Source: Caecitellus pseudoparvulus (Eukaryota; Protista; Bigyra: Bicosoecida). Taken from it: 64,000 nucleotides of DNA. Shown piece by piece: positions 1-64,000 of this stretch (positions are counted from its first letter, which is position 1; every line of letters begins with the position of its first letter). A program made the translations under genes and the position numbers. The stretch lies in assembly GCA_965644315.1 (NCBI GenBank), contig CBFFRQ010000062.1, forward strand, positions 62,001 through 126,000, read 5' to 3'. The notes under the pieces are model-generated. The model had not been told where the DNA came from and did no database searches. It saw nothing but the letters and a program-made list of their open reading frames with translations.

Positions 1-1313
1 AGTTCTCCGCCAAGGCAGACAACGGTGTGGTGCGTGCAACGCCGATGCAGGCGCGCCCCACTTCCAGCGTGTTACCCAAGCGCCACGTTGCACGTGCTGG
101 CGCACCGTGCTGACGTCGGTGGCACGCTTTGGACAGTGCTAGTGGTGTGCAGCTGTGTGCAGCGCCATCTTGGCGCCTTTCATGCTTCGCCGAGGCGTGC
201 ACGCTGCAGCAGCCGCAGAGTGTGCTGCTTGCCCAAAGACCGCAGACGTACCTCAAAACGCTCCCCCGGCACCGTGCTCCGCCTCTCCCCACGGCGCAGA
301 AGGTCACCCTGGATGGTGGCGTGAAGACCAAGGTCAAGGTGGACAAGGCCACCAAGGCCGAGTCCGTCTCCAAGACTGGCTCCACCTCCATCAAGCTGGA
401 GTACAAGAAGGTGAGTTGGTGGACGCCGAAGCGTTGAGGCAGCAACGCCAACGGCATGCTTGCGTTGCGCCTGCCACTGCCCCAGCACCGCCCGCCCCGC
501 GCGCGTGACAGACCCCCGTGTCTCTGGACAAGCTGGAGGTTGCCTCTGCCGGCACTGTCAAGGCTGACATCAGGTGCGTGCGCTGGAAGCGCCGGTCAGC
601 TTGCAGCGCTCGGCAGCACTGCACTTGCTCGCCCCCCTCCCAGCGTGCCCGACCTGGTGCCCAACACCAAGATCACCTTCAAGGTGGAGGACGGCCATGC
701 TGCTGGCGCCAACACCTCCGGCAAGTTCGGCGTGGAGACTGTGCAGGACTTCGGCGTCAGCGCCGGCGTCAAGGCTGAGCTGGACGCCGTGCAGGGCGAC
801 GGCTCCTTCTCCCTGCTGCTGAAGAAGTCTGGCGTCCTGGTGGGCGCCTCCACCGCCTTCACCACCCCCCTGGCCCCCGTGGCTGCCCCCGCTGAGGGCG
901 AGAAGGCCAAGGCCGCGTCCTTCGCCCTCACCGACTACGACGCCGTGCTGGGGTACACCACTGGCGCCGCCACCTTCGCCGTGCAGAGCGAGAAGAAGTT
1001 CTCCGCCGCCACCGGCTACGTGCACGCTGAGGTGACTCCCCAGGTGAAGGTTGCAGGCAAGGCCACCGTGTCCCTGGCCGGCAAGGCCAAGGGCCCCGGC
1101 TCCCCCATCAAGGGTGCCATCGGCGGCAGCTACGTCGTGGACAAGGACGTGACGCTGTACGGCGCCGTCTCCGACGCTGCTGTGCTGCAGGGTGCCGCTG
1201 TGCTGCAGGTGGCGCCCAAGGCCACCCTCACCGTGTACGGCGAGATCGACGCCCTGAACGTGGAGCAGGACGGCAAGCACTTCTTCGGCACCAAGCTGGC
1301 CCTGCGCGCGTAA
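1..1313 (+). CDS. VDAC: Mitochondrial porin / voltage-dependent anion channel (5'-partial, spliced)
   Basis: Joined exons (introns ~30-299, 411-511, 574-643; GT..AG) give an alternating beta-strand pattern ending LTVYGEIDALNVEQDGKHFFGTKLALRA*, a typical Porin_3 C-terminus. Confidence 0.8.
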
Positions 1314-1383
1314 AGTGCGTGTGTACTGTGCACTCCGCTCCCTGCCTGCACCACCGGTGCCTGGTCGGGGGCGGGCCGCGACA

Positions 1384-1391
1384 AATGCATT
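1384..1391. terminator. Candidate bidirectional 3'-end/poly(A) signal AATGCATT (VDAC/UTP18)
   Basis: Palindrome in the 83-nt gap between convergent stop codons; the motif recurs at other gene ends. Confidence 0.5.
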
Positions 1392-1396
1392 CCAGC

Positions 1397-3113
1397 TCAC
1401 AGGGCCGTGTAGTGGTTCAGCGCGTACAGCAGCACCCGCCCCTTGTCGTTGCCCATGGCCAGGTAGGAGCTGTCTGGGGAGAACGCCACGCTCTCCACGT
1501 AGTGCAGGGGAGTGCCTGACGTGGGCCAGTTCTGGTACACCGTCCCGCTGGGCACGTGCAGCAGGCGCAGCTGGTCCTGTAGCCGGTGCGATGCCAGCGC
1601 CATCAGCTGCCCATCATGGTTGAAGGCCAGCGCGTCAATGGCAGTGGTCAAGTTCATCACTGCCTTACGGGGCTTCGTGCCGGCGGCGGCACTAGCACTG
1701 GTGCCGCTGGCCCCCAACGGCGCAAAGGCACCCCCCCCCCCACCGCCTCCACTGCCGCCGCTCCAGGCAGTGGGGGCGTCATACAGGTTCACGACGCCAG
1801 AGGCGGCCCCCACTGCAAAGACCCCCGTTGGCCTGTGCATGGCCACTGCAGTGCCTGCCGACAGCCCCTCATCCTCATGCCGCGCGAGGCACTTGCGTGT
1901 GCGCATGTCCCAGTGGTACACTTCTCCATCAGTGCCGACTGTGACGAGCAGCGTGCCATCAGGTGAGAAGCTGCCTGCACGCACCTGCCCGTTCATCTTC
2001 AGGGACCCCACCACCTGCTTGGTACTGGCTGCCACCAGCGCGATGCTGCCCTGCCGTCCGAAGAAAGCGTGGGCAGGTGAGAAGGCAGCTGACGCGGCGG
2101 GGCCCGCCACAGCCATGCTCTCCCAGGAGCGCTCAGTGCGGCCCAGCAGCCGCTCCACACGGCTGGTGGCGCCCGACTCCACGTCGTAGCAGTAGAAGAA
2201 AGGCCGCCTGCCCACGGCGATGACCTCGGCGCCACCCTGTGCGAAGCCTGCTGCCGTCACAGGCATGTCCGTGGTGAAGGCTGACGCCACCTTCCCATTG
2301 CGCTCGCCGTCGATGGCGAAGAAACGCAGGCGCTTGTCGTTGCTGCCCACCATGAGCAGACTGCGGGCGGCGTCTGGGTGCCACGCGACGCTGCGCACGA
2401 CACTGCGGGCGGGGTCGGTGATGTTGGCGTCCACACACCGTGTGACAGAGATGTGCGTCTTGCCCAGGCGGGCGGACTTGGCCAGGGCGGGTGCTGTGCT
2501 GCGCAGGGCAGCCTGCAGTGCCTCGCTCTCCCGCTCGCCCGACGCCACGGCAGCCCACGCCGTGTCACCCGCCGTGGACTCAAACCTGTGTCGCGCGTGG
2601 GTGGCGAGGGCAATGCAAGGGGACGGGGTTTGGCAGGGTGCAAGCTGCATGCCACGCACTGGGCCTTCAAGCGGGCTGCATACTCCTCCCCAGTCACAAC
2701 AGCCTCCTCCTCCGTGCGGCGAAGCTTGCGAGCGCGAGGGGCGGCAGCAATGTTCACTTGCAAACGAGCCTCCTGCTCGTCAGTCCAAGCTGCAGGCAGG
2801 GCAAAAGTGGGCGCCAGGTAAAGCAGCAAAGCTAGTGGCATGGACAGGAGCATGGCGTACCTGCTGCTCCCCCTGCTGGGGCGGCTGCGGCCTCCTCCTC
2901 TGTTCCGTGGGCACCATCAACTTCCGCAGCTCCGGCAGTGTCAATGGTGAAAAGGTCTTCCTCAGCCCAAGCACCCGCCTCCTCTGCTGCCACCGGCGCC
3001 GCAGCTTCATTGCCCAGCTGTGCTTCTAACGAGCTGTCGCCAAACACTGACGCAGCGAGCTTGGCCTCGTCAGCGTCTGCGCGCCGAGGGCGCTTTCGTG
3101 CCGCTGCTGCCAT
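1397..3113 (-). CDS. UTP18: U3 snoRNA-associated protein 18 (WD40), spliced
   Basis: N-terminus MAAAARKRPRR...LAASVFG; LRFFAIDGERNGKV; GRRPFFYCYD; LRLLHVPSGTVYQNWPTSGTPLHYVESVAFSPDSSYLAMGNDKGRVLLYALNHY is the UTP18 signature C-terminus. Exons lie in ORFs 2832-3320, 2257-2853 and 1397-2659. Confidence 0.9.
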
Positions 3114-3488
3114 GCTGCCAATTACCGCAGCACAGCTTCGAGTCTGCAGCTGCTCACGCTGTGAGTTGCGATGGCAGAGACGCTGGGCGAGGCAGAAAAG
3201 GGGCCACCTTGTTGAGAGCATTACACAGTGGGAAAGTGTGCCTGCGTGCTGCATGTTGGGCTGTGACTTCGGAAGGCAGCGCCCAGTGCAGACACCCGCT
3301 CGCAGCAATACCATGCACACGAGTCATCGCCACATCACGCTCGTGAAGTTTCTCTTCAAGGCTGCCTCCACAAGGTCTGGGCAGCTCGGCGGGTGCGCTT
3401 TGCCCCCTCCACACTGCACACAGGCACTTTGCTCAGTGCAAGGTGTGGCAGCTCCACTCGAAGCAGACCCCCCCAGCACACACCTGCC

Positions 3489-4313
3489 ATGGCGACACGA
3501 GGCCAGGTGCACGAGGTGCTGTATAAGTTCGATGCAGAGGCTCCCGAAGAGCTGAGCGTGCTGCCCAAGCAGCGGGTGCTCGTCATGCGTGCGTGTGGGA
3601 GGTGGGCAAACTCCGCACCTGCAACGCCCACGGCACGCCCCGCCCCCCCGCTACACCTGCAGCCGACGGCGACAAAAGCGACGGGTGGAGCTTTGTGGAG
3701 TTGATGGACTCCTCTGCCAAGACTGGCTTCGTGCCCACTCGTGCGTGGCACAGGACAGCGCCGCTTCTTTACCGCCCGGCCGCTGCGACACCCCGCCCCT
3801 GCCCTGCCCTCTGCAGAGTTCATCAAGGCAGTGCCAGGGGAGACAGCACTCCCTCACTCCGCCAGCGCCGAGGAAGAGGAGGCAGCGCCACAGCCCATGG
3901 CAGCGCCCACCCCCACGCAGGCCCCCTCCACAGAGCTCGTGCCGCTGGACGGTGCGACGGGGCAGCGGGCGCTGGAGGCAGCCGGGCAGCTGGTGGCGCC
4001 GTCGGACCCCCACACGGCGCCGGCGACAGAGGAGTTCTCGCACCTCTTCGCCACGCACGAGGTGTGGTACAAGCAGGCCTCGGAGCGGCGGCAGGCGACG
4101 TTCGCCGCCCTGAACACCGCCGTGACGGAGCTGACCACCAAGGCCGCCGACAGCGAAGCACGCACGGCAGGCCTGCTGGACCGCATCGCGGAGCTGGACT
4201 CCCTCATCGAGGACGAGCGGTGCAAGTGGGAGGAGAAGCTGCGGGAGGAGCAGGCGGCCCTGGCTGCTGGCACCGCCCTGCTCACGGACATCTCCTCGTC
4301 GGCGCAGAGCTGA
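3489..4313 (+). CDS. SH3-domain protein with C-terminal coiled coil (2 introns)
   Basis: Spliced product HEVLYKFDAEAPEELSVLPKQRVLV...DGWSFVE...KTGFVP-EFI follows the SH3 consensus; the C-terminus is heptad-rich (LLDRIAELDSLIEDERCKWEEKLREEQ). Confidence 0.7.
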
Positions 4314-4341
4314 GGGGGGTGAGGGGGGGCTCCACCTCGTC

Positions 4342-4351
4342 CAATGCATTG
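4342..4351. terminator. Candidate bidirectional 3'-end/poly(A) signal CAATGCATTG (SH3/TECR)
   Basis: Perfect 10-bp palindrome in the 64-nt convergent gap. Confidence 0.55.
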
Positions 4352-4377
4352 TGGTGTGCTGCAGTGGGCGGCGGGGT

Positions 4378-5464
4378 TTACAGGAGGAAGGGGATGATGG
4401 CGGCGCGCTTGCGCAGGGAGGCGTCCTGCTTGACATACCCACGGTGCTTGCCGTTGGCCCACTGCCACATCTGCAGGAAGCCCACCAGTGTGAAGGCCCA
4501 CGCGAAGGGGATGTTGGTCATGACGGAGAAACCCACCCAGCCCAACACCTCGAAGAAGTAGTTGGGGCAGGAGCACAAGGCAAACAGGCCGCCGGTGGGG
4601 GGCATGCGCTCATCGCTGCCCTCTGCAGGGCGCATGCCTGCCAGCTGCAGGTGCACGGCCCCGTTCAGCAGCTCAGAGACGACGAAGATGGCCAGGCCCA
4701 CCTGCACAGCCAGGGGGTTGGGGTTGGGCGTGTACTGGGGGTGGCACAGCACCAGGCCCACGATGGCGCCGAAGGTCCAGTAGTAGATGCTGTTCTTGAA
4801 GAGGTTGCTCAGGGGCATGGTGGGGCGGCTGAACTTGTGCACGAACAGCGTCTCCAGCTCGCGCTTGAGGAAGTGCGCGCACCAGCACCAGAAGCCCAGG
4901 GTGGCGACGTCGCTCCACTCGCCCTGCACGGGGGCCAGGGACCAACCCTCCCCGAAGAGCAGGGCGGGACGCAGGGCGTACAGCATCATGATGAACAGCG
5001 GCCCCGCGTACTCGATGAGGAACACGCCACGGTAGGAGAACTGAGGGCCCATGTCCTTCAGCAGCAGCGTCTTGCCGGCCACCTTGTACTGTGCAGGGGG
5101 CAGGGCGTGTGAGGAGCAGCGGCTCGCCGCCGGAGCGAAGGACCAGCACGCACGTAGTCCAGCGTGCGCTGGCGCCCAGTCAGGCGGGTCACTTCGGGCT
5201 TGGCACCACCGGTGTCCTTCTCATACTTGATGCCCTGGCGGTACTTGTTCATGCCAGCTGTGAGGGGGAGGGCGGCGCAGCGAAGGGGCGTGCTGGTGGT
5301 GGCGCTGAACGGCGCTGCGCTCGCCCCACTCCGGCACAGCCTCACGCACTGAGCTTCTGCAGCTTCTCTGTCAGCTCCTCCACAGTGGTGCTGCCTGGCT
5401 CATCCAGCTCGTACTCCTTTGCGTCCCTGCGCTTGGACACAAGCTGCACCGTGAACTTCACCAT
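4378..5464 (-). CDS. TECR: Very-long-chain trans-2-enoyl-CoA reductase (TSC13/TECR), spliced
   Basis: KDMGPQFSYRGVFLIEYAGP, HFLKRELETLFVHKFSRPTMP, SCPNYFFE, KRAAIIPFLL. Upstream exons give a ubiquitin-like N-terminus (MVKFTVQLVSKRRD...). Confidence 0.92.
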
Positions 5465-6335
5465 GGCTGGTCTGGTGCGGAAATGGGACGAAGGCAACCA
5501 CGCCGAGGCGGACTGCACGGGCTACAGCGCGGCAGGCGGCGAAGTGTGCAATAGGGGGGGTCGTGGAAAGTGTTTCGTCCGAGTGTCCACACATCTTCAT
5601 CTTCTGCAGGCCGAGCATGCCCCCCACCACCTCCCTGGCGTTCGCATACTTGCTCACCCTTCGTTGGACCGCGAAGGCGCGACGTGCATGCGCTGTGTCT
5701 CATGCAGAATGCCTGGTCCACTTCAACACAGCACTGAGCGAGCAGCATCGTTCCGTACACCGCGTCTTGCGCTGTGCACTGCGCACTTCTCGTGCGGCTG
5801 CTTCTCGGGGCTAGGAGGCGCCGGACATCCTCCAGCACAGCAGAGCGCTGTGACGCAAAACAACACACACCGCTCGAACGCCGGTGGCCCGCGAATGGCC
5901 AACCACCGAGCATCAGCCCGTCGTCACGTGGATCTCTTTTGCTTGGCTCCCGGACCAACATAGACACGGCCAGCCGCTCCACGGCTTGCGCCAGTTCCTG
6001 TGAGTGTCAAGGCGTCAGCGTGTCAGCGCCAGCCGCCGGCCTTGCACAGTCAGCCACCGCCGCCAACGGCGTGCGGCGCACCTGAATGCCACTGAGAAGA
6101 TTTTCTTGCCTGTGTTTTTGTCTGTTGCGGCTGGTCAATGCCGGGGCATGCGCTGGGCGCCCGTGGCGAGCCCTCGCAACCTTTCAAATCGCTTTGCCGT
6201 TGGCCGAAGCACTTGACACACCAGCGGCACTTTCACCTGGCTGCACGCGCGCCTAGGGCCTGAACTCCCACACCCCTTCGTCCACCACAGGTACACGTCC
6301 TAACTCAGTGCACGGCTTGTTTTCTGCGGCGCGCC

Positions 6336-8077
6336 ATGAGCTCCCCGACCCCTCCGCGCTCCCGTGTGTCGACGGGCGATGCGGCTGCGCGGCCGCCGGC
6401 TTTGAACCGGCGCCGGGAAGACCCCTCCAGTGCTGACGGCATCCAGGCAAAGGAGGCAGCTGACATGTTGCTGGGCTTGTGTGGCGAAAATCGCTCCCCC
6501 TCCAGCGTGCACTCGGGTGACAGCGCGGCTGTGTTCACCAGGACTGGCCCCCGCGTGCCCGGTGGTGTGGGTGGCGCCCCAACTTCCGCACCTGGCCACA
6601 GCAGCGCAGTGGCTGGCGGCAGGTCCACATTGCCCCCCACCACCTCAGACGTCTCCCTGGACCGCACGTCCCTCATGTCCCCCGAGGGCCGCCGGCGCAG
6701 TGGCGGCATGGCCTCGCCCCTGGCTGTCCCCCCCCTCTCCGCCAGCTCTGTGGCCAGCTCCCTGCATCGCGGCGGCGGCGCTGGTCTGCCCACGCCCATG
6801 CACGTGGGCGGCATGGGCGCGCTGGGCTCCCCTGCCTTCCCGGGGTCCTTCTGGCCCCCCATGATGCCGTCTGCCCCCCTGAACATGACGGCAGTGCCTG
6901 GCTTCGCCGGGCTGGCCACTGGCTCCGCAGGCATGCCCCCCGCCTCCGTCCCCTTCTCGCCCCAAGACGTCAGCCTCACTGCCGCAGCAGCCGAGGCAGG
7001 CATCTCCCCTGCTGACCTCCTAGCCGTGGCGCAGGCCTTGAAGGCGCGCCAGGCCAGCCTCCAGTTCGCCCAGACTGCCAAGGCGCTCACCTTCACCGCC
7101 CCAGACGCGCCACCCGCCACGACAGCAACGCAGAACACAGCCAAGCGCAGGCGCAGTGGGGCTGCCAGCGATGCCGGCTCCTCTCAGAGTGGTGCCCGGG
7201 CCAAGGCCCCCCGCCGCCGCAGCTCGGCCAGCCACCCCGCCGTGCAGCGTTTCGCGACGACGGTGAACCGGCGGTCTGACTTCCGCGTGCCTGTGGAGGC
7301 GGTGCTCCGGTTCCAAGGCGCCAAGGTGTTCCAAACCGCCTCCAGAGGCGTGTACGTGTCCGCCACGGCCGATGCTCGGGTCATGGACGGGGACCTGCGG
7401 GTGGCACTGCTGGCCGTGACCCCCCCCGCACCCCCCTCATCCCCCCCAGACCCATCCCGGCAGATGCAACCCACCCTCCCCCCAAGGCCTCCCCCACTAG
7501 CACTGGCAGCGACTGTGCCGCATCCGATGCAGGCAGCGTGACCAGCGAGGGGCTGGGCACCTCCCTGCGCAACGGGGTCATGGGCCTGCCTGAGCGAGAC
7601 CCCGCCTCCACCCCCCCTGCAGTGCTGGAGGCTGACGCCAGTGTGCTGGTGCAGCGCATCGTGCTGGCTTCTGGCCTGCCAGGTGAGGTGTTCGGGGCGG
7701 AGCGCCTGGCCGAGCTGCGTGGCGCGGGGGTGACGCCCTGCACCTCCCGCAGCAACGTGGACGAGCGGGGGCTGGAGATGTACTCCCTGGGCAAGCAGCT
7801 GTGGCTGGCGTGGACGCAGCTGCACTGCTTGAAGCCCTTCCCCTCGCCGTACCTGTCGGCGCTCATGCGCCACGTGACAGCCTTCACACGCCGCAACGAG
7901 GTGGACCTGTTCAGGAACTACCGGCGGCGGCACCTGGCAGGCGTGCTGGATGCGGTGCGGGAGGCGGCTGCGGTCACGGGTGTGCGCGTCGTGTCCCCCA
8001 ACGGCAAGGGCACCGGTATGACACCGGGCCTGGCCAGCGGGGGGGGGCGAGGCTCCAAGCGTCCGCGAGAGGTGTGA
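6336..8077 (+). CDS. Hypothetical low-complexity, probably nuclear protein (one intron, 7352-7449)
   Basis: ORFs 6336-7541 and 7538-8077 join in frame through GTACGT...CCCCCAG. Pro/Ser/Ala-rich with NLS-like KRRR and KRPR; no domain recognised. Confidence 0.55.
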
Positions 8078-8379
8078 CACGCACCCGAGCAATGCATGCC
8101 AACCCACACAATACACCTGCGTACAATACACCAGGATAGCCGGCTGCTCCTGACGCCCTCCTGCATGTGCGCCGGCAGCCGTGCCAGGGCCGGCCACCGC
8201 CGTTCCTCAGGCGGGCCATGCAACGGGCACACAGCCCAAAAGCACCAGCGGTCGGCGCAGCAGCACCAGCACGGGGGTCTCCCCGCAGCATGCACACGCT
8301 ACCTTGCTGCCTGCATGGGACAGGGGGCTCCTCCAGGAAGGAGCGCGGCTGGGCAGAGGCGCTGCACCGCCTGCGGAAA

Positions 8380-9732
8380 ATGGTGGCCACACTGAGGAAG
8401 TACCCACTGTGTGTGGCGGCGCTGCTGCTGGTCGGTCTGCTGTGCAGCACGCTGGCCGCTGGCGGCCGGTACAGCTGGGCCGGGTCAGAGGAAGCCTTTG
8501 CTGCGCAGTGGAGAGCCCGGTATGCGGGTCTGCTGGCCCTGCCCCGTGCGCCGCCTGTCGAAGTCATCCAAGCTGCGCCACACCACGCCTGGCGCTCGTC
8601 GCCGCCGGTGGGGGCCCAAGACGGACACATCTGTGCTGGCATCCTGAGCGACAGGCGGGAAGACCCCTACGTGTACCGGACGTTGGAGTCCCTGGTCACG
8701 AAACGCGCAGCGAAGGAGCTGCCATTGTCCTTGGTGCTCTTCGCGACGCCGCCGGACGGCTCCGTGGAGACAGTCGCCGCTGCGGCAGCCCCCGGCTCGC
8801 ACTCTTCAGACCGCTTGGCGGCAGCGGGGTACACTGTCGTGCGCATGGACCAAGCCTTCCCGCCTGACCTGACTGCTCCGCAGCGCTACGGCCACGCGCT
8901 GCAGTGGATGGCGCAGCATGACCAGGGGGAGTGTTCCGTGTTCCTCATGCTGGAAGACGACGGCTATGCTGCCGCTGCGTGGGACGTCGCGCTCATGGCG
9001 GCTTTGGGGCGGCTGCAGGCCCACGACGGCCTCTGGCTGTGGCTCAAACTCATGATGCCTGACAACTACGCTGGGTGGGCCAGCACGCCCAGCTCCATGG
9101 CGCTCCTGCTAGGCCCCCCTCTGCTGCTGGCGCTGCTGGTGTGGGCGCTGCTGGTGAAGACCGGCACTGGCCTGGGGCACGCCACTGCCACCAGCGCAGT
9201 GGTGGCGGGTGGGATAGCTCTGCTCCTGCATGCGGCTGGGCGACAGCACCTGCCCTCCCCCGTCAACCGCATGGCCCACTTGGGCCTGCAGCGGTACTCC
9301 CAGCCGTGCTGCATCGTGGCGCAGGCGTACAACCCGGCCACAGTGTCGTTGCTGGCTCCCTGCCTGGCTCAGGCGGCTGACGAGCGGCATGCCGACATGG
9401 CCCTCATGCCCTGCCTGCAGCGCACCGCGACACTGGCCCAACACACGTACCTGCTGCTGCCGGACTTGTTCCAACACATTGGCGTGCGCTCCTCCAAGAA
9501 CTGCACCGTTGTGGGGCAGAACTGCTACACGCTGCGAGTGGCGGGGCAGTTCCTGGACGAGCGCTTGGCTGGGCAGGCGCGGGAGGAGGGGCTGCGGCAC
9601 GCAGCTGTGCAGGGATTGGGGGGGGGTGCTTGGTCCCACGCGGCGCTCATGCTGGCGCGCGAGCAAGTGGAGACGTGGATGGGCGGCTGGCTGGCCAGCC
9701 TGCCCCCTGCGCCAGCCCTGGAAGAGTACTGA
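8380..9732 (+). CDS. PGAP4/TMEM246-like GT-A glycosyltransferase (GPI GalNAc transferase family)
   Basis: N-terminal TM, FLMLEDD (DxD-like), WLKL followed by two inserted TM helices, GRQH, PCCIVA, DMAL and PDLFQHIGVRSS, in the same order as PGAP4 motifs. Confidence 0.7.
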   Translation: MVATLRKYPLCVAALLLVGLLCSTLAAGGRYSWAGSEEAFAAQWRARYAGLLALPRAPPVEVIQAAPHHAWRSSPPVGAQDGHICAGILSDRREDPYVYRTLESLVTKRAAKELPLSLVLFATPPDGSVETVAAAAAPGSHSSDRLAAAGYTVVRMDQAFPPDLTAPQRYGHALQWMAQHDQGECSVFLMLEDDGYAAAAWDVALMAALGRLQAHDGLWLWLKLMMPDNYAGWASTPSSMALLLGPPLLLALLVWALLVKTGTGLGHATATSAVVAGGIALLLHAAGRQHLPSPVNRMAHLGLQRYSQPCCIVAQAYNPATVSLLAPCLAQAADERHADMALMPCLQRTATLAQHTYLLLPDLFQHIGVRSSKNCTVVGQNCYTLRVAGQFLDERLAGQAREEGLRHAAVQGLGGGAWSHAALMLAREQVETWMGGWLASLPPAPALEEY

Positions 9733-9879
9733 GCCCGTCAACACATCACAAGCGCCGTAAGTGCCCTGCATGGAATGCAAACACTTTCGCGTACATTGTC
9801 TGTGTCGTTGTTGTCCCTTCGTCTGCGCCCTGCAAAGCCAGGCAGCTGTGTGCAAACGGCTTTGGCGTGTTGCGGAAGC

Positions 9880-12261
9880 ATGGCCATGGCGCAGACTGCG
9901 CGTGTTGCGGCGCGCCTGTGGACTTCCAGCATGCAACCCCATGCTGCAGCAGCCCACCATGCAAGGCCCCTCTCGCACCTGGCTTCGCTTCGCGCGCACT
10001 ACCCTGCAGCGCCTGCCGTCGGACTGCCCAGAGCAGCCCCAAGGCAGCCTCTGGCCCTGCAGCGCCACCCCTGCAGCGTGCCCCAACGGGGCGTGCTCAT
10101 GCTGGCCGTGCGCGGAGGCGCCGCCGTCATCGCCGCCCTGGCCGCATACGTCGGCGTGGTGGTGGTGAACCGCATGCGTTTCCGGCAGATGTCCCGCATC
10201 TGGCGCACCCTTGCGGTGCCTGCCGTGAAGCCGCCCCCCTCCCGTGACAGCGGTGCGATGCAGGAGTCCCTGGGCATGTGGCGCGACCTGCCCATCCTGC
10301 AGCGCCCCAACAAGATCCGGTTCCTGCAGAGCCACGTGGCCGCGGAGCCCACGGCGCCCCTGGTGGTCACTGGCCCTGAGGGTGCCGGCAAGACCGGCAT
10401 CATCAAGCAAGTGCTGCTGAACCGCCCCAACACACTGTACCTGGACCTGCGCCAGCACCCCGTCTCGTCAGGGCAGGAGCTGCAGCGCTCCGTCGTCACT
10501 GCTGCGGGGTACTTGCTGCCGCCCTCTGAGCTGGTGGCTCGGGTGGTGTTCCGGGGTGGCGCGGCGGGGAAGTCCCAGCGGTCCGATCTGGCTCGTGGGC
10601 TGGGCACCGTGGCCAGTGTCCTGGAGGCCATGCGCGACGCTGGGGCGGGGCGTGGGCCCACCCCCATCCTGGTCATTGACGAGCTGCAGCACTTCTCCCT
10701 GCCCCACCAGAGCGCGCTGCACCAGCTGCTGCTGGGGCACGCGCCCCCCCCCACCGGCATCGCTGGCAGTGAGAAGGGCGAAGGTGACAAGGCAGGCGGC
10801 GGCAAGGGAGCGGCGGGTGGCGCTGCGCCGCCTGGCAACAGCCTCAGCTCCGACGCCCAGGTGCGCGAGCTGCTGGACTGGTGCATGTACCTCACCTCCA
10901 GCAAACTGGCCCACGTCATCCTGGCAGCCAGCCCGGACGTGGGGGACGCCTTGGACCGCGCGTCAGCGTCCTTTGCCGCGCGGCGGGAGAAGCTGTACTT
11001 CGACTACCCCCGCCGGCGCAGCATGCGCGCCTTCCTGAAGCAAGACATGAACCAGCACCTGGCCCTGCGCGCGGCCATGCTGGCAGAGGGGGCCGGGCGG
11101 CGGGGCACGCCCCCCCCTCAAGACACCTCCTTGCGAGGCCGCCTGCGCAGGGTGCTGGCGGGGCAGCCCCTGGTCATGCCGCAGTACGACGCGTGGACCC
11201 CCCCTGTGGTGGAGGGCGAGGGGGGCTCCCGTCCCCTCACCGTGCAGCCACTGGCTGACTGGGAGGTGGAGGGCCTCATTGACGTGGTGGGGGGGAATCT
11301 GAAGGACATGGCGGCGGTGTGTGCCGCTGTGGCGGAAGGTGGCTCCTGGCAGGAGGTCGCCCAGCGCCTGGTGGCGGACGCAGTGGAGAAGGTGGAAAGC
11401 ACTGGCGAGCGCCTGCTGTCCGGGGGGGTGGTGCTGGGGGAACCCGTGGGCCCCGCGCCCCCCTCCGCCCCTGGCAGCCGGGCAGGGCAGGTGGCTGGCG
11501 CACAGGGCAGCTGGGTCACGACGTACTCTCTGGAGGGCGCCATGCGGTACCTGCGCTTCTTCGACATGATGGGGACGCTGTCCCTGTCTGGGCGCAAGTA
11601 CATCCCCCGGCAGGACCTCGTGAACACGGTGTTCGGGGACGCCTCCCCCGAAATCGACGTGTACGTGGACGCGGGCCTGCTCATGTGCTTCAACCTGACC
11701 TCTGCCACGAAGCTGTTCGGCAAGACTGGCGCAAGCACCCCGCCGCCCAGTCCTGCCTGGGAGGGCGCCGAGACTGGCACGCCCCCCACCCCCACAGACA
11801 CCGTGAACAGTGTGGGCGTGCGAGGCCGGTTTGTGTCTGCCGCCACCCCTCGCCTGCGCGTGGCCTTCGAGGTGGTTCTGGCCGACCCCCGCATACAGGC
11901 CCAGCTGCGCCGTGTGCAGGACCGGGTGCACCTGCATCGCCTCCGGACACGGGAGCAGCGTCTGCTGGAGCAGCAGAAGTTCCTGTCCAAGCAGGAGGGC
12001 GTGCAGGCCTTCCTCTCTGCTGTGGGCAAGGCGGAGGCGGCAGGGAGCGGGGGGGGGGACATCCCCTGCCCCGCCCGCGCAGACCAGCCCCTGCCCCCGG
12101 ACCTACTGTCCGCCACCCGCTCGCAGCTGGCAGAGTCTGTGCAGGAATTGCTGCGAGTGGAGCGGGAGCTGGACGAGGTGTGGTCTGAGCTGCGCGGGGT
12201 GTCCAAGCGCCTGGCACGGGGGATCGTGGAAGCCCCAGTGGGCCCATCCCCCGCCTCCTGA
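9880..12261 (+). CDS. Membrane-anchored P-loop ATPase (ATPase_2/AAA_16-like), probably mitochondrial
   Basis: Arg/Ala-rich presequence-like N-terminus, TM (AAVIAALAAYVGVVVV), Walker A GPEGAGKT, Walker B ILVIDE, C-terminal coiled coil. Confidence 0.65.
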   Translation: MAMAQTARVAARLWTSSMQPHAAAAHHARPLSHLASLRAHYPAAPAVGLPRAAPRQPLALQRHPCSVPQRGVLMLAVRGGAAVIAALAAYVGVVVVNRMRFRQMSRIWRTLAVPAVKPPPSRDSGAMQESLGMWRDLPILQRPNKIRFLQSHVAAEPTAPLVVTGPEGAGKTGIIKQVLLNRPNTLYLDLRQHPVSSGQELQRSVVTAAGYLLPPSELVARVVFRGGAAGKSQRSDLARGLGTVASVLEAMRDAGAGRGPTPILVIDELQHFSLPHQSALHQLLLGHAPPPTGIAGSEKGEGDKAGGGKGAAGGAAPPGNSLSSDAQVRELLDWCMYLTSSKLAHVILAASPDVGDALDRASASFAARREKLYFDYPRRRSMRAFLKQDMNQHLALRAAMLAEGAGRRGTPPPQDTSLRGRLRRVLAGQPLVMPQYDAWTPPVVEGEGGSRPLTVQPLADWEVEGLIDVVGGNLKDMAAVCAAVAEGGSWQEVAQRLVADAVEKVESTGERLLSGGVVLGEPVGPAPPSAPGSRAGQVAGAQGSWVTTYSLEGAMRYLRFFDMMGTLSLSGRKYIPRQDLVNTVFGDASPEIDVYVDAGLLMCFNLTSATKLFGKTGASTPPPSPAWEGAETGTPPTPTDTVNSVGVRGRFVSAATPRLRVAFEVVLADPRIQAQLRRVQDRVHLHRLRTREQRLLEQQKFLSKQEGVQAFLSAVGKAEAAGSGGGDIPCPARADQPLPPDLLSATRSQLAESVQELLRVERELDEVWSELRGVSKRLARGIVEAPVGPSPAS

Positions 12262-12282
12262 GGCGCTTCGTCGCTGCCGGGG

Positions 12283-12292
12283 CAATGCATTG
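12283..12292. terminator. Candidate bidirectional 3'-end/poly(A) signal CAATGCATTG (ATPase/carboxypeptidase)
   Basis: The same palindrome in the 37-nt convergent gap. Confidence 0.55.
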
Positions 12293-12298
12293 GTGCAC

Positions 12299-13857
12299 TT
12301 AGAAGGAGCCCCCGGAGATGAAGGTGTCCAGCATGGCAAGGGCGGCAGCGGGCTGGTCGTGGGGCACCATGTGCCCTGCGTCGAACACGCGCAGGAAGTG
12401 CAGGCCCTCGGCGGCCTGGATCGTGCCGGCCTGCTGGCCGCCCACCATCCAGGGCTTGGTGGCAGCTGCGTTGAAGGCAGCCTTGCCAGGCCACTGCAGG
12501 GCCTCAGTCCACGCGTGGTTGCCCAGCCAGTTGCAGATGAAGTCCAGGTCGCCCGCGTACACGAGGACGGGGATCTTGCTGGCCAGGAGGGGCAGGGTGT
12601 CCTGCTGGTAGTTGCGCATCCAGTCGGAGGAGAAGTCCCCGTTCACCTGGTAGTTGCAGCTGGTCCACTCGCCAGACACACCCAGCGTGGCCTGGGTGGC
12701 TGCGGAGTTCAGGAAGGTGTTCACGTTGGTGAAGTTGTAGCAGAGGCCGGGCACGGTGCAGGGCTCCTTGATGTTGTAGGGGTTCAGGCCGGTCTGCTCG
12801 TAGGGGGATAGCTCAGCGTCGTTGCAGACGAACTGGGCCACGCTGCAGACGGAGTGGTCCTGCTGGCACTGGGAGATGAGCTTCACGCAGCCGGGCACGG
12901 CGTTCTGCATCTGCTTGTAGGTGGACAGGTCCACGACGGGGTGGCCAATCTTGGAGATGGAGTAGTTGTACGCCATCTCGGGGTAGTACTTGTACTGCAC
13001 CTCGGGGTCCGTCAGGCCGTTGCCCATGGCCAGGCCAGCCAGGTTGATGTGGATGTCGCCGGGGGCCAGGGCCTGGTTGCCCTGGTAAATGCCGTTGGCA
13101 GTGGCGGGCGCGTAGTGTCCGCCGTACGACTCGCCGATGACGAAGAAGGGGTTGTCAGCCAGCTCGGGGTGTGCCTTGAAGAAGCCCTGCAGGAAGGCGT
13201 ACATGTCGGCGGCCACCATGGCCTCGTCGCTGTCGTTCTCCTCGCCAGTGCTGAAGCCCACGCCAGCGGGCTGGTCGATGTACAGCAAGTTCGCGTTGGT
13301 GTTCCAGGAGTAGGGGTTGGGCACAGTGCCATCCCCAGCTGGGTTGGCGTGGCAGGGGCCGTTTTCGAACAGCCTGTGAGGGGCGAAGGGGGGCGTGCCA
13401 GTGCGGCTTGCGGAAGGCGGCGCAGACTGGACCTCCTTGTTCCTCAGCCCACGGCCGCCGCCAGCGCAACGACACTCACAGTGCCAGCTCGGAGCTGCAG
13501 CCAGGCCCACCGGTCATCCACAGGACACTGTGCAGGTAAGGGGGTGGTGGCAAGTGCAGCACGTGCAAACGGTGCCACAAGCGAGGCAGGGCGGGGCACC
13601 GCCGCCTCCCCCAGCGCGGGCGTGGCAGGTGCAGTGCACTTCACTACGCACACAGGGTCGTCTGCGGGGTTGTTCTGGCTGTCAAAACCCCAGTAAAAGT
13701 AGTGCTTGGAGTCATCGTCGATGTCCACGTAGCCGGCGTAGGAGTTCACGTCCGTGCAGAGGCCGGTGACGTTGCGCTCCCCGCGCAGCGTAGCGATGGG
13801 ACGCGCAGCGACAGCTGCCACCGCCGTGGCGGCGAGGATTGCGGCAAGAGTACGCAT
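12299..13857 (-). CDS. Serine carboxypeptidase S10 (carboxypeptidase Y-like), spliced
   Basis: Signal peptide MRTLAAILAATAVAAVAA; YAGYVD..KHYFYW; NPYSWNTNANLLYIDQPAGVGFS; catalytic GESYGGHY, GDLDFICN, DAGHMVPHDQP. Confidence 0.93.
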
Positions 13858-14188
13858 GGCTGACGAGTGGTGTGGCCTAGTAGAAGTCACACAGTGCTCG
13901 TGGGGATGGGCGTGTTTTGGGGATTGTCGCAGGCAGCTCAAAGGTTTCCGGCGCCGCTCGTCCCGGTGTCTTGCTGGAGGGGGTCTTCAGCCCCTTTCAG
14001 TTGGACACCCGAGTGTCCGGGAACTGGACTTCGGCCAGTTCTTGCACCTTCTTCAAGGGCCTCAGTGAATGACGCCTTCTGGCCCGCCGCAGCGCTTCGT
14101 GGGAAGACCTTTCATAGTTGGTGCATGACGAGAGGATCAGGGTAAGATAGGCAGCATTCCCAGCGGGAGGAGGTCTTTAACAAGGCAA

Positions 14189-15835
14189 ATGCCCATGTTC
14201 GAAGAGAAATCGACACATGAGCGGGGGAGCGATGGGTCAGCCCTGGCGCCTGAGCCGGAGGGCGTGCAGGAGGCACAGGCGAGTGACGCTGCCTCGGCAG
14301 CTATGCGGCACGCTCTGCACCTGGAGGAGGACGCCGCAGCGGCGGATGATGGCGATGGTGATGGGAGTGATGTGGAGGATGCCGCGGCGGCAGAGGGGAG
14401 CAGTCTGGCGTTGCTGGGTGCGGCGAGTGAGTCGGGGCAGGCCAGTGCGCCTGACAGCGCACGTGCCGTGCCGAGTGGAGTGGCAGGTGGCGGCGGAGAG
14501 CTGGAGGGCGACGACAGTGATGCCAGCGGTGACGGGGACGTGGACAGGAGGGGGCGTGTGGTGACGCCTGCCGTGGCTGCGCGGCGTGCGGCTCAGGCGA
14601 AGGCCCGCAAGGCTGCCGCAGCCCTGCCGTGGGACACGGCGTACCACGCCTGCACCTTCCTGCAGCGTCTGTGGGAGGCACATGCCCGTGTGCTGAGTGA
14701 GGCAGCGGCTGGTGCTGGTGGCAGTGGCAGTGGTGGTGGGCCTTCCAGCGGCCCGAAGCGGCGGCGCAAGGCAGGGAAGGCGCAGGAATCTGACGCCACC
14801 ACCACTGCTGCCACGCTACACAGTGCGCTGTGAACGTCCCTGGATGCTCTGACCGACATCATGGTGTTCCCTTCCACGTGGGTGCGGGCTGCAGCAGCCA
14901 GGTGGCAGGGCGCCGTCCTGAACACCGTGGCAGTGGCGAGCGTGTGGAGCTGCCCCCCACCACCTGGCGTGGTGGCGTGGCTTGCTGGGGATGAGCGCCT
15001 GTTCGCCCTGGCCCGGGCAGCCTGTGTGGAGCTGGCGGACGGGACGCTGAGCAGGGAGCAGGGCACGGCTCTGGCGCCGGTGCTGCTGTTCACGGCGGTG
15101 GGGCTGTACGACACGACGCCGCCCAGCTCCCGCAACACCATCCCGCCCCACCTTGCCGAGCGCACGGCTCGCTTGGCCGGCAAGTGCACCCTGCTCGTGG
15201 GTGGCGTGGAGGTGGTGGGCAGCAAGGCGGTGCAGCGTGACAGCCCGCCCTCCACACACACCGCCCACGACGACGACGGTGGTGCGCGGGACCCGCTGTT
15301 CTGGTTGCTGCAGCGCCTCAGCAACACGGCAGTGCACAAGGGCGGGCCGGCGGCCACCACGGCGCTGAAAGTGTTCGGGGCCATGGCTGGGCACTTGACG
15401 CAGGCAGACCTGCAGCGCTACGTGGTGCAAGTGGCGCGGGCAGTGTTCCGGACTGTGCAGGCGGCAGAGCACGTGGCCAGCGACCCCCGCCTGGCCGACG
15501 CGCCATCCTGGTCAGAGAAAGGCCAGCAGGCGGCCGCTGCAGCGGAGGCAGGCACCTTGACGTCGGAGGTCATGGAGGCTGTGCAGGCTGCCATGGGCGC
15601 AGATGTGTTCCTGGCGGCATACAACGGCGAGCGGCGGGCCGGGGCGGCGGCGAAGGAGCGGCGGGCGAAGCAGGTGGCGAAGGAGGCGGTGGTGAACTCG
15701 GCAGCAGCTGCAGGGTGTTGGGGGAGGAGGGCGCAGGTGAAGAAGCGCCACGTGGCGAAGCGCATGGACAAGTTGAAGGTGCTGCGAGGCGGTAGGAAGG
15801 GCAGGAAGCGTGCGAGAGAGGAGCGAGAGGCGTGA
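14189..15835 (+). pseudogene. UTP20: 5'-truncated UTP20 C-terminal fragment with in-frame TGA at 14831-14833
   Basis: ORFs 14189-14833 and 14861-15835 share a frame and are separated only by a TGA. Motifs WDTAYHAC, FPSTWVRAAAARWQG, FWLLQRLS and FLAAYNGERR..KERRAKQVAKEAVVN plus a basic tail resemble the UTP20 C-terminus; only ~540 codons of a normally >2,000-aa protein are present. Confidence 0.6.
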
Positions 15836-16035
15836 GAGGGTTTGGTGAGTGGAGGGTAGTGTAATGCAGGTGTGGGAGCGGGGGATGTGTGCATGCTGGT
15901 GAGGTGCGTTGGTGTGTCGTGTGAGGTGGATCGTGATGTGGTGTGTGCGTGTGCGGAGGAGTGGCGGGTGTGCTGGATTGAGGTGGCGGCCAGGTTTGCC
16001 TCATGGTGCATTGGCCTGTACTTGACGCCTGGGGA

Positions 16036-19000
16036 TCAAATCAATTCTTTCAAGCTCTCAAACTTGATGGCTTGCTGCCTCACGCTTTCTGGGATCCTGC
16101 GAACGCCTGTCAGACCCAGCAGCACACGCACGATGTCTATGTGGCCATTGGCACATGCTTTTCGAAAGGCCGCTTCAGGCCCACGCCTATCCGCCGCGTG
16201 TACATCCACTTCCCGCGCCCCAGTGAGGCCCAGCAGCACACGCACGATGTCTGCGCGGCCATTGGCACATGCGTCTCGGAGGGCGGCCTCAGGTCCACGC
16301 CTATCCGCCGCGTGCACATCCACTGCCCGGTCACCAGTCAGGCCCAGCAGCTCACGCACAATGTCTGTGTGGCCCATGGTGCATGCCCATCGGAAGGCGG
16401 CCTCAGGTCCATGCCCATCCGCCGCATGCACGTCCACTTCCCGCGCCCCAGTGAGGCCCAGCAGCTCACGCACGATCTCGAGCTGGCCCCTGGCGCATGC
16501 CCATTGGAAGGCGGCTTCAGGTCCATCTCTATTCGCCGCATGTACATCCACTTCCCGCTCCCCAGTCAGGGCTAACAGCTCACGCACGATGTCTGTGTGG
16601 CCATTGCGGTATGCCCCTCGGAAGCCGGCCTCAGGTCCATCCCCATCCATCGCATGCACGTCCACTTCCCGCGCTCCAGTGAGGCCCAGCAGCTCACGCA
16701 CAATATCTGTGTGGCCCATGGTGCATGCCTCTCGGAAGCCGGCCTCAGGTCCATCTCTATTCGCCGCGTGTACATCCACTTCCCGCGCTCCAGTGAGGCC
16801 CAGCAGCACACGCACGATGTCTGTGTGGCCATTGGCACATGCGTCTCGGAAGGCGGCCTCAGGCCCACCCCCATTCGCCACATGCACGTCCACTTCCCGC
16901 GCTCCAGTGAGGCCCAGCAGCTCACGCACAATATCTGTGTGGCCCATGGTGCATGCCTCTCGGAAGCCGGCCTCAGGTCCATCTCTATTCGCCGCGTGTA
17001 CATCCACTTCCCGCGCTCCAGTGAGGCCCAGCAGCACACGCACGATGTCTATGTGGCCATTGGCACATGCTTTTCGAAAGGCCGCTTCAGGCCCACGCCT
17101 ATCCGCCGCGTGTACATCCACTTCCCGCGCACCAGTGAGGCCCAGCAGCACACGCACGATGTCTGCGCGGCCATTGGCACATGCGTCTCGGAAGGCGGCC
17201 TCAGGTCCACCCCCATTCGCCACATGCACGTCCACTTCCCGCGCCCCAGTGAGGCCCAGCAGCTCACGCACAATGTCTGTGTGGCCCATGGTGCATGCCC
17301 ATCGGAAGGCGGCCTCAGGTCCATGCCCATCCGCCGCATGCACGTCCACTTCCCGCGCCCCAGTGAGGCCCAGCAGCTCACGCACGATCTCGAGCTGGCC
17401 CCTGGCGCATGCCCATTGGAAGGCGGCCTCAGGTCCATGCCCATCCATCGCATGCACGTCCACTTCCCGCTCCCCAGTGAGGCCCAGCAGCTCACGCACG
17501 ATGTCGATGTGGCCATGTAAGCATGCCCATCGGAACGCAGCTTCTGGCCCCGCACTGCGAACATACTGCACGACCTCAAGACTTCCCTTCACGTGCACAT
17601 CCACAGCCCCACCCCCCGTCAATGCAAGCAGCTCACGCACTCTCTCGAGTTTTCCATACTTGCACGCTGCTACAAACGCTGTGGTGTTTTCCTCACTGAA
17701 CTTCACTTGCCCAGGGGCGTGCCCTACCTGCTCCTGACCTGCCGCAGCAGATTTCTGCAATCGATCAAGCACACTCCGCACAGCACTCTCCACACTTGGC
17801 AGGCGCCCCAATCCACCCCCAGTTCCTTCATACGCAATCGCATATGCACTCATGCAACAACCACTCCCTCCTCGCCCCAACACCTCCAACACGCTCGATA
17901 ATCCGTGCCCACCACCTTCACCACTTCCCACGAAGCTTGAAACAACGCCAGATCCGCCACCCAACGCACCACCTGCCACTCCAAGCACCTCACGCAGCAC
18001 ACTCAACACACCGCCACCCTTCACATCAACGCTGCCGCCATTAGTGCGACCTGTGCCCCACACACCCCCACATGCACTCAACACCACCTCACACCCACCC
18101 CCATCCACCGCCCCCACCAGATCACCCACACTGCCGCTCCCCACACCCACCACAACGAAGCTCCCCACACCCACACCACTCACATCCACTCCACACGCCT
18201 CAGCCACAGCACACACACCCAGCACCCTCACAGCCACGCGCTGCTTCACATCCAGCCCAACATCGCCCCAAGCTTCATCCTCCAGGAACACCCTCAGCGG
18301 CCACCCCGCCTTGCACTGCACCTGCACTGTAACACTGCTTCTCTCGCCAACCGGCTCATCAGCCCTGCCGCCTCCACAAATGTGATTCAACGCTGCCCTG
18401 TACGGAGTCTGTGCCATCCGCGGCAGTCCATGGGCGATGCGAGCCGCTTCGCCACGCTTCACGGCGCCAACACTCGTGGCAAGCGCCCTCGCACCCGCCT
18501 TCACACTTGCCGCCCACTGCTCTACATCCCCAGCTCCACCAACATCCTCATCCACGATCTCGCTCCGCCCACTGTACACACTCACACCCTTGCTGTTCAG
18601 GCACTCTAAGCCGCCCGACAAGTCCAAGCCACCCACAGCCCTCACCTTCCGACCACTCATCACCGGCGCACACCCTAACAGCCCCCGCAGCTCCTCCACT
18701 GCACTCGCAGCACACTCCAAGTGCACCGCAGCACTCTCACTCCTCAGATCGCCTGCCGCCTCGCCTCGCAGCCAACCAGCCTGCTGCCGCATGCCAGCCA
18801 GAGCCGCCTCCGCCGCCGACACGCCACCGGCATCATGTGTGAGCGGACTACTGTCACCAGCCACACCCACACCCGCCGCTTCGAAGCCTTGCCACCATCG
18901 CGTCAGGTCAGCCAGCGCACCCTCTACGTTTACACCGCCCCGCACACTGCCCCAAGCACCCACAATGGCGCCCCACACTGCGCCCCCCTCCGGCACTGCA

Positions 19001-19533
19001 CCGGCACTCACACCAGATGCCGCCTGATGCAGCACATCCACCGCACAGAAGCACCGGAACGACAGGTACTGCAGCGCAGCACACACGTCATCCCGCTCAC
19101 GCTGCCCCGCCAACGCCCCAGCCTGCTCCAACAGCGCACCCCCCGCATCACGCAGTGCGCCCTCCAGCTCCACCAGGCCCATGGCACATGGGGCGACGTC
19201 GTCTGCAGCAGGCGTCTCGCCACGCCCAATGGCTGCCAGTCCTCGCAGTGCTGGGCCGTGCTCCATGACGCTGCCCGGCAGGCACTGCATCTTGCGCAAG
19301 CATGCCGCCACCACCTCAGCCTGCGTGTCGTCAACGCCTGCAGTGGGTGCTACTTTGCCCTCGATGGCTTGTCCTGTTGCTGCTGCCTGTGGTGGAGGGA
19401 GGGGCAGGGCGCTGCGTGCTGTGAGAGACACGCTCTGTCGCAAGTGCTGGCGAGAGCCAGGCGCGATGACCACGCCCACGCACCATGGCGATGGATGGCA
19501 GGGGTTCTGACCAGGTGTAGCAGTGCTGTACAA
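16036..19533 (-). CDS. Ankyrin-repeat protein with N-terminal helical region and degenerate kinase-like domain (true 5' exon uncertain)
   Basis: 1165-aa ORF; 13 tandem EAAFxxACxxGxxDIVRxLLGLTGxREVDVHxxxxxGP units at the C-terminus; a probable splice acceptor lies near 19388. Confidence 0.8.
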   Translation of the reverse strand: MYSTATPGQNPCHPSPWCVGVVIAPGSRQHLRQSVSLTARSALPLPPPQAAATGQAIEGKVAPTAGVDDTQAEVVAACLRKMQCLPGSVMEHGPALRGLAAIGRGETPAADDVAPCAMGLVELEGALRDAGGALLEQAGALAGQRERDDVCAALQYLSFRCFCAVDVLHQAASGVSAGAVPEGGAVWGAIVGAWGSVRGGVNVEGALADLTRWWQGFEAAGVGVAGDSSPLTHDAGGVSAAEAALAGMRQQAGWLRGEAAGDLRSESAAVHLECAASAVEELRGLLGCAPVMSGRKVRAVGGLDLSGGLECLNSKGVSVYSGRSEIVDEDVGGAGDVEQWAASVKAGARALATSVGAVKRGEAARIAHGLPRMAQTPYRAALNHICGGGRADEPVGERSSVTVQVQCKAGWPLRVFLEDEAWGDVGLDVKQRVAVRVLGVCAVAEACGVDVSGVGVGSFVVVGVGSGSVGDLVGAVDGGGCEVVLSACGGVWGTGRTNGGSVDVKGGGVLSVLREVLGVAGGALGGGSGVVSSFVGSGEGGGHGLSSVLEVLGRGGSGCCMSAYAIAYEGTGGGLGRLPSVESAVRSVLDRLQKSAAAGQEQVGHAPGQVKFSEENTTAFVAACKYGKLERVRELLALTGGGAVDVHVKGSLEVVQYVRSAGPEAAFRWACLHGHIDIVRELLGLTGEREVDVHAMDGHGPEAAFQWACARGQLEIVRELLGLTGAREVDVHAADGHGPEAAFRWACTMGHTDIVRELLGLTGAREVDVHVANGGGPEAAFRDACANGRADIVRVLLGLTGAREVDVHAADRRGPEAAFRKACANGHIDIVRVLLGLTGAREVDVHAANRDGPEAGFREACTMGHTDIVRELLGLTGAREVDVHVANGGGPEAAFRDACANGHTDIVRVLLGLTGAREVDVHAANRDGPEAGFREACTMGHTDIVRELLGLTGAREVDVHAMDGDGPEAGFRGAYRNGHTDIVRELLALTGEREVDVHAANRDGPEAAFQWACARGQLEIVRELLGLTGAREVDVHAADGHGPEAAFRWACTMGHTDIVRELLGLTGDRAVDVHAADRRGPEAALRDACANGRADIVRVLLGLTGAREVDVHAADRRGPEAAFRKACANGHIDIVRVLLGLTGVRRIPESVRQQAIKFESLKELI
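16100..17544 (-). repeat. Tandem 114-bp (38-aa) coding repeat array, 13 units, with a higher-order duplication (units 2-5 approximately equal units 10-13, 912-bp offset)
   Basis: Recurring ccagtgaggcccagcagc(t/a)cacgcac every 114 bp; units 2 and 10 are identical at the protein level. Confidence 0.95.
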
Positions 19534-19964
19534 CTAGCTCCTGCGGGGTGGATGCAGTCGGCGCCTGTGTTTGTGTGGCGGAGAGGCGCTGTCGCAGTTG
19601 ACTTGTGCGGGTGCAACTTCCGCACTTACACCAGAGCATGCTCACCTGTGGCGGCCAAAAATGAAGACAAGGCACCAGGCACGATGATGTGCAGATGTGC
19701 AGTGACACCACAGGTGTGTATGGGAAAGATTTGAGGTGCGTTTTGGTGTCAAGCATCTCAAATTGTGTCCCGCTCCGCTCGGTGGGGTGCGCGGCATAAC
19801 AACAAAAAGGGTTGCAGAAAGAGCATCCCGGACACCCCTGACATCCCTGCTACCGGGGCGCACACTCTTGCCCCGCGGCAGCCACGCCTCTCGCGCTGCT
19901 GCCGACACCAGCCCTGCCACGCAGCCCCACCGGGGAGCCCGCACAACGCACTGCATTGGCCGCC

Positions 19965-21131
19965 TCACTCCTCGTCCTCGTCACTGTCCTCGTCGTCCAG
20001 GCCCACCCAGGCCATGAACGCAAACAGGAACTCCTTGAACGTGACGCTGCCGTCGTGGTCCCAGTCCAGCTCGTTGTACCGCTCCTCCGTCAAGAAGCTA
20101 AGGGCCTCTCCCGAGTGGCCGTGGGGGGACACGCCCTTGGCACCCGACTGCGCCGACAGGGCTGCCATGCTGGACGCCAGCTCCTCCTTCTTGATCATGC
20201 CCGTGTGCTTGGGGTCGAAGTAGAAGAACGCCTCCAGCACCAGGGTGAAGCTGTACGCGATGGCGGCGCCCTCGCTGCCCAGCAGTTGCCCCTCAGACAT
20301 GGAAGACTGTGCAGCGCGGCGCCAGGGTGAGTGGGTGTGGGTGAGTTCGGGCCCGCACAGGCAGCGGCGGCGCACGCACCATCTTTTGCACCTTGGAGCG
20401 GGAGATGGTCTGGCTGCGGCGGCTGCGCGCGGCAGGCTGCTCCGTGTCCACCTCCACGTCCTCCCCAGCGTCCATGGCGGCTTGCTTTGCGTTGGCCTCC
20501 TTCACTGCGGCGCCAGCGTCAGAGCGGGCCACTGGCATGGCATCCAGGATGGGGATCTGCCCCAGCAGGTAGCCCAGGGCAAGGGACACGACGAACTCCC
20601 GGAACGTCAGCTGCTTGTTGTCGTAAAAGTCAGCGTTCTGCGCGCAAGGGCCGTGGGCGGCGCGTGAGCAGTGGAAATGCTGAGTGCAGCTTCACCACGC
20701 CACTGCCCTTGGGCTCACGCACTGCGAAGACTTCCTCGACGTCCACGCTGGCGGCAGACGTGCCAAACTTCGCCATGGCGTTGGCCAGCTCATCATACTC
20801 GATGGTGCCGCTTTTGTCCTGCGCAACGTCACGTGCAGGTGTGGGGGGTGACCGCTTCCTGCCGCTGCATGCTCGCCAGCAGGCAAGAACTCCTCACAGC
20901 GTCAAACTCGTCGAAGACCCGCTTGATGCTGCGCATGGTCTTGCGGATGAAGGGAAACTTCAGCAGAATGCGGTTGAATGAGTGCACTTTTGTGCTGGAC
21001 GCCTCAGCCTCCGCTTCCTTCGCCTTGATCAGCTCAGCAATCTTGAGGTCCAGCGATGTCGCTCCAGAGGCGCCGTCAGCTGGACCCGCCTCGCTGGCCG
21101 CTGGCGCGGGACCGGGAGCATCTGCCGCCAT
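19965..21131 (-). CDS. EF-hand calcium-binding protein (plant CML21/CML22-like), multi-exon
   Basis: SFNRILLKFPFIRKTMRSIKRVFDEFD; DKSGTIEYDEL; FDPKHTGMIKKEEL; ERYNELDWDHDGSVTFKEFLFAFMAWVGLDDE. Confidence 0.8.
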
Positions 21132-21674
21132 GTCTGAAGCCTCGGTAGACGCGTGGACAGGGCGCCTGTGCAGGGAAGGACAGCGCAACGTGCGTCTACG
21201 TGAAGCGCTGCACAGCAACTTGCCAGCGGCAGTGCACAAGCTGGCCGGTGCCAACGCACGGGAAGCGACGCCGGAGAAGCTTCACGTGGAATGGTAACTG
21301 GAATTTCGGGGGCAGGCGAAGCGTGATCCAAGCGTAGAAGTTTGGGAGAGTTCCTCTGGTGCTGTGCTGGAGGAGGGGGATGAGATGGCGAGTGCTGCCC
21401 AAGGGAGTAATTACTGCCTCCAATTCCCAGACAACAAAGACCGCTGCAGGTGCCTGGACTTGAGATGAGAAAGGCACCATAGTTTTCCCCCTCTTTCGCC
21501 CAGTTTCTCGCTTCTAACCGCGTAACTGGACACTCACGATGGCAGAAACAGGCGGCCCAACTGGAGGTGTGAAACGCCCCCGAAACGCAGACGTGAGTGG
21601 CCGTTCTGCCTGCCGGGGGCCGCCCTGTCACGCAAAAACCCCTCTTTGCTTGTGTTTTGACGTCACAGATTTCC

Positions 21675-22679
21675 ATGGCTGACTCCGAGGCTGGCAGTGA
21701 GCAACGAAAACGCGTTCGGGGCGGCGGGCGAGCGCCACTGCGCCCAGCCGATGCGCGTGGTGTGCCGGTGGTCCTCGTGTCCACATACAAGGGCAAGGAG
21801 CGGCTGGCTTCGCGGGAGGCCATGGGCATGTTGGCAGCAGTGGCCAAGGACGTGTACGCGAGCCCGCCAGCTGCTGCCGCGGACAGTGAGGAGGACGACT
21901 TGCTGGGCGATCTGGCAGCGGAGGCAGCAGCCCTGCGTGGCGGGCCAGGCGCAGAGGTGCCCTGGTTCCGCCCCGTCGCCGTGAAGAACCTGTGCATGGC
22001 CATGGTGGCTGTGAACCCCGCCCACCCACGTGCAGCAGATGTAGACATCAACACCCTCAGCCGCCGCCTCATGGCCAACTGGGCGGAGCAGGGCCACGGC
22101 GAGGGGCGCTTCGTGGCACGCCTGTTCCCTCTGCAGCACACGTGTTTCCCAGATGTACCGTCTGTTGCCGGTGTGACAAAAACGGCCTTCTCGGCGTTTG
22201 TGACTCGCGCGCTGGCCAGTGGCGCGCTGAAGGCGGGCGGCGTCGTGAAACTCAGCATTGTGATCAAAGCCCGCAGCGTGCCGAGAGGAGTGAAGCCACC
22301 CCCCACACTGCCTGCAGCCACCGATAGCGAGGCGGAGGGCGCAGGTGAAGCGAAGTCTGCGCCTGACGCATCGCAAGCAGCCGCTGCCGCGCCGCAAGAC
22401 CGAGTGCAGTACCTGCACCACGGCACAGGCATGCCCGTGCTGACAGAAATCGTGAAGAGCACACTAGCAGAGGCAGGGCTTACGGCCCACATGGTGTACA
22501 AAGGCGCTGACGTGCTGGTGGAGGTGCATGCGCTGCAGAGTGTGGCAGGCGTGTCTGTGCACACCGCGGCGGAGTTTGCTGCGGCGCAAGGCTTCAACTT
22601 GCAGAAGGCCAAGGCAGCTCTCGCGGGGGCAGCAAGTGGTGGGGCGCAGGAGGTGTCCACGGCAGCTGCAAAGGCGTGA
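21675..22679 (+). CDS. THUMPD1: THUMP-domain tRNA-acetylation adaptor (Tan1/THUMPD1-like)
   Basis: VLVSTYKGKERLASREAMGML, RFVARLFPLQHTCF and ADVLVEVHALQSVAGVSV...FNL follow the Tan1 motif order. Confidence 0.65.
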   Translation: MADSEAGSEQRKRVRGGGRAPLRPADARGVPVVLVSTYKGKERLASREAMGMLAAVAKDVYASPPAAAADSEEDDLLGDLAAEAAALRGGPGAEVPWFRPVAVKNLCMAMVAVNPAHPRAADVDINTLSRRLMANWAEQGHGEGRFVARLFPLQHTCFPDVPSVAGVTKTAFSAFVTRALASGALKAGGVVKLSIVIKARSVPRGVKPPPTLPAATDSEAEGAGEAKSAPDASQAAAAAPQDRVQYLHHGTGMPVLTEIVKSTLAEAGLTAHMVYKGADVLVEVHALQSVAGVSVHTAAEFAAAQGFNLQKAKAALAGAASGGAQEVSTAAAKA

Positions 22680-22848
22680 AATCGACCCAGGCTCGCTTGC
22701 ACAGGCTGTCGTGTTGCGTGCACGCACGCTCGTAGGTTGCCACGCAGCCCAGGCGCCAACGCAGCGTTGCATTTCTGCGTCGAACCACAAACAGCCTCCG
22801 TGGCCACTGTCCGCGCGTGTGACATCTATTCCTGCGGGTTGATTGCAG

Positions 22849-22858
22849 CAATGCATTG
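22849..22858. terminator. Candidate bidirectional 3'-end/poly(A) signal CAATGCATTG (THUMPD1/nucleolin)
   Basis: The same palindrome between convergent stop codons. Confidence 0.55.
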
Positions 22859-22890
22859 AGCAGCAGTGGTGTGAGGATGGAAAAGCACGC

Positions 22891-24211
22891 TTAGAAGGTC
22901 ATGCGCTTGCCGGAGAAGTCAGCGATGCCCTCCTTCTTGACGGGGCGGCCGCCGAAGCCGCCGCGGCCACCGCCACGCCCGCCACCACGCCCACCGCGGC
23001 CACCACGCCCGCCACGGCCACCACCACGGCCGCCACCACGGCCACCACCACGGCCACCACCGCGCCCGCCGAAGCCGCCATCTTGGCGAGGGGCACGGGG
23101 AGCAGCGAAGTCCACTCGCACAGGGCGGCCCATGATCTCCGTGCCAGCCATGGCGACGGCAGCCTTGCCGCCCTCCACCGTCTCGAACTCCACGTGGCCG
23201 AAGCCGCGGAAGTCACCCGTGTCGCGGTCCGTGGCGAAACGCACGTGCGTGATCGTGCCGCACTCGGCAAAGGCGCTGTAGATGGTGTCCTCGTCAATGT
23301 TCCAGGACAGGTTCCCGATGAACACGGTGTTGTTGGGCTCCTTGTTGTCGCCACGGTAGCTGCCAGGTGCGCCCCGGCCGCCAGCTGGCTTGCCCTGGAA
23401 CGGCTTCACGCCCAGCCAGCGAGAGCCCATGGTGTAGCCGTCGTACTCCAGCGCCTTGTTGTAGGCGGCCTCAGTGGTGAAGGTGATGATGGCAGTGCCC
23501 TTGGAGCGGCCGCTGTCCTCCCACTTGGGCATGTTGAAGTCCTTGATGGCGCCGCACTGCTCGAAGAGCCCCTTGAGCTCCTCGTCCGTCGTCTCGTACG
23601 GCGCGCCCTGCACGAAAATGGTGAAGTTGCCCTCCTCCTCGGCACCGCCAGCAGCTGCCGCGGCAGGGGCAGAGGAGCCCTTCTCGGCCAGCTTGGCGTC
23701 CTCCTCCTCCTCCTCCTCCTCGTCGTCGCTGCTGCTGCTGCTGCTGCTGTCGGAAGACTCGCCACCGCTGCCGCTGCCGCTGCCGCTGCCGCTGCCGCTG
23801 CTGCTGTCGCTGCTGCCAGACGCGGCGCCAGCAGGCTGAGCCGCAGCTGCAGCTGCAGTGGCCTTGTCGTCGCTGTCAGAGTCGGAGTCGGAGTCGGAGT
23901 CGGAGTCGGACTCAGAGCTGCTGCTGCTGCTCTCCTTGGCGGCAGGGGCAGGTGCAGGTGCAGCCTCGTCGGAGCTTGAGCCAGAGTCAGAGGAAGAGTC
24001 CGAAGAGGAAGAGTCAGAATCGCTGCTGGAGTCGCTGGAAGACTTGGCAGCCAGCTCCTCCTCACGCAGGGTAGCCTGTGGGTGGCGGGGCGAGACGTGG
24101 CAAAGTGAAGTGAACGGCGTGTTCCCAGTGCTGCAGTGCAAGCAGGGCGCCTGCCGGCGCCCCCCGCCCGCCTTCCAACGCATCGCGTGCTCAACTTACG
24201 AGTGAAGGCAT
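22891..24211 (-). CDS. Nucleolin/Nsr1-like protein (acidic Ser-rich N-terminus, 2 RRMs, RGG tail); intron 24076-24199
   Basis: SDSDSD tracts; RNP motifs TIFVQGAPY/SKGTAIITF and VFIGNLSW/RGFGHVEF; GGRGGGRGG; C-terminal FSGKRMTF. Confidence 0.9.
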
Positions 24212-24393
24212 GGTTGGAACTAGTTGTGCGTCGTGTGGCACGTTGGTGCACTGCAGGGAGTGACTGGGTGGTGAGCGGCAAAGAGGCTCAAATTCCGCAG
24301 TGTGTCTGGCGCGGGAAAAAAGTGCCTCGAGCCGTGAATTGCTGCGAGCGCAGGGGGCCCCGCAGGGGCACGCCAAGCCCCCCGGCACGCCCC

Positions 24394-26371
24394 TCACTGC
24401 CCAGGCTTGCGCAGCTTGTTGGCTTCAGGCTGCAGCATGTCCTCAATGACTGCATCCACCATGTCTTGCAGCTCTCTGTGGAAGCGGAGCGGGGTGGGCA
24501 GGGTGGAGTTTCAGCGCAGTTTCGGACTCCGCGCAGTCTGCAGAAAACGCACGCTGTGGCTGCCTGCGGCGTGCCAGCCGCCATTTCGGCATAGTACTTC
24601 AACTTGGGCTCTGTTCCAGAAGTGCGCAGGGTGATGACGGCGCCATTCTCAAAGGTGTACGTGAGCATGTGCGTGGAGGCGCTGGTGGGCAGCGTGGGCT
24701 TGCCGTCTGGCTGGGATGTGTCCACGCCCGCGCCATGCAGGTCCCGGATGGAGGCCACCTTCCACTGCCGCAGGGCGTCTTGGTACTTGCCGCCGTTGAT
24801 GAGGCGCTCGAAGATGCCTGGCACAGTGCCGGCGTCGGTGATGAAGAGGTAGCCGTTGTTCGTGACGAAGTACCCGTACTCCTCGTACAGCGCCGTCATC
24901 TGGTCAGCCACGCGCTTGCCCTGCGCCGCCAATGTGCCAGCCATCTGCCTGAACACGGCTGCTGCCGCGACACCATCCTGCGGAGCACGAGATCGAGTTG
25001 AGTGACCTGTGGGAGAGAGAGGCATGGACTGAGCACGGTACGCACCTTATCCAGCACTGTGTCCCCCAGGCAGAAGCCAATGGCTTCTTCAAACGAGAAC
25101 AGCACCGTCTTGCCCTCTGCCTGCAGCGCCGCGGCGCGGTTGCCCATCCATTTGAACCCTGTCAGGGTCTCCTCGAAGTGGAAGCCGTTGGCCCGTGCCA
25201 TGGCGCCAATCATCTTGCTGCTGACCGTGCTGGCCAGCATGTAGCACTGGTCAGGGGGGGGGCAGTCCTCCCCCCGCTGGCTCCACGTCCACCACGCCAG
25301 CAGGGCCGCGATCTCGTTCCCCGTGAACACGCGCCAGTTGCCATCCTCCCCCGCCTCCGCCACAGCCAGGCGATCCGCGTCAGGGTCGTTGGCCAGGATG
25401 AGGCGGCTGCCGCCAGCCTCTGCAGCGGCCATGGCCAGAGCAAGGGCCCCTGCACCCTCCTCGGGGTTGGGGAACTCCACCGTTGGGAAGGTGGGGTCCG
25501 GCTGCACCTGCTCCAGCACGGGCAGAGGGGGCGGCAGTCCGAACGACTCAAACGCCGCCTGCACGAAGGGGTACCCCACCCCATGCATGGCGGTGTAGGT
25601 GACAGGCAGCTTGGTGGCGTCAGGCGCCAGCTGCCGCTTCTGGGAGGCGGTGACTGCGGCAATGTACGCGCTGATGTCCTCGTCGCCAGCCAGGGTCACC
25701 TGCGGCAGGGCCACGACACTGTCCCATGTGACGTCACGCAGTTCGGCCGGGGCCGTCCAGGGCTGCAGGTTGCTGGTGATGGCTGCCGCGATGCCCTTGT
25801 CGTGGGGCGGGATGATCTGGGCGCCGTTGCCCCAGTACACCTTGTACCCATTGTCCGCCTTGGGGTTGTGGCTGGCCGTGACCATCACCCCCGCTGCCGC
25901 CTTGCGTGCCAGAATGGCAAAGGGCACCAGGGGTGTTGCCACCAGCTGCTCGAAGAGCACCACGGACATGCCCTTGGAGGCCGCCACATGTGCCGTCAAC
26001 GCTGCGAACCTCTTGGAGTTCAGGCTGCCGGCGGCACGGTGGTCCCACCCCAGCACAAGGCCACGGGCATTGGCAGTGGCCTCCCCCAGCTGCTCCTGCA
26101 GGTAGGCTACCAGGCCCTGTGCCGCCTGCACCACAATGAGGTCATTCATGCAGGCTGTGCCAGCTGCCATGCGCCCACGCAGGCCGGCCGTGCCAAAGGC
26201 AATGCGCGAGCCAAAGGCAGCCTGCAGCTGTGCAGCGCCTTCTTCCGAGGATGCTGCTTCAAGCATGGCCCGTGTCGCCTGCTGTGTCTCCGCGTTGGGG
26301 TCCCACTCCAGCCACTGTTTGGCGGCGGATAGCAACTCTGGCGAAACGCCAGGGGAGGAAGAAGCGGCCAT
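24394..26371 (-). CDS. PGM2: Phosphoglucomutase-2 / phosphopentomutase family, spliced
   Basis: FGTAGLRG, catalytic TASHNPKADNGYKVY, metal loop DPDADR, TLTGFKW, FEEAIG, DKDG, RTSGTEPKLKYY; last exon ELQDMVDAVIEDMLQPEANKLRKPGQ*. Confidence 0.92.
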
Positions 26372-26563
26372 TTGTGGGGCGTGGGCAGAACGTGTGGCAC
26401 CCTGGACGGCAGTGCAAAGCGGAATACAACCCAGCGTGTGGGGGGGCCTTCGTCATATCTCGAAATTATGCGCGTGTGCGGGGCAGGATTGAATTTGCCG
26501 CCATTGGCGTGTTGCGCTGGGGCGAGGCAGAGCGCCCTGCGCTGCGAGCAGCCAGCCGCCCCA

Positions 26564-29500
26564 CTATGCCAGCATAAAAGACCCAGTGCTGAGGCCATGC
26601 TCGACGCTATCCAGCAGGCGCCGCCGCATGACTTCGTCAGAGGTGTACTGCGGCACTTTGAGCTGGAAGAAGCAGGAGTGCGACTCCACCAGGCTCTCAT
26701 CCCCCCGCATGGTGTTGTTGTTGGCGTCCTTGTAGAAGGGGTACAGGAGGAAGAACACCACCTTACCCTCCCGGGTGATCCAGCCCGCCTCACCACGTGG
26801 CAGCTTGCTGCGGCCCCACGCGTACCGCACCAGGCGCGAGCGCTCCCTGGGCGTCATGCCTTCAAACACCCGCCAGAAGCGCTTCACAACTGGGTGCTCC
26901 AGGCTGTACGGCGTGCCGTACTTAGTGTGCTTCATCAGCATGTCTTGGTCGATGTCCGACGGCCCACACACGAGGGTGTGCAGGTCGCTCCACCGACACA
27001 GCTGCACTGCACGTCCAGGCACGATGGAGAGGAGGCCGGAGCGGATGGCAGCCAGTGGCCGCTTCAGGGGCGCAAAGGCCTGCTGCATGGCCAGTGCCAT
27101 GTACTGCTTGGCGTTGGCGGGCGTGACGGGGGTGGTGGCGCCGCTGGGCAGCAACTCCTCCCCCACGCGCTCCCCGCCGCTGGCGCCTCCCCGCCGCCAG
27201 GGCGACCGGTACACAAACATCTGCGCCGCAAAGTGCGTGTCCCAGCCGGGGACCGCCTCGGCGCTGGCATCAGGTTGGCCCTCCACGCCCCGCAGCATGG
27301 CTGCCATGCGGCCCAGGCTGGCGTGCAGGGCAGGGTCCACGTGGCAGAGGTCAGAGAGGTCCAGCTCCTCGCCACAGAGGCTCTTCCAGACGAGGGGCGC
27401 CACGGTGAAGTCCAGCCAGGCGCGCGTGCGCCAGGACAGCCCCATGAGGATGCCCACGAACCTCCACATGGCCAGGGCCCGCACGATGGGCGTGGCGTCC
27501 TCCTCCGCCCCCGTGTGCTCCGCCGCCTCGGGCACCTCGCTGGGCGGGCGCATGAGCAGGGCCAGGTTGGGCACCCACACGTCATCGTCAGCTTCGGCGG
27601 CAGAGCCCACCACCGTGAAGAGGTTGATGTTGGACTGCGGTGCGGCGAAGAGGTCGTTCACGGCGCGCGTGATGCAGTCACGGTAGATGCCGCCCCAGTC
27701 GATGCCCGGCTCCCCCGCCAAGGCCACCTTGAACATGCGGTCCTTGCTGTCCAGGCTGGAGCGCAGGCGCGCCGCACGGTGGTGCCGCAGCTCCCGGAAC
27801 ATCTGCGCGAAGATGCAGGTGGAGTTCATGACGTCGGCGCGGCCCTCCTCCTTGCTGGCGGTGGCCAGCTCGTTGTCCAGGGTGATGGCCACACCAGAGT
27901 CCTCGTACGTGCTGGTGCGGTTGATGGCTGCGTTCAGCAGCTCCCCCTTGGTCTCGGCGAAGATGAGGTGGCTCACGGTGCGCAGCAGGGCGCCCGTGCT
28001 CCACGGGCCGGCCGAGCCAGACGTGTCCACCAGCTTCAAGCACCGGTTCACGAGGGTGTTCAGGATGATGAGCAGGGCTGCGCGCAGGCGCAGGGTGGCC
28101 GTGTCCAGCAGCGTCAGGGCGGGGTACGTCCGCTCATCCCCCGGCGCCAGCTGCAGGTTCCACACCTCCAGCTCCCGCAGGCGGATCTCCGTCTTGGAGG
28201 CCCGCATGCGCATCCACTCCACCAGCTCCACATCCACCTCCCCGATCAGGGACGCGAACTGCGGGTGGGAAGGGGACAGGCAAGTCCCTGCGGGGGTGCC
28301 GATGTGAGCCAGGCAGTGCGGCAGGCGGCCGCTGGCCGTCGGCTGCAGGGACAGCCCGTGCACGTTTGCGATGTGCCCGCCGGAGATCAGCACCATGGCG
28401 CGCTGGATGGACACGAGGCTGTTGGTGGTGAGCTGTAGGTTGGGGCGCCCTTGCACCCGCCGCCCGCCACCCCGTGCCGCGCCGCCGTCGTGCGCCAGCT
28501 CTGCCGCGCGCAGCACCCACAGGTCTGGGATGCGGGAGGCAGTGGCGAGGGACTTGAGGACTTCCCGGGCATACGCCATGGCTGTGAGGCCTGGCAGGCC
28601 CTCCAACGCGTACACCTGGGTGGAGGGGTCCTCCAGCATGCCCTGCGCGACGCCCATGGGCGGGAACCACTCGGCGTCGTCGCCGGCGAGGCTGGTGACG
28701 CCGCCGGAGAGCGTCGCGCGATCTGAGGTCGTGAGGCCCGCCTGCAGCAGCGGCGTCGGCGTCAGCGACGCGATGGGCGTGAAGGCGGACCACTTGTCGT
28801 CCAGCATGAAGGCGGCACCGATGCCGGTGCTGACCAGCTCGTTGGCTTGCAGCGCGGGCAGGGGCAGGAAGGCAGCAGCCATGCTGGAGGCCTTCTTGGT
28901 CACCTCCCCCACGACGCTGCCCAGGTGGGCCGTCACCCGCTCCATGGGCGGGCGCCGCTGCAGGTCGAAGTGCATGGGCACGGAGAACAGGCGGGTGAGG
29001 AGGCCGATGACGTGGGGCTTGTGGGGCGCTCGGGGGGTGGCGAGGTAGTTCAGCAGGATGTTCACGATGTCCCCATTGTGCACTGCCCCCCGGTCCAGCT
29101 GGGACCGCGGCAGCGCCACCTCCGCCAGCATCTCCAGCACCCAGCACCCCCACAGGAAGGACGGCGAGGAGGCCTGCTGCCCCACACCAGCCCAGGCAAT
29201 GTTGTTCACGGCGCGCACTGTGCAGCGGAAGCCCCAGTACTGGTCCCCCACCCGCCGGCGCCCCCGTGCCGCGCCACTGGAGCCCACCGTGTGCTTGTAG
29301 TACAGCACGCCGTCAGGCGTGTGCGCCAGGAAGGGCACAAAGGCGTAGTGGCCGCCCCGGAAGCGCGCCAGCACCTCCGTGTGTGCGGCGTCTGCGTAGA
29401 AGGTCAGGTTGGCCTCTGGCTCGGCGGGGTTGGTGCAGGTGTTGGGGTCGAACATGACCCACATGGCCCGCGCGCCGGGCAGGCACACGGCACCGGCGCT

Positions 29501-32500
29501 GTCCTCGTGGGCCGGGTGCGCGCTCTGCACGTCCTGCGTCGCGGCAGCCACTGCCTGGGCTTGGTGGGACATGATGCTGAGGTGCTTGTTCACCTCCCCC
29601 ACCAGGGCCACCAGGAGCGGGCCGCCGTCCACTGGCTCGCTCGCCAGCAAGCGCGTGACGGTGCTGGTCAGGACGGCGGTGGCGGCGCGGCCAGACGTGG
29701 CGTCGCCCCCCAACCCCTGCAGCCCCACGTCCCCTGCCGCGTCCGTGTCCACAGGCACCGCCACGCCCGCAGCAGCTTCGGAGGCGCCCAGCAGGCGCAG
29801 CAGGGACAGCAGGGACTGCGCGCCTCCCAGGTGGGCCAGGGTGATGCTGCTGCCGGCGTCACTGGCCAGCAGCGTCAGCAGCAGCCGGCGCGTGGCATCG
29901 CCGAGGCCATCCAGGGCCAGCCCCGCCAGGCAGGGCAGCCAGCCCAAGCCGTCCCCTGCGCCGCCCTGGCGCTGGAATGCCGCACAGTGCACGGCTGACA
30001 CGAGGGCGGACTGCATGGTGGCGCGGGTGGCGGGGGCACCCAGGGACGCCAGAGCACCGGACACCAACGCCTCGCTGGGTGCGGCGTCCATGCCCACCAC
30101 GGACAGGTCCGCGCCGTACCCGCCGACAGCCAAGTACACCCATGCCCGAGGGACGAGAATGGTGCCCTGCCCCGGCACGTCCACTGCCGCCATGTCCCGC
30201 CAGGAGCTGCGCCCTTCCCGCGCTGTGCCCAGCCCCAACTCACACGCTGCGTGCACGGCCTGCGTGGGGCCAGCTGTCGTCGCGGCCGCCTCCCACGCTG
30301 CCACAGCGGCGGCATGGCTGGCAGGGGCGGACAGGGTGCCCACCGTGCCGGCCGTGGCGTGGAGGGCGGCGGCGGCGATGCCTGCCGCGGCGCCAGGCGT
30401 GGCGTCTGGGCTGCTGCAGTGCAGCGTGGCTGGGCCGTGGGGGGGCGGCGGCACCACCACCACCACGGCCCCCGCCGGAGCCAGGCTCACCATGCCCGAC
30501 TGGGCCGCCGTGGCGCCGGCGCTGACAGTCATGGCCTGGGAGGCAGCTGCCACACTGCCCGTGCTGAGGGGGGCCGCCACGTCAAAGGCGGCGAGGGGCA
30601 GCAGCAGCGCCCCTGCTGTGGCGGCAGCCGAGGGACTCAGGGCGGGCTGCACGCCTTGCAGCTGCAACGCCGCCATGCGCGTGGCGGCGCTGGGCAGGTA
30701 CGTCTCCACTGAGGCGCCTTCGCCTGGCTGCTCCCTGGATGTGGGGGGGCCGCCCGCGCCCATGCGGGACCCTCGGGACGCGACGAAGTCCCGCCCCGTG
30801 ATGAGGGGGCGCCCCAGGTTGATGCCTTCCACGGCGCTGGACATGGGCGCCTCGGCATCTGGGCCGCTGCTGGCGCCAGCGGAGGGACGGGCGGGGTCCA
30901 CGGTGTGGCGCCTGGACAGGGCCGTGCCGGAGCCGGCGCCCGCGCCGGGCTCAGGCAGGTGCAAAGCGGCCAGTGCAGCGCGCAGTTGGGGCGACGCCCG
31001 GTCGTGCGTCTGCAGCCACAGCCAGGCGTGGGGCAGGCTGCTGCCCGTCACAGACAGCGCTGCCACGGCCTCGCTGACGCTGCGCCCTGTCGCCGGCGCA
31101 AGGACGTTGAAAGCGAGGGGCCACAGGGTGGCGCTGCCCGCCAGGGTGCTGCCTGTGGACGCGTCGCCTGGGGCTGCCACGACGTCCACGGCGGGCGCCG
31201 CCATGGCCACTTCTTCGGGCAGGGACAGGGTGATCCAGTGCGAGAGACGAGCCGCCACCTCGCCCCCCTTCACCAGGATGTCTGGCAGGGAGACGTGGGG
31301 CGCGCGCCCTTCGCTGCCCAGGCGCAGCGCCGAGGCTGCGCTGCTGGCAGGGGCGGGGATGGCAGGCTGCCCGCTGCCCACGGCTGCGTGCAGGACCACG
31401 GCAGCGGCCGTGGCCTGCGTCAAGCCAGCCAGCGGCGCCACGGCAGTGGTGGCGTGGCGAGGCGGCAGCACGCCGCCACTCTCCGTCGCCCGGCACCACA
31501 CCTCCAGCACAGCCGCGTGCAGGGAGGGGGAGCCGGCGGGCAGGAATCCCAGCCCGGCCGTGATGGTGTGGGGCGGGGCCTGGGCGAAGTGGGCCAGACA
31601 CGGCAGCAAGCCAGGTCGCTGGGCCAGCAGGCCGGCGGCAGCGGGGAAGGCACTGCAGCCCAGCAGCAGCACACTCCCCGCGCTGTTCGCCAGCAGCAGG
31701 CTCTGGGCCCGGGAAAGGGCGTCGGGGTGGGGTGCGCGTGCCTGGCTCAACGCCACCGCCAGAGCTGGCAGGGCGCTGTGCAGGAGGCTGTCTTGCGCCG
31801 TGTCCAGGGAGTGCCCCAGCGCCCAGGCGGGGGAGGTGCGGGGGACTGCTGCCAGGCGGTGGCGAGGCAGCCACACGGGTTCCCCACGCACTGGCACGGC
31901 GCCCCAGGAGGCGCCGGGGGGCGGCACGGGCGTCGTGTCACAGCTGTCGTCCTGCACAACTTGCGTGGCTGGGGAGAGGAAGCCTGCGAGGGGCTGGGAG
32001 CCGGCCTGGGAGACGACACCCGCCTCCCCCGTCGCGCCGGGCCCGAGCATGACCAGAGCGTGGGAGGAGGAGGGGGATGTGGCGATGATGGTGCCCTGTG
32101 CGCGGCGGGTGCGCCCACACTCCAAAGGCTCCGCGCCCAGCACGTGGGAAAGCGGGTCCCCCGCCTCGCCCCCCTCCAGTCCACCCTCTTCCCCCCCCGC
32201 CGCCCCCGCACCGCCGTTCACTGTGGAGGCTGGCGCTGTGATGACGAAGCGCAGGCCAGGCGCCAGGCCAGGCGTGCCGCCGCCCAGGACAGCCATGGCG
32301 CCCCCCGCCTCCTCTGCCGTGCCGTGGTTCAACGCCGCCAGCAGGCCCTCGCGCACAGCCGGCGCCCAGGCCGGGAAGGCCAGCAGCAGGCGCAGTACGT
32401 CACAGGCGATGGCTGACGCGGCGACGGCAGTGTTGGCAGTGCCCACTGCCGCCACAGCGTCGCCGCAGCCCGCCGGACTGTCCAGGGCAAGGGGCGTGCC

Positions 32501-35500
32501 CCTGGCCGCCACACGCAGCAACAAAGCTGCCACACAAGTGGGATTCCCTCTTGCCGTCTGCAGGGTGCCGATGCCAGCCTGGTTCCGGACCACCGCGAGC
32601 ACTCCAGCCGCCTCGCCCGGGTCGTGGAAGGGCAGCACCTGGGCGAGCCCCTGCAGAGCCAGGCACCTGGTGTGCCCATCCGCGTCTGTCACGAGGGCCA
32701 GGAGGGCCAGCAGCGCGTGCTTGCACCGCACCAGGCGCCGCGTGAGGGGGTCCACGTCCCCCACCAAGACACCACCGCCATGCCGGGCACTGGGCACGGC
32801 AGCATCTGCCAGGAGGCTGCTGAGGCTGGCCAGCGTGGACTGCGCACCTGCGACGAAGGCAGAGGCATGCACAGGGCTGGGCCCGCTAACGCTGCCCACC
32901 AACTCCTCAGCACCCTCCGGAGCGGGCGAGGGCATGTCCTCGAAGACGAGGCTGGCCAGGGCGCCCCAGGAGCCGGAGGGGCAGGTGGCTGGCACGGGCA
33001 GCGCGCCGGCGGCCGGCTGGTCCAGGTGCCCCAGGTGGCGCCAAGCCAAGGCGGCCCTTGCTATGCGGCGCAGCATGTCCCCCAGCAGCTGCTGCTCTGC
33101 GTCTGCAGCTGCGGAAAAGGGCGTGGTGTCGCCCGCCAGGCGCAAGCCGCCGCGCAGCTCTGTGCTGGCGACGTGCACCGTCCACAGCAGGCGCCAGGCG
33201 CTGCCCAGGCTGGCCTGCACAGCCCCCGCACAGGCACCCACGCTAGGGAGCAGGGCACTGGCCAAGGAGCCCCAGCCACTGGACGAGACGAGGGCGGCGC
33301 CTTCGAGCACCTTGGCCGCCTCAACAGGCAACAGCACCCCGGGCGTGCCCAGCAGCTCAGTGTATGCCAGCAGGGCCGTCTCGGCATCCAGCCACGGCAA
33401 GGCGTGGGGGCGCAGACTGCCGTGCAGGACATGGGCCACTGCGGCATGGGGGGAAGCCAGGGGTTGCCCCGCCACAGCGCTGGCTGCACGCACGACGGCC
33501 GAGGGTGGCGGCACCAGGCGCTCCTGGGCACCCCGGGCAGTGTACTGCAGTACTTGCAGGGGGCACAGCTGCCCCGCTGCCACTGCGGCACGCAAGAGGG
33601 CAGGCGGGTGAGCATGCCACGCACCCTCCCCGCCGCCTGCAACCTGTGTCCAGGGGGCTAGGCAGGCAGGGGAGGGGGCAGGATCCGCGGCAGGCGCGAG
33701 GGACTGCAGTAGCCCGCCCTCCTCCAGCACCTCCATGTCCAGGGGGGAGGCGGGATCCCAGTGCACCAGCCATGGCAGCAGCGCCGCCCTGACGAGCGGC
33801 AGCGGAGCCCGTGTATCCGCAGCCTTGACCAGCACACTGCCCAAGTGTGCGAACAGGCCCTGCACGGCGGCCGCCAGGGCCTCTCGCAGCGCACCGTCCA
33901 CAGCGGCCACGTTGGTCAGCGGGTGGTGCCGGGTGCCAAAGGCGGCCACCAAGGCCGGCGGCAGCGCAGGTAGTGCGCGCAGACCGCCTGGCGCGGCGTG
34001 ACTGACGCTCCAAGTGGCACACTGGTGGTGTTGGTCATCAGACTCCACCAAGGCGCCCCCTCCCTCCGCCTCCTGCCCGTGCACCGTCTGTTGCAGGCTC
34101 TTGTCAGCGGCGGGCCCAGGGCCGTACGCACTCCCAGAGGTGAGTGTCGCCCCCAGCGGCCACATGTCGCCCTGCCCGCCGCCCCACGCGCCGCCCGGCA
34201 GCGCCAAAGCGTCGGCAGCTGCAGGCAGGGACGAGGCGGGCAACATGTCGCCTTCCTCCTCGTCGTCGCTGCCGATGGCCACGTCGCCGTCGCCGTCCTC
34301 GTCACTGCTCGCCTGTCCCACCCTGCCCAGGCGCCCACTGGCCGCGGCAGCCGCCAAGCCCGACACTGCCGCCACACTGCGCCCAGTGGTGGCTTCGATG
34401 CCGGCAGCCAACTGCGCCTCACGCACCCCTCGCAGCGCCGACCGCAGGTCCCCCAGCAAGATGCACCGCAGCCAGTCCCGCACAGCTTCACCGTGCTGCG
34501 CAGCTGTTCGGCGAGGGCTGCCAGCCCTGACTGGGACCAGCTGCCGCAAGGCCACTGCAGGTGGCGCATCCTCGCCAGCTGCCGTGAGCGCAGCGGCCAC
34601 CGACGCGCCGGCCTCCTGCGCGGTGTCTAGCAAGGTGCCCAGAGCACGCAGGCCGAAGATGCGCTGCTGGGCTCGGCAGCGCTGCGCCACGAGCACGCCA
34701 GCCAACACCTCGGGGGGGGCGGCCCACCCCTCCAAAGCGTACATGGAGACAGCCCGCAGGGACACAGCCAGCGGGTTGAACTTGTGCTTGGTGGAGTGGG
34801 CGTCGGGGTGTGCCGGGGGCAGGATGGCGCCTGTCCGGGCAGCCTGCTCCAGGCTCTTGTGGGCCCAGGGGAAGGAGTGGGGCAGGGGCAGGGTGGCGGG
34901 TGGCGCGAGGCACGCTCCCGCCGCCGCCTCGGAGGCAGCCGACACCGCCTGCACGGTGCTGGCGGCCATGGCGGGCTGGAGCTGGGCAGCCACCCACACA
35001 GGGGCAAAGGCCACTCCCACCGCCGCCTCCCCCCCCGGTGCCCCCTTCGTCGACACGCCCAGCTGAGCGCGAGGCAGCAAGTCGCTGACTGCGTCTGCCG
35101 ACGCCACAGAGCCGGCCGCCGCCAGCTCTTCGATGCTGTCCCCCGCCGCACTGTCGTGGTGTGGCGTGGAGAAGCCAGGGGGGGGTGTCATGTGAGGGGA
35201 GGCGTACGCGGTGGAAGGGGGCGCGCGCCAGTGCAGCGCCTTGGCCTGCTCCGCCTCCACGGGGGACAAACAGTCCCCCGCCACGCAGGTGTACACGAAC
35301 CCGCCAGCCAGGAATCCCAGGCGGCGGATGACGCCGTCGTACAGGTCTTGGAAGCCGCCGGGCGCACGCACCTCCAGCTCACGGGGACCCCGCGTGCCAC
35401 GCCGTTCGCGGCCGGGTCTCGGCGCCAAGCCACTGGGCCGGCGTGTGAGACTCGGCGGCGCGGCGCTGGGCGCAGCGGCCCCGCCCCCCCCCGCCGCCGC

Positions 35501-37625
35501 CCCAGCTGCCGCCTTGCTGGCGCCAGGGGACACGGGTGGCGCGTCGCCGGTGGGGTGTGGCTCAGCAGAGGCAAAGCCGGTGGCCATGTCCCCCAGCAGG
35601 CGCCGGAAGGCGACCACGCTGTCCCACACCTCCAGCATACGCTCCGAGGGCCGCGGTGTGGACTCCCCCTCCACAGCTTGCTTCGCTTCCAGCCACAGGG
35701 GCAACTCCTCTTCACCCTTGCTTTCACTGTGAGGTGTGTCGGGCGCCTGGTGCCAGGCACTGGCCAGCAGGGATGACGCCAGCAGCAGCACCTCTGCGTG
35801 TTCGTAGCGGTCGTGTCCATGGCGGCGCTTGAGGGCGCCTTTGAGGGGCTTGGCGGCGCCCAGCCACCCACGCAGGGCCTTTCCGCGAGGCGTCGGGCAG
35901 TACGCCTCGGCTGCGGTGGCCACTTCGGTCAGGACCCCCCCGCCAGGCGCAGCAGCGAGGACGTCAGGCTGGGGTGCCGCCGCCCTCGCCGCAGCGACGA
36001 CACTGGGCGCCTCCCGTACACGGGAGTACGAGCGGCGGAAGGACGCCTGCCCACCCCGCCGGGGCACAGAGGTGTACTGGAACAAGGAACACACAAACTC
36101 CTTGGCTGGGTCGGGTTGCGGGGCTGCGACGCCCACCTCTGCTGCGCCCAACGCAGCACGAGCCATGTCCGCGGGACTGCTCTGGGCCACGGCAGTGGGC
36201 ACGTCCACGCCAGCCTTGAAAGCAGCTTGCAGGCCCTCTACGCTGCTTGCTATCGCCGTCTGCACTGTGCTGGCTTGCTCCTTGAAGGGTGGCAGGGCGG
36301 CGCCGGGGGCAGCTGCCTCGCCTACCGCCAGGGCAGGGGCAGCCACACCACCCGATAGGATGCCAAGGCCCACCCAGGGGGCCAGCTGAGCCTCCTCTTC
36401 GCTGACACGCACGCCGGCAACGCAGCCCCGCGCGCAGTGCCCAGCCAGCGACACTGCCGCAGCCGCCAGAGCAGCGAGGGGGTGTGCCACGCCAGCGAAT
36501 GCCGCCGCTGGGCCGCCTGAGGCGGTGGGGTCGTCGCTGGTGCGGGAGGAGGTGGAGGAAGTGGAGGAGGCCGTGTTCACCGCTGCGAAGCGCCAGGCGG
36601 TGGACACCAGGTGCTGCAGCGCCGCCTGGCCGGCGCCCCCCCGCAGCAGAAGGTGCAGGAGCGCAGAGACCAGCGCGCCAGCGAAGGGCGCCACAGCCCC
36701 GGCAAAGGCCGCATTGTGCGTCAGAGCTGCCATGGCGGGCAAGGCGGATGGCAGCAGCGACACCACGTGTGTGTCTTGCAAGGCGTCCAGGCTGTCGGCA
36801 TTGTTCGCAGCCGTGATTGCTTGTGCGGAGCGAGCCAGCAGTGTGAGGCTGTACCAAGTGGCAGCCACCCAGGGCGCCGAGTCAGGCTCCAGAGAAACAG
36901 CGCACATGGCATACATGTGCAGCTGTGACGCTTGGCCCGTGATAGCGCGCTCCAGGGGCTGTGTCAGGGTGCTGCCCAGGGAAGCGTGCACAATGTCTGA
37001 CACGCCAGTGGCAGCATATGTCTCCAGGCTTCCAACCACTTCCATGGTCACCCACGCCACCTGGCCCTGCACGTCGGCCTCGCCCAGGTCTTTCGTCAAG
37101 CCCAGCACACAAGCATGCAAGTGCACCTTGCCTCGACCCTGCACACAAGGATGCGGGGGCATGTGCACAGGTGGTGCCCAGGCGTTTCTGCAGCGTGCCA
37201 GCCTCGCACGCAAGAGCTTGCAACAACCCGCAGGCAAGACTGCAAACAAGGCTGACACACATGGGCGAGTCTTTACGCACCAGAAGGTAGAACAGCGCTT
37301 GCATGAGGCGGTACCGGGCCATGTACGGCGAGGTGGAGGGCGGCAAGCGCAGGGCTGCCATGGCGTGGTGTTGGAGGGTGCCGCCTGGTGCCCGTACTGA
37401 CGAGAGCCCAGCAGCCAGGCGCGCCTCCCCAGCTGCCACGTGCGCTGCCACGGCCTCCAGGCCCCGCGCGTCCAGGCACAGCTCGTCCGCTTGGAAAGCC
37501 AGGTGTGCCGTCGGCGCATGCAGGGCTCCCAGCAGTGCATCGTCATGGGACAGAGCCTTGACCAGCGTCGGCAGCTCCACCGGCACCGCCAGCAGGCGCT
37601 GCCGGGTGAGGCCAGCCATGATCAC
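26564..37625 (-). CDS. Giant HECT-type E3 ubiquitin ligase (>3,600 aa; 5' exons unresolved, may extend to ~37.9 kb)
   Basis: C-terminal HECT: FKVALAGEPGIDWGGIYRD, FVGILMGLSWRT, RFWRVFEGMTPRERSRLVRYAWGRSKLP, catalytic SHSCFFQLKVPQY. An upstream exon lies in ORF 36882-37625. Confidence 0.88.
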
Positions 37626-38161
37626 GGGAACTGTGGGCCACTGGTGCCAGCTGTGGCAGGGGAGTGGCTGTCTCGAGTCGGCTCAATTGTGGTGCCGCCT
37701 GGCTCGCTGCCCGGCACGCCTCCTGTGTGCGTGAGCCAGCCAGCCTCACCAGCTTGCAGCTCCCAGGCACGCCGCAGCAGTTCTGAGGGGGGGGGTCCAC
37801 GGCGCTGCAAAACAGCCTGGTTTAGCACCCCAGCACGTCTTCGTCTGCCGACACAATCCTTGGCTGCAGGTGCTCTGCCAAGCTACTTGTTGACGGAGTT
37901 GGTTCGTGCCCGAGCATCGCAAGTTGCCGACAGGTGCACTGCACCGCCCCAACACCCTCAGTGCGAGCAGGACCTCCTCGGCCCCCCAGCCCGAGGCCCC
38001 TGCCCTTGGTGTGCAGCAGACACTACAGGCCTTACCTGGCGGTGCCCTGCAGTGCGCAACGGCACACGCGGGAGCTCCCCACCGACCTTGGCCTTTCGTC
38101 GGCTGGCCAACCTGCACTGCCGACGCCGGCGCTTCACTGCACCAACACCGACTAAAGCGGC

Positions 38162-41100
38162 ATGAAGTTTGTGGAGGCGCTGGCATCGTACCTGCCTAGT
38201 TTGATTGTGCATCACTTGAAGGACCATGACACGACCAAGACGCCGCCGACACGGCAAACGTGAGTTGCCCGCTGCTTCCCTTTCGGCGTGGTTGAGCGGC
38301 AGTGCCCGCAGCAACACCCTGCCTGCGGCGACGTGCGCACCAGGCCCTGGCAGGGCAGCCAGGCGACCAGAGGCCCTGGACTTTTCCGCACTGCGCGTGG
38401 GGTGGTGCCAGCAGGTGCCTCCTGCCGGCACCACCCCGCTGGCCTCGCTTGTTGCGGAACCCCCAGCGTTTCGCAGTGGCACGCCAACACCTTGCACCCC
38501 CCACAAGCGAGCCTTAACGGAGCCCCTCCCCCGCGCCCCCACGTTGCACAGATACGATACAGTCGTAATGTTCGCGGATGTGAGTGGCTTCACAGCCTTG
38601 TCGGAGGCCATGGCCAAGTACGGGCCGGAGGGCGCCGAGTACCTGGCCAAGCATTTGAATGCGTACTTCGGCCAGATGGTGAAAGCCATCGCCAGCGAGG
38701 GTGGGGACATTTTCAAGTTTGCAGGCGACGCCATGATCGTCTTGTGGCCAGATCTGGGCACCATGGAAGCCCGCGCGCGCCGGGCTGCCCAATGTGCCCT
38801 GGCCATCCAGGAAGCTCTGCACGCTGCCGAGCTGAGCGAAGGCGTCACCCTCAGCGTCAAGATCGGCATCGGCCTGGGCAGGGTGTCCGTGCTGCATCTT
38901 GGCGGTGTGCTGGACCGCATGGAGTACGTCGCTGTGGGCGACCCCCTCGTGCAGGCCTTCAACGCGGAGGGGCACGCAGAGGCTGGCGGCGACGCCATCG
39001 TGTCCCCCGCCGTGTGGAAGGTCATCGAGCCCTTCGTGAACGCGCTGGAGGTGTTCCCAGACGGCTTTGCTAAGCTGACGTGCGAGGGCAAGGGCATCGC
39101 GCCGGCTGCCTCGGGCGGCGAGGGCCCCATCAAGCAGCGCGCCAAGCGTGTGAACAAGACCCGCGCCATGAAGGACCTGGGCCTGGACAACCTGGAGGGC
39201 ATCCCCGGCCTGGAGAAGCTGCTCAAGTGCTACGTGCCGGGCGCCATCCTGCCCTGGGTGTCACCGGAGTCCGCCGACCTGGAGTCGTGGGGAGGTGACC
39301 TCCGCAACGCCACTGTCATGTTCGTGAACTTGGGCCTGAAGGAGCACGACCTGCTGGCGGCAGCCCACTACGAGGATGCCCTCGGGCGGGCGCACAAAGT
39401 GCTGGTGGAGGTGCAGACCGCCGTGAACCAGTACGAAGGCGCCGTGAACAAGTTCCTCATGGACGACAAGGGCAGCACGCTCATCGCGGTGTGGGGCCTG
39501 CCGCCGCTGTCCCACGAGGATGACCCCACGCGGGGAGTGCTCTGCGGACTGGCCATCTGCAGCCGCCTGTGGGACATGGGCCTGGTAGCTTCCTGTGGCA
39601 TCACCACCGGCGTCGTGTTCTGTGGCGTCGTGGGCAGCACCACCCGCAAGGAGTACTCCGTGCTGGGGGACACCGTGAACCTGTCAGCCCGCCTCATGCA
39701 GCGGGCGTGCAAGAGTGGCGGCGGCGTCATCTGTGACCTGGCAGTGCGCTCCCTGGCCCAGCAGGGCCTGGAGTTCAAGGACGAGGGGGAGATCAAGGTG
39801 AAAGGCAAGAGCAAGCTCATCAACATCTTCAAGCCCTACCCCAAGGACTGCCTGTCATCCATGCCCCCCACCAACCCGCCCGGATCCGAACCCAGGGTGT
39901 ACCACAACGCCTACCAGACCCAGGTGACCAGCTACCACAGCTACGCCACCCTGCGCCCGCACTTCGTAAACCCCATCCGGTCCCAGAGCACGCCAGGGGA
40001 GGGTGGCCAGGCGGCTCCAGCACCTGCGCCCACCTCCCCTGTGGCCGGGGCCAGCCGTCGCGCCACGAAGCTCATGGGTGCCCTGGGCGGGGGAGGCGGA
40101 GCCCAGGCCACCGTGGACATCGCTGGTGGCTTGAAGCCGGGTCCCCTGGACCCCGACGCGGTGCCACGCGTCGCCCCCACCGCCTTGAACCCCAATCGCA
40201 CGACAGTGCTGCTGAAGAAGCCAGCCGCAGCGTACACCTCTGCCTCCACCGTCACCATCGAGGCCCTGAAGATCCACGTGCCTGTGAGCCTGGCCCGGGA
40301 CAGCTGGCTGCTGGAGGACACCGACTACGCCACGCTGGCCACGGAGACCGTGTCCCTGGATGTGTCGGCAGGGGGCTACAAGACCCTGCGGGAGCTGCGT
40401 GATGCGGCTGTGGCGGCGGCACAGGCACAGGGCCTCGTCCCGGCCGGCGCCGACGCCAACGAGCTGCGGCTGCAGGTGGACAACACCGCTGCCATCATTC
40501 CTGCGAGCGACCTGCCCATGCTGTGGGCCGGCGTCTTCATCGCAGAGATGGCCACGATGGACCCCACGAAGTTCGACGGTACGCTGGCCGTCGTGCTGGT
40601 CAAGGGCCGGGACGAGGCCGTCCTCATGCCCCGGCACTACGCCGCGCGGCAGGCCATGGTGGAGGGCAAGATCCGCCTGCTGGCTGAGGGGCAAGGCGGC
40701 TGCGTGTTGCTGGAGGGCGCCATGGGCACCGGCAAGACCTGGCTCCTGCGGCAGTTCGTGGGGCAGGTCATGCCGGAGCGCACGACGATGTTCTGCGCGA
40801 ATGGCTCGCCCTTCGCCAGGTCCACGCCCTTCGCGGTGTGGGGCGCCCTCCTGCGACAGTACGTGGACCTGTACGGCGCCAGCCACTCCATCACCTCCCG
40901 GACGGCGGTGGCGCAGGACTTGCTCAAGGGCCAGGTGCCGGACCAGCGCCTGCTGCCCCTGGCCAGCCTGCTGAACCCCATCCTGTCCGTGAACCTGCCC
41001 GACAGCCCTGCCTTGGACAAGCTGACGCCGGGGCAGAAGGAACGCGCCACGTCGGCCCTCCTCATGGCCCTGGTGCGCAGCATGGTGGCAGGGGGCGTCC

Positions 41101-44100
41101 CCGCCACCCTGGTCATTGACGACGCCATGTACATGCACGCCGCTTCATGGGACCTGGCCCTGCAGCTGGCAGCTGCCTGCTGCGCTCCAGCCGGCTCCAC
41201 CGACAGCCTGCCCCTGCTCCTGGTCCTGTCCTCGCGCATGCCCAAGCCGTACGAGGACTCCCTCATGACGGCGGCGCCCAAGAGCTACATGGCGCTGCTG
41301 GAGGCGCCGTTCGTCACCGCTGTGCGCATCTCCCGCCTGCCCCGCCTGCACGCCCGGGCGCTGGTGCAGGCCACCATGCAGTGGCACGGCAGCGTGTCAG
41401 AGGAGGTGCACCTGCTGGTGGAGGCGCGGGCTCAAGGCAACCCGCTCATGGTGCAGGAAGTCCTCCTGTCGCTCCTGAACAAGGGCAGGCTGGTCGTGGC
41501 GCCTGACTCGGAGGAGCGCTTCATCGTGCAGCGGCGGGTGCTGGGCACAGCCCTGGTTCCCTTCTACGGCCTGGACTTCAGCGGGGGAGGTGGCCCGCGG
41601 CCGGCTGGCTCCCGCCGCTCCTCCTTCCACGGCCAGCTCACGAGCAGCAAGGCTGGGCAGGCCAAGTTCGGCCTGGGCGGCAAGCTGGAGCTGGTGGCCG
41701 GCCTGGCCACGCCCGTGCCTTTCTGCCACAAAGTCAACTCTAACTTGAGCATGCAGGTGGACCGCCTGCCCACCATGGAGCAGATGGTGCTGAAGGTGGG
41801 CGCCATCATCGCCGGCGTCCGGCAGCGGGAGGAGCTGGCGAAGCTCGCCAGTGAGGGCGCCGGCCGCTCCGCCAGCACTGCCTCCGCCGTGGCCAAGCGC
41901 CTCTTCGAGCACCGTTTCAAGTTCTCTGTCCTCTTCGAGGTGTTCCCTCTGAAAGACCCGGGTGTGAAGGACGCCCTGGGCGGCCTCTGCCAGAGCCTCG
42001 TGGAGCGCGGCTTCATCGTCAAGTCCCTCACCGCTGCAGCGGGCGCTGGGGAGGGCAAGGCCTCCGCCATGGTCAGCCTGAAGGGTGACGCAGCCCCGAC
42101 GGCGGCTGCCGCTGGCGCAGGCGAAGAGGCGGGCGCCATCAGCTCCAAGGAGCCCATGTTCGAGTTCACGCACTCGTTCGTGTCGGACACGGTGCGCCTG
42201 CGCGTGCTGGCGGAGCAGCGCAAGCAGCTGGAGAAGGGCATCCAGGAGTCCTTCCGCCGCAACGCCGAGTTCCTGCGCCGGGTGTACGTGACCCGGGTCA
42301 TGGAGAGCGGCGGCGGCGGCAGCAAGCCCAACAAGTCTGGCTGGCTGACGGTGCGCAAGAACGTGCCCAGCACCAACCGCCGCACTGGTGTCTTCGGCTT
42401 TGGCGGCGTGAAGAAGGACTGGAAGCGGCGGTGGGTGTGCATCACGGGAGACAGCCTGCAGATGTTCAAGGAGGAGGACGGACTGAAGCATGGCCACACG
42501 CCAGTGCAAATCATCCCTGTGGCCGCCTCCACAGCCACCATGCTGCCCCCCAGCCAGGACCTGGAGTACCAGAACGTCTTCCGCGTGGACTCCTCCCACT
42601 ACACCAAGAAGGGCGTGCATGTGGATGAAAGCCGCTCCTTCTACATGGCTGCAGAGGACGCTAGCACGGCGGATGACTGGGTGTTCTGGATCTCCTTCAT
42701 GGCGGACAAAGCAGGGGGCGAGGGCGGCATGCAGGCGGGAGGTGGTGGCGGCGGCGAGGAAGCCACCTCGGCAGCAGCCCGCCTCATTACCAGCAGCTCC
42801 GTGCACAGCCTGGCGTCGGCGGGCCCCGAGGTGTTCCCGCGGACGCGCCTGGTGGTGACGGTGGAGGGGGCGCAAGACCTGCCCCCCGCCAAGCAGACGG
42901 GGCACACCTCCCCCTACGTCACCCTGGCAGTGGGCACCGTCGAAAAGAGCACAGCTCCCGTCATGTTGGACCGGTGTCCCTCCTGGGCCGACACGCTGGC
43001 CCTGCCGGTGGCGCCCACCGCCACCGCGGAGGGCGTCCTACGGGTGCACGTGTGGGACAAGGACAAGTACGGCGCCGACAGCCTCATTGGTGTCGCGGAA
43101 GTGCCGCTCATCTCCCTGCCCCTGTCTGAGCCACCGCCCCGCCCGGCCCTGGATGAGCTCCTGGCTGCCCGTGCCGCTGAAGGCATCCCGGAGGCGGAGG
43201 AGGAAGAGGAGGTCCTGGATGACTTCGACGACGAGGAGGAGGAGGAGGAGCACGAAGCGTACCTGGAGGCAGCTCGGGCCGAGACAGAGGCGCAGGCGGA
43301 GGTGGAGACGACGTCCCTGGCCATCGTCGCGCCTGGCGTGCTGCTGGGCGCCACCACCCGCGCCATCCAGGCTGCAGGGGGCAACTGGAAGGCGCCCCTG
43401 GACTACACTGCCATCATGCAGGAGGCCCGGGAAGTGGACGTCAACCGTGGGGCCATCACCCTGCGCCTGCGCCTGGTGGCTGAGCACGGGGACACCGCGG
43501 CCATCCAGGCAGCCCGCACCGCCTTCACAGAAGCTGCGGGCACAGAGGACGACACCGACGCGACGCATCAATCCCTCGCGGCACGCGCGCTGTTCCTGCT
43601 GGGGCGGGCAGACCTCTCGTGGCTGTCGAGCCTGGAGGCCGGTGCGGCATCTGGAGCAGCCTCCGCTGCTGCAGGTGCTGGCTTGGTGGACATGTCAGGG
43701 GAGGGGCCCGCCGATACCGCCACGCTACTGGACCGCTTGCAGAGCCTGTCCGACATGCTGACCGGCATGGAGGAGACGGGTGCCGCCACTCTCACGAAGG
43801 ACGCCCTGGCCAACCTCCGGCGCGGGTTGGGCCAGAGCATGGCCACTCTGCAGCACATCTCAGCTGGGGGACTGGGTGGCGCAGGCGCAGACACTGCCGC
43901 AGCCATGGCCATCGCCGAAGGCGTGGGAGGCAGCAGCGCAGCAGGCGCCCAGAGCTTCTTGACGATGGTGTCGTTGCTTGACCTGGACGAGACCAACCGA
44001 GAGTGGCTGGCGAGCCAGTACTCCAAGGCCGGCGAGAGCGAGGGACGCCCCGCAGGCAGGTCCAGTGGCTCCCGCAAGCCCAAAGCAGCCCGCCAAAGCC

Positions 44101-46019
44101 ACGCCGGCCGCAACCTTCGCCGCAGCAGCGCCATCGTCATCAACCCGTCTGACTCAGGGACGCTGGCCAAGGTTCGCCGGCTGAGTCGCGGCCCCAGCTC
44201 CCTGGCCGCCGTGAGCGAGCAGGAGGTGCCCGAGGGGCAGGAGTGGGGTCCAGATGCGCCGGGGTCCATGGAGCCGGCCCAGCTGCACCTGGAGCGGTGC
44301 CTGACCGTGCCTGGGTACTTGGCTCTGGGAGGCGATTCCCTCGCCTACGTGCAGACGTGGGGGCGGTATGGCTGGGGGGTGCAGACCCTGCGGCACGAAG
44401 AGCCAGAGGACCCCAGCGAAGGGGAAGTGGCTGCCTCTGCCGCGCGTGGCGAGGAGGGCGGCGGCTGGTTCGTGGACCTGCACGAGCGGCTGACGTACGA
44501 AGACACAGAGGACAACCTGCAAGGCCCCTTCACCGCCCGGGACATCTTCGAGTGGCACGAGGAGGGGTACATGCCCGACGACATGATGATCCGCTGCGGC
44601 ACCGAGGAGGACGGCGGCGAGGTTGTGCTGTTGCAGGACATCATCTCCACTCTGGCCATTCGGGCTCACCTGTCCCGCCTGCGGGAGCTGGTGTACGAGG
44701 CGGGTGAGGCGGGCAATGTGGACTCCTGGGGCTTCAACATGTTCGCGCTGGAGATGGAGCACCCCGTGCACGCCATTCCCATCGCCTCCTACGTCTTCGC
44801 CGCCTTGCGCCTGCCCAAGTTCTTCTCCATCCGCGAGGACACCTTCGTGGCCTTCCTCGGCGACGTCTGCGACCGCATGTGCCTGTACCCGGACAGCACG
44901 CCGTACCACAACTACTGGCACGTCACAGACGTCTTGCATGCTGTGTACGTCATGCTGACCCAGTTCGGCGCAGGGGCGCTCCTGACACCTGTCGAGACGC
45001 TGGGGCTGGCTGTAGGCGCCCTCTGCCACGACCTGGAGCACCCTGGCCTGGGCAACTCGTACCAAGTCAAGGCCCAGACGGAGCTGGCCCTGCGGTACAA
45101 TGACACGTCGGTGCTGGAGAGCCACCACGCGGCCCTGGCCAGCTTGGTCGTGCGTGACACGGCGCTGTTCGGGGAGTTGGCGCCGGAGGTGTCCAGCGCC
45201 GCGCGCAAGGTCATGCTGAACGCCATCCTGGCCACGGACATGACGTGCCACTTCGGGCTGACTTCTGACCTGCGCGGCGTCGCGGAGCGCCATGCCGACC
45301 GCTTGGCGTACTTGACCTCCTCGGCCCGCCGTACGGCCATCGAGGCGGCTGCAGTGGCCTCCAACGCCACCTCCCACTACGGTGTGGAGGGCACGCCCCA
45401 CAAGCCGGCAGACGGGTACTCCCTGGCGGCCAGCATTCCCCAGGCGGACCGGGAGATCATTTACAAGACCATCCTGCACGCAGCTGACATCTCCAACCCC
45501 TGCAAGCCGTGGGAGCTGTGCAAGCTCTGGTCCGACCGGGTGGTGGAGGAGTTCTTCATGCAAGGCGACCGGGAGAAGCAGGAGGGCCTGCCAGTGTCCC
45601 CCAACATGGACCGTGACAACACCCACCAGGCCAAGATGTCCCTGAACTTCATCGATTTCATCGTCGCGCCGCTGTTCGTGGCCATGACCACCCTGCTCCC
45701 ACGCATGCAGCTGGCCTGCGACACGCTCTCCTCCAACCGCGACCAGTGGGAGAGCATCGTGCAGCAGGACTTGAAGGCCACGAAGCCCAAGGGGCGGGGG
45801 GGCGCCGCCGCGGTGGAGGCAGAGCGCAAAGTGTGGAAGCGCCGGCAGACCGCCTTTCAGGAAGTGCTCATGCCCCTTGCAAAACTCGGCGCCACGAACG
45901 CTGCCACGGACGACGCCCGCGCCATGGCGCTGTCTGGCTTGCAGACATTCGTCGCAGCCAACGTGGTGGCTGAGGAAGACGAGCCTGCCAGCAAGGGCAG
46001 GCGCAAGTTCCGTGCATGA
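38162..46019 (+). CDS. Soluble adenylyl cyclase (ADCY10-type) fused to P-loop NTPase, PH, C2, GYF and class I cyclic-nucleotide phosphodiesterase domains; intron 38260-38551
   Basis: Exon 1 MKFVEALASYLPSLIV; FADVSGFT, KFAGDA, NKFLMDDKG, EYSVLGDTVNLSARL; EGAMGTGKT; PH KSGWL..WKRRW..DDWV; C2 VHVWDKDKYGADSLIG; GYF QGPFTARDIFEWHEEGYM; PDE YHNYWHVTD, HDLEHPGLGN, LESHH, ATDM, HAADISN, EFFMQGD. Confidence 0.9.
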
Positions 46020-46208
46020 GGTGCCGCAGGTGCCTGCTTCCTGTCGTCCGTGCGTTGCCCCTCCAGTGTTTCTGCCAGCACCTCGGTGCCTGCCACCGAC
46101 GCGCATCAATGCAGCCTTGACTTTGCTTGTCGATGTAAATGGGTGGCTGGACTGCACCGTGCTCGCTCTCAGATGGGCATTGGTTGCTTGTGTGGTGGTA
46201 AAAAAGAG

Positions 46209-46290
46209 CGTCAACTGAAGGATTCGAACCTTCGCATGCATAGCACAATCGCTTAGCAGGCGATCGCCTTAACCACTCGGCCAAATTGAC
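46209..46290 (-). tRNA. tRNA-Ser(GCT)
   Basis: Reverse complement GTCAATTTGGCCGAGTGGTTAAGGCGATCGCCTGCTAAGCGAT...GGTTCGAATCCTTCAGTTGACG; anticodon GCT, long variable arm, T-run terminator downstream. Confidence 0.95.
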
Positions 46291-46376
46291 TGTTAGAGGG
46301 GGCGAAAAAAATTAGGTACTTGTTGTTTGCGTCGCCAGCCACGCGCAACAAAGTGTGGAATGCACGCAAAAAGAAG

Positions 46377-46458
46377 CGTCAACTGAAGGATTCGAACCTT
46401 CGCATGCATAGCACAATCGCTTAGCAGGCGATCGCCTTAACCACTCGGCCAAATTGAC
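46377..46458 (-). tRNA. tRNA-Ser(GCT), identical second copy
   Basis: Identical 82-nt sequence 168 bp from the first copy, with different flanks and its own T-run. Confidence 0.95.
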
Positions 46459-46702
46459 ATTCTGACGCTTGCGAGCCATAAAAATTATATAAAATAATGT
46501 TGTAATGACTCCTGAATGCTACGAGTTGCCTGCAAACTACAATGCTGCAGTTGGGACGCCCCTGCACTTTACAGGTCACAGCAAGCGGGACTGTGGAAGG
46601 GCTTGCGTGCTTCCTGTGCGTTTTACCCCCACTGCTTGCTGCGCCTGTCTCGGACGCTGTGAGGCCAAGTGGCAGGAGCGGCCAGAGTTTCGCGTTTCAG
46701 CC

Positions 46703-48687
46703 ATGGGCAACGTGCTGGACTGCGCCAGCCCGCTGGACCTGCCAGCAGGAGATGCGCCGGGAGAGGAGGCAGGCACAACCCTGCAGGATGTTCGCTTGCG
46801 TGAGAGCATGCTGTGGCTGCTGAACCGTGCCTTTTACTCTCAAGTTGGGGGCGCCGCGTGGTCCAACGGGACAGTGCCAAGTTTCATGACCACCAATGCG
46901 TACATTGCGAGGGCATATGCGAAGGTCATCTTGGGCACGACGCTGGACATTTGGAGGGAAGGCACAGTTGGGAGCACCAATGAGCCCCTGTACATTGTGG
47001 AAGTGGGCGGCGGATCAGGGCGCCTGGCGTACCTGATCTTGGAAGTGCTGTCCCGATTCCAGGACTTCCTCCCACGCGACGCCCAGGGACGGGTGTTGCT
47101 GCGCTACGTCCTCACCGACGTCTCAGAGGCCATGCTGAAGTCCTGGCGCGAGAAGCCTTTGATGAAGGCCATGTGCGACCACGCCGAGGGGCTAGGCATC
47201 CTGGACTATGCAGTGTTTGACGCGGAAAAAGACGAGGCAGTGCGTGAAACGCTGACGGCACGCCAACTGAAACCCTGCTGCGCGCCCCCTGCACTTGACC
47301 CCACACGCCTTCACAGATCAAGCTGGCAATCAGCGGCACGACGATCGAAGCCGGGGCCCAGGCCAACCCCATCATTTTCATCGCCAACTACGTCATGGAC
47401 AGCCTCTCGCAAGATGCCATCCGACTGCCGAAGGAGGGTGGCCTCGCTGTCGCCAACACCCGACTGACGCTGTCTGGCGACGTGGCCGACGCTGTCGCAG
47501 CGCTGCGAAAGGCGTCAGGCCCGGAGGATGCTGACTCGCTCCCCGCGCTCTCGGCGGCCGGGTTGGCCAAGGCAGCCGACAGTGTTGGCGCGGAGCTGTC
47601 CATGGGGGACGTTACCGTGGCGTGGAGCTACAGCCCCGTGGAATCTCCGGCAGCCCTGTACCCGGACAACCCTGTCTGGGCCAGCATTGTGGAGGGGTAC
47701 CGCTCCACCCTCTCAGCCGGCACCGTGCTCATGCCGGTGGGCGGGCTGTCCTTCCTGGAGCGGGCGCAGATTCTCACGGGGGGCAACGCCATCGTCCTGG
47801 TGGGGGACAAGGGCTACACACAGCCTTGGGAAATGGGTGTGTTGGCTGAGGAGGGTGGAGAAGGCGATGCAGGTGTGGCACGGGGTGACCCCCACCTGGC
47901 CACACACGGCAGCGTGAGCATGATGGTGAACTTTGACGCCCTGCGAGCGTGGACAGCGGCGCAGGGGGGTGCCTGGATGGGCACTGACCAGCTCGTCGGC
48001 TTCAAGGTGGCTGCCATCATGCTGTCCTCGGCGCAGGGCAGTGCCGCCAGCCCAGCCTCAGGCCTCGGCGCAGCGGTGCCTGACGCACCAAGCCAGGTGG
48101 CGGCTGCGCTCACCCACACGGGCTTTCACTTCAAACACGGCGTGGCGCGCTTCTCCCCGGAGGACTTTGCCACTCTGCAGCGCAACGTCAAGATGGAGGT
48201 GTCCAATCCCTCCCTGCGCCTGCTGCTGGCCCTGCTGCGCCTGGCGGGGCATGACTCGGAGGTGCTGCTGAAGTTCAAGGCCGTGCTCATCGCCCGGGCG
48301 GCTGAGCTGCGCAAGGGCGACCCCCTCGCTGCCGACATGCTGGCGTGTGACGTACCCCGGGCCCAGGCGGTCTACTTTCCCCTGCAGCCGGAGGCGGACC
48401 TGCACTTTGAGCTGGGCAGGGTGTGCATGGGGCTGGCTGACTACGCCTCTGCCCGGGAGCTGTTCCACGCCTCCAACTCCACTGCGGGGGAACACCACGT
48501 GTCCTGGCACAACATCGGCCTGTGCGGGTGGTTCCTTGGAGAGGACACGGCGGCCGTGGCCGCCTTTGAGAAGTGCCTCGCCATGAGCCCAGAGTACGCC
48601 GAGGCTCACAAGTGGATGGGCAAGGCCAAGGCCAGGATGGCATCTACGGCTGCTGCAGATGCCAGCGAGGTGCAGGTGGAGGCGTGA
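46703..48687 (+). CDS. SAM-dependent methyltransferase (MidA/NDUFAF7-related fold) with C-terminal TPRs; intron 47240-47316
   Basis: LWLLNRAFYSQVG..W..VPSFMTTN, motif I YIVEVGGGSGRLAY, IANYVMDSL, GDKG, THGSVSMMVNFDA; TPR WHNIGLC...AFEKCLAMSPEY. Confidence 0.75.
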
Positions 48688-48735
48688 ATGCAAGCACCCG
48701 CGTGCATGCATTGGTCTCGTCCCCACACGTGGCCA

Positions 48736-49069
48736 TCATTGGCCTGCTGGCGCTGCGGCTGCCGGATTACTCATTGCGTTGAACTTGGCGAACTCCCCCT
48801 GTACCATCTCGTGCACTTGGAAGTACTTGGGGACACACCGGTCAATGCAAGACATTTCGCCCACCTCCAGCTCCGCCGATCGCGCCGTGTGGACACACTT
48901 GCGGTAGCATTCCTCCACCATGCTGCGAGGGGCACCAAGCGATTTCCGCACTCTGTCGCTCTGCGCCGCCCACACACTTCCACAGGACTCACCGGCTGTG
49001 CAGGTCGTTCAGGCCCGAAATTTCCATCTGTGTCATGGCTTTCACGTCATCCTTCGTGGGGGCCGCCAT
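48736..49069 (-). CDS. TIM10: Mitochondrial small Tim chaperone Tim10 (one intron)
   Basis: Spliced MAAPTKDDVKAMTQMEISGLNDLHSRMVEECYRKCV...LEVGEMSCIDRCVPKYFQVHEMV, with twin CX3C motifs. Confidence 0.88.
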
Positions 49070-49376
49070 TGCTGCCTATTGAGAAAGCCCCAGGAGGTGT
49101 GGCTCCTTGCTGCACGAGCCAATTCGGAAGGCCGAACCTGCCACAGGAAAAGAGCTGCCGGGGCAAAGCGCCTGGCAGCCTGGAGAGGGATGTGTGGCTG
49201 GGGAAGCGTAATTTCTTGTGTGGGGCCCATTTCGTAGGTCAAACATGAAAATGGCGAGGTGCGCACAAAGAATTTTCAAGTAGCCTGCACCACGCTGCCT
49301 CATTGTGTCATAGTAAAGGCAGAGGTACGTAGAGCATATCAAAGTGATCGCAGCTACTGTATTGATTCGAGGTCAG

Positions 49377-52253
49377 TCATGCTGACACCGTCACCGACTG
49401 TGACGGCGACGCACCATCTAGGTCCAGCCGAGTGCGCGCTGCCCAACGTTGCAGACCTGCCCGGTCTGCTGCGGCCAGAGACAAAGGTTGACCTCGGTCA
49501 GCACCGGGAAGGCAGCACTCGGAGCAAGGGCGGCACCTTCGCCCACCACACATCGGGCCAGGCAGGGAGTTGGGGGCGCTGAACACAGCAAGGTGAGACA
49601 GGCCCGGCTGTGGGAATCCCATAAGTAGAGTTTCACCGCCACCGTGCACTGCCCACTTGGAGGAGACTAATGAAATCATGTCCAAGACAGCGCTCGCCAG
49701 CTGTGCACAGGCAACAAACATCCAGATGCTGAAGACCCTGGACCAGGTAGACAACCCATCAAACCCCACCCCACTGGGGTCCCACCCCGCATCAGCTGCC
49801 AGGGCGAATTGGATAACAGGCACCAGCATTGCGAACAGGAAGCCAAGCACCATGCAGATACCGCCAAAGAGGAAGACACTGAAGCCCAGCACCTCGCATG
49901 AGCACGGCTCGACGTGCTGACCTTCTCGTCTGCAGCAGCGGGGCACGATCACCTGCGCGATGAAGAGGCCCATGGCGGACAGGACGATGCTGGCGGCAAT
50001 CACGGCGACAAAACTCCACAAGGGCACTAGGGCCACGACAAAGGTGACGACACTGTCTAGCGCAAACATGAAGAACACCTGCTGCACCACAACCCACAAG
50101 CACGCAACGGTGGCGGCTGTCACTTGGGTCAGAGCCGAGCAGCTGCTGAACGTGCCAAAGGTCGCTGCCTGGTATACGCGCTCAGACATGTGCATCTGAG
50201 CAAAGCCAAGCACAGTGGCCACGTTCAGCGGCAGGCCACACTCGAGCCACGAGAGGCCGTCTGTCAGTGCCGATTGGCTGCTTTTCAGAACGCACAGAAG
50301 TGTACCCGCCATGAAAGCCAGCGGAGCAAGCAAGGAAAGTGCCTGGGTCGTGACTTGGCAGCTGCGCACTGTGCGGGTGAAGCGCGTGGGGGGCTGGAAC
50401 AGGGGAAAGTCAGCGCCGAGAAAGGTCGCGCTTGTCCGCCCAAGGGCTGTGAAGCCGGCTGCCTCGCTCCATCGCCAGCACAAGTAGCACCTTCGCGTGC
50501 CCGGGTTGAGAGCCGATGCAACGACAATTTCGTCCCCCGACATGACGGGCATTTCTTCCAGCCAGCGCTGCCGGGCAGCGTTCCACTTCTCACGCTCACC
50601 CTCATCACGGAACACCTGGTACGGCAGCACTGGACCTGCACGCAGCAGCCGCACCTCAGCACTTGGGTCCAGTGCGCTCGCGACCACGTTCACGGTGTTT
50701 GTCAAGAACATGCAAAAGGAACACAGCAGAAATGGGACCCCGACGAGCCACCACCAGCCCCCTCCGTACATCATGGCCACTGGGAACGTCAACAAAGTCA
50801 AAGGTCCAACTGTGCCCAGGAGGGTCTCAGCCGTCCACATGGACAGCAGCTCAAACCAGCCATGCAGGCGATCTCCTCGCTCAAGCTCGCGCAGGATGCT
50901 GGGGACGCGTTTCACGGCGTCTCGCTTCGCAGCTTTCTTTCGAATGCGACCCTGCACGAGGCCCATGTAATCGCGGCTGCTCTGCAGAACCCTGGGATCA
51001 CGTACGAGTGCCTGCAGCGATGGCAGCTGGCCATGCACGGTTGCGAATTCACGGGCTCGGCTCATGGCGCGGTACCGTTGCAGCTGCGACAGCCCCTGCA
51101 GCTTCTTTTCTGCCCCCAGCACCAACGTTTCTTTCTGCCCCGACCACGCCGACCTGACTGTCACGGCCGTCCCGGGCGTTGGTGCAGGGCTGCCCAGTGG
51201 TTCCGGCGGCGGCATCTCCGCTGCTTCCAGAATGTCCTCCGGCAGCAGCGCTTCCGGCTGGGCGGCATCCCCAGCGCCTATGCGGGGGGCCTGCATAAGG
51301 TTGCGTGGAATGCGCTGTCCGGCGTGGCGCAAGCGCATGCGCTTCAAGTGCGCTGCTCGGTCGGCAGCCTGCTTGATTTGAGCCTGCGCGACTTCCCACT
51401 CTTCGTCGTCCTCTCCCTGGTGAGGGCGCGGCACACCATAGCTGTGCGTAGATATGCCGAGCAAAGTCTGGCCTTCACGGGAGGTCCCCAGCAACATTGC
51501 TTGTTGCTCCTCGGGCAGCTCTGTCGTGCCCAAGTGCTCTGTCGCCACACTCGAATCCAAAGCTTGACCAGCACGTGCGGCGCCGCCATCGCCAAGCAAC
51601 GCAGGGCCTGCAGGTACACCAGGGGCCGGTTGATCCCCACCATGACGCGCACCTTCGGCGAAATCTTCGTCGTCTACGACTCCGGCTTCTGCCTCCACCA
51701 CGCGCTGAACGAACATGTCTGCGTGGGCCCGTGTGAGCCACTCGCAGCCCTGCCGCACCTCCTCGCTGCGCTCCTGCGCCTCCCTGACCTCACGGGCCCA
51801 AGCCCCCATCGCATCCTGTGCGATCCCGGGCTGCGTCAAGTCTCGAGTTCCAAACGCTTGTCCACGGACACTGGCTCGCCACTGCATCTCCCACCACTCG
51901 CTCTGCCCATGCGACTGCACTTGTCTCCACCACGCCAAAGTGTGGCTGCAAGTTTGACCGTACCGTGCCGCCTCACCTACCCCGAGAAAACCCAGCAAGT
52001 GGTTCATGCAAATGCGAGGCAACATGCTTGCGAGGGACACCTCTGAGCGGTCAGCGTAAACTTGCAAGGCGACATGGTCCGGAGCAGCAGCGGCAGCAGC
52101 AGAAACCGATTCCTGCTCATGCCCTGTCCCAAGGGGTCGGGAAGAAGCCCCAAAGCCAGACCCCTCGTGGAGCTCCCCACCTGCGGCAGTGTACATGGTT
52201 CTCGTGGACTGGGGATTCAGCGGCTGTCGAATGGCGTCCTCAGGCTCGTCCAT
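49377..52253 (-). CDS. Multi-pass membrane protein with N-terminal F-box-like motif and TMEM185-like TM region
   Basis: LASMLPRICMNHLLGFLGVGEAARYGQTC is F-box-like; the C-terminal half has ~8-9 hydrophobic helices with recurrent SW/F-x-x-x-x-PLW-like motifs. Confidence 0.5.
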   Translation of the reverse strand: MDEPEDAIRQPLNPQSTRTMYTAAGGELHEGSGFGASSRPLGTGHEQESVSAAAAAAPDHVALQVYADRSEVSLASMLPRICMNHLLGFLGVGEAARYGQTCSHTLAWWRQVQSHGQSEWWEMQWRASVRGQAFGTRDLTQPGIAQDAMGAWAREVREAQERSEEVRQGCEWLTRAHADMFVQRVVEAEAGVVDDEDFAEGARHGGDQPAPGVPAGPALLGDGGAARAGQALDSSVATEHLGTTELPEEQQAMLLGTSREGQTLLGISTHSYGVPRPHQGEDDEEWEVAQAQIKQAADRAAHLKRMRLRHAGQRIPRNLMQAPRIGAGDAAQPEALLPEDILEAAEMPPPEPLGSPAPTPGTAVTVRSAWSGQKETLVLGAEKKLQGLSQLQRYRAMSRAREFATVHGQLPSLQALVRDPRVLQSSRDYMGLVQGRIRKKAAKRDAVKRVPSILRELERGDRLHGWFELLSMWTAETLLGTVGPLTLLTFPVAMMYGGGWWWLVGVPFLLCSFCMFLTNTVNVVASALDPSAEVRLLRAGPVLPYQVFRDEGEREKWNAARQRWLEEMPVMSGDEIVVASALNPGTRRCYLCWRWSEAAGFTALGRTSATFLGADFPLFQPPTRFTRTVRSCQVTTQALSLLAPLAFMAGTLLCVLKSSQSALTDGLSWLECGLPLNVATVLGFAQMHMSERVYQAATFGTFSSCSALTQVTAATVACLWVVVQQVFFMFALDSVVTFVVALVPLWSFVAVIAASIVLSAMGLFIAQVIVPRCCRREGQHVEPCSCEVLGFSVFLFGGICMVLGFLFAMLVPVIQFALAADAGWDPSGVGFDGLSTWSRVFSIWMFVACAQLASAVLDMISLVSSKWAVHGGGETLLMGFPQPGLSHLAVFSAPNSLPGPMCGGRRCRPCSECCLPGADRGQPLSLAAADRAGLQRWAARTRLDLDGASPSQSVTVSA

Positions 52254-52825
52254 ACAGTATGGTTGTGCACGCAGCAAGTTGCTGGCGTAGCCGCTGGTGG
52301 CAGGCCTGCACTTGCAGCTGAAACTCTGAGGCGGTCCTGCACCGTCAAGTGCTGGAGAAGCTTGCCTGGCTCTGGATTTCGTTGTCTTGACAACGTTTTG
52401 GCAGCTCCGATGAAGGTGCCCGTACCAGTGGCCCACACAACGCAACCAGCTTCAGCACCCTGCGAGCCAAGTCACCCCAGTTCAAAAAGGCCTTGCACGG
52501 TACGACGCGTCAATGAATCCCAAACATCACGCCTGGCGTTCCCACAATCATTCTGACTCCGTCTGGCGATTGGTCCCTGTTGGCAACGGGACAACTCCCC
52601 ATTCTTCCCTCATCCACCGCCCAGAGCACCCGGCACGGCGCTCAGATCAAGGCAGACGTGTCTGCATCGGAGTAACCGGCAAACGCAGGCCTTTCAGCAA
52701 CTGCAGCAGGCTAAGAGCAGCAGGTTGGCCTGCGCTTTGCCAGAGGACGCCACCCCTTAAGCTACAGTGTGCCAGTTCATCACACCCTGCGCAGTGCCAG
52801 GCTGGGCACTGTCCAAGGTAGCAGC

Positions 52826-55800
52826 ATGAGGTTTGTTCAGTCCAGTGGCCACGCCGGAGAGCGGAATTTGAGAGCTGCGCAGCGGCTGCTCTGCGCCTCG
52901 TGCCTGCGCTACCCCCGCAGCCGCTGCTACGCTTGCACGTGCAGAGAGGCATTTTCAAACGCAAGACAACTACGCTGGCCGGCCTTGCTCACATTGGCTG
53001 CATGCATGCTCTCTGTTATGCTTGTCTTCGCTGGTCCCCTGTCTTCTGGCGCGTTTCCACGCCTGCGGCAGCAGTCCAAGATCACACAGGACGTCACAGA
53101 AGTGCAGGAGGCCCCCCCTGAGCAAGGACGGACTCGCGCATGCCCTGTTGAGGGCCCCCTTACCCTGGTCTCCCACGCAGGGTTCTTGCCGGAAGAGCCT
53201 GCAGGCGTGCAGGCACTGGCTGGCTGGCTCCAATCGCTTGCTCTGCCTCAGGGCAATGCTGGCGTAGCTTCCATTTCGTTTGTCCTGGACGCCTCCACGA
53301 GCAAAACAGACATGCCCGACCAGACAGAGCAAGGCATCCCTATTAGGTACGCACGGGCCAGCACACTGCCTGTGCAGGTGGAGGCGCTGCTGTCGGCCGG
53401 TCGGGCGCCGACAGCTGCCGTGCTGTTGCTGGATCCCATGGCGCCGATCGGCCCCACAGCTGTAGCGGACTTGTACCGCGAGTGGCGCACTTCGCCTTGT
53501 TCCCTCGTTGGTCCAATGCCACGAGGCCTGCGCAGTCCAAGCCAGCCACACCTTGGGATGGCCATGGTCGGCGCGCAACAACTGCACCCACTGCAGTCGA
53601 GCGCTGAGTTGCCTCGCTGCAGGGAGGATGCGATTGATTCTCTCTTGCCATTGGCGAACCAACAGCTGGTGCGTGGTGTCACGTGGCAAGAGCCCTTGCT
53701 GCAAGCGTTCGCCGCCTCCCCAAGCACTGTTCAGACTGGGAACATCGCAACTACCTGGAGCTTCAAGGGCCAACGCGAGTGCCAGGCTGACGAGCTGCTT
53801 GGGAGCGTCTTCAGCCCAAAGAGGACTCTCGCCGGCATCTTGCCCGAGGGCATGCTCGGCATGCGCGTGTTTGTGTATGACATGCCGGAGGAGTTTACGT
53901 TGAGCTACTTGAAGGAAGCAAGCACATCGAGGGGCCGACTCAACAAGTGCTCGTCCTCCTTCTATGCCAGCGAGCAGCGGGTGCATGAGTACTTGCTGGA
54001 CTCTCCATGGCGCGTTGAGGACCCTGCGCAAGCTGACCTGTTCTATGTCCCTGTGTATGTTGCCTGTGCGATCAAGCTTGGGCTTCGGGTGCAGCTGCAG
54101 CAGGAAGGCACGCGCAAGCCAGGCTTTGCGCCAGACCTGCAAGGGCTGCAAGACATTATGAAACGTGTCCTGACCTACATCCGGCGCGAGCATCCCTTTT
54201 GGGACATGTCCGGTGGGAGGGATCACGTTTGGGCGTTTTCTCAAGGGGCGGGGGCAGCTGTTTTCGGTGACGAGCTGTGGGACGAGGTGCAGCACAGCAT
54301 TGTTTTGACCACGAACGGCCAACTGTCAGAGGCGACGTATCGCATGGACCACGACATTGTGATTCCTTCGTTCATGAACAGAGTCCCGGGCGTTCTCCAT
54401 CACAACCCACTCAACTCATCCCTCTCGCGCCCGCTAGCTGTGTACTGGGGTGGCTCGTTGATGGAGGACAAGCGATATTCCCGTGGGGTGCGGCACGCCC
54501 TTGTCGATGCTTTTGACGGGGGTGAATTCCCCAAGGACGTGCTCGTTGAAGTTTCCAAGGGCAAGTGGAGGGACACTTTCACCAAGCAGCTGGAGTCCAA
54601 GTTCTGCCTTGCTCTGGAAGGCTGGTGGACATGGACGCCACGCCCTTTCGAGTCCCTGCTCCAAGGGTGCATCCCGGCCCTGGTTTCCGACGACATCATC
54701 CTGCCTTTCCAGCGTTTCCTCGAGTGGGACAGCTTCTCTGTGAAACTGAGTCCCATCAGAGGCATCCATGCCATCGTGTCGGCGCTGCGATCCGTTCCGC
54801 AGCAACAGGTGCGGCACCTTCAAGCGGGCGTCGCGAGGAGCTGGGCCGCATTCCATTGGACGGCACCTTTCGGCCAAGCTGGCGCGTACCTTGCTGCCGA
54901 GTTAATTCTCAAAGCCCACACCCTGCGCAGCTTGCGGCGCTTTGAGGTTGGTGCGCAGTGGCTTCCGTTGAGGCTCACGCGGGAGTGGGGTGTTGCTGAA
55001 GCGGTGGACAGCCGCCAAGTCAGCCTGTCAGTCCTGTCGGGAAGCACGAAGTACATTCGCTCGAGAACAGAGTCTTGTAGTGCCCTCATCTCCGTCCAAC
55101 GCAGCGCATGCTTCCTGAAGGGGCGCTCACATTGCTTCAAGGAGTCCTTGAGCGCAGCGCTGTGGGAGGCCTGCCCCCACTTGGACTATGGGTACAGCAG
55201 CCGCGCAGCTGCAGTGCGGCAGGGTGGGCATTTGCGCGACCCTGCTGCGTCGACACCGATCGTGCAAAAGATCCCTTCCGCGACTCGTGATGCGCACTTT
55301 ACCATCACCCCCTACCTTTTTGTCGGCAGCAAGGTGTACAAGGTGGGTTGGTCAACATCCATCTTGCCAATAAGCATCGTGACACAGCTCAGCGTAGACC
55401 GCCTGAATCACCTGCTCGATCTGGCCGAGTTCTGGAAAGGGCCTGTATCAGCTGCAGTGTTCCTGCAAGGGGCAAGCTGGTCTTTTCAGCGTCTGCTCGA
55501 GGTTGTGCAGCAGCGCCCCGACGCTGCCAAGTGGCTCGCGCTGCATGTTGTGGTGCCACTGGGGGCCGGCATTGACGCTCACAACGTGTACCCCGTGAAC
55601 TTGCTCCGCGCAGTTGCCCAGCAGCTAGCGACGGCTGATCTGGTCTTCGCCCTGGACGCAGATGTTATGCCATCTGCGAGCATGGCGGAGTTCTCTCGCG
55701 TGCTGTTGCGAGTCAAGCAGGCTGAAGGGCAGGGCGAACTTGGCACGCCATCCCGAGGGTCCATGGAGAACTGCAAAGCTGGGCAGGCACGAAATTCCAA

Positions 55801-57469
55801 TGGGTTTAACATTGGTAATCACAACCCAGTGTCCAAGACGGACTCCTGCGCCGGCCTGCGCGCGTACGTTGTGCCCTCCTTCGAGGAAGGCGGTGGGACA
55901 GTGCCATCGCCCTTGCCAAGCAGTGCCAAGGGCGTGTACGACGAAATCATGAAAGGAGGCATGAGTCCCATGCATGCATACTACCCCAGGGCGTACTTTC
56001 CAGTGGACTTCGTCCGGTGGCTGAGCGACAGCGACCCCACAGGGTACTCCGTTCCCTACTCGCCACACTTCGAGCCGTACGTCATCGTGTCCAAGTTCGC
56101 CCCGCTCCCTAACGCAAGCTTTATTCAACGTGGCCTGAACAAGGCACAGTGGGCCTACCACTTGTACGCTGCTGGCTATAGCTTCACGGTGCTGCCTGGT
56201 CTGTACTCCATGGACATCCCCACCGGCTTCCTGGGACAGCGCCCGCGCATGGTGGGCGTGGAGGGTTTGTGGGAGGAGCTGTCGGCCAGCTTCAGCGAGG
56301 ACTTTGGGGTGGCCACTTACAACACAAGTATGATTTCAAGAATGTCACCCTACCTTCGCGGCGGGCCTAAAAAGCAGCCTTGGTGGAAGGTGGTCATCGA
56401 TGGAGGCACAAGCAAGAAAGGCGGCTCAGTTGTTGCCAAGGCCATTGCGGGGGGTGCCAGCGCTGACTTAAAGCAGCACATGAGCAGTGGCGTGCTGTCT
56501 GTTTTCATCAGGGCATGCGCGAGCAAGGCGGCACTCAGCTCCCTTGTGACGCACTACTGCAACATCCCACTGGTGAAGGATGTCTCGCTGGGGCCAGCCT
56601 GTGAAGGTCAGTGGGACGTGCCAGATGGCAGCTCCTTCTCTTGTGGGCCCAAAGTCATCCTCCGAGGAATGAAAGACGCCGGCCCAAACGGCACCCCTGC
56701 GCACGAGCTGCTCCACGACATGCCTCAGCCCTCGTACGTGCGCGGCTCGTTCCCCCCAAACGCCGCTCAGTGCTGAGCAACGAAGCCCCACACCCCTCCC
56801 CATTCACAGAACCGACAGCGTCTTGTTCGTTTCCCAAGAGGAGTACATCCCTGTGCAGCTTGTGTCCGAGATGTATGAAGTGTGGCGCTTGCAGCCGAAC
56901 TTGCACGTCGGCCTCCACCCGATAAAAGTGCAAGCACCGGGGAATTCCGAGCAGCTATGGAAGGCATCATGCCCCCCTACTCGTGATCATGGGGCTGCAT
57001 TCGACATGGTATCACTGCACGGGTCTCTTGTGCACGCAGACTGGATTCAGTTGATTGGCCGGCTGCAGGCTGAGGTAAGCTGGCCCCCACCGAGTGCCAG
57101 GCTGCATGCTGCACTCACCCCCGCTCCCCGCCACAGATTTCACACAAAGACACGACTATTGAGGCGTGTGAGCAGTTCATCGCAGCCTTCGCGATTGCTC
57201 GTTACAGCCAGAAGTCGCCCATGGCGGTCATCGACCCAAGTGTGAAAACAACCGTTGTCGAACCGCTCTGCTTCGATGAAGCTGCTGAAACCTCAGGCAA
57301 GTCGAAGAAAAGTCAGCAAGCCTTGAACGAGAAAGCACACGCGTGCCTCAACATCGTCACCAAGTACTTCCGTGGCAGCCCGCTGCTCCCCACCACCGCA
57401 AGGCTAGTCATAACCTCAGCCGTCGCAGAGGCAGTGCCTCCTGCACCTGTCGCCAAAGCAAAGGGCTAG
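52826..57469 (+). CDS. Type II membrane multi-domain glycosyltransferase: degenerate GT64-like + exostosin GT47 + GT49 + degenerate GT64-like; introns 56734-56809 and 57075-57136
   Basis: GT47: RVFVYDMP, ADLFYVPVY, GGRDHVW, SKFCL..G..WTPRPFE...GCIP. GT49: IVTQLSVDRL, WKGPVSAAV, YPVNLLR, LDAD, FEPY. GT64-like: EWRTSPCSLVGPMPR and EVWRLQPNLHVG...CLNIVTKYFRGSPL. Confidence 0.78.
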
Positions 57470-57834
57470 ACTTCGCGTTTTCTGACGGGGGTGTCTGCCC
57501 AGCTTTGATGGATCATGGCATGCCAGCGAGCTTCTCTTGGCCTGGCATTGTGCTGGCAGGGTGCTCGGGTTCCGCTGCTCGGCCAGCGACCAACAACACT
57601 CAAACAGATCAACTGCACAGAAACAATCAAACCACGCCTTCTTCGTCAGGGAGCGTCATCAATCACATTGTAGGACAGTCTGAATGCACCTCCCCTGCCT
57701 GCATCGGTTTGTGCGCTCTCCCTCTTTCCCCAGTCGCAAACCGCAACGTGCAAGGAGTGTTTCGGCGGTGAAACTCCTTTCCGCAGCTCCCGCCCATCGT
57801 GCTTGACGCGACTTCCGTGGCACAAGGAAACTCC

Positions 57835-59756
57835 ATGGCGAGCATGGAGGTGTCACAGTGGAATCTCGCCTTGGATGTGGGGGTCTCAAGTTGGGTCTGG
57901 TGGACTCTGCTCGCCATGCTTGGCGTCTGCTGTGCAGCTGCCATCACCGTGGCTTGCTTGTGGTACGGTTGGCAAGCACAAGTACGCAGCATCCTGGCCA
58001 AGCAGGGAGTGCCCATGCCGCCTTGGTCGCTGGCAGGCACACTGCAAGGGCACATGGCAGCGCTCTTCCAACTGCACTTGGACTCGGACTGGGACACCCT
58101 GGACACATCGTCCCCAGAGCGTGCGTGCTTCGCAAGCGAGGGTTGGCGTGGTGGCCCCCCGCAGCCTTCGCCTGCCCACTCCCCGCGTGCACAGGTGGCT
58201 TTACAACCTTCCTTCAGTTTCAGAAGTGGCTGGAGGAGACCTATGGCACGGTTACGTTCCAGACTCTGGGCGCAGATCCCCGCTTGCGGGTGGCCGACCC
58301 CGTGGCTGCCCACGAGGTGCTGGCACGGCACTCAACCCTCTTCGCAAAGCCGTCTTTGGTGAGCAACCTACTGCGGCCACTGCTGGGCAACGGCCTGGTG
58401 ACTTCAGAAGGGGAAGTGCACCGCGTGATGCGGGCACTGCTGCAGCCTGTCTTCACCATGTCCTCTCTTGCGACCATGCGACATCGCATGGCACTCATTG
58501 CGCTGGAGGGGGTCACCGCCATCCTCGCCACCACAGAGGCTGCCGAGCCACCTGGGCAAGTGGACATCCATCAAGCCATGGGCGACATCACACTGTCTGT
58601 CGTGTGTGCGGTAACCATGGGCCTGGACACTGCCGTGGACGTGTTGCCAGCCATCACGACTGCGGGAAGTTCACTGTCCCCTGAAGCAGCCAAGGCTGTG
58701 CTGCCCCCCGAGACGTCTGCCACCAAAGCCAAACGCCTCATCTACACTGGCATTACCGAGTTCACAGACAAACTCTTGGAGGATGCGCGGTGGGTTCTGC
58801 CTCTGTTCATCCCTGACTTCGTCAACCGCGTGCCCACGCCCAGCAACCTGGCTGTGCGCAAGCGGCTGAGGGAGGTGACTGCTCTGACGTCTTCCATCAT
58901 CCAGCGCAAGATGGCAGCTCGAAAGCGGGGAGACCCGCCGCCCACGTCGCCAGATCTCTGTGACCGCCTCGTGGACGCCATGCTGGACCCGAACGCCGCG
59001 CCCGATGTGAAGCGGGTTTGCACACTGCCACAGGTGCAGTCGGAGGTGCAGACATTTGTGTTTGCGGGGCACGACACGACCAGTAACTTGATCAGCTGGG
59101 CCATGTGGTGCCTGCAGCAGCATCCACAGTGGCTGCAGCGGCTTCGGAAGGAGCTGGATGCGGTTTGTGCGCGAGCGGGTGTCGGCCACACGTCAACTGA
59201 TGCGGAGCTGGCCGCAGTCCTGGGCGACCTGGCAGGCGAAGGCGGTCGCATGGCGCCTGTTTTGGAAGCGACCCTCCGGGAAACGCTGCGGCTGCTTCCC
59301 AGCGTGCCACGAGTGGGGCGCAAGGCCAAGCAGAACACCACCATCAAAGTGTCTGCTTCTGCCTTGCCCAGCTGCAGCAGGACGCCGGACAAGGACGGCA
59401 ACATCACCTTGGACGTGCCTGCAGGTGTGAGCGTGGCTGTGGACATCATGGCGCTGCATCGGCACCCTCTCTGGGGGCCGGACAGGCACAGCTTCAACCC
59501 AGGCCGCTTCCTGAGTTCTGAAGGAGCGTACACCCCCGAGCGCATCCCTGGCCTGGCATGGGCGCCATTTGTCGCTGGCAATCGAAAGTGCATCGGGTAC
59601 AACTTGGCCCTGATGGAAGCGCGGACCATCCTCGCGGCGTGCGTGCTGCGCATGGACTGGCGCGTGGCTCAGGGCTTCGACGCTCGGGGCGTCATGGCCA
59701 TTGTGTTGCGGCCAGCTCACGGTTTGCCCATGCACGTCAGCCGCCGCGAAGAGTGA
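57835..59756 (+). CDS. Cytochrome P450 (one intron, ~58121-58194)
   Basis: N-terminal TM, LLGNGLVTSEG, I-helix FAGHDTTS, ETLR, FNPGRF, heme motif PFVAGNRKCIG. Confidence 0.93.
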
Positions 59757-59937
59757 CGGTTGGGGCAGCTCTCGACGAATGCATTCCCTTATCACCTGCG
59801 TGGGCCCATCAAGGCCCCTCAGCTGTGTGGGCATTGTTGCCCGTGGACCAATTCTTCTTCGCCACGTGGAAATTGTTCGCGTTGTGCAGCGGGGGTGAGA
59901 GAGGCCTTCTTCCTTGCCGAGATCCTGTCTGGTGACA

Positions 59938-61966
59938 ATGAGTGAAGAGGGGAGGGCTGGACCTGAGGTGGTTGTGGTGGATTCCGACCTTGACAGTGAT
60001 GAAGGGGAGGTGCAATCCGGCGCTGGTCTGGACTTCCTCCCCTTGGACCCAGTTCCAGGCTCCACCAGGGGACGCAAGAGGCGTCGCGAGGCACAGGGCG
60101 GCACGCAGGAACCCGATGCGCCAGTCTGGCGAGGAGCTGGCCAGAATGAGTTCACGTCGCTGCCTCAGCACTCATCATTGTTAAGGCTGCACGAGGAGGT
60201 GCTGGAGTTTGTGTCCATGATGCGCCCTACTGCTGCCGAGGAGGAGGCGGCCAACGTGACTCTGCTGCGAGTGGTGTCGGTGGTCAAGCACGGCTGGCCA
60301 GATGCGGAAATCACTCTGTTCGGCTCCCGGGCGAGTGGAATGGCGCTTCCTGAAGCAGATTGGGACATTTGTTTGAACGGGGTGCCTTGCACACAGTCTG
60401 CTCTATCCCAGCTTGGCTACGTACGTTCGCGCCCTCTTGGCTGTGCCCATGGCGGTCCCCTTGGACTGGTCTGCGTTTCGGGCGTGAAACTTCATCCCTT
60501 CCCTGCCTCCACCACAGGACCTGCGGCAATCTGGCCACGCTCGCGAGGTGGAAGTGATCGCAAAGGCACGTGTTCCCATCGTCAAGTACTGTGACGCCCA
60601 GTCGGGCATTTGGGTGGACATATCCTTCAACCAAGACACCGGCGCTGACAGCACACGGTTCATTCAGGAAGCTGCATCAGAGTGGCCCCAGCTGCGCCCC
60701 ATGATGCTGGTGCTGAAGTACTACCTGAAGCAACGGGGCTTGGCAGAGACGTACAGGGGTGGCATTGGCTCCTTCCTGCTCAGCGTCATGTGCATCCGAG
60801 CCCTGCAAGTGCTGCGGGACCAGATGGCTCAGTCCATGCAGGCACAAGCAGCCGCCTCGCGCCCCAAGGGCAGCCTGCCATCGTGGCACAAGGCCCTGAA
60901 AAAGGGCAAAGCGGCCCCTCTGATCTCCTCCCTGAACATCGGTGCAGCGCTCATGGCGTTTTTCGAGCTGTATGGCGTCAAACTCAACTACGTCGAAGTG
61001 GCCATCTCAGTGCGGGGTGCAGGGGCCTTCTTCCGCAAGCGGGCGTCACGTGCGTGCTCCTGCCCGGTCCCTGCGCTATGCACATGTAGAGCCACGCACT
61101 CCGCACGTCCCCCCTTCCCTTCATTCGCAGGCCTCTTCAACAAGTCCACTCGTCTGGACGGGCTGTGTGTGGAGTCTCCCGTGGACACGACGCTGGATGT
61201 GGGCGGTGGCGCCTGGAACACAGCTTGGTACCGAGGCGCCTTCCAAGTCACTTACAATAGGCTCAAAGACTGCATTAAGGCGTTCAGCTTGCAGCTCTCC
61301 GGTGCAGGGGGCGGCTCTGGGCAGTCCAAGCGGAAGCGAGGCGCAGGCACAAGCGCCGGCGCCGCACCGGTGCCCTCCTTGCTCGCGTACGTCCTGCGGG
61401 TGGACCAGTACCTGACTGAGCGCAAGGACATGCTGCTGTCGTCAGATCCGAAGCAGTTGTACGGCCCGTCAGTGGCCAGTTTGCCGGCAGCTGTGCGGGG
61501 TTTGCAGCCCCCCAGCATGCCTTCCTTCTTGGAGCCCACTGCCGAGGGGGTGCTGCGGGTGACCCTGCCACAGGCGTCACATGGTGGATTAGGGTACAAG
61601 GGTGCTCCACAGCTGAGTGTTGAGATGCATTCTGCTGAGGAAGGGGGGGGCGGCGAGGATGGGAGTGAGTCTGACGCCTATGACTCGGCGTCCACCTCCT
61701 CCTCCGACAGCCAGGCCACAGTGCTGTCTGAAGAGGGCAGCGAAGGTGGCGATCAGCGAGAAGAGGCCGCTCCTGTCCCTGCCACGTCTTCCGCTGGCGC
61801 GTCTGGAGCGGACGACGACGGCTACGACACGTCTGAGGAGGCGGCGCCCAAGGTCGTGCAGGGCCGGACAGTGCGCAAGGCCCGGCTCATCCACCACATC
61901 TTGACGCAGAAGCACTGCAGGCCCGAGGCCAAGGCTGCTGCCATGGACATGACGTCGTGGTTTTGA
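59938..61966 (+). CDS. TRF4: Non-canonical poly(A) polymerase TRF4/PAPD5-like (TRAMP complex), spliced
   Basis: LHEEVLEFVSMMRPT, FGSRASGMALPEADWDI, ARVPIVKY, DISFN, LKYYLKQRGLAETYRGGIGS, FFELYG. Confidence 0.85.
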
Positions 61967-61981
61967 TGCAACTACCCCCCC

Positions 61982-62625
61982 TCAACCGCGTGCAGCGCTT
62001 GCCCGGCGAGCTGGGCCTCGTGATGCCGCCAGGCTGCTGCGACGACCCGTTGCCTGTTTCCCACGCCTCGCAGGCACGGGCTTGCCCCCTGCTTTGCGCT
62101 TTGAGCCGCCGCGAGCTGGCGCCTGCCGTGTTGCTTCTGACTGCTCTGAGGTGTCATCCCCACGCCCGGCAGTGCTGGGCAGGGGCGGCTTGGACTGCAC
62201 GCCGAGAGCAGTGCGGGCCTTTTTCTCTGCACTGCAGAGGGCGCCTGCTGTGAAGTCGATGTCGTCCCGGAGATCGTCAAGCGGCTGAGCAAGCAGGGGC
62301 GTGCCGTTGGAGATGAGGCAATGCAGAGGTGTAGCGGCACGCACCTTCAACGTGTCGGTCAGGGTCACCAGGGATTGAGTGCACTGCTCCACCGAGTGGA
62401 TGATGCGCATCAAGAGTGCCTGCTCGGGGGTGGGGGAGGGGTCGTTGGCAGGTTGCTGTGCTGCTGGGTGTGTGTGTCGCTTCGCGATTTCCGCACCCGT
62501 TGCTGCGCCTCGTGTGGGTCTGTGCAGGGAGAGGCAGCAGACTTGGCAGTGAAACACAAAGAGCAGTGTTTGGTAGTGCTGTACTAGCGGAAGCGCGAGC
62601 ACGTTGGTGTTCACGCACTCTCCAT
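61982..62625 (-). CDS. DAD4: DASH/Dam1 kinetochore complex subunit Dad4 (exons 62625-62619, 62519-62497, 62419-62345, 62284-61982)
   Basis: Spliced product MENPHEAQQRALLMRIIHSVEQCTQSLVTLTDTLKPLDDLRDDIDFTAGALC matches the Dad4 N-terminal consensus (MENPHE.QQ..LL.RII..VE); all junctions are GT..AG and in frame. Confidence 0.78.
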
Positions 62626-62750
62626 GCTGTCCTGGAAGGCTCAACGGTCGATCTCGGGAGTTGGTGGTGTCTGAAGGCACTGGAAGCGAGCAGCACGAAA
62701 GGAATAGACGGCAGCACATGGTGAGAATTCTGCATTTTGGCGGGGAGCTC

Positions 62751-64000
62751 TCACAAGAGGTTCGGGTCGTAGACCCACGCGATGAACAAGCCGTCCATGC
62801 CGCAGGTGAGGATGGTGTCGGTGTTCACCAGCGCAGCGCCCCCGTCCCCCACCATCTGCAGCATCTTGATGTCCAAGATGGGCTTGAAGTGGCCACCCGA
62901 GCCATTCCTGCCACGGCCTACCCCTGCCACGTCTTCGAAGTTCTGCAGGGACTTGAGCAGCAGCTGCCCATTGGCGTAGCCCGCCGCCAGAAACACCGCC
63001 CCGCCCGCAGCGGGTGGCGCGACGATGCCGAGCGTCTGCAGTTCAGGCAGGTGCTTGCCGGCGGCAGCGTCGAACGCCAGCACTGGCTTGGCACCTGGTC
63101 CCAGGGAGCTGAGACCCCACGCTCGCAAGGAGCCGTTCTGCCCGCCAGTGATGAGGTGCCCCGCGACGCACACACAGGCGGCCACCTTCTCCCCGTGCCC
63201 ATGCTGTTCTTGGCTCAGGGCCACCACCGGCGTCAACTGGGATGCCGGCGTCCACCCCAAGATGAGGCCGTCGTCCGCCACTGTGAAGAGGTTCTGCTCC
63301 GCCCAGGCCAGGTCCCGCACGGCGCGGGCGTGACCTTCCAGGGTCTGGCAGGCCCAGCCGGCGCCCGCGCCTGCAGCCGTTGCAGCAGCACCTGGGCTCC
63401 CTGCAGCCGCCTTCGTCCACAGCTTCACGGCGCCGCTGGCACAGGCGCTAGCCAGGACCGGCTGCCCCGCCACTGTGCCCAGGCGCAGGCGGGTGATCTG
63501 CAGCTTGTGGGAGTAGGTGGTGCCTGGCATGCACAGCACCGCAACGGGCTCTGTGATGCCCTTCGAGATGTCGAATTCGCGGATGATGCCGACGTTGACC
63601 TTGTACACGCCGCAGGGCTCGAAGCTGGCCACAAACAGGCTGGTGCCGGCCCGCTCCATGGAGGTGATGAGGCCCCCCACGGTGCTGAAGGTCGTCTGCT
63701 CCATGTTGGAGTTAAACACCTGCGTTGCGAGCGAGTGCATGCGTGAGTTGCCCTGTGCCAAGCCGCACTCCGCGACGACTCACTCGCAAGGTCGCGCCAT
63801 CTGCAGCCAGCATGGCCTGCTGCTCAGGGATGGGGACCACACACGTGAACATCTTCTGGGTGGTGTCCCGAGAAGCCGTCTTGCACTGCTTTACCTCCCT
63901 CAGGCGGATGGGCTTCCTGCAACGTCGCGTGGGCAGCGCGGCGTGTAGGCGGCGACAAAGTGAGCCACAGCAGCTGGCACGTACTTTCCGAAGCAATTCA
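62751..64000 (-). CDS. WD40-repeat protein (5'-partial, spliced)
   Basis: LEGHARAVRDLAW..LFTVADDGLILGW; HGEKV...LITGGQNGSLRAW; GHFKPILDI...ILTCGMDGLFIAW. Confidence 0.75.

What the first reader, a model, noticed from the sequence alone, without database searches (positions are those of the whole stretch)
38162..46019. Single-chain cAMP make-and-break enzyme: sAC cyclase + STAND-like NTPase + PH + C2 + GYF + class I PDE
Seen: after one short first exon, a continuous reading frame encodes two class III cyclase half-domains (~38560-39830) with the metal Asps (FADVSGF, FAGDA), the ATP-selecting Lys (NKFLMDDKG) and the Asn/Arg pair (NLSARL). These are followed by Walker A EGAMGTGKT (~40710), PH (~42330-42700), C2 (~42845-43120), GYF (~44485-44640) and a complete HD-type PDE (~44900-45760). 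Known: ADCY10/sAC has the tandem cyclase + P-loop layout but no PDE, and the plant AC-PDE fusion CAPE has the PDE N-terminal to the cyclase. Inference: this is a differently built bifunctional enzyme that could create a membrane-tethered, lipid/Ca2+-gated, self-terminating cAMP microdomain, for example for flagellar or feeding signalling.
Basis: partly seen in the sequence, partly recalled or inferred. Interest (0 to 1): 0.88.

Follow-up and report, generated by a model that had tools for sequence, protein, structure and literature searches.

The report
Soluble-type adenylyl cyclase fused to phosphodiesterase
One real gene of a marine, probably non-photosynthetic stramenopile encodes a ~2,520-residue protein that joins a soluble-type cAMP-making enzyme to a cAMP-breaking enzyme; the layout is conserved in many protists and sits unnamed in databases, but I found no paper describing it and no one has tested it.

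Summary
The gene has a 98-nt first exon (38162-38259), a 292-nt GT..AG intron and one 7.47-kb exon (38552-46019). It encodes, in order, a tandem sAC/ADCY10-like class III cyclase, an AAA+/STAND-type P-loop NTPase, PH, C2, GYF and a C-terminal class I PDE.

All cyclase catalytic residues and all PDE metal ligands are present and conserved in about 30 aligned homologues. Every segment is under purifying selection.

It is not unique. Of 194 proteins fetched, 60 carry both modules, and 59 of these have the cyclase first. They come from stramenopiles (Cafeteria, Hondaea, Paraphysomonas, Chrysoparadoxa), a dinoflagellate (Durusdinium) and a rhizarian (Plasmodiophora). They include a complete transcriptome ORF with the full architecture. 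Nine literature searches found only CAPE, which has the reverse order and a single cyclase domain.

- The C2 domain lacks two of five canonical Ca2+ ligands.
- The sAC bicarbonate arginine is a phenylalanine.
- The PDE's "invariant" glutamine is a serine across most of the family. Active MpCAPE also lacks this glutamine.

A single cyclase-to-PDE transcript was not shown in this organism.

Verdict: a real, conserved, uncharacterised variant of the bifunctional cyclase/PDE idea. Interest is moderate.

The parts
38162..38259 (+). Exon 1: 32 codons plus 2 nt, the conserved N-terminal peptide of the family (MKFVEALASYLPSLIV...).
   Evidence: The N-terminus matches more than 20 homologues. The same exon lies upstream in relative L001.
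38260..38551 (+). Intron, 292 nt, GTGAGT...CACAG, phase 2.
   Evidence: Position and phase are conserved in L001 although the intron sequence differs. No RNA read was laid across it.
38552..46019 (+). Exon 2: 2488 codons plus the stop codon, with no further intron detected.
   Evidence: No joints appear in the RNA or DNA contigs laid over 39400-45399. dN/dS is below 1 in every segment.
38553..39060 (+). Cyclase half-domain C1. It carries both metal Asp residues (FADVSGF, FAGDA) and the Lys equivalent to sAC Lys95. The sAC Arg176 position is Phe (QAF).
   Evidence: Aligns to human ADCY10 at E 1e-47. Residues are conserved in the family.
39285..39812 (+). Cyclase half-domain C2. It carries the adenine-selecting Lys (NKF), the Ser at the sAC Thr405 position (EYSVLG), and the Asn/Arg pair (NLSARL).
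40260..40622 (+). Small alpha/beta domain just before the P-loop. It is modelled confidently but its fold was not identified.
   Evidence: Model m5774dd05a81e, residues about 30-150, pLDDT mostly 60-94. The fold search barely tested this part.
40623..42317 (+). P-loop NTPase module: nucleotide-binding domain, helical domain and winged-helix-like domain. Walker A (GTGKT) is at 40713-40739 and Walker B (LVIDD) at 41109-41132.
   Evidence: Pfam AAA_16 at the cut-off. Motifs are conserved. AF2 model pTM 0.75. VIA Z is 14.1 to Cdc6/Orc1, 11.4 to PAB2304, and about 10-11 to an NLR, Dark (Apaf-1 homologue), Avs3 and a STAND-TPR protein; MalT scores 9.7.
42330..42684 (+). PH domain with a basic WKRRWV strand.
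   Evidence: Pfam PH, 34.4 bits. Weak PDB hits to the DAPP1 and GRP1 PH domains.
42846..43128 (+). C2 domain core. The three loop-3 Asp residues are kept, but the two loop-1 Asp residues are replaced by Lys and Ser. An acidic insert follows (about 43143-43322).
   Evidence: Pfam C2, 51.7 bits. Alignment to synaptotagmin-3 C2A. Family alignment.
43968..44027 (+). Conserved short motif in the spacer (..LDLDETNREWLASQYSK). The Trp is invariant in 21 homologues. Function unknown.
   Evidence: A profile search of the PDB found nothing. AF2 gives it pLDDT about 50, so it is not confidently docked.
44487..44630 (+). GYF domain (GPF...W..EGYM), a beta-beta-alpha-beta-beta fold, followed by a long helix that leads into the PDE.
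   Evidence: Pfam GYF, 28.6 bits against a cut-off of 25.7. AF2 pLDDT about 80. dN/dS 0.07.
44904..45723 (+). Class I (HD-type) PDE catalytic domain. The motifs YHNYWH, HDLEHPG, ATDM and HAADISNP are all present. A disordered insert of about 50 aa lies at about 45290-45440.
   Evidence: Pfam E 4e-73. Best PDB hit is PDE4D, E 5e-50. Family conservation. AF2 pLDDT above 90.
45639..45641 (+). Ser codon at the position of the 'invariant' purine-binding Gln (PDE4D Gln369). The context is MSLNFIDF, against SQVGFIDY in PDE4D.
   Evidence: This position is S, T or A in the main sAC-fusion PDE clade, T in CAPE and Q in other PDEs.

Best explanation
This is one real, expressed-looking gene for a soluble, roughly 2,520-residue signalling enzyme of a conserved protist family.

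What the parts do (shown or strongly implied by sequence):
- The N-terminal pseudo-heterodimeric C1-C2 cyclase is of the soluble-adenylyl-cyclase (ADCY10) type and has every residue needed to make cAMP from ATP.
- The C-terminal class I PDE has every metal ligand needed to hydrolyse a cyclic nucleotide.
- Between them lie an AAA+/STAND-type NTPase, as in sAC and in bacterial cyclase-AAA_16 proteins, plus three adaptor domains: PH, a probably Ca2+-independent C2, and a proline-motif-binding GYF.

Inferred mechanism:
- PH/C2 and GYF place the protein at a membrane or partner.
- The NTPase acts as a nucleotide-dependent conformational switch.
- Synthesis and breakdown on one chain make cAMP signals local and brief, or reciprocally switched.
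- This would work the way CAPE, bacterial GGDEF-EAL proteins or Rel synthetase-hydrolases work.

The catalytic activities, the PDE's substrate and the coupling between the two modules are all inferred, not shown.
For: Domains and residues:
- Continuous frame and Pfam domains.
- Full C1-C2 alignment to human sAC at E 1e-47, with the D47, D99, K95, K334, N412 and R416 equivalents kept and Ser at the T405 position. These are conserved in about 30 homologues.
- PDE metal His/Asp motifs and the clamp Phe are kept and conserved.
- NTPase Walker A and B are conserved, and the fold is confirmed.

Family and selection:
- The same cyclase-first architecture occurs in 59 of 60 two-module proteins.
- These include GenBank/UniProt entries from Cafeteria, Hondaea, Durusdinium, Plasmodiophora and Chrysoparadoxa.
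- They also include an MMETSP transcript with a complete ORF carrying all six domains.
- dN/dS against a relative with 70% overall amino-acid identity is 0.09 for the cyclase, 0.22 for the PDE, 0.07 for GYF and 0.27-0.43 for the other segments apart from a C-terminal tail at 0.14.

This organism:
- Contigs of a metatranscriptome RNA-seq run lie scattered from 39795 to beyond 45399, with no joints.
- The genome has at least 25 genes with cNMP-binding domains, so effectors exist.
- MpCAPE's PDE also lacks the Gln and is active, preferring cAMP (PMC5159850).
Against: - No enzymatic data exist for any member of the family.
- The PDE lacks the Gln that normally reads the purine, so its substrate cannot be predicted.
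- No single RNA contig bridges the cyclase and the PDE in this organism. The RNA-run contigs could be carried-over DNA, because the stretch I laid has no intron to tell RNA from DNA.
- The sAC bicarbonate Arg is absent and the C2 Ca2+ site is incomplete, so the regulatory inputs are unknown.
- Relatives exist with a degenerate cyclase but an intact PDE (P0023, P0026). The scaffold therefore does not always need both activities.
Confidence: 0.7

Rival explanations
1. Cross-talk enzyme rather than a self-terminating one. The cyclase makes cAMP, but the Gln-less PDE prefers cGMP or another cyclic nucleotide, or has low affinity. The protein would then link two messenger pools instead of erasing its own product.
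For: The purine-reading Gln is Ser, and the neighbouring Gly/Ala is Asn, in the whole main clade. PDE9 (cGMP-specific) ranks close behind PDE4 among PDB hits. The genome has about 7 other cyclase genes, some of which could be guanylyl cyclases.
Against: MpCAPE-PDE has Thr at the same position and strongly prefers cAMP. The best PDB matches are cAMP-specific PDE4 enzymes. A tight fusion to an adenylyl-type cyclase across a wide range of protists is most simply explained by a shared substrate.
Confidence: 0.15
2. One module is regulatory rather than catalytic in this protein. For example, the PDE domain could act as a cAMP-binding sensor, or the cyclase could be a pseudo-enzyme scaffold.
For: Family members with a clearly dead cyclase exist: in P0023 and P0026 the Asp, Lys, Asn and Arg are all lost. 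The PDE carries an unusual pocket residue and a disordered insert of about 50 aa.
Against: In the window's protein and about 30 relatives, every catalytic residue of both modules is intact. The two modules are also the most conserved parts of the protein (dN/dS 0.09 and 0.22).
Confidence: 0.1
3. Gene-model or assembly artefact: two neighbouring genes (cyclase-NTPase and PDE) are read through as one.
For: High-GC genomes give long chance ORFs. No single RNA contig spans the whole gene.
Against: There are 2488 stop-free codons with six Pfam domains in one frame. The layout is identical on independent contigs and in one 15.7-kb contig of another run. The architecture is conserved in dozens of taxa, including complete transcriptome ORFs. 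The spacers are under purifying selection.
Confidence: 0.03

Closest known systems
Mammalian soluble adenylyl cyclase (ADCY10/sAC)
   Same: Tandem C1-C2 class III cyclase in one soluble chain; it is the best PDB match (E 1e-47). The catalytic residue set is the same, including Lys95, Lys334 and Asn412/Arg416, with Ser in place of Thr405. The N-terminal ..LP.LIV.. peptide is shared. The cyclase is followed by a P-loop (AAA_16/STAND-type) NTPase.
   Different: The Arg176 of the bicarbonate site is Phe. No TPR region was detected. The C-terminal half is instead PH + C2 + GYF + class I PDE. sAC has no PDE.
CAPE (COMBINED AC with PDE) of Marchantia and other streptophytes with motile sperm (PMC5159850, PMC8115329, PMC11032487)
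   Same: One polypeptide carries a class III adenylyl cyclase and a class I PDE. The PDE lacks the canonical Gln (Thr in CAPE, Ser here). The proposed role is to shape local cAMP.
   Different: The order is reversed (PDE N-terminal, cyclase C-terminal in CAPE). CAPE has a single cyclase domain, not an sAC-type tandem. CAPE shows no AAA_16, PH, C2 or GYF in the precomputed Pfam list. In a quick tree CAPE's PDE falls among Gln-bearing PDE9-like domains, apart from this family, so the fusion is independent.
Oomycete and ciliate sAC-like cyclases (FYVE + tandem cyclase + AAA_16 + PH, about 1,500 aa; some annotated 'Adenylate cyclase type 10')
   Same: The cyclase is 42-49% identical, and the cyclase-NTPase-PH core is the same. 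In the cyclase tree they nest among PDE-bearing members.
   Different: They end after the PH domain, with no C2, GYF or PDE. Many have an N-terminal FYVE domain.
Bacterial bifunctional second-messenger enzymes (GGDEF-EAL proteins; Rel/SpoT synthetase-hydrolases)
   Same: By analogy only: the making and breaking domains of one messenger sit on one chain, usually under reciprocal regulation.
   Different: The folds and messengers are unrelated. No homology is claimed.

Membership tests
sAC/ADCY10-type class III adenylyl cyclase | Two cyclase homology domains (C1, C2) in one chain that align end to end with sAC. | tested here: met
   phmmer against the PDB: query residues 14-416 align to ADCY10 residues 31-428, E 1e-47. 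Pfam finds two stretches.
sAC/ADCY10-type class III adenylyl cyclase | Catalytic set: two metal Asp residues in C1; adenine Lys, Thr/Ser, and the Asn/Arg pair in C2. | tested here: met
   All are present and conserved in about 30 homologues.
sAC/ADCY10-type class III adenylyl cyclase | Bicarbonate site (Lys95 + Arg176 of human sAC). | tested here: not met
   The Lys is kept (FKFAGDA). The Arg176 position is Phe in a conserved QAF motif. Bicarbonate response was not testable here.
sAC/ADCY10-type class III adenylyl cyclase | P-loop NTPase after the cyclase, followed by a TPR-like region. | tested here: inconclusive
   The NTPase is present. No TPR Pfam hit was found. No full-length sAC sequence was available to compare.
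Class I cyclic-nucleotide PDE (PF00233) | HD-domain metal ligands (H..H, HD..H, the D of ATDM, the D of HxxDxSN). | tested here: met
   Pfam E 4e-73 covering profile positions 1-236 of 238. Motifs are aligned to PDE4D and conserved.
Class I cyclic-nucleotide PDE (PF00233) | The 'invariant' purine-binding glutamine (PDE4D Gln369) and the hydrophobic-clamp Phe. | tested here: not met
   Gln is replaced by Ser (45639-45641). The Phe is kept. S, T or A occupies this position throughout the main fusion clade, while other PDEs of the same genome keep Q. MpCAPE, which is active, also lacks the Gln.
CAPE | PDE N-terminal and a single cyclase domain C-terminal. | tested here: not met
   Here the order is cyclase first, as in 59 of 60 two-module relatives, and the cyclase is a tandem. 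CAPE's layout is taken from PMC5159850 and PMC8115329.
STAND / AAA+ P-loop NTPase | Walker A and B motifs plus helical and winged-helix domains after the nucleotide-binding domain. | tested here: met
   GxGKT and hhhhDD motifs are conserved. The AF2 model has pTM 0.75. VIA Z is 14.1 to Cdc6/Orc1 and about 10-11 to an NLR, Dark, Avs3 and a STAND-TPR protein; MalT scores 9.7. The data cannot separate the STAND clade from the Orc/Cdc6 clade.
Ca2+-dependent C2 domain (synaptotagmin/PKC type) | Five acidic Ca2+ ligands in loops 1 and 3. | tested here: not met
   The loop-3 D-x-D...D is kept. The two loop-1 Asp residues are Lys and Ser in the alignment to synaptotagmin-3. These positions vary across the family.
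GYF domain | GPF...W...GY(F/M) signature and the beta-beta-alpha-beta-beta fold. | tested here: met
   Pfam 28.6 bits, above the 25.7 cut-off. The motif is conserved. AF2 secondary structure fits at pLDDT about 80. Binding to proline-rich ligands was not testable.

The most novel reading that the evidence does not exclude
An ancient fusion, spread across stramenopiles, alveolates and rhizarians (SAR), hard-wires an sAC-type cyclase to a distinct Gln-less subfamily of class I PDE. A STAND-type NTPase and PH/C2/GYF adaptors sit between them. The result would be a self-contained generator of local cAMP pulses, or a reciprocal make/break switch, in flagellated protists. Purine recognition by the PDE would differ from the textbook 'glutamine switch'.
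Probability: 0.4. Interest if true: 0.7.

Novelty: new variant of a known kind. Interest (0 to 1): 0.55.

Why it matters
- How cells confine cAMP to microdomains is a long-standing question. In animals it is answered by scaffolds (AKAPs) that bring separate cyclases and PDEs together.
- A natural single-chain cyclase + PDE of the soluble type, conserved in many protist lineages, offers a minimal system to study that coupling. It is also a possible tool for building self-limiting cAMP signals.
- The family shows that a class I PDE can do without its 'invariant' glutamine across a whole clade. This bears on how PDE substrate specificity is understood.
- The family extends the sAC lineage, with its NTPase, well beyond animals. 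Some members are transformable (labyrinthulomycetes such as Hondaea/Aurantiochytrium).
- All of this rests on sequence alone. No activity has been measured.

Tried and rejected
1. Spacer motif and PDE4. From memory, I suspected that the conserved spacer motif (..EWLASQYSK) resembles the PDE4 UCR2 capping helix. A 21-sequence profile searched against the PDB gave only chance hits. AF2 does not dock the motif (pLDDT about 50). The idea is unsupported.

2. Diatom class II cyclase + PDE. Precomputed PF03497 hits on diatom PDE proteins suggested such a fusion. My own Pfam scan of P0076 found only the PDE, so I dropped it.

3. Exon 1 against the PDB. The peptide is too short and gave only chance hits. 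Exon 1 rests on the match to family N-termini instead.

4. ESM Atlas search with family member P0088. It returned only cyclase/AAA_16 clusters at scores of 0.87 or less, and no large cluster with both modules. This says nothing about novelty.

5. A paralogue in the same genome. The two other long PDE genes are a GAF-PDE and a PDE with no other domain. This gene is the only locus that appears in both the cyclase and PDE lists.

6. Literature. Nine searches found only CAPE and a remark on oomycete 'CAPE-like' proteins said to share CAPE's domain organisation. The library lacks most subscription journals, so absence is not proof.

7. Organism identity. It was not established. The best named relative is Cafeteria roenbergensis (64% identity in the cyclase). 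No LHC genes were found. The genome is 30.6 Mb and the window is about 59-75% GC. A bicosoecid-like heterotrophic stramenopile is an inference.

Each exon was handled by reference.


Full report
**The observation**

The + strand carries an uninterrupted ORF from 38226 to 46019 (2597 codons). The real start is the ATG at 38162, in another frame. That frame gives 32 codons plus 2 nt and then GTGAGT. Splicing 38259 to 38552 (acceptor ..CACAG) restores the frame and gives ..PPTRQ-T-YDTVVMFADVSGF... More than 20 homologues start with the same peptide (M-K/R-F/Y-x-E-x-L-A-S-Y-L/V-P..LIV..) and run straight into the same FADVSGF motif. A relative with 70% overall amino-acid identity on a metagenome contig (L001) has the same exon 1 and an intron at the same position and phase, with an unrelated intron sequence. 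Exon 2 was always given by reference, and exon 1 was compared on its own.

Pfam on the ORF gives these domains:
- Guanylate_cyc, two stretches
- AAA_16 (32.8 bits, cut-off 32.6)
- PH (34.4 bits)
- C2 (51.7 bits)
- GYF (28.6 bits, cut-off 25.7)
- PDEase_I (246 bits, E 4e-73, profile positions 1-236 of 238)

No hydrophobic segment looks like a membrane span.

**Residue-level check: the cyclase**

The cyclase region aligns end to end with human soluble adenylyl cyclase, ADCY10 (E 1e-47, both half-domains). C1 holds the equivalents of the metal ligands Asp47 and Asp99, and of Lys95. C2 holds the equivalents of Lys334, Ser at the Thr405 position, and the Asn412/Arg416 pair. This is the adenylyl, not guanylyl, residue set, and it is the sAC division of labour between the two halves. 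All of these residues are conserved in about 30 aligned homologues. One sAC feature is missing: the position of Arg176, which together with Lys95 binds bicarbonate in human sAC, is Phe in a conserved QAF motif.

**Residue-level check: the PDE**

The PDE aligns best with PDE4D (E 5e-50). It keeps the H..H, HD..H, ATDM and HxxDxSNP motifs and the clamp Phe, and all are conserved in the family. This is a clade trait:
- In a tree of 92 PDE domains the main fusion clade has S, T or A at this position.
- Other PDEs keep Q, including another PDE of the same genome, insect PDE9 and Chlamydomonas PDEs.
- The Marchantia CAPE PDE has Thr there. It hydrolyses cAMP much better than cGMP (PMC5159850).

The substitution therefore does not argue for a dead enzyme. 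It does leave the substrate open.

**The middle of the protein**

An AlphaFold2 model of exon-2 residues 540-1260, built with 25 homologues, reached pLDDT 77.5 and pTM 0.75. It shows a small alpha/beta domain followed by a P-loop domain, a helical domain and a winged-helix-like end.

Structure searches gave these neighbours:
- Cdc6/Orc1, Z 14.1
- the archaeal Walker ATPases PAB2304 and SSO1545, Z about 11
- a wheat NLR resistosome, Dark (Apaf-1 homologue), Avs3 and a STAND-TPR protein, Z about 10-11
- MalT, Z 9.7

Walker A and B are conserved. 'STAND-like NTPase' is thus supported at fold level, though the data do not separate STAND from the Orc/Cdc6 clade.

In the C2 domain, the alignment to synaptotagmin-3 shows that the three loop-3 Asp residues are kept, but the two loop-1 Asp residues are Lys and Ser. 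These positions vary across the family. Ca2+ gating is therefore not supported.

The PH domain has a basic WKRRWV strand and weak matches to the phosphoinositide-binding PH domains of DAPP1 and GRP1. That is suggestive only.

A second model, of residues 1797-2425, reached pLDDT 70 and pTM 0.67. It gives a GYF-like beta-beta-alpha-beta-beta unit at pLDDT about 80, then a long helix, then a confident PDE domain above 90 with a disordered insert.

The spacer contains one short motif with an invariant Trp (43968-44027). I could not explain it.

**Is it one gene, and is it expressed?**

- The same protein is called on three independent public contigs. A 15.7-kb contig of another run covers the whole 6-kb stretch I laid, with 52 differences. 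An assembly chimera is therefore excluded.
- Against the L001 relative (70% overall amino-acid identity), dN/dS is 0.09 for the cyclase, 0.28 for the NTPase, 0.27 for PH and for C2, 0.30 for the spacer, 0.07 for GYF and 0.22 for the PDE. dS is about 1, so these values are rough. Even so, the whole length, spacers included, is constrained as coding sequence.
- A metatranscriptomic RNA-seq run has short contigs scattered from 39795 to beyond 45399, with no joints.
- A run guessed to be RNA has one 3.7-kb contig from 42327 (PH) to about 27 nt past the stop codon.
- None of this proves a single cyclase-to-PDE mRNA, and carried-over DNA cannot be excluded.
- Independent support comes from relatives. 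An MMETSP transcriptome ORF marked complete (P0006, 2304 aa) carries cyclase, AAA_16, PH, C2, GYF and PDE. A Paraphysomonas transcript (P0016/P0102) lacks only a detectable GYF.

**How widespread is it?**

Searching with the PDE part and with the cyclase part, while admitting only proteins of similar length, returned dozens of proteins with the same architecture. Of 194 proteins fetched, 60 have both an sAC-type cyclase and a PDE, and 59 of these have the cyclase first.

Named sources are:
- Cafeteria roenbergensis (64% identity in the cyclase; 3199 aa, with a C-terminal WW domain)
- Hondaea fermentalgiana
- Paraphysomonas
- Chrysoparadoxa australica
- Durusdinium trenchii
- Plasmodiophora brassicae

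These are stramenopiles, an alveolate and a rhizarian. Their database names are generic ('Phosphodiesterase', 'class 3 adenylate cyclase').

PDE-less relatives include oomycete proteins with FYVE-cyclase-AAA_16-PH (some annotated 'Adenylate cyclase type 10') and proteins from Tetrahymena and Amorphochlora. In a quick cyclase tree they nest among PDE-bearing ones, and PDE presence changes at least 9 times. That fits an old fusion with later losses. Some 'losses' may be truncated gene models, and the tree is unrooted.

A few fusion proteins (Chrysoparadoxa and two others) carry a Gln-type PDE from another part of the PDE tree. That hints at domain replacement or a second fusion.

Two relatives (P0023, P0026) have a clearly degenerate cyclase with an intact PDE.

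In the window's own genome (30.6 Mb, 215 contigs) there are 8 PDE loci and about 7 cyclase genes, and only this gene has both. At least 25 genes carry cNMP-binding domains. No LHC gene was found, so the organism is probably a heterotroph. The nearest named relative is Cafeteria.

**What it most likely does**

Shown by sequence: an adenylyl-type sAC-like cyclase and a metal-complete class I PDE sit on one soluble chain, and both are strongly conserved.

Inferred: both are active; the PDE acts on the cyclase's product; the adaptor domains localise the enzyme; and the NTPase acts as a switch. cAMP signals would then be local and short-lived, or toggled between making and breaking. The closest working analogies are CAPE, GGDEF-EAL proteins and Rel enzymes.

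I put 0.7 on this reading. The main rival, a PDE with another substrate that gives cross-talk, gets 0.15. A non-catalytic module gets 0.1. An artefact gets 0.03.

**Comparison with what is known, and novelty**

The cyclase half belongs to the sAC lineage by every catalytic criterion tested, but lacks the bicarbonate Arg and any detectable TPR region.

The protein is not a CAPE:
- the domain order is reversed;
- the cyclase is a tandem, not a single domain;
- the intervening domains differ;
- CAPE's PDE falls elsewhere in the PDE tree.

The CAPE distribution paper mentions oomycete proteins with CAPE's own domain organisation, not this layout. Nine full-text searches found no description of an sAC-PDE fusion. 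The library omits most subscription journals, so this is not proof.

I class the gene as a new variant of a known kind (single-chain cyclase + PDE). It is real and conserved, but it is already visible, uncurated, in sequence databases, and nothing about it has been measured. Interest is moderate (0.55).

Noticed in passing
window 26564-37546 (- strand): A 3660-codon ORF lies head to head with the cyclase-PDE gene, with about 600 nt between the two starts. The matching gene on a public contig carries a HECT domain.
   Followed up: partly
proteins P0023, P0026 (also P0019, P0008): These family members keep the NTPase, PH, C2 and an intact PDE, but their cyclase is degenerate (metal Asp, Lys and Asn/Arg all lost) or absent. 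They look like a pseudo-cyclase branch of the same scaffold.
   Followed up: partly
window 43968-44027: A short motif in the otherwise poorly conserved spacer (..LDLDETNREWLASQYSK). The Trp is invariant and Asp and Leu nearly so in 21 homologues. There was no PDB match, and AF2 does not dock it.
   Followed up: yes
window 40260-40622: A small alpha/beta domain just upstream of the P-loop. Much of it is modelled at pLDDT near 90, but the structure search barely tested it, so its fold is unassigned.
   Followed up: no
proteins P0114 (Chrysoparadoxa), P0109, P0113: These sAC-fusion proteins have a PDE domain that keeps the Gln and groups with other PDE types in a quick tree. That suggests a PDE replacement or a second, independent fusion.
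   Followed up: no
L003 (G000:C13:616500-626499): In the same genome, a 1765-aa GAF-PDE gene lies next to a 797-codon ORF that carries three cNMP-binding domains. This is another compact cyclic-nucleotide gene pair.
   Followed up: partly
protein P0107 (Cafeteria roenbergensis): The closest named orthologue is 3199 aa. It shows cyclase, weak AAA_16, PDE and a C-terminal WW domain, but no Pfam-detectable PH, C2 or GYF. The adaptor set therefore varies within the clade.
   Followed up: partly
window about 46046: A 3.7-kb contig from a run guessed to be RNA ends about 27 nt after the stop codon at 46019. That could mark a short 3' UTR.
   Followed up: no
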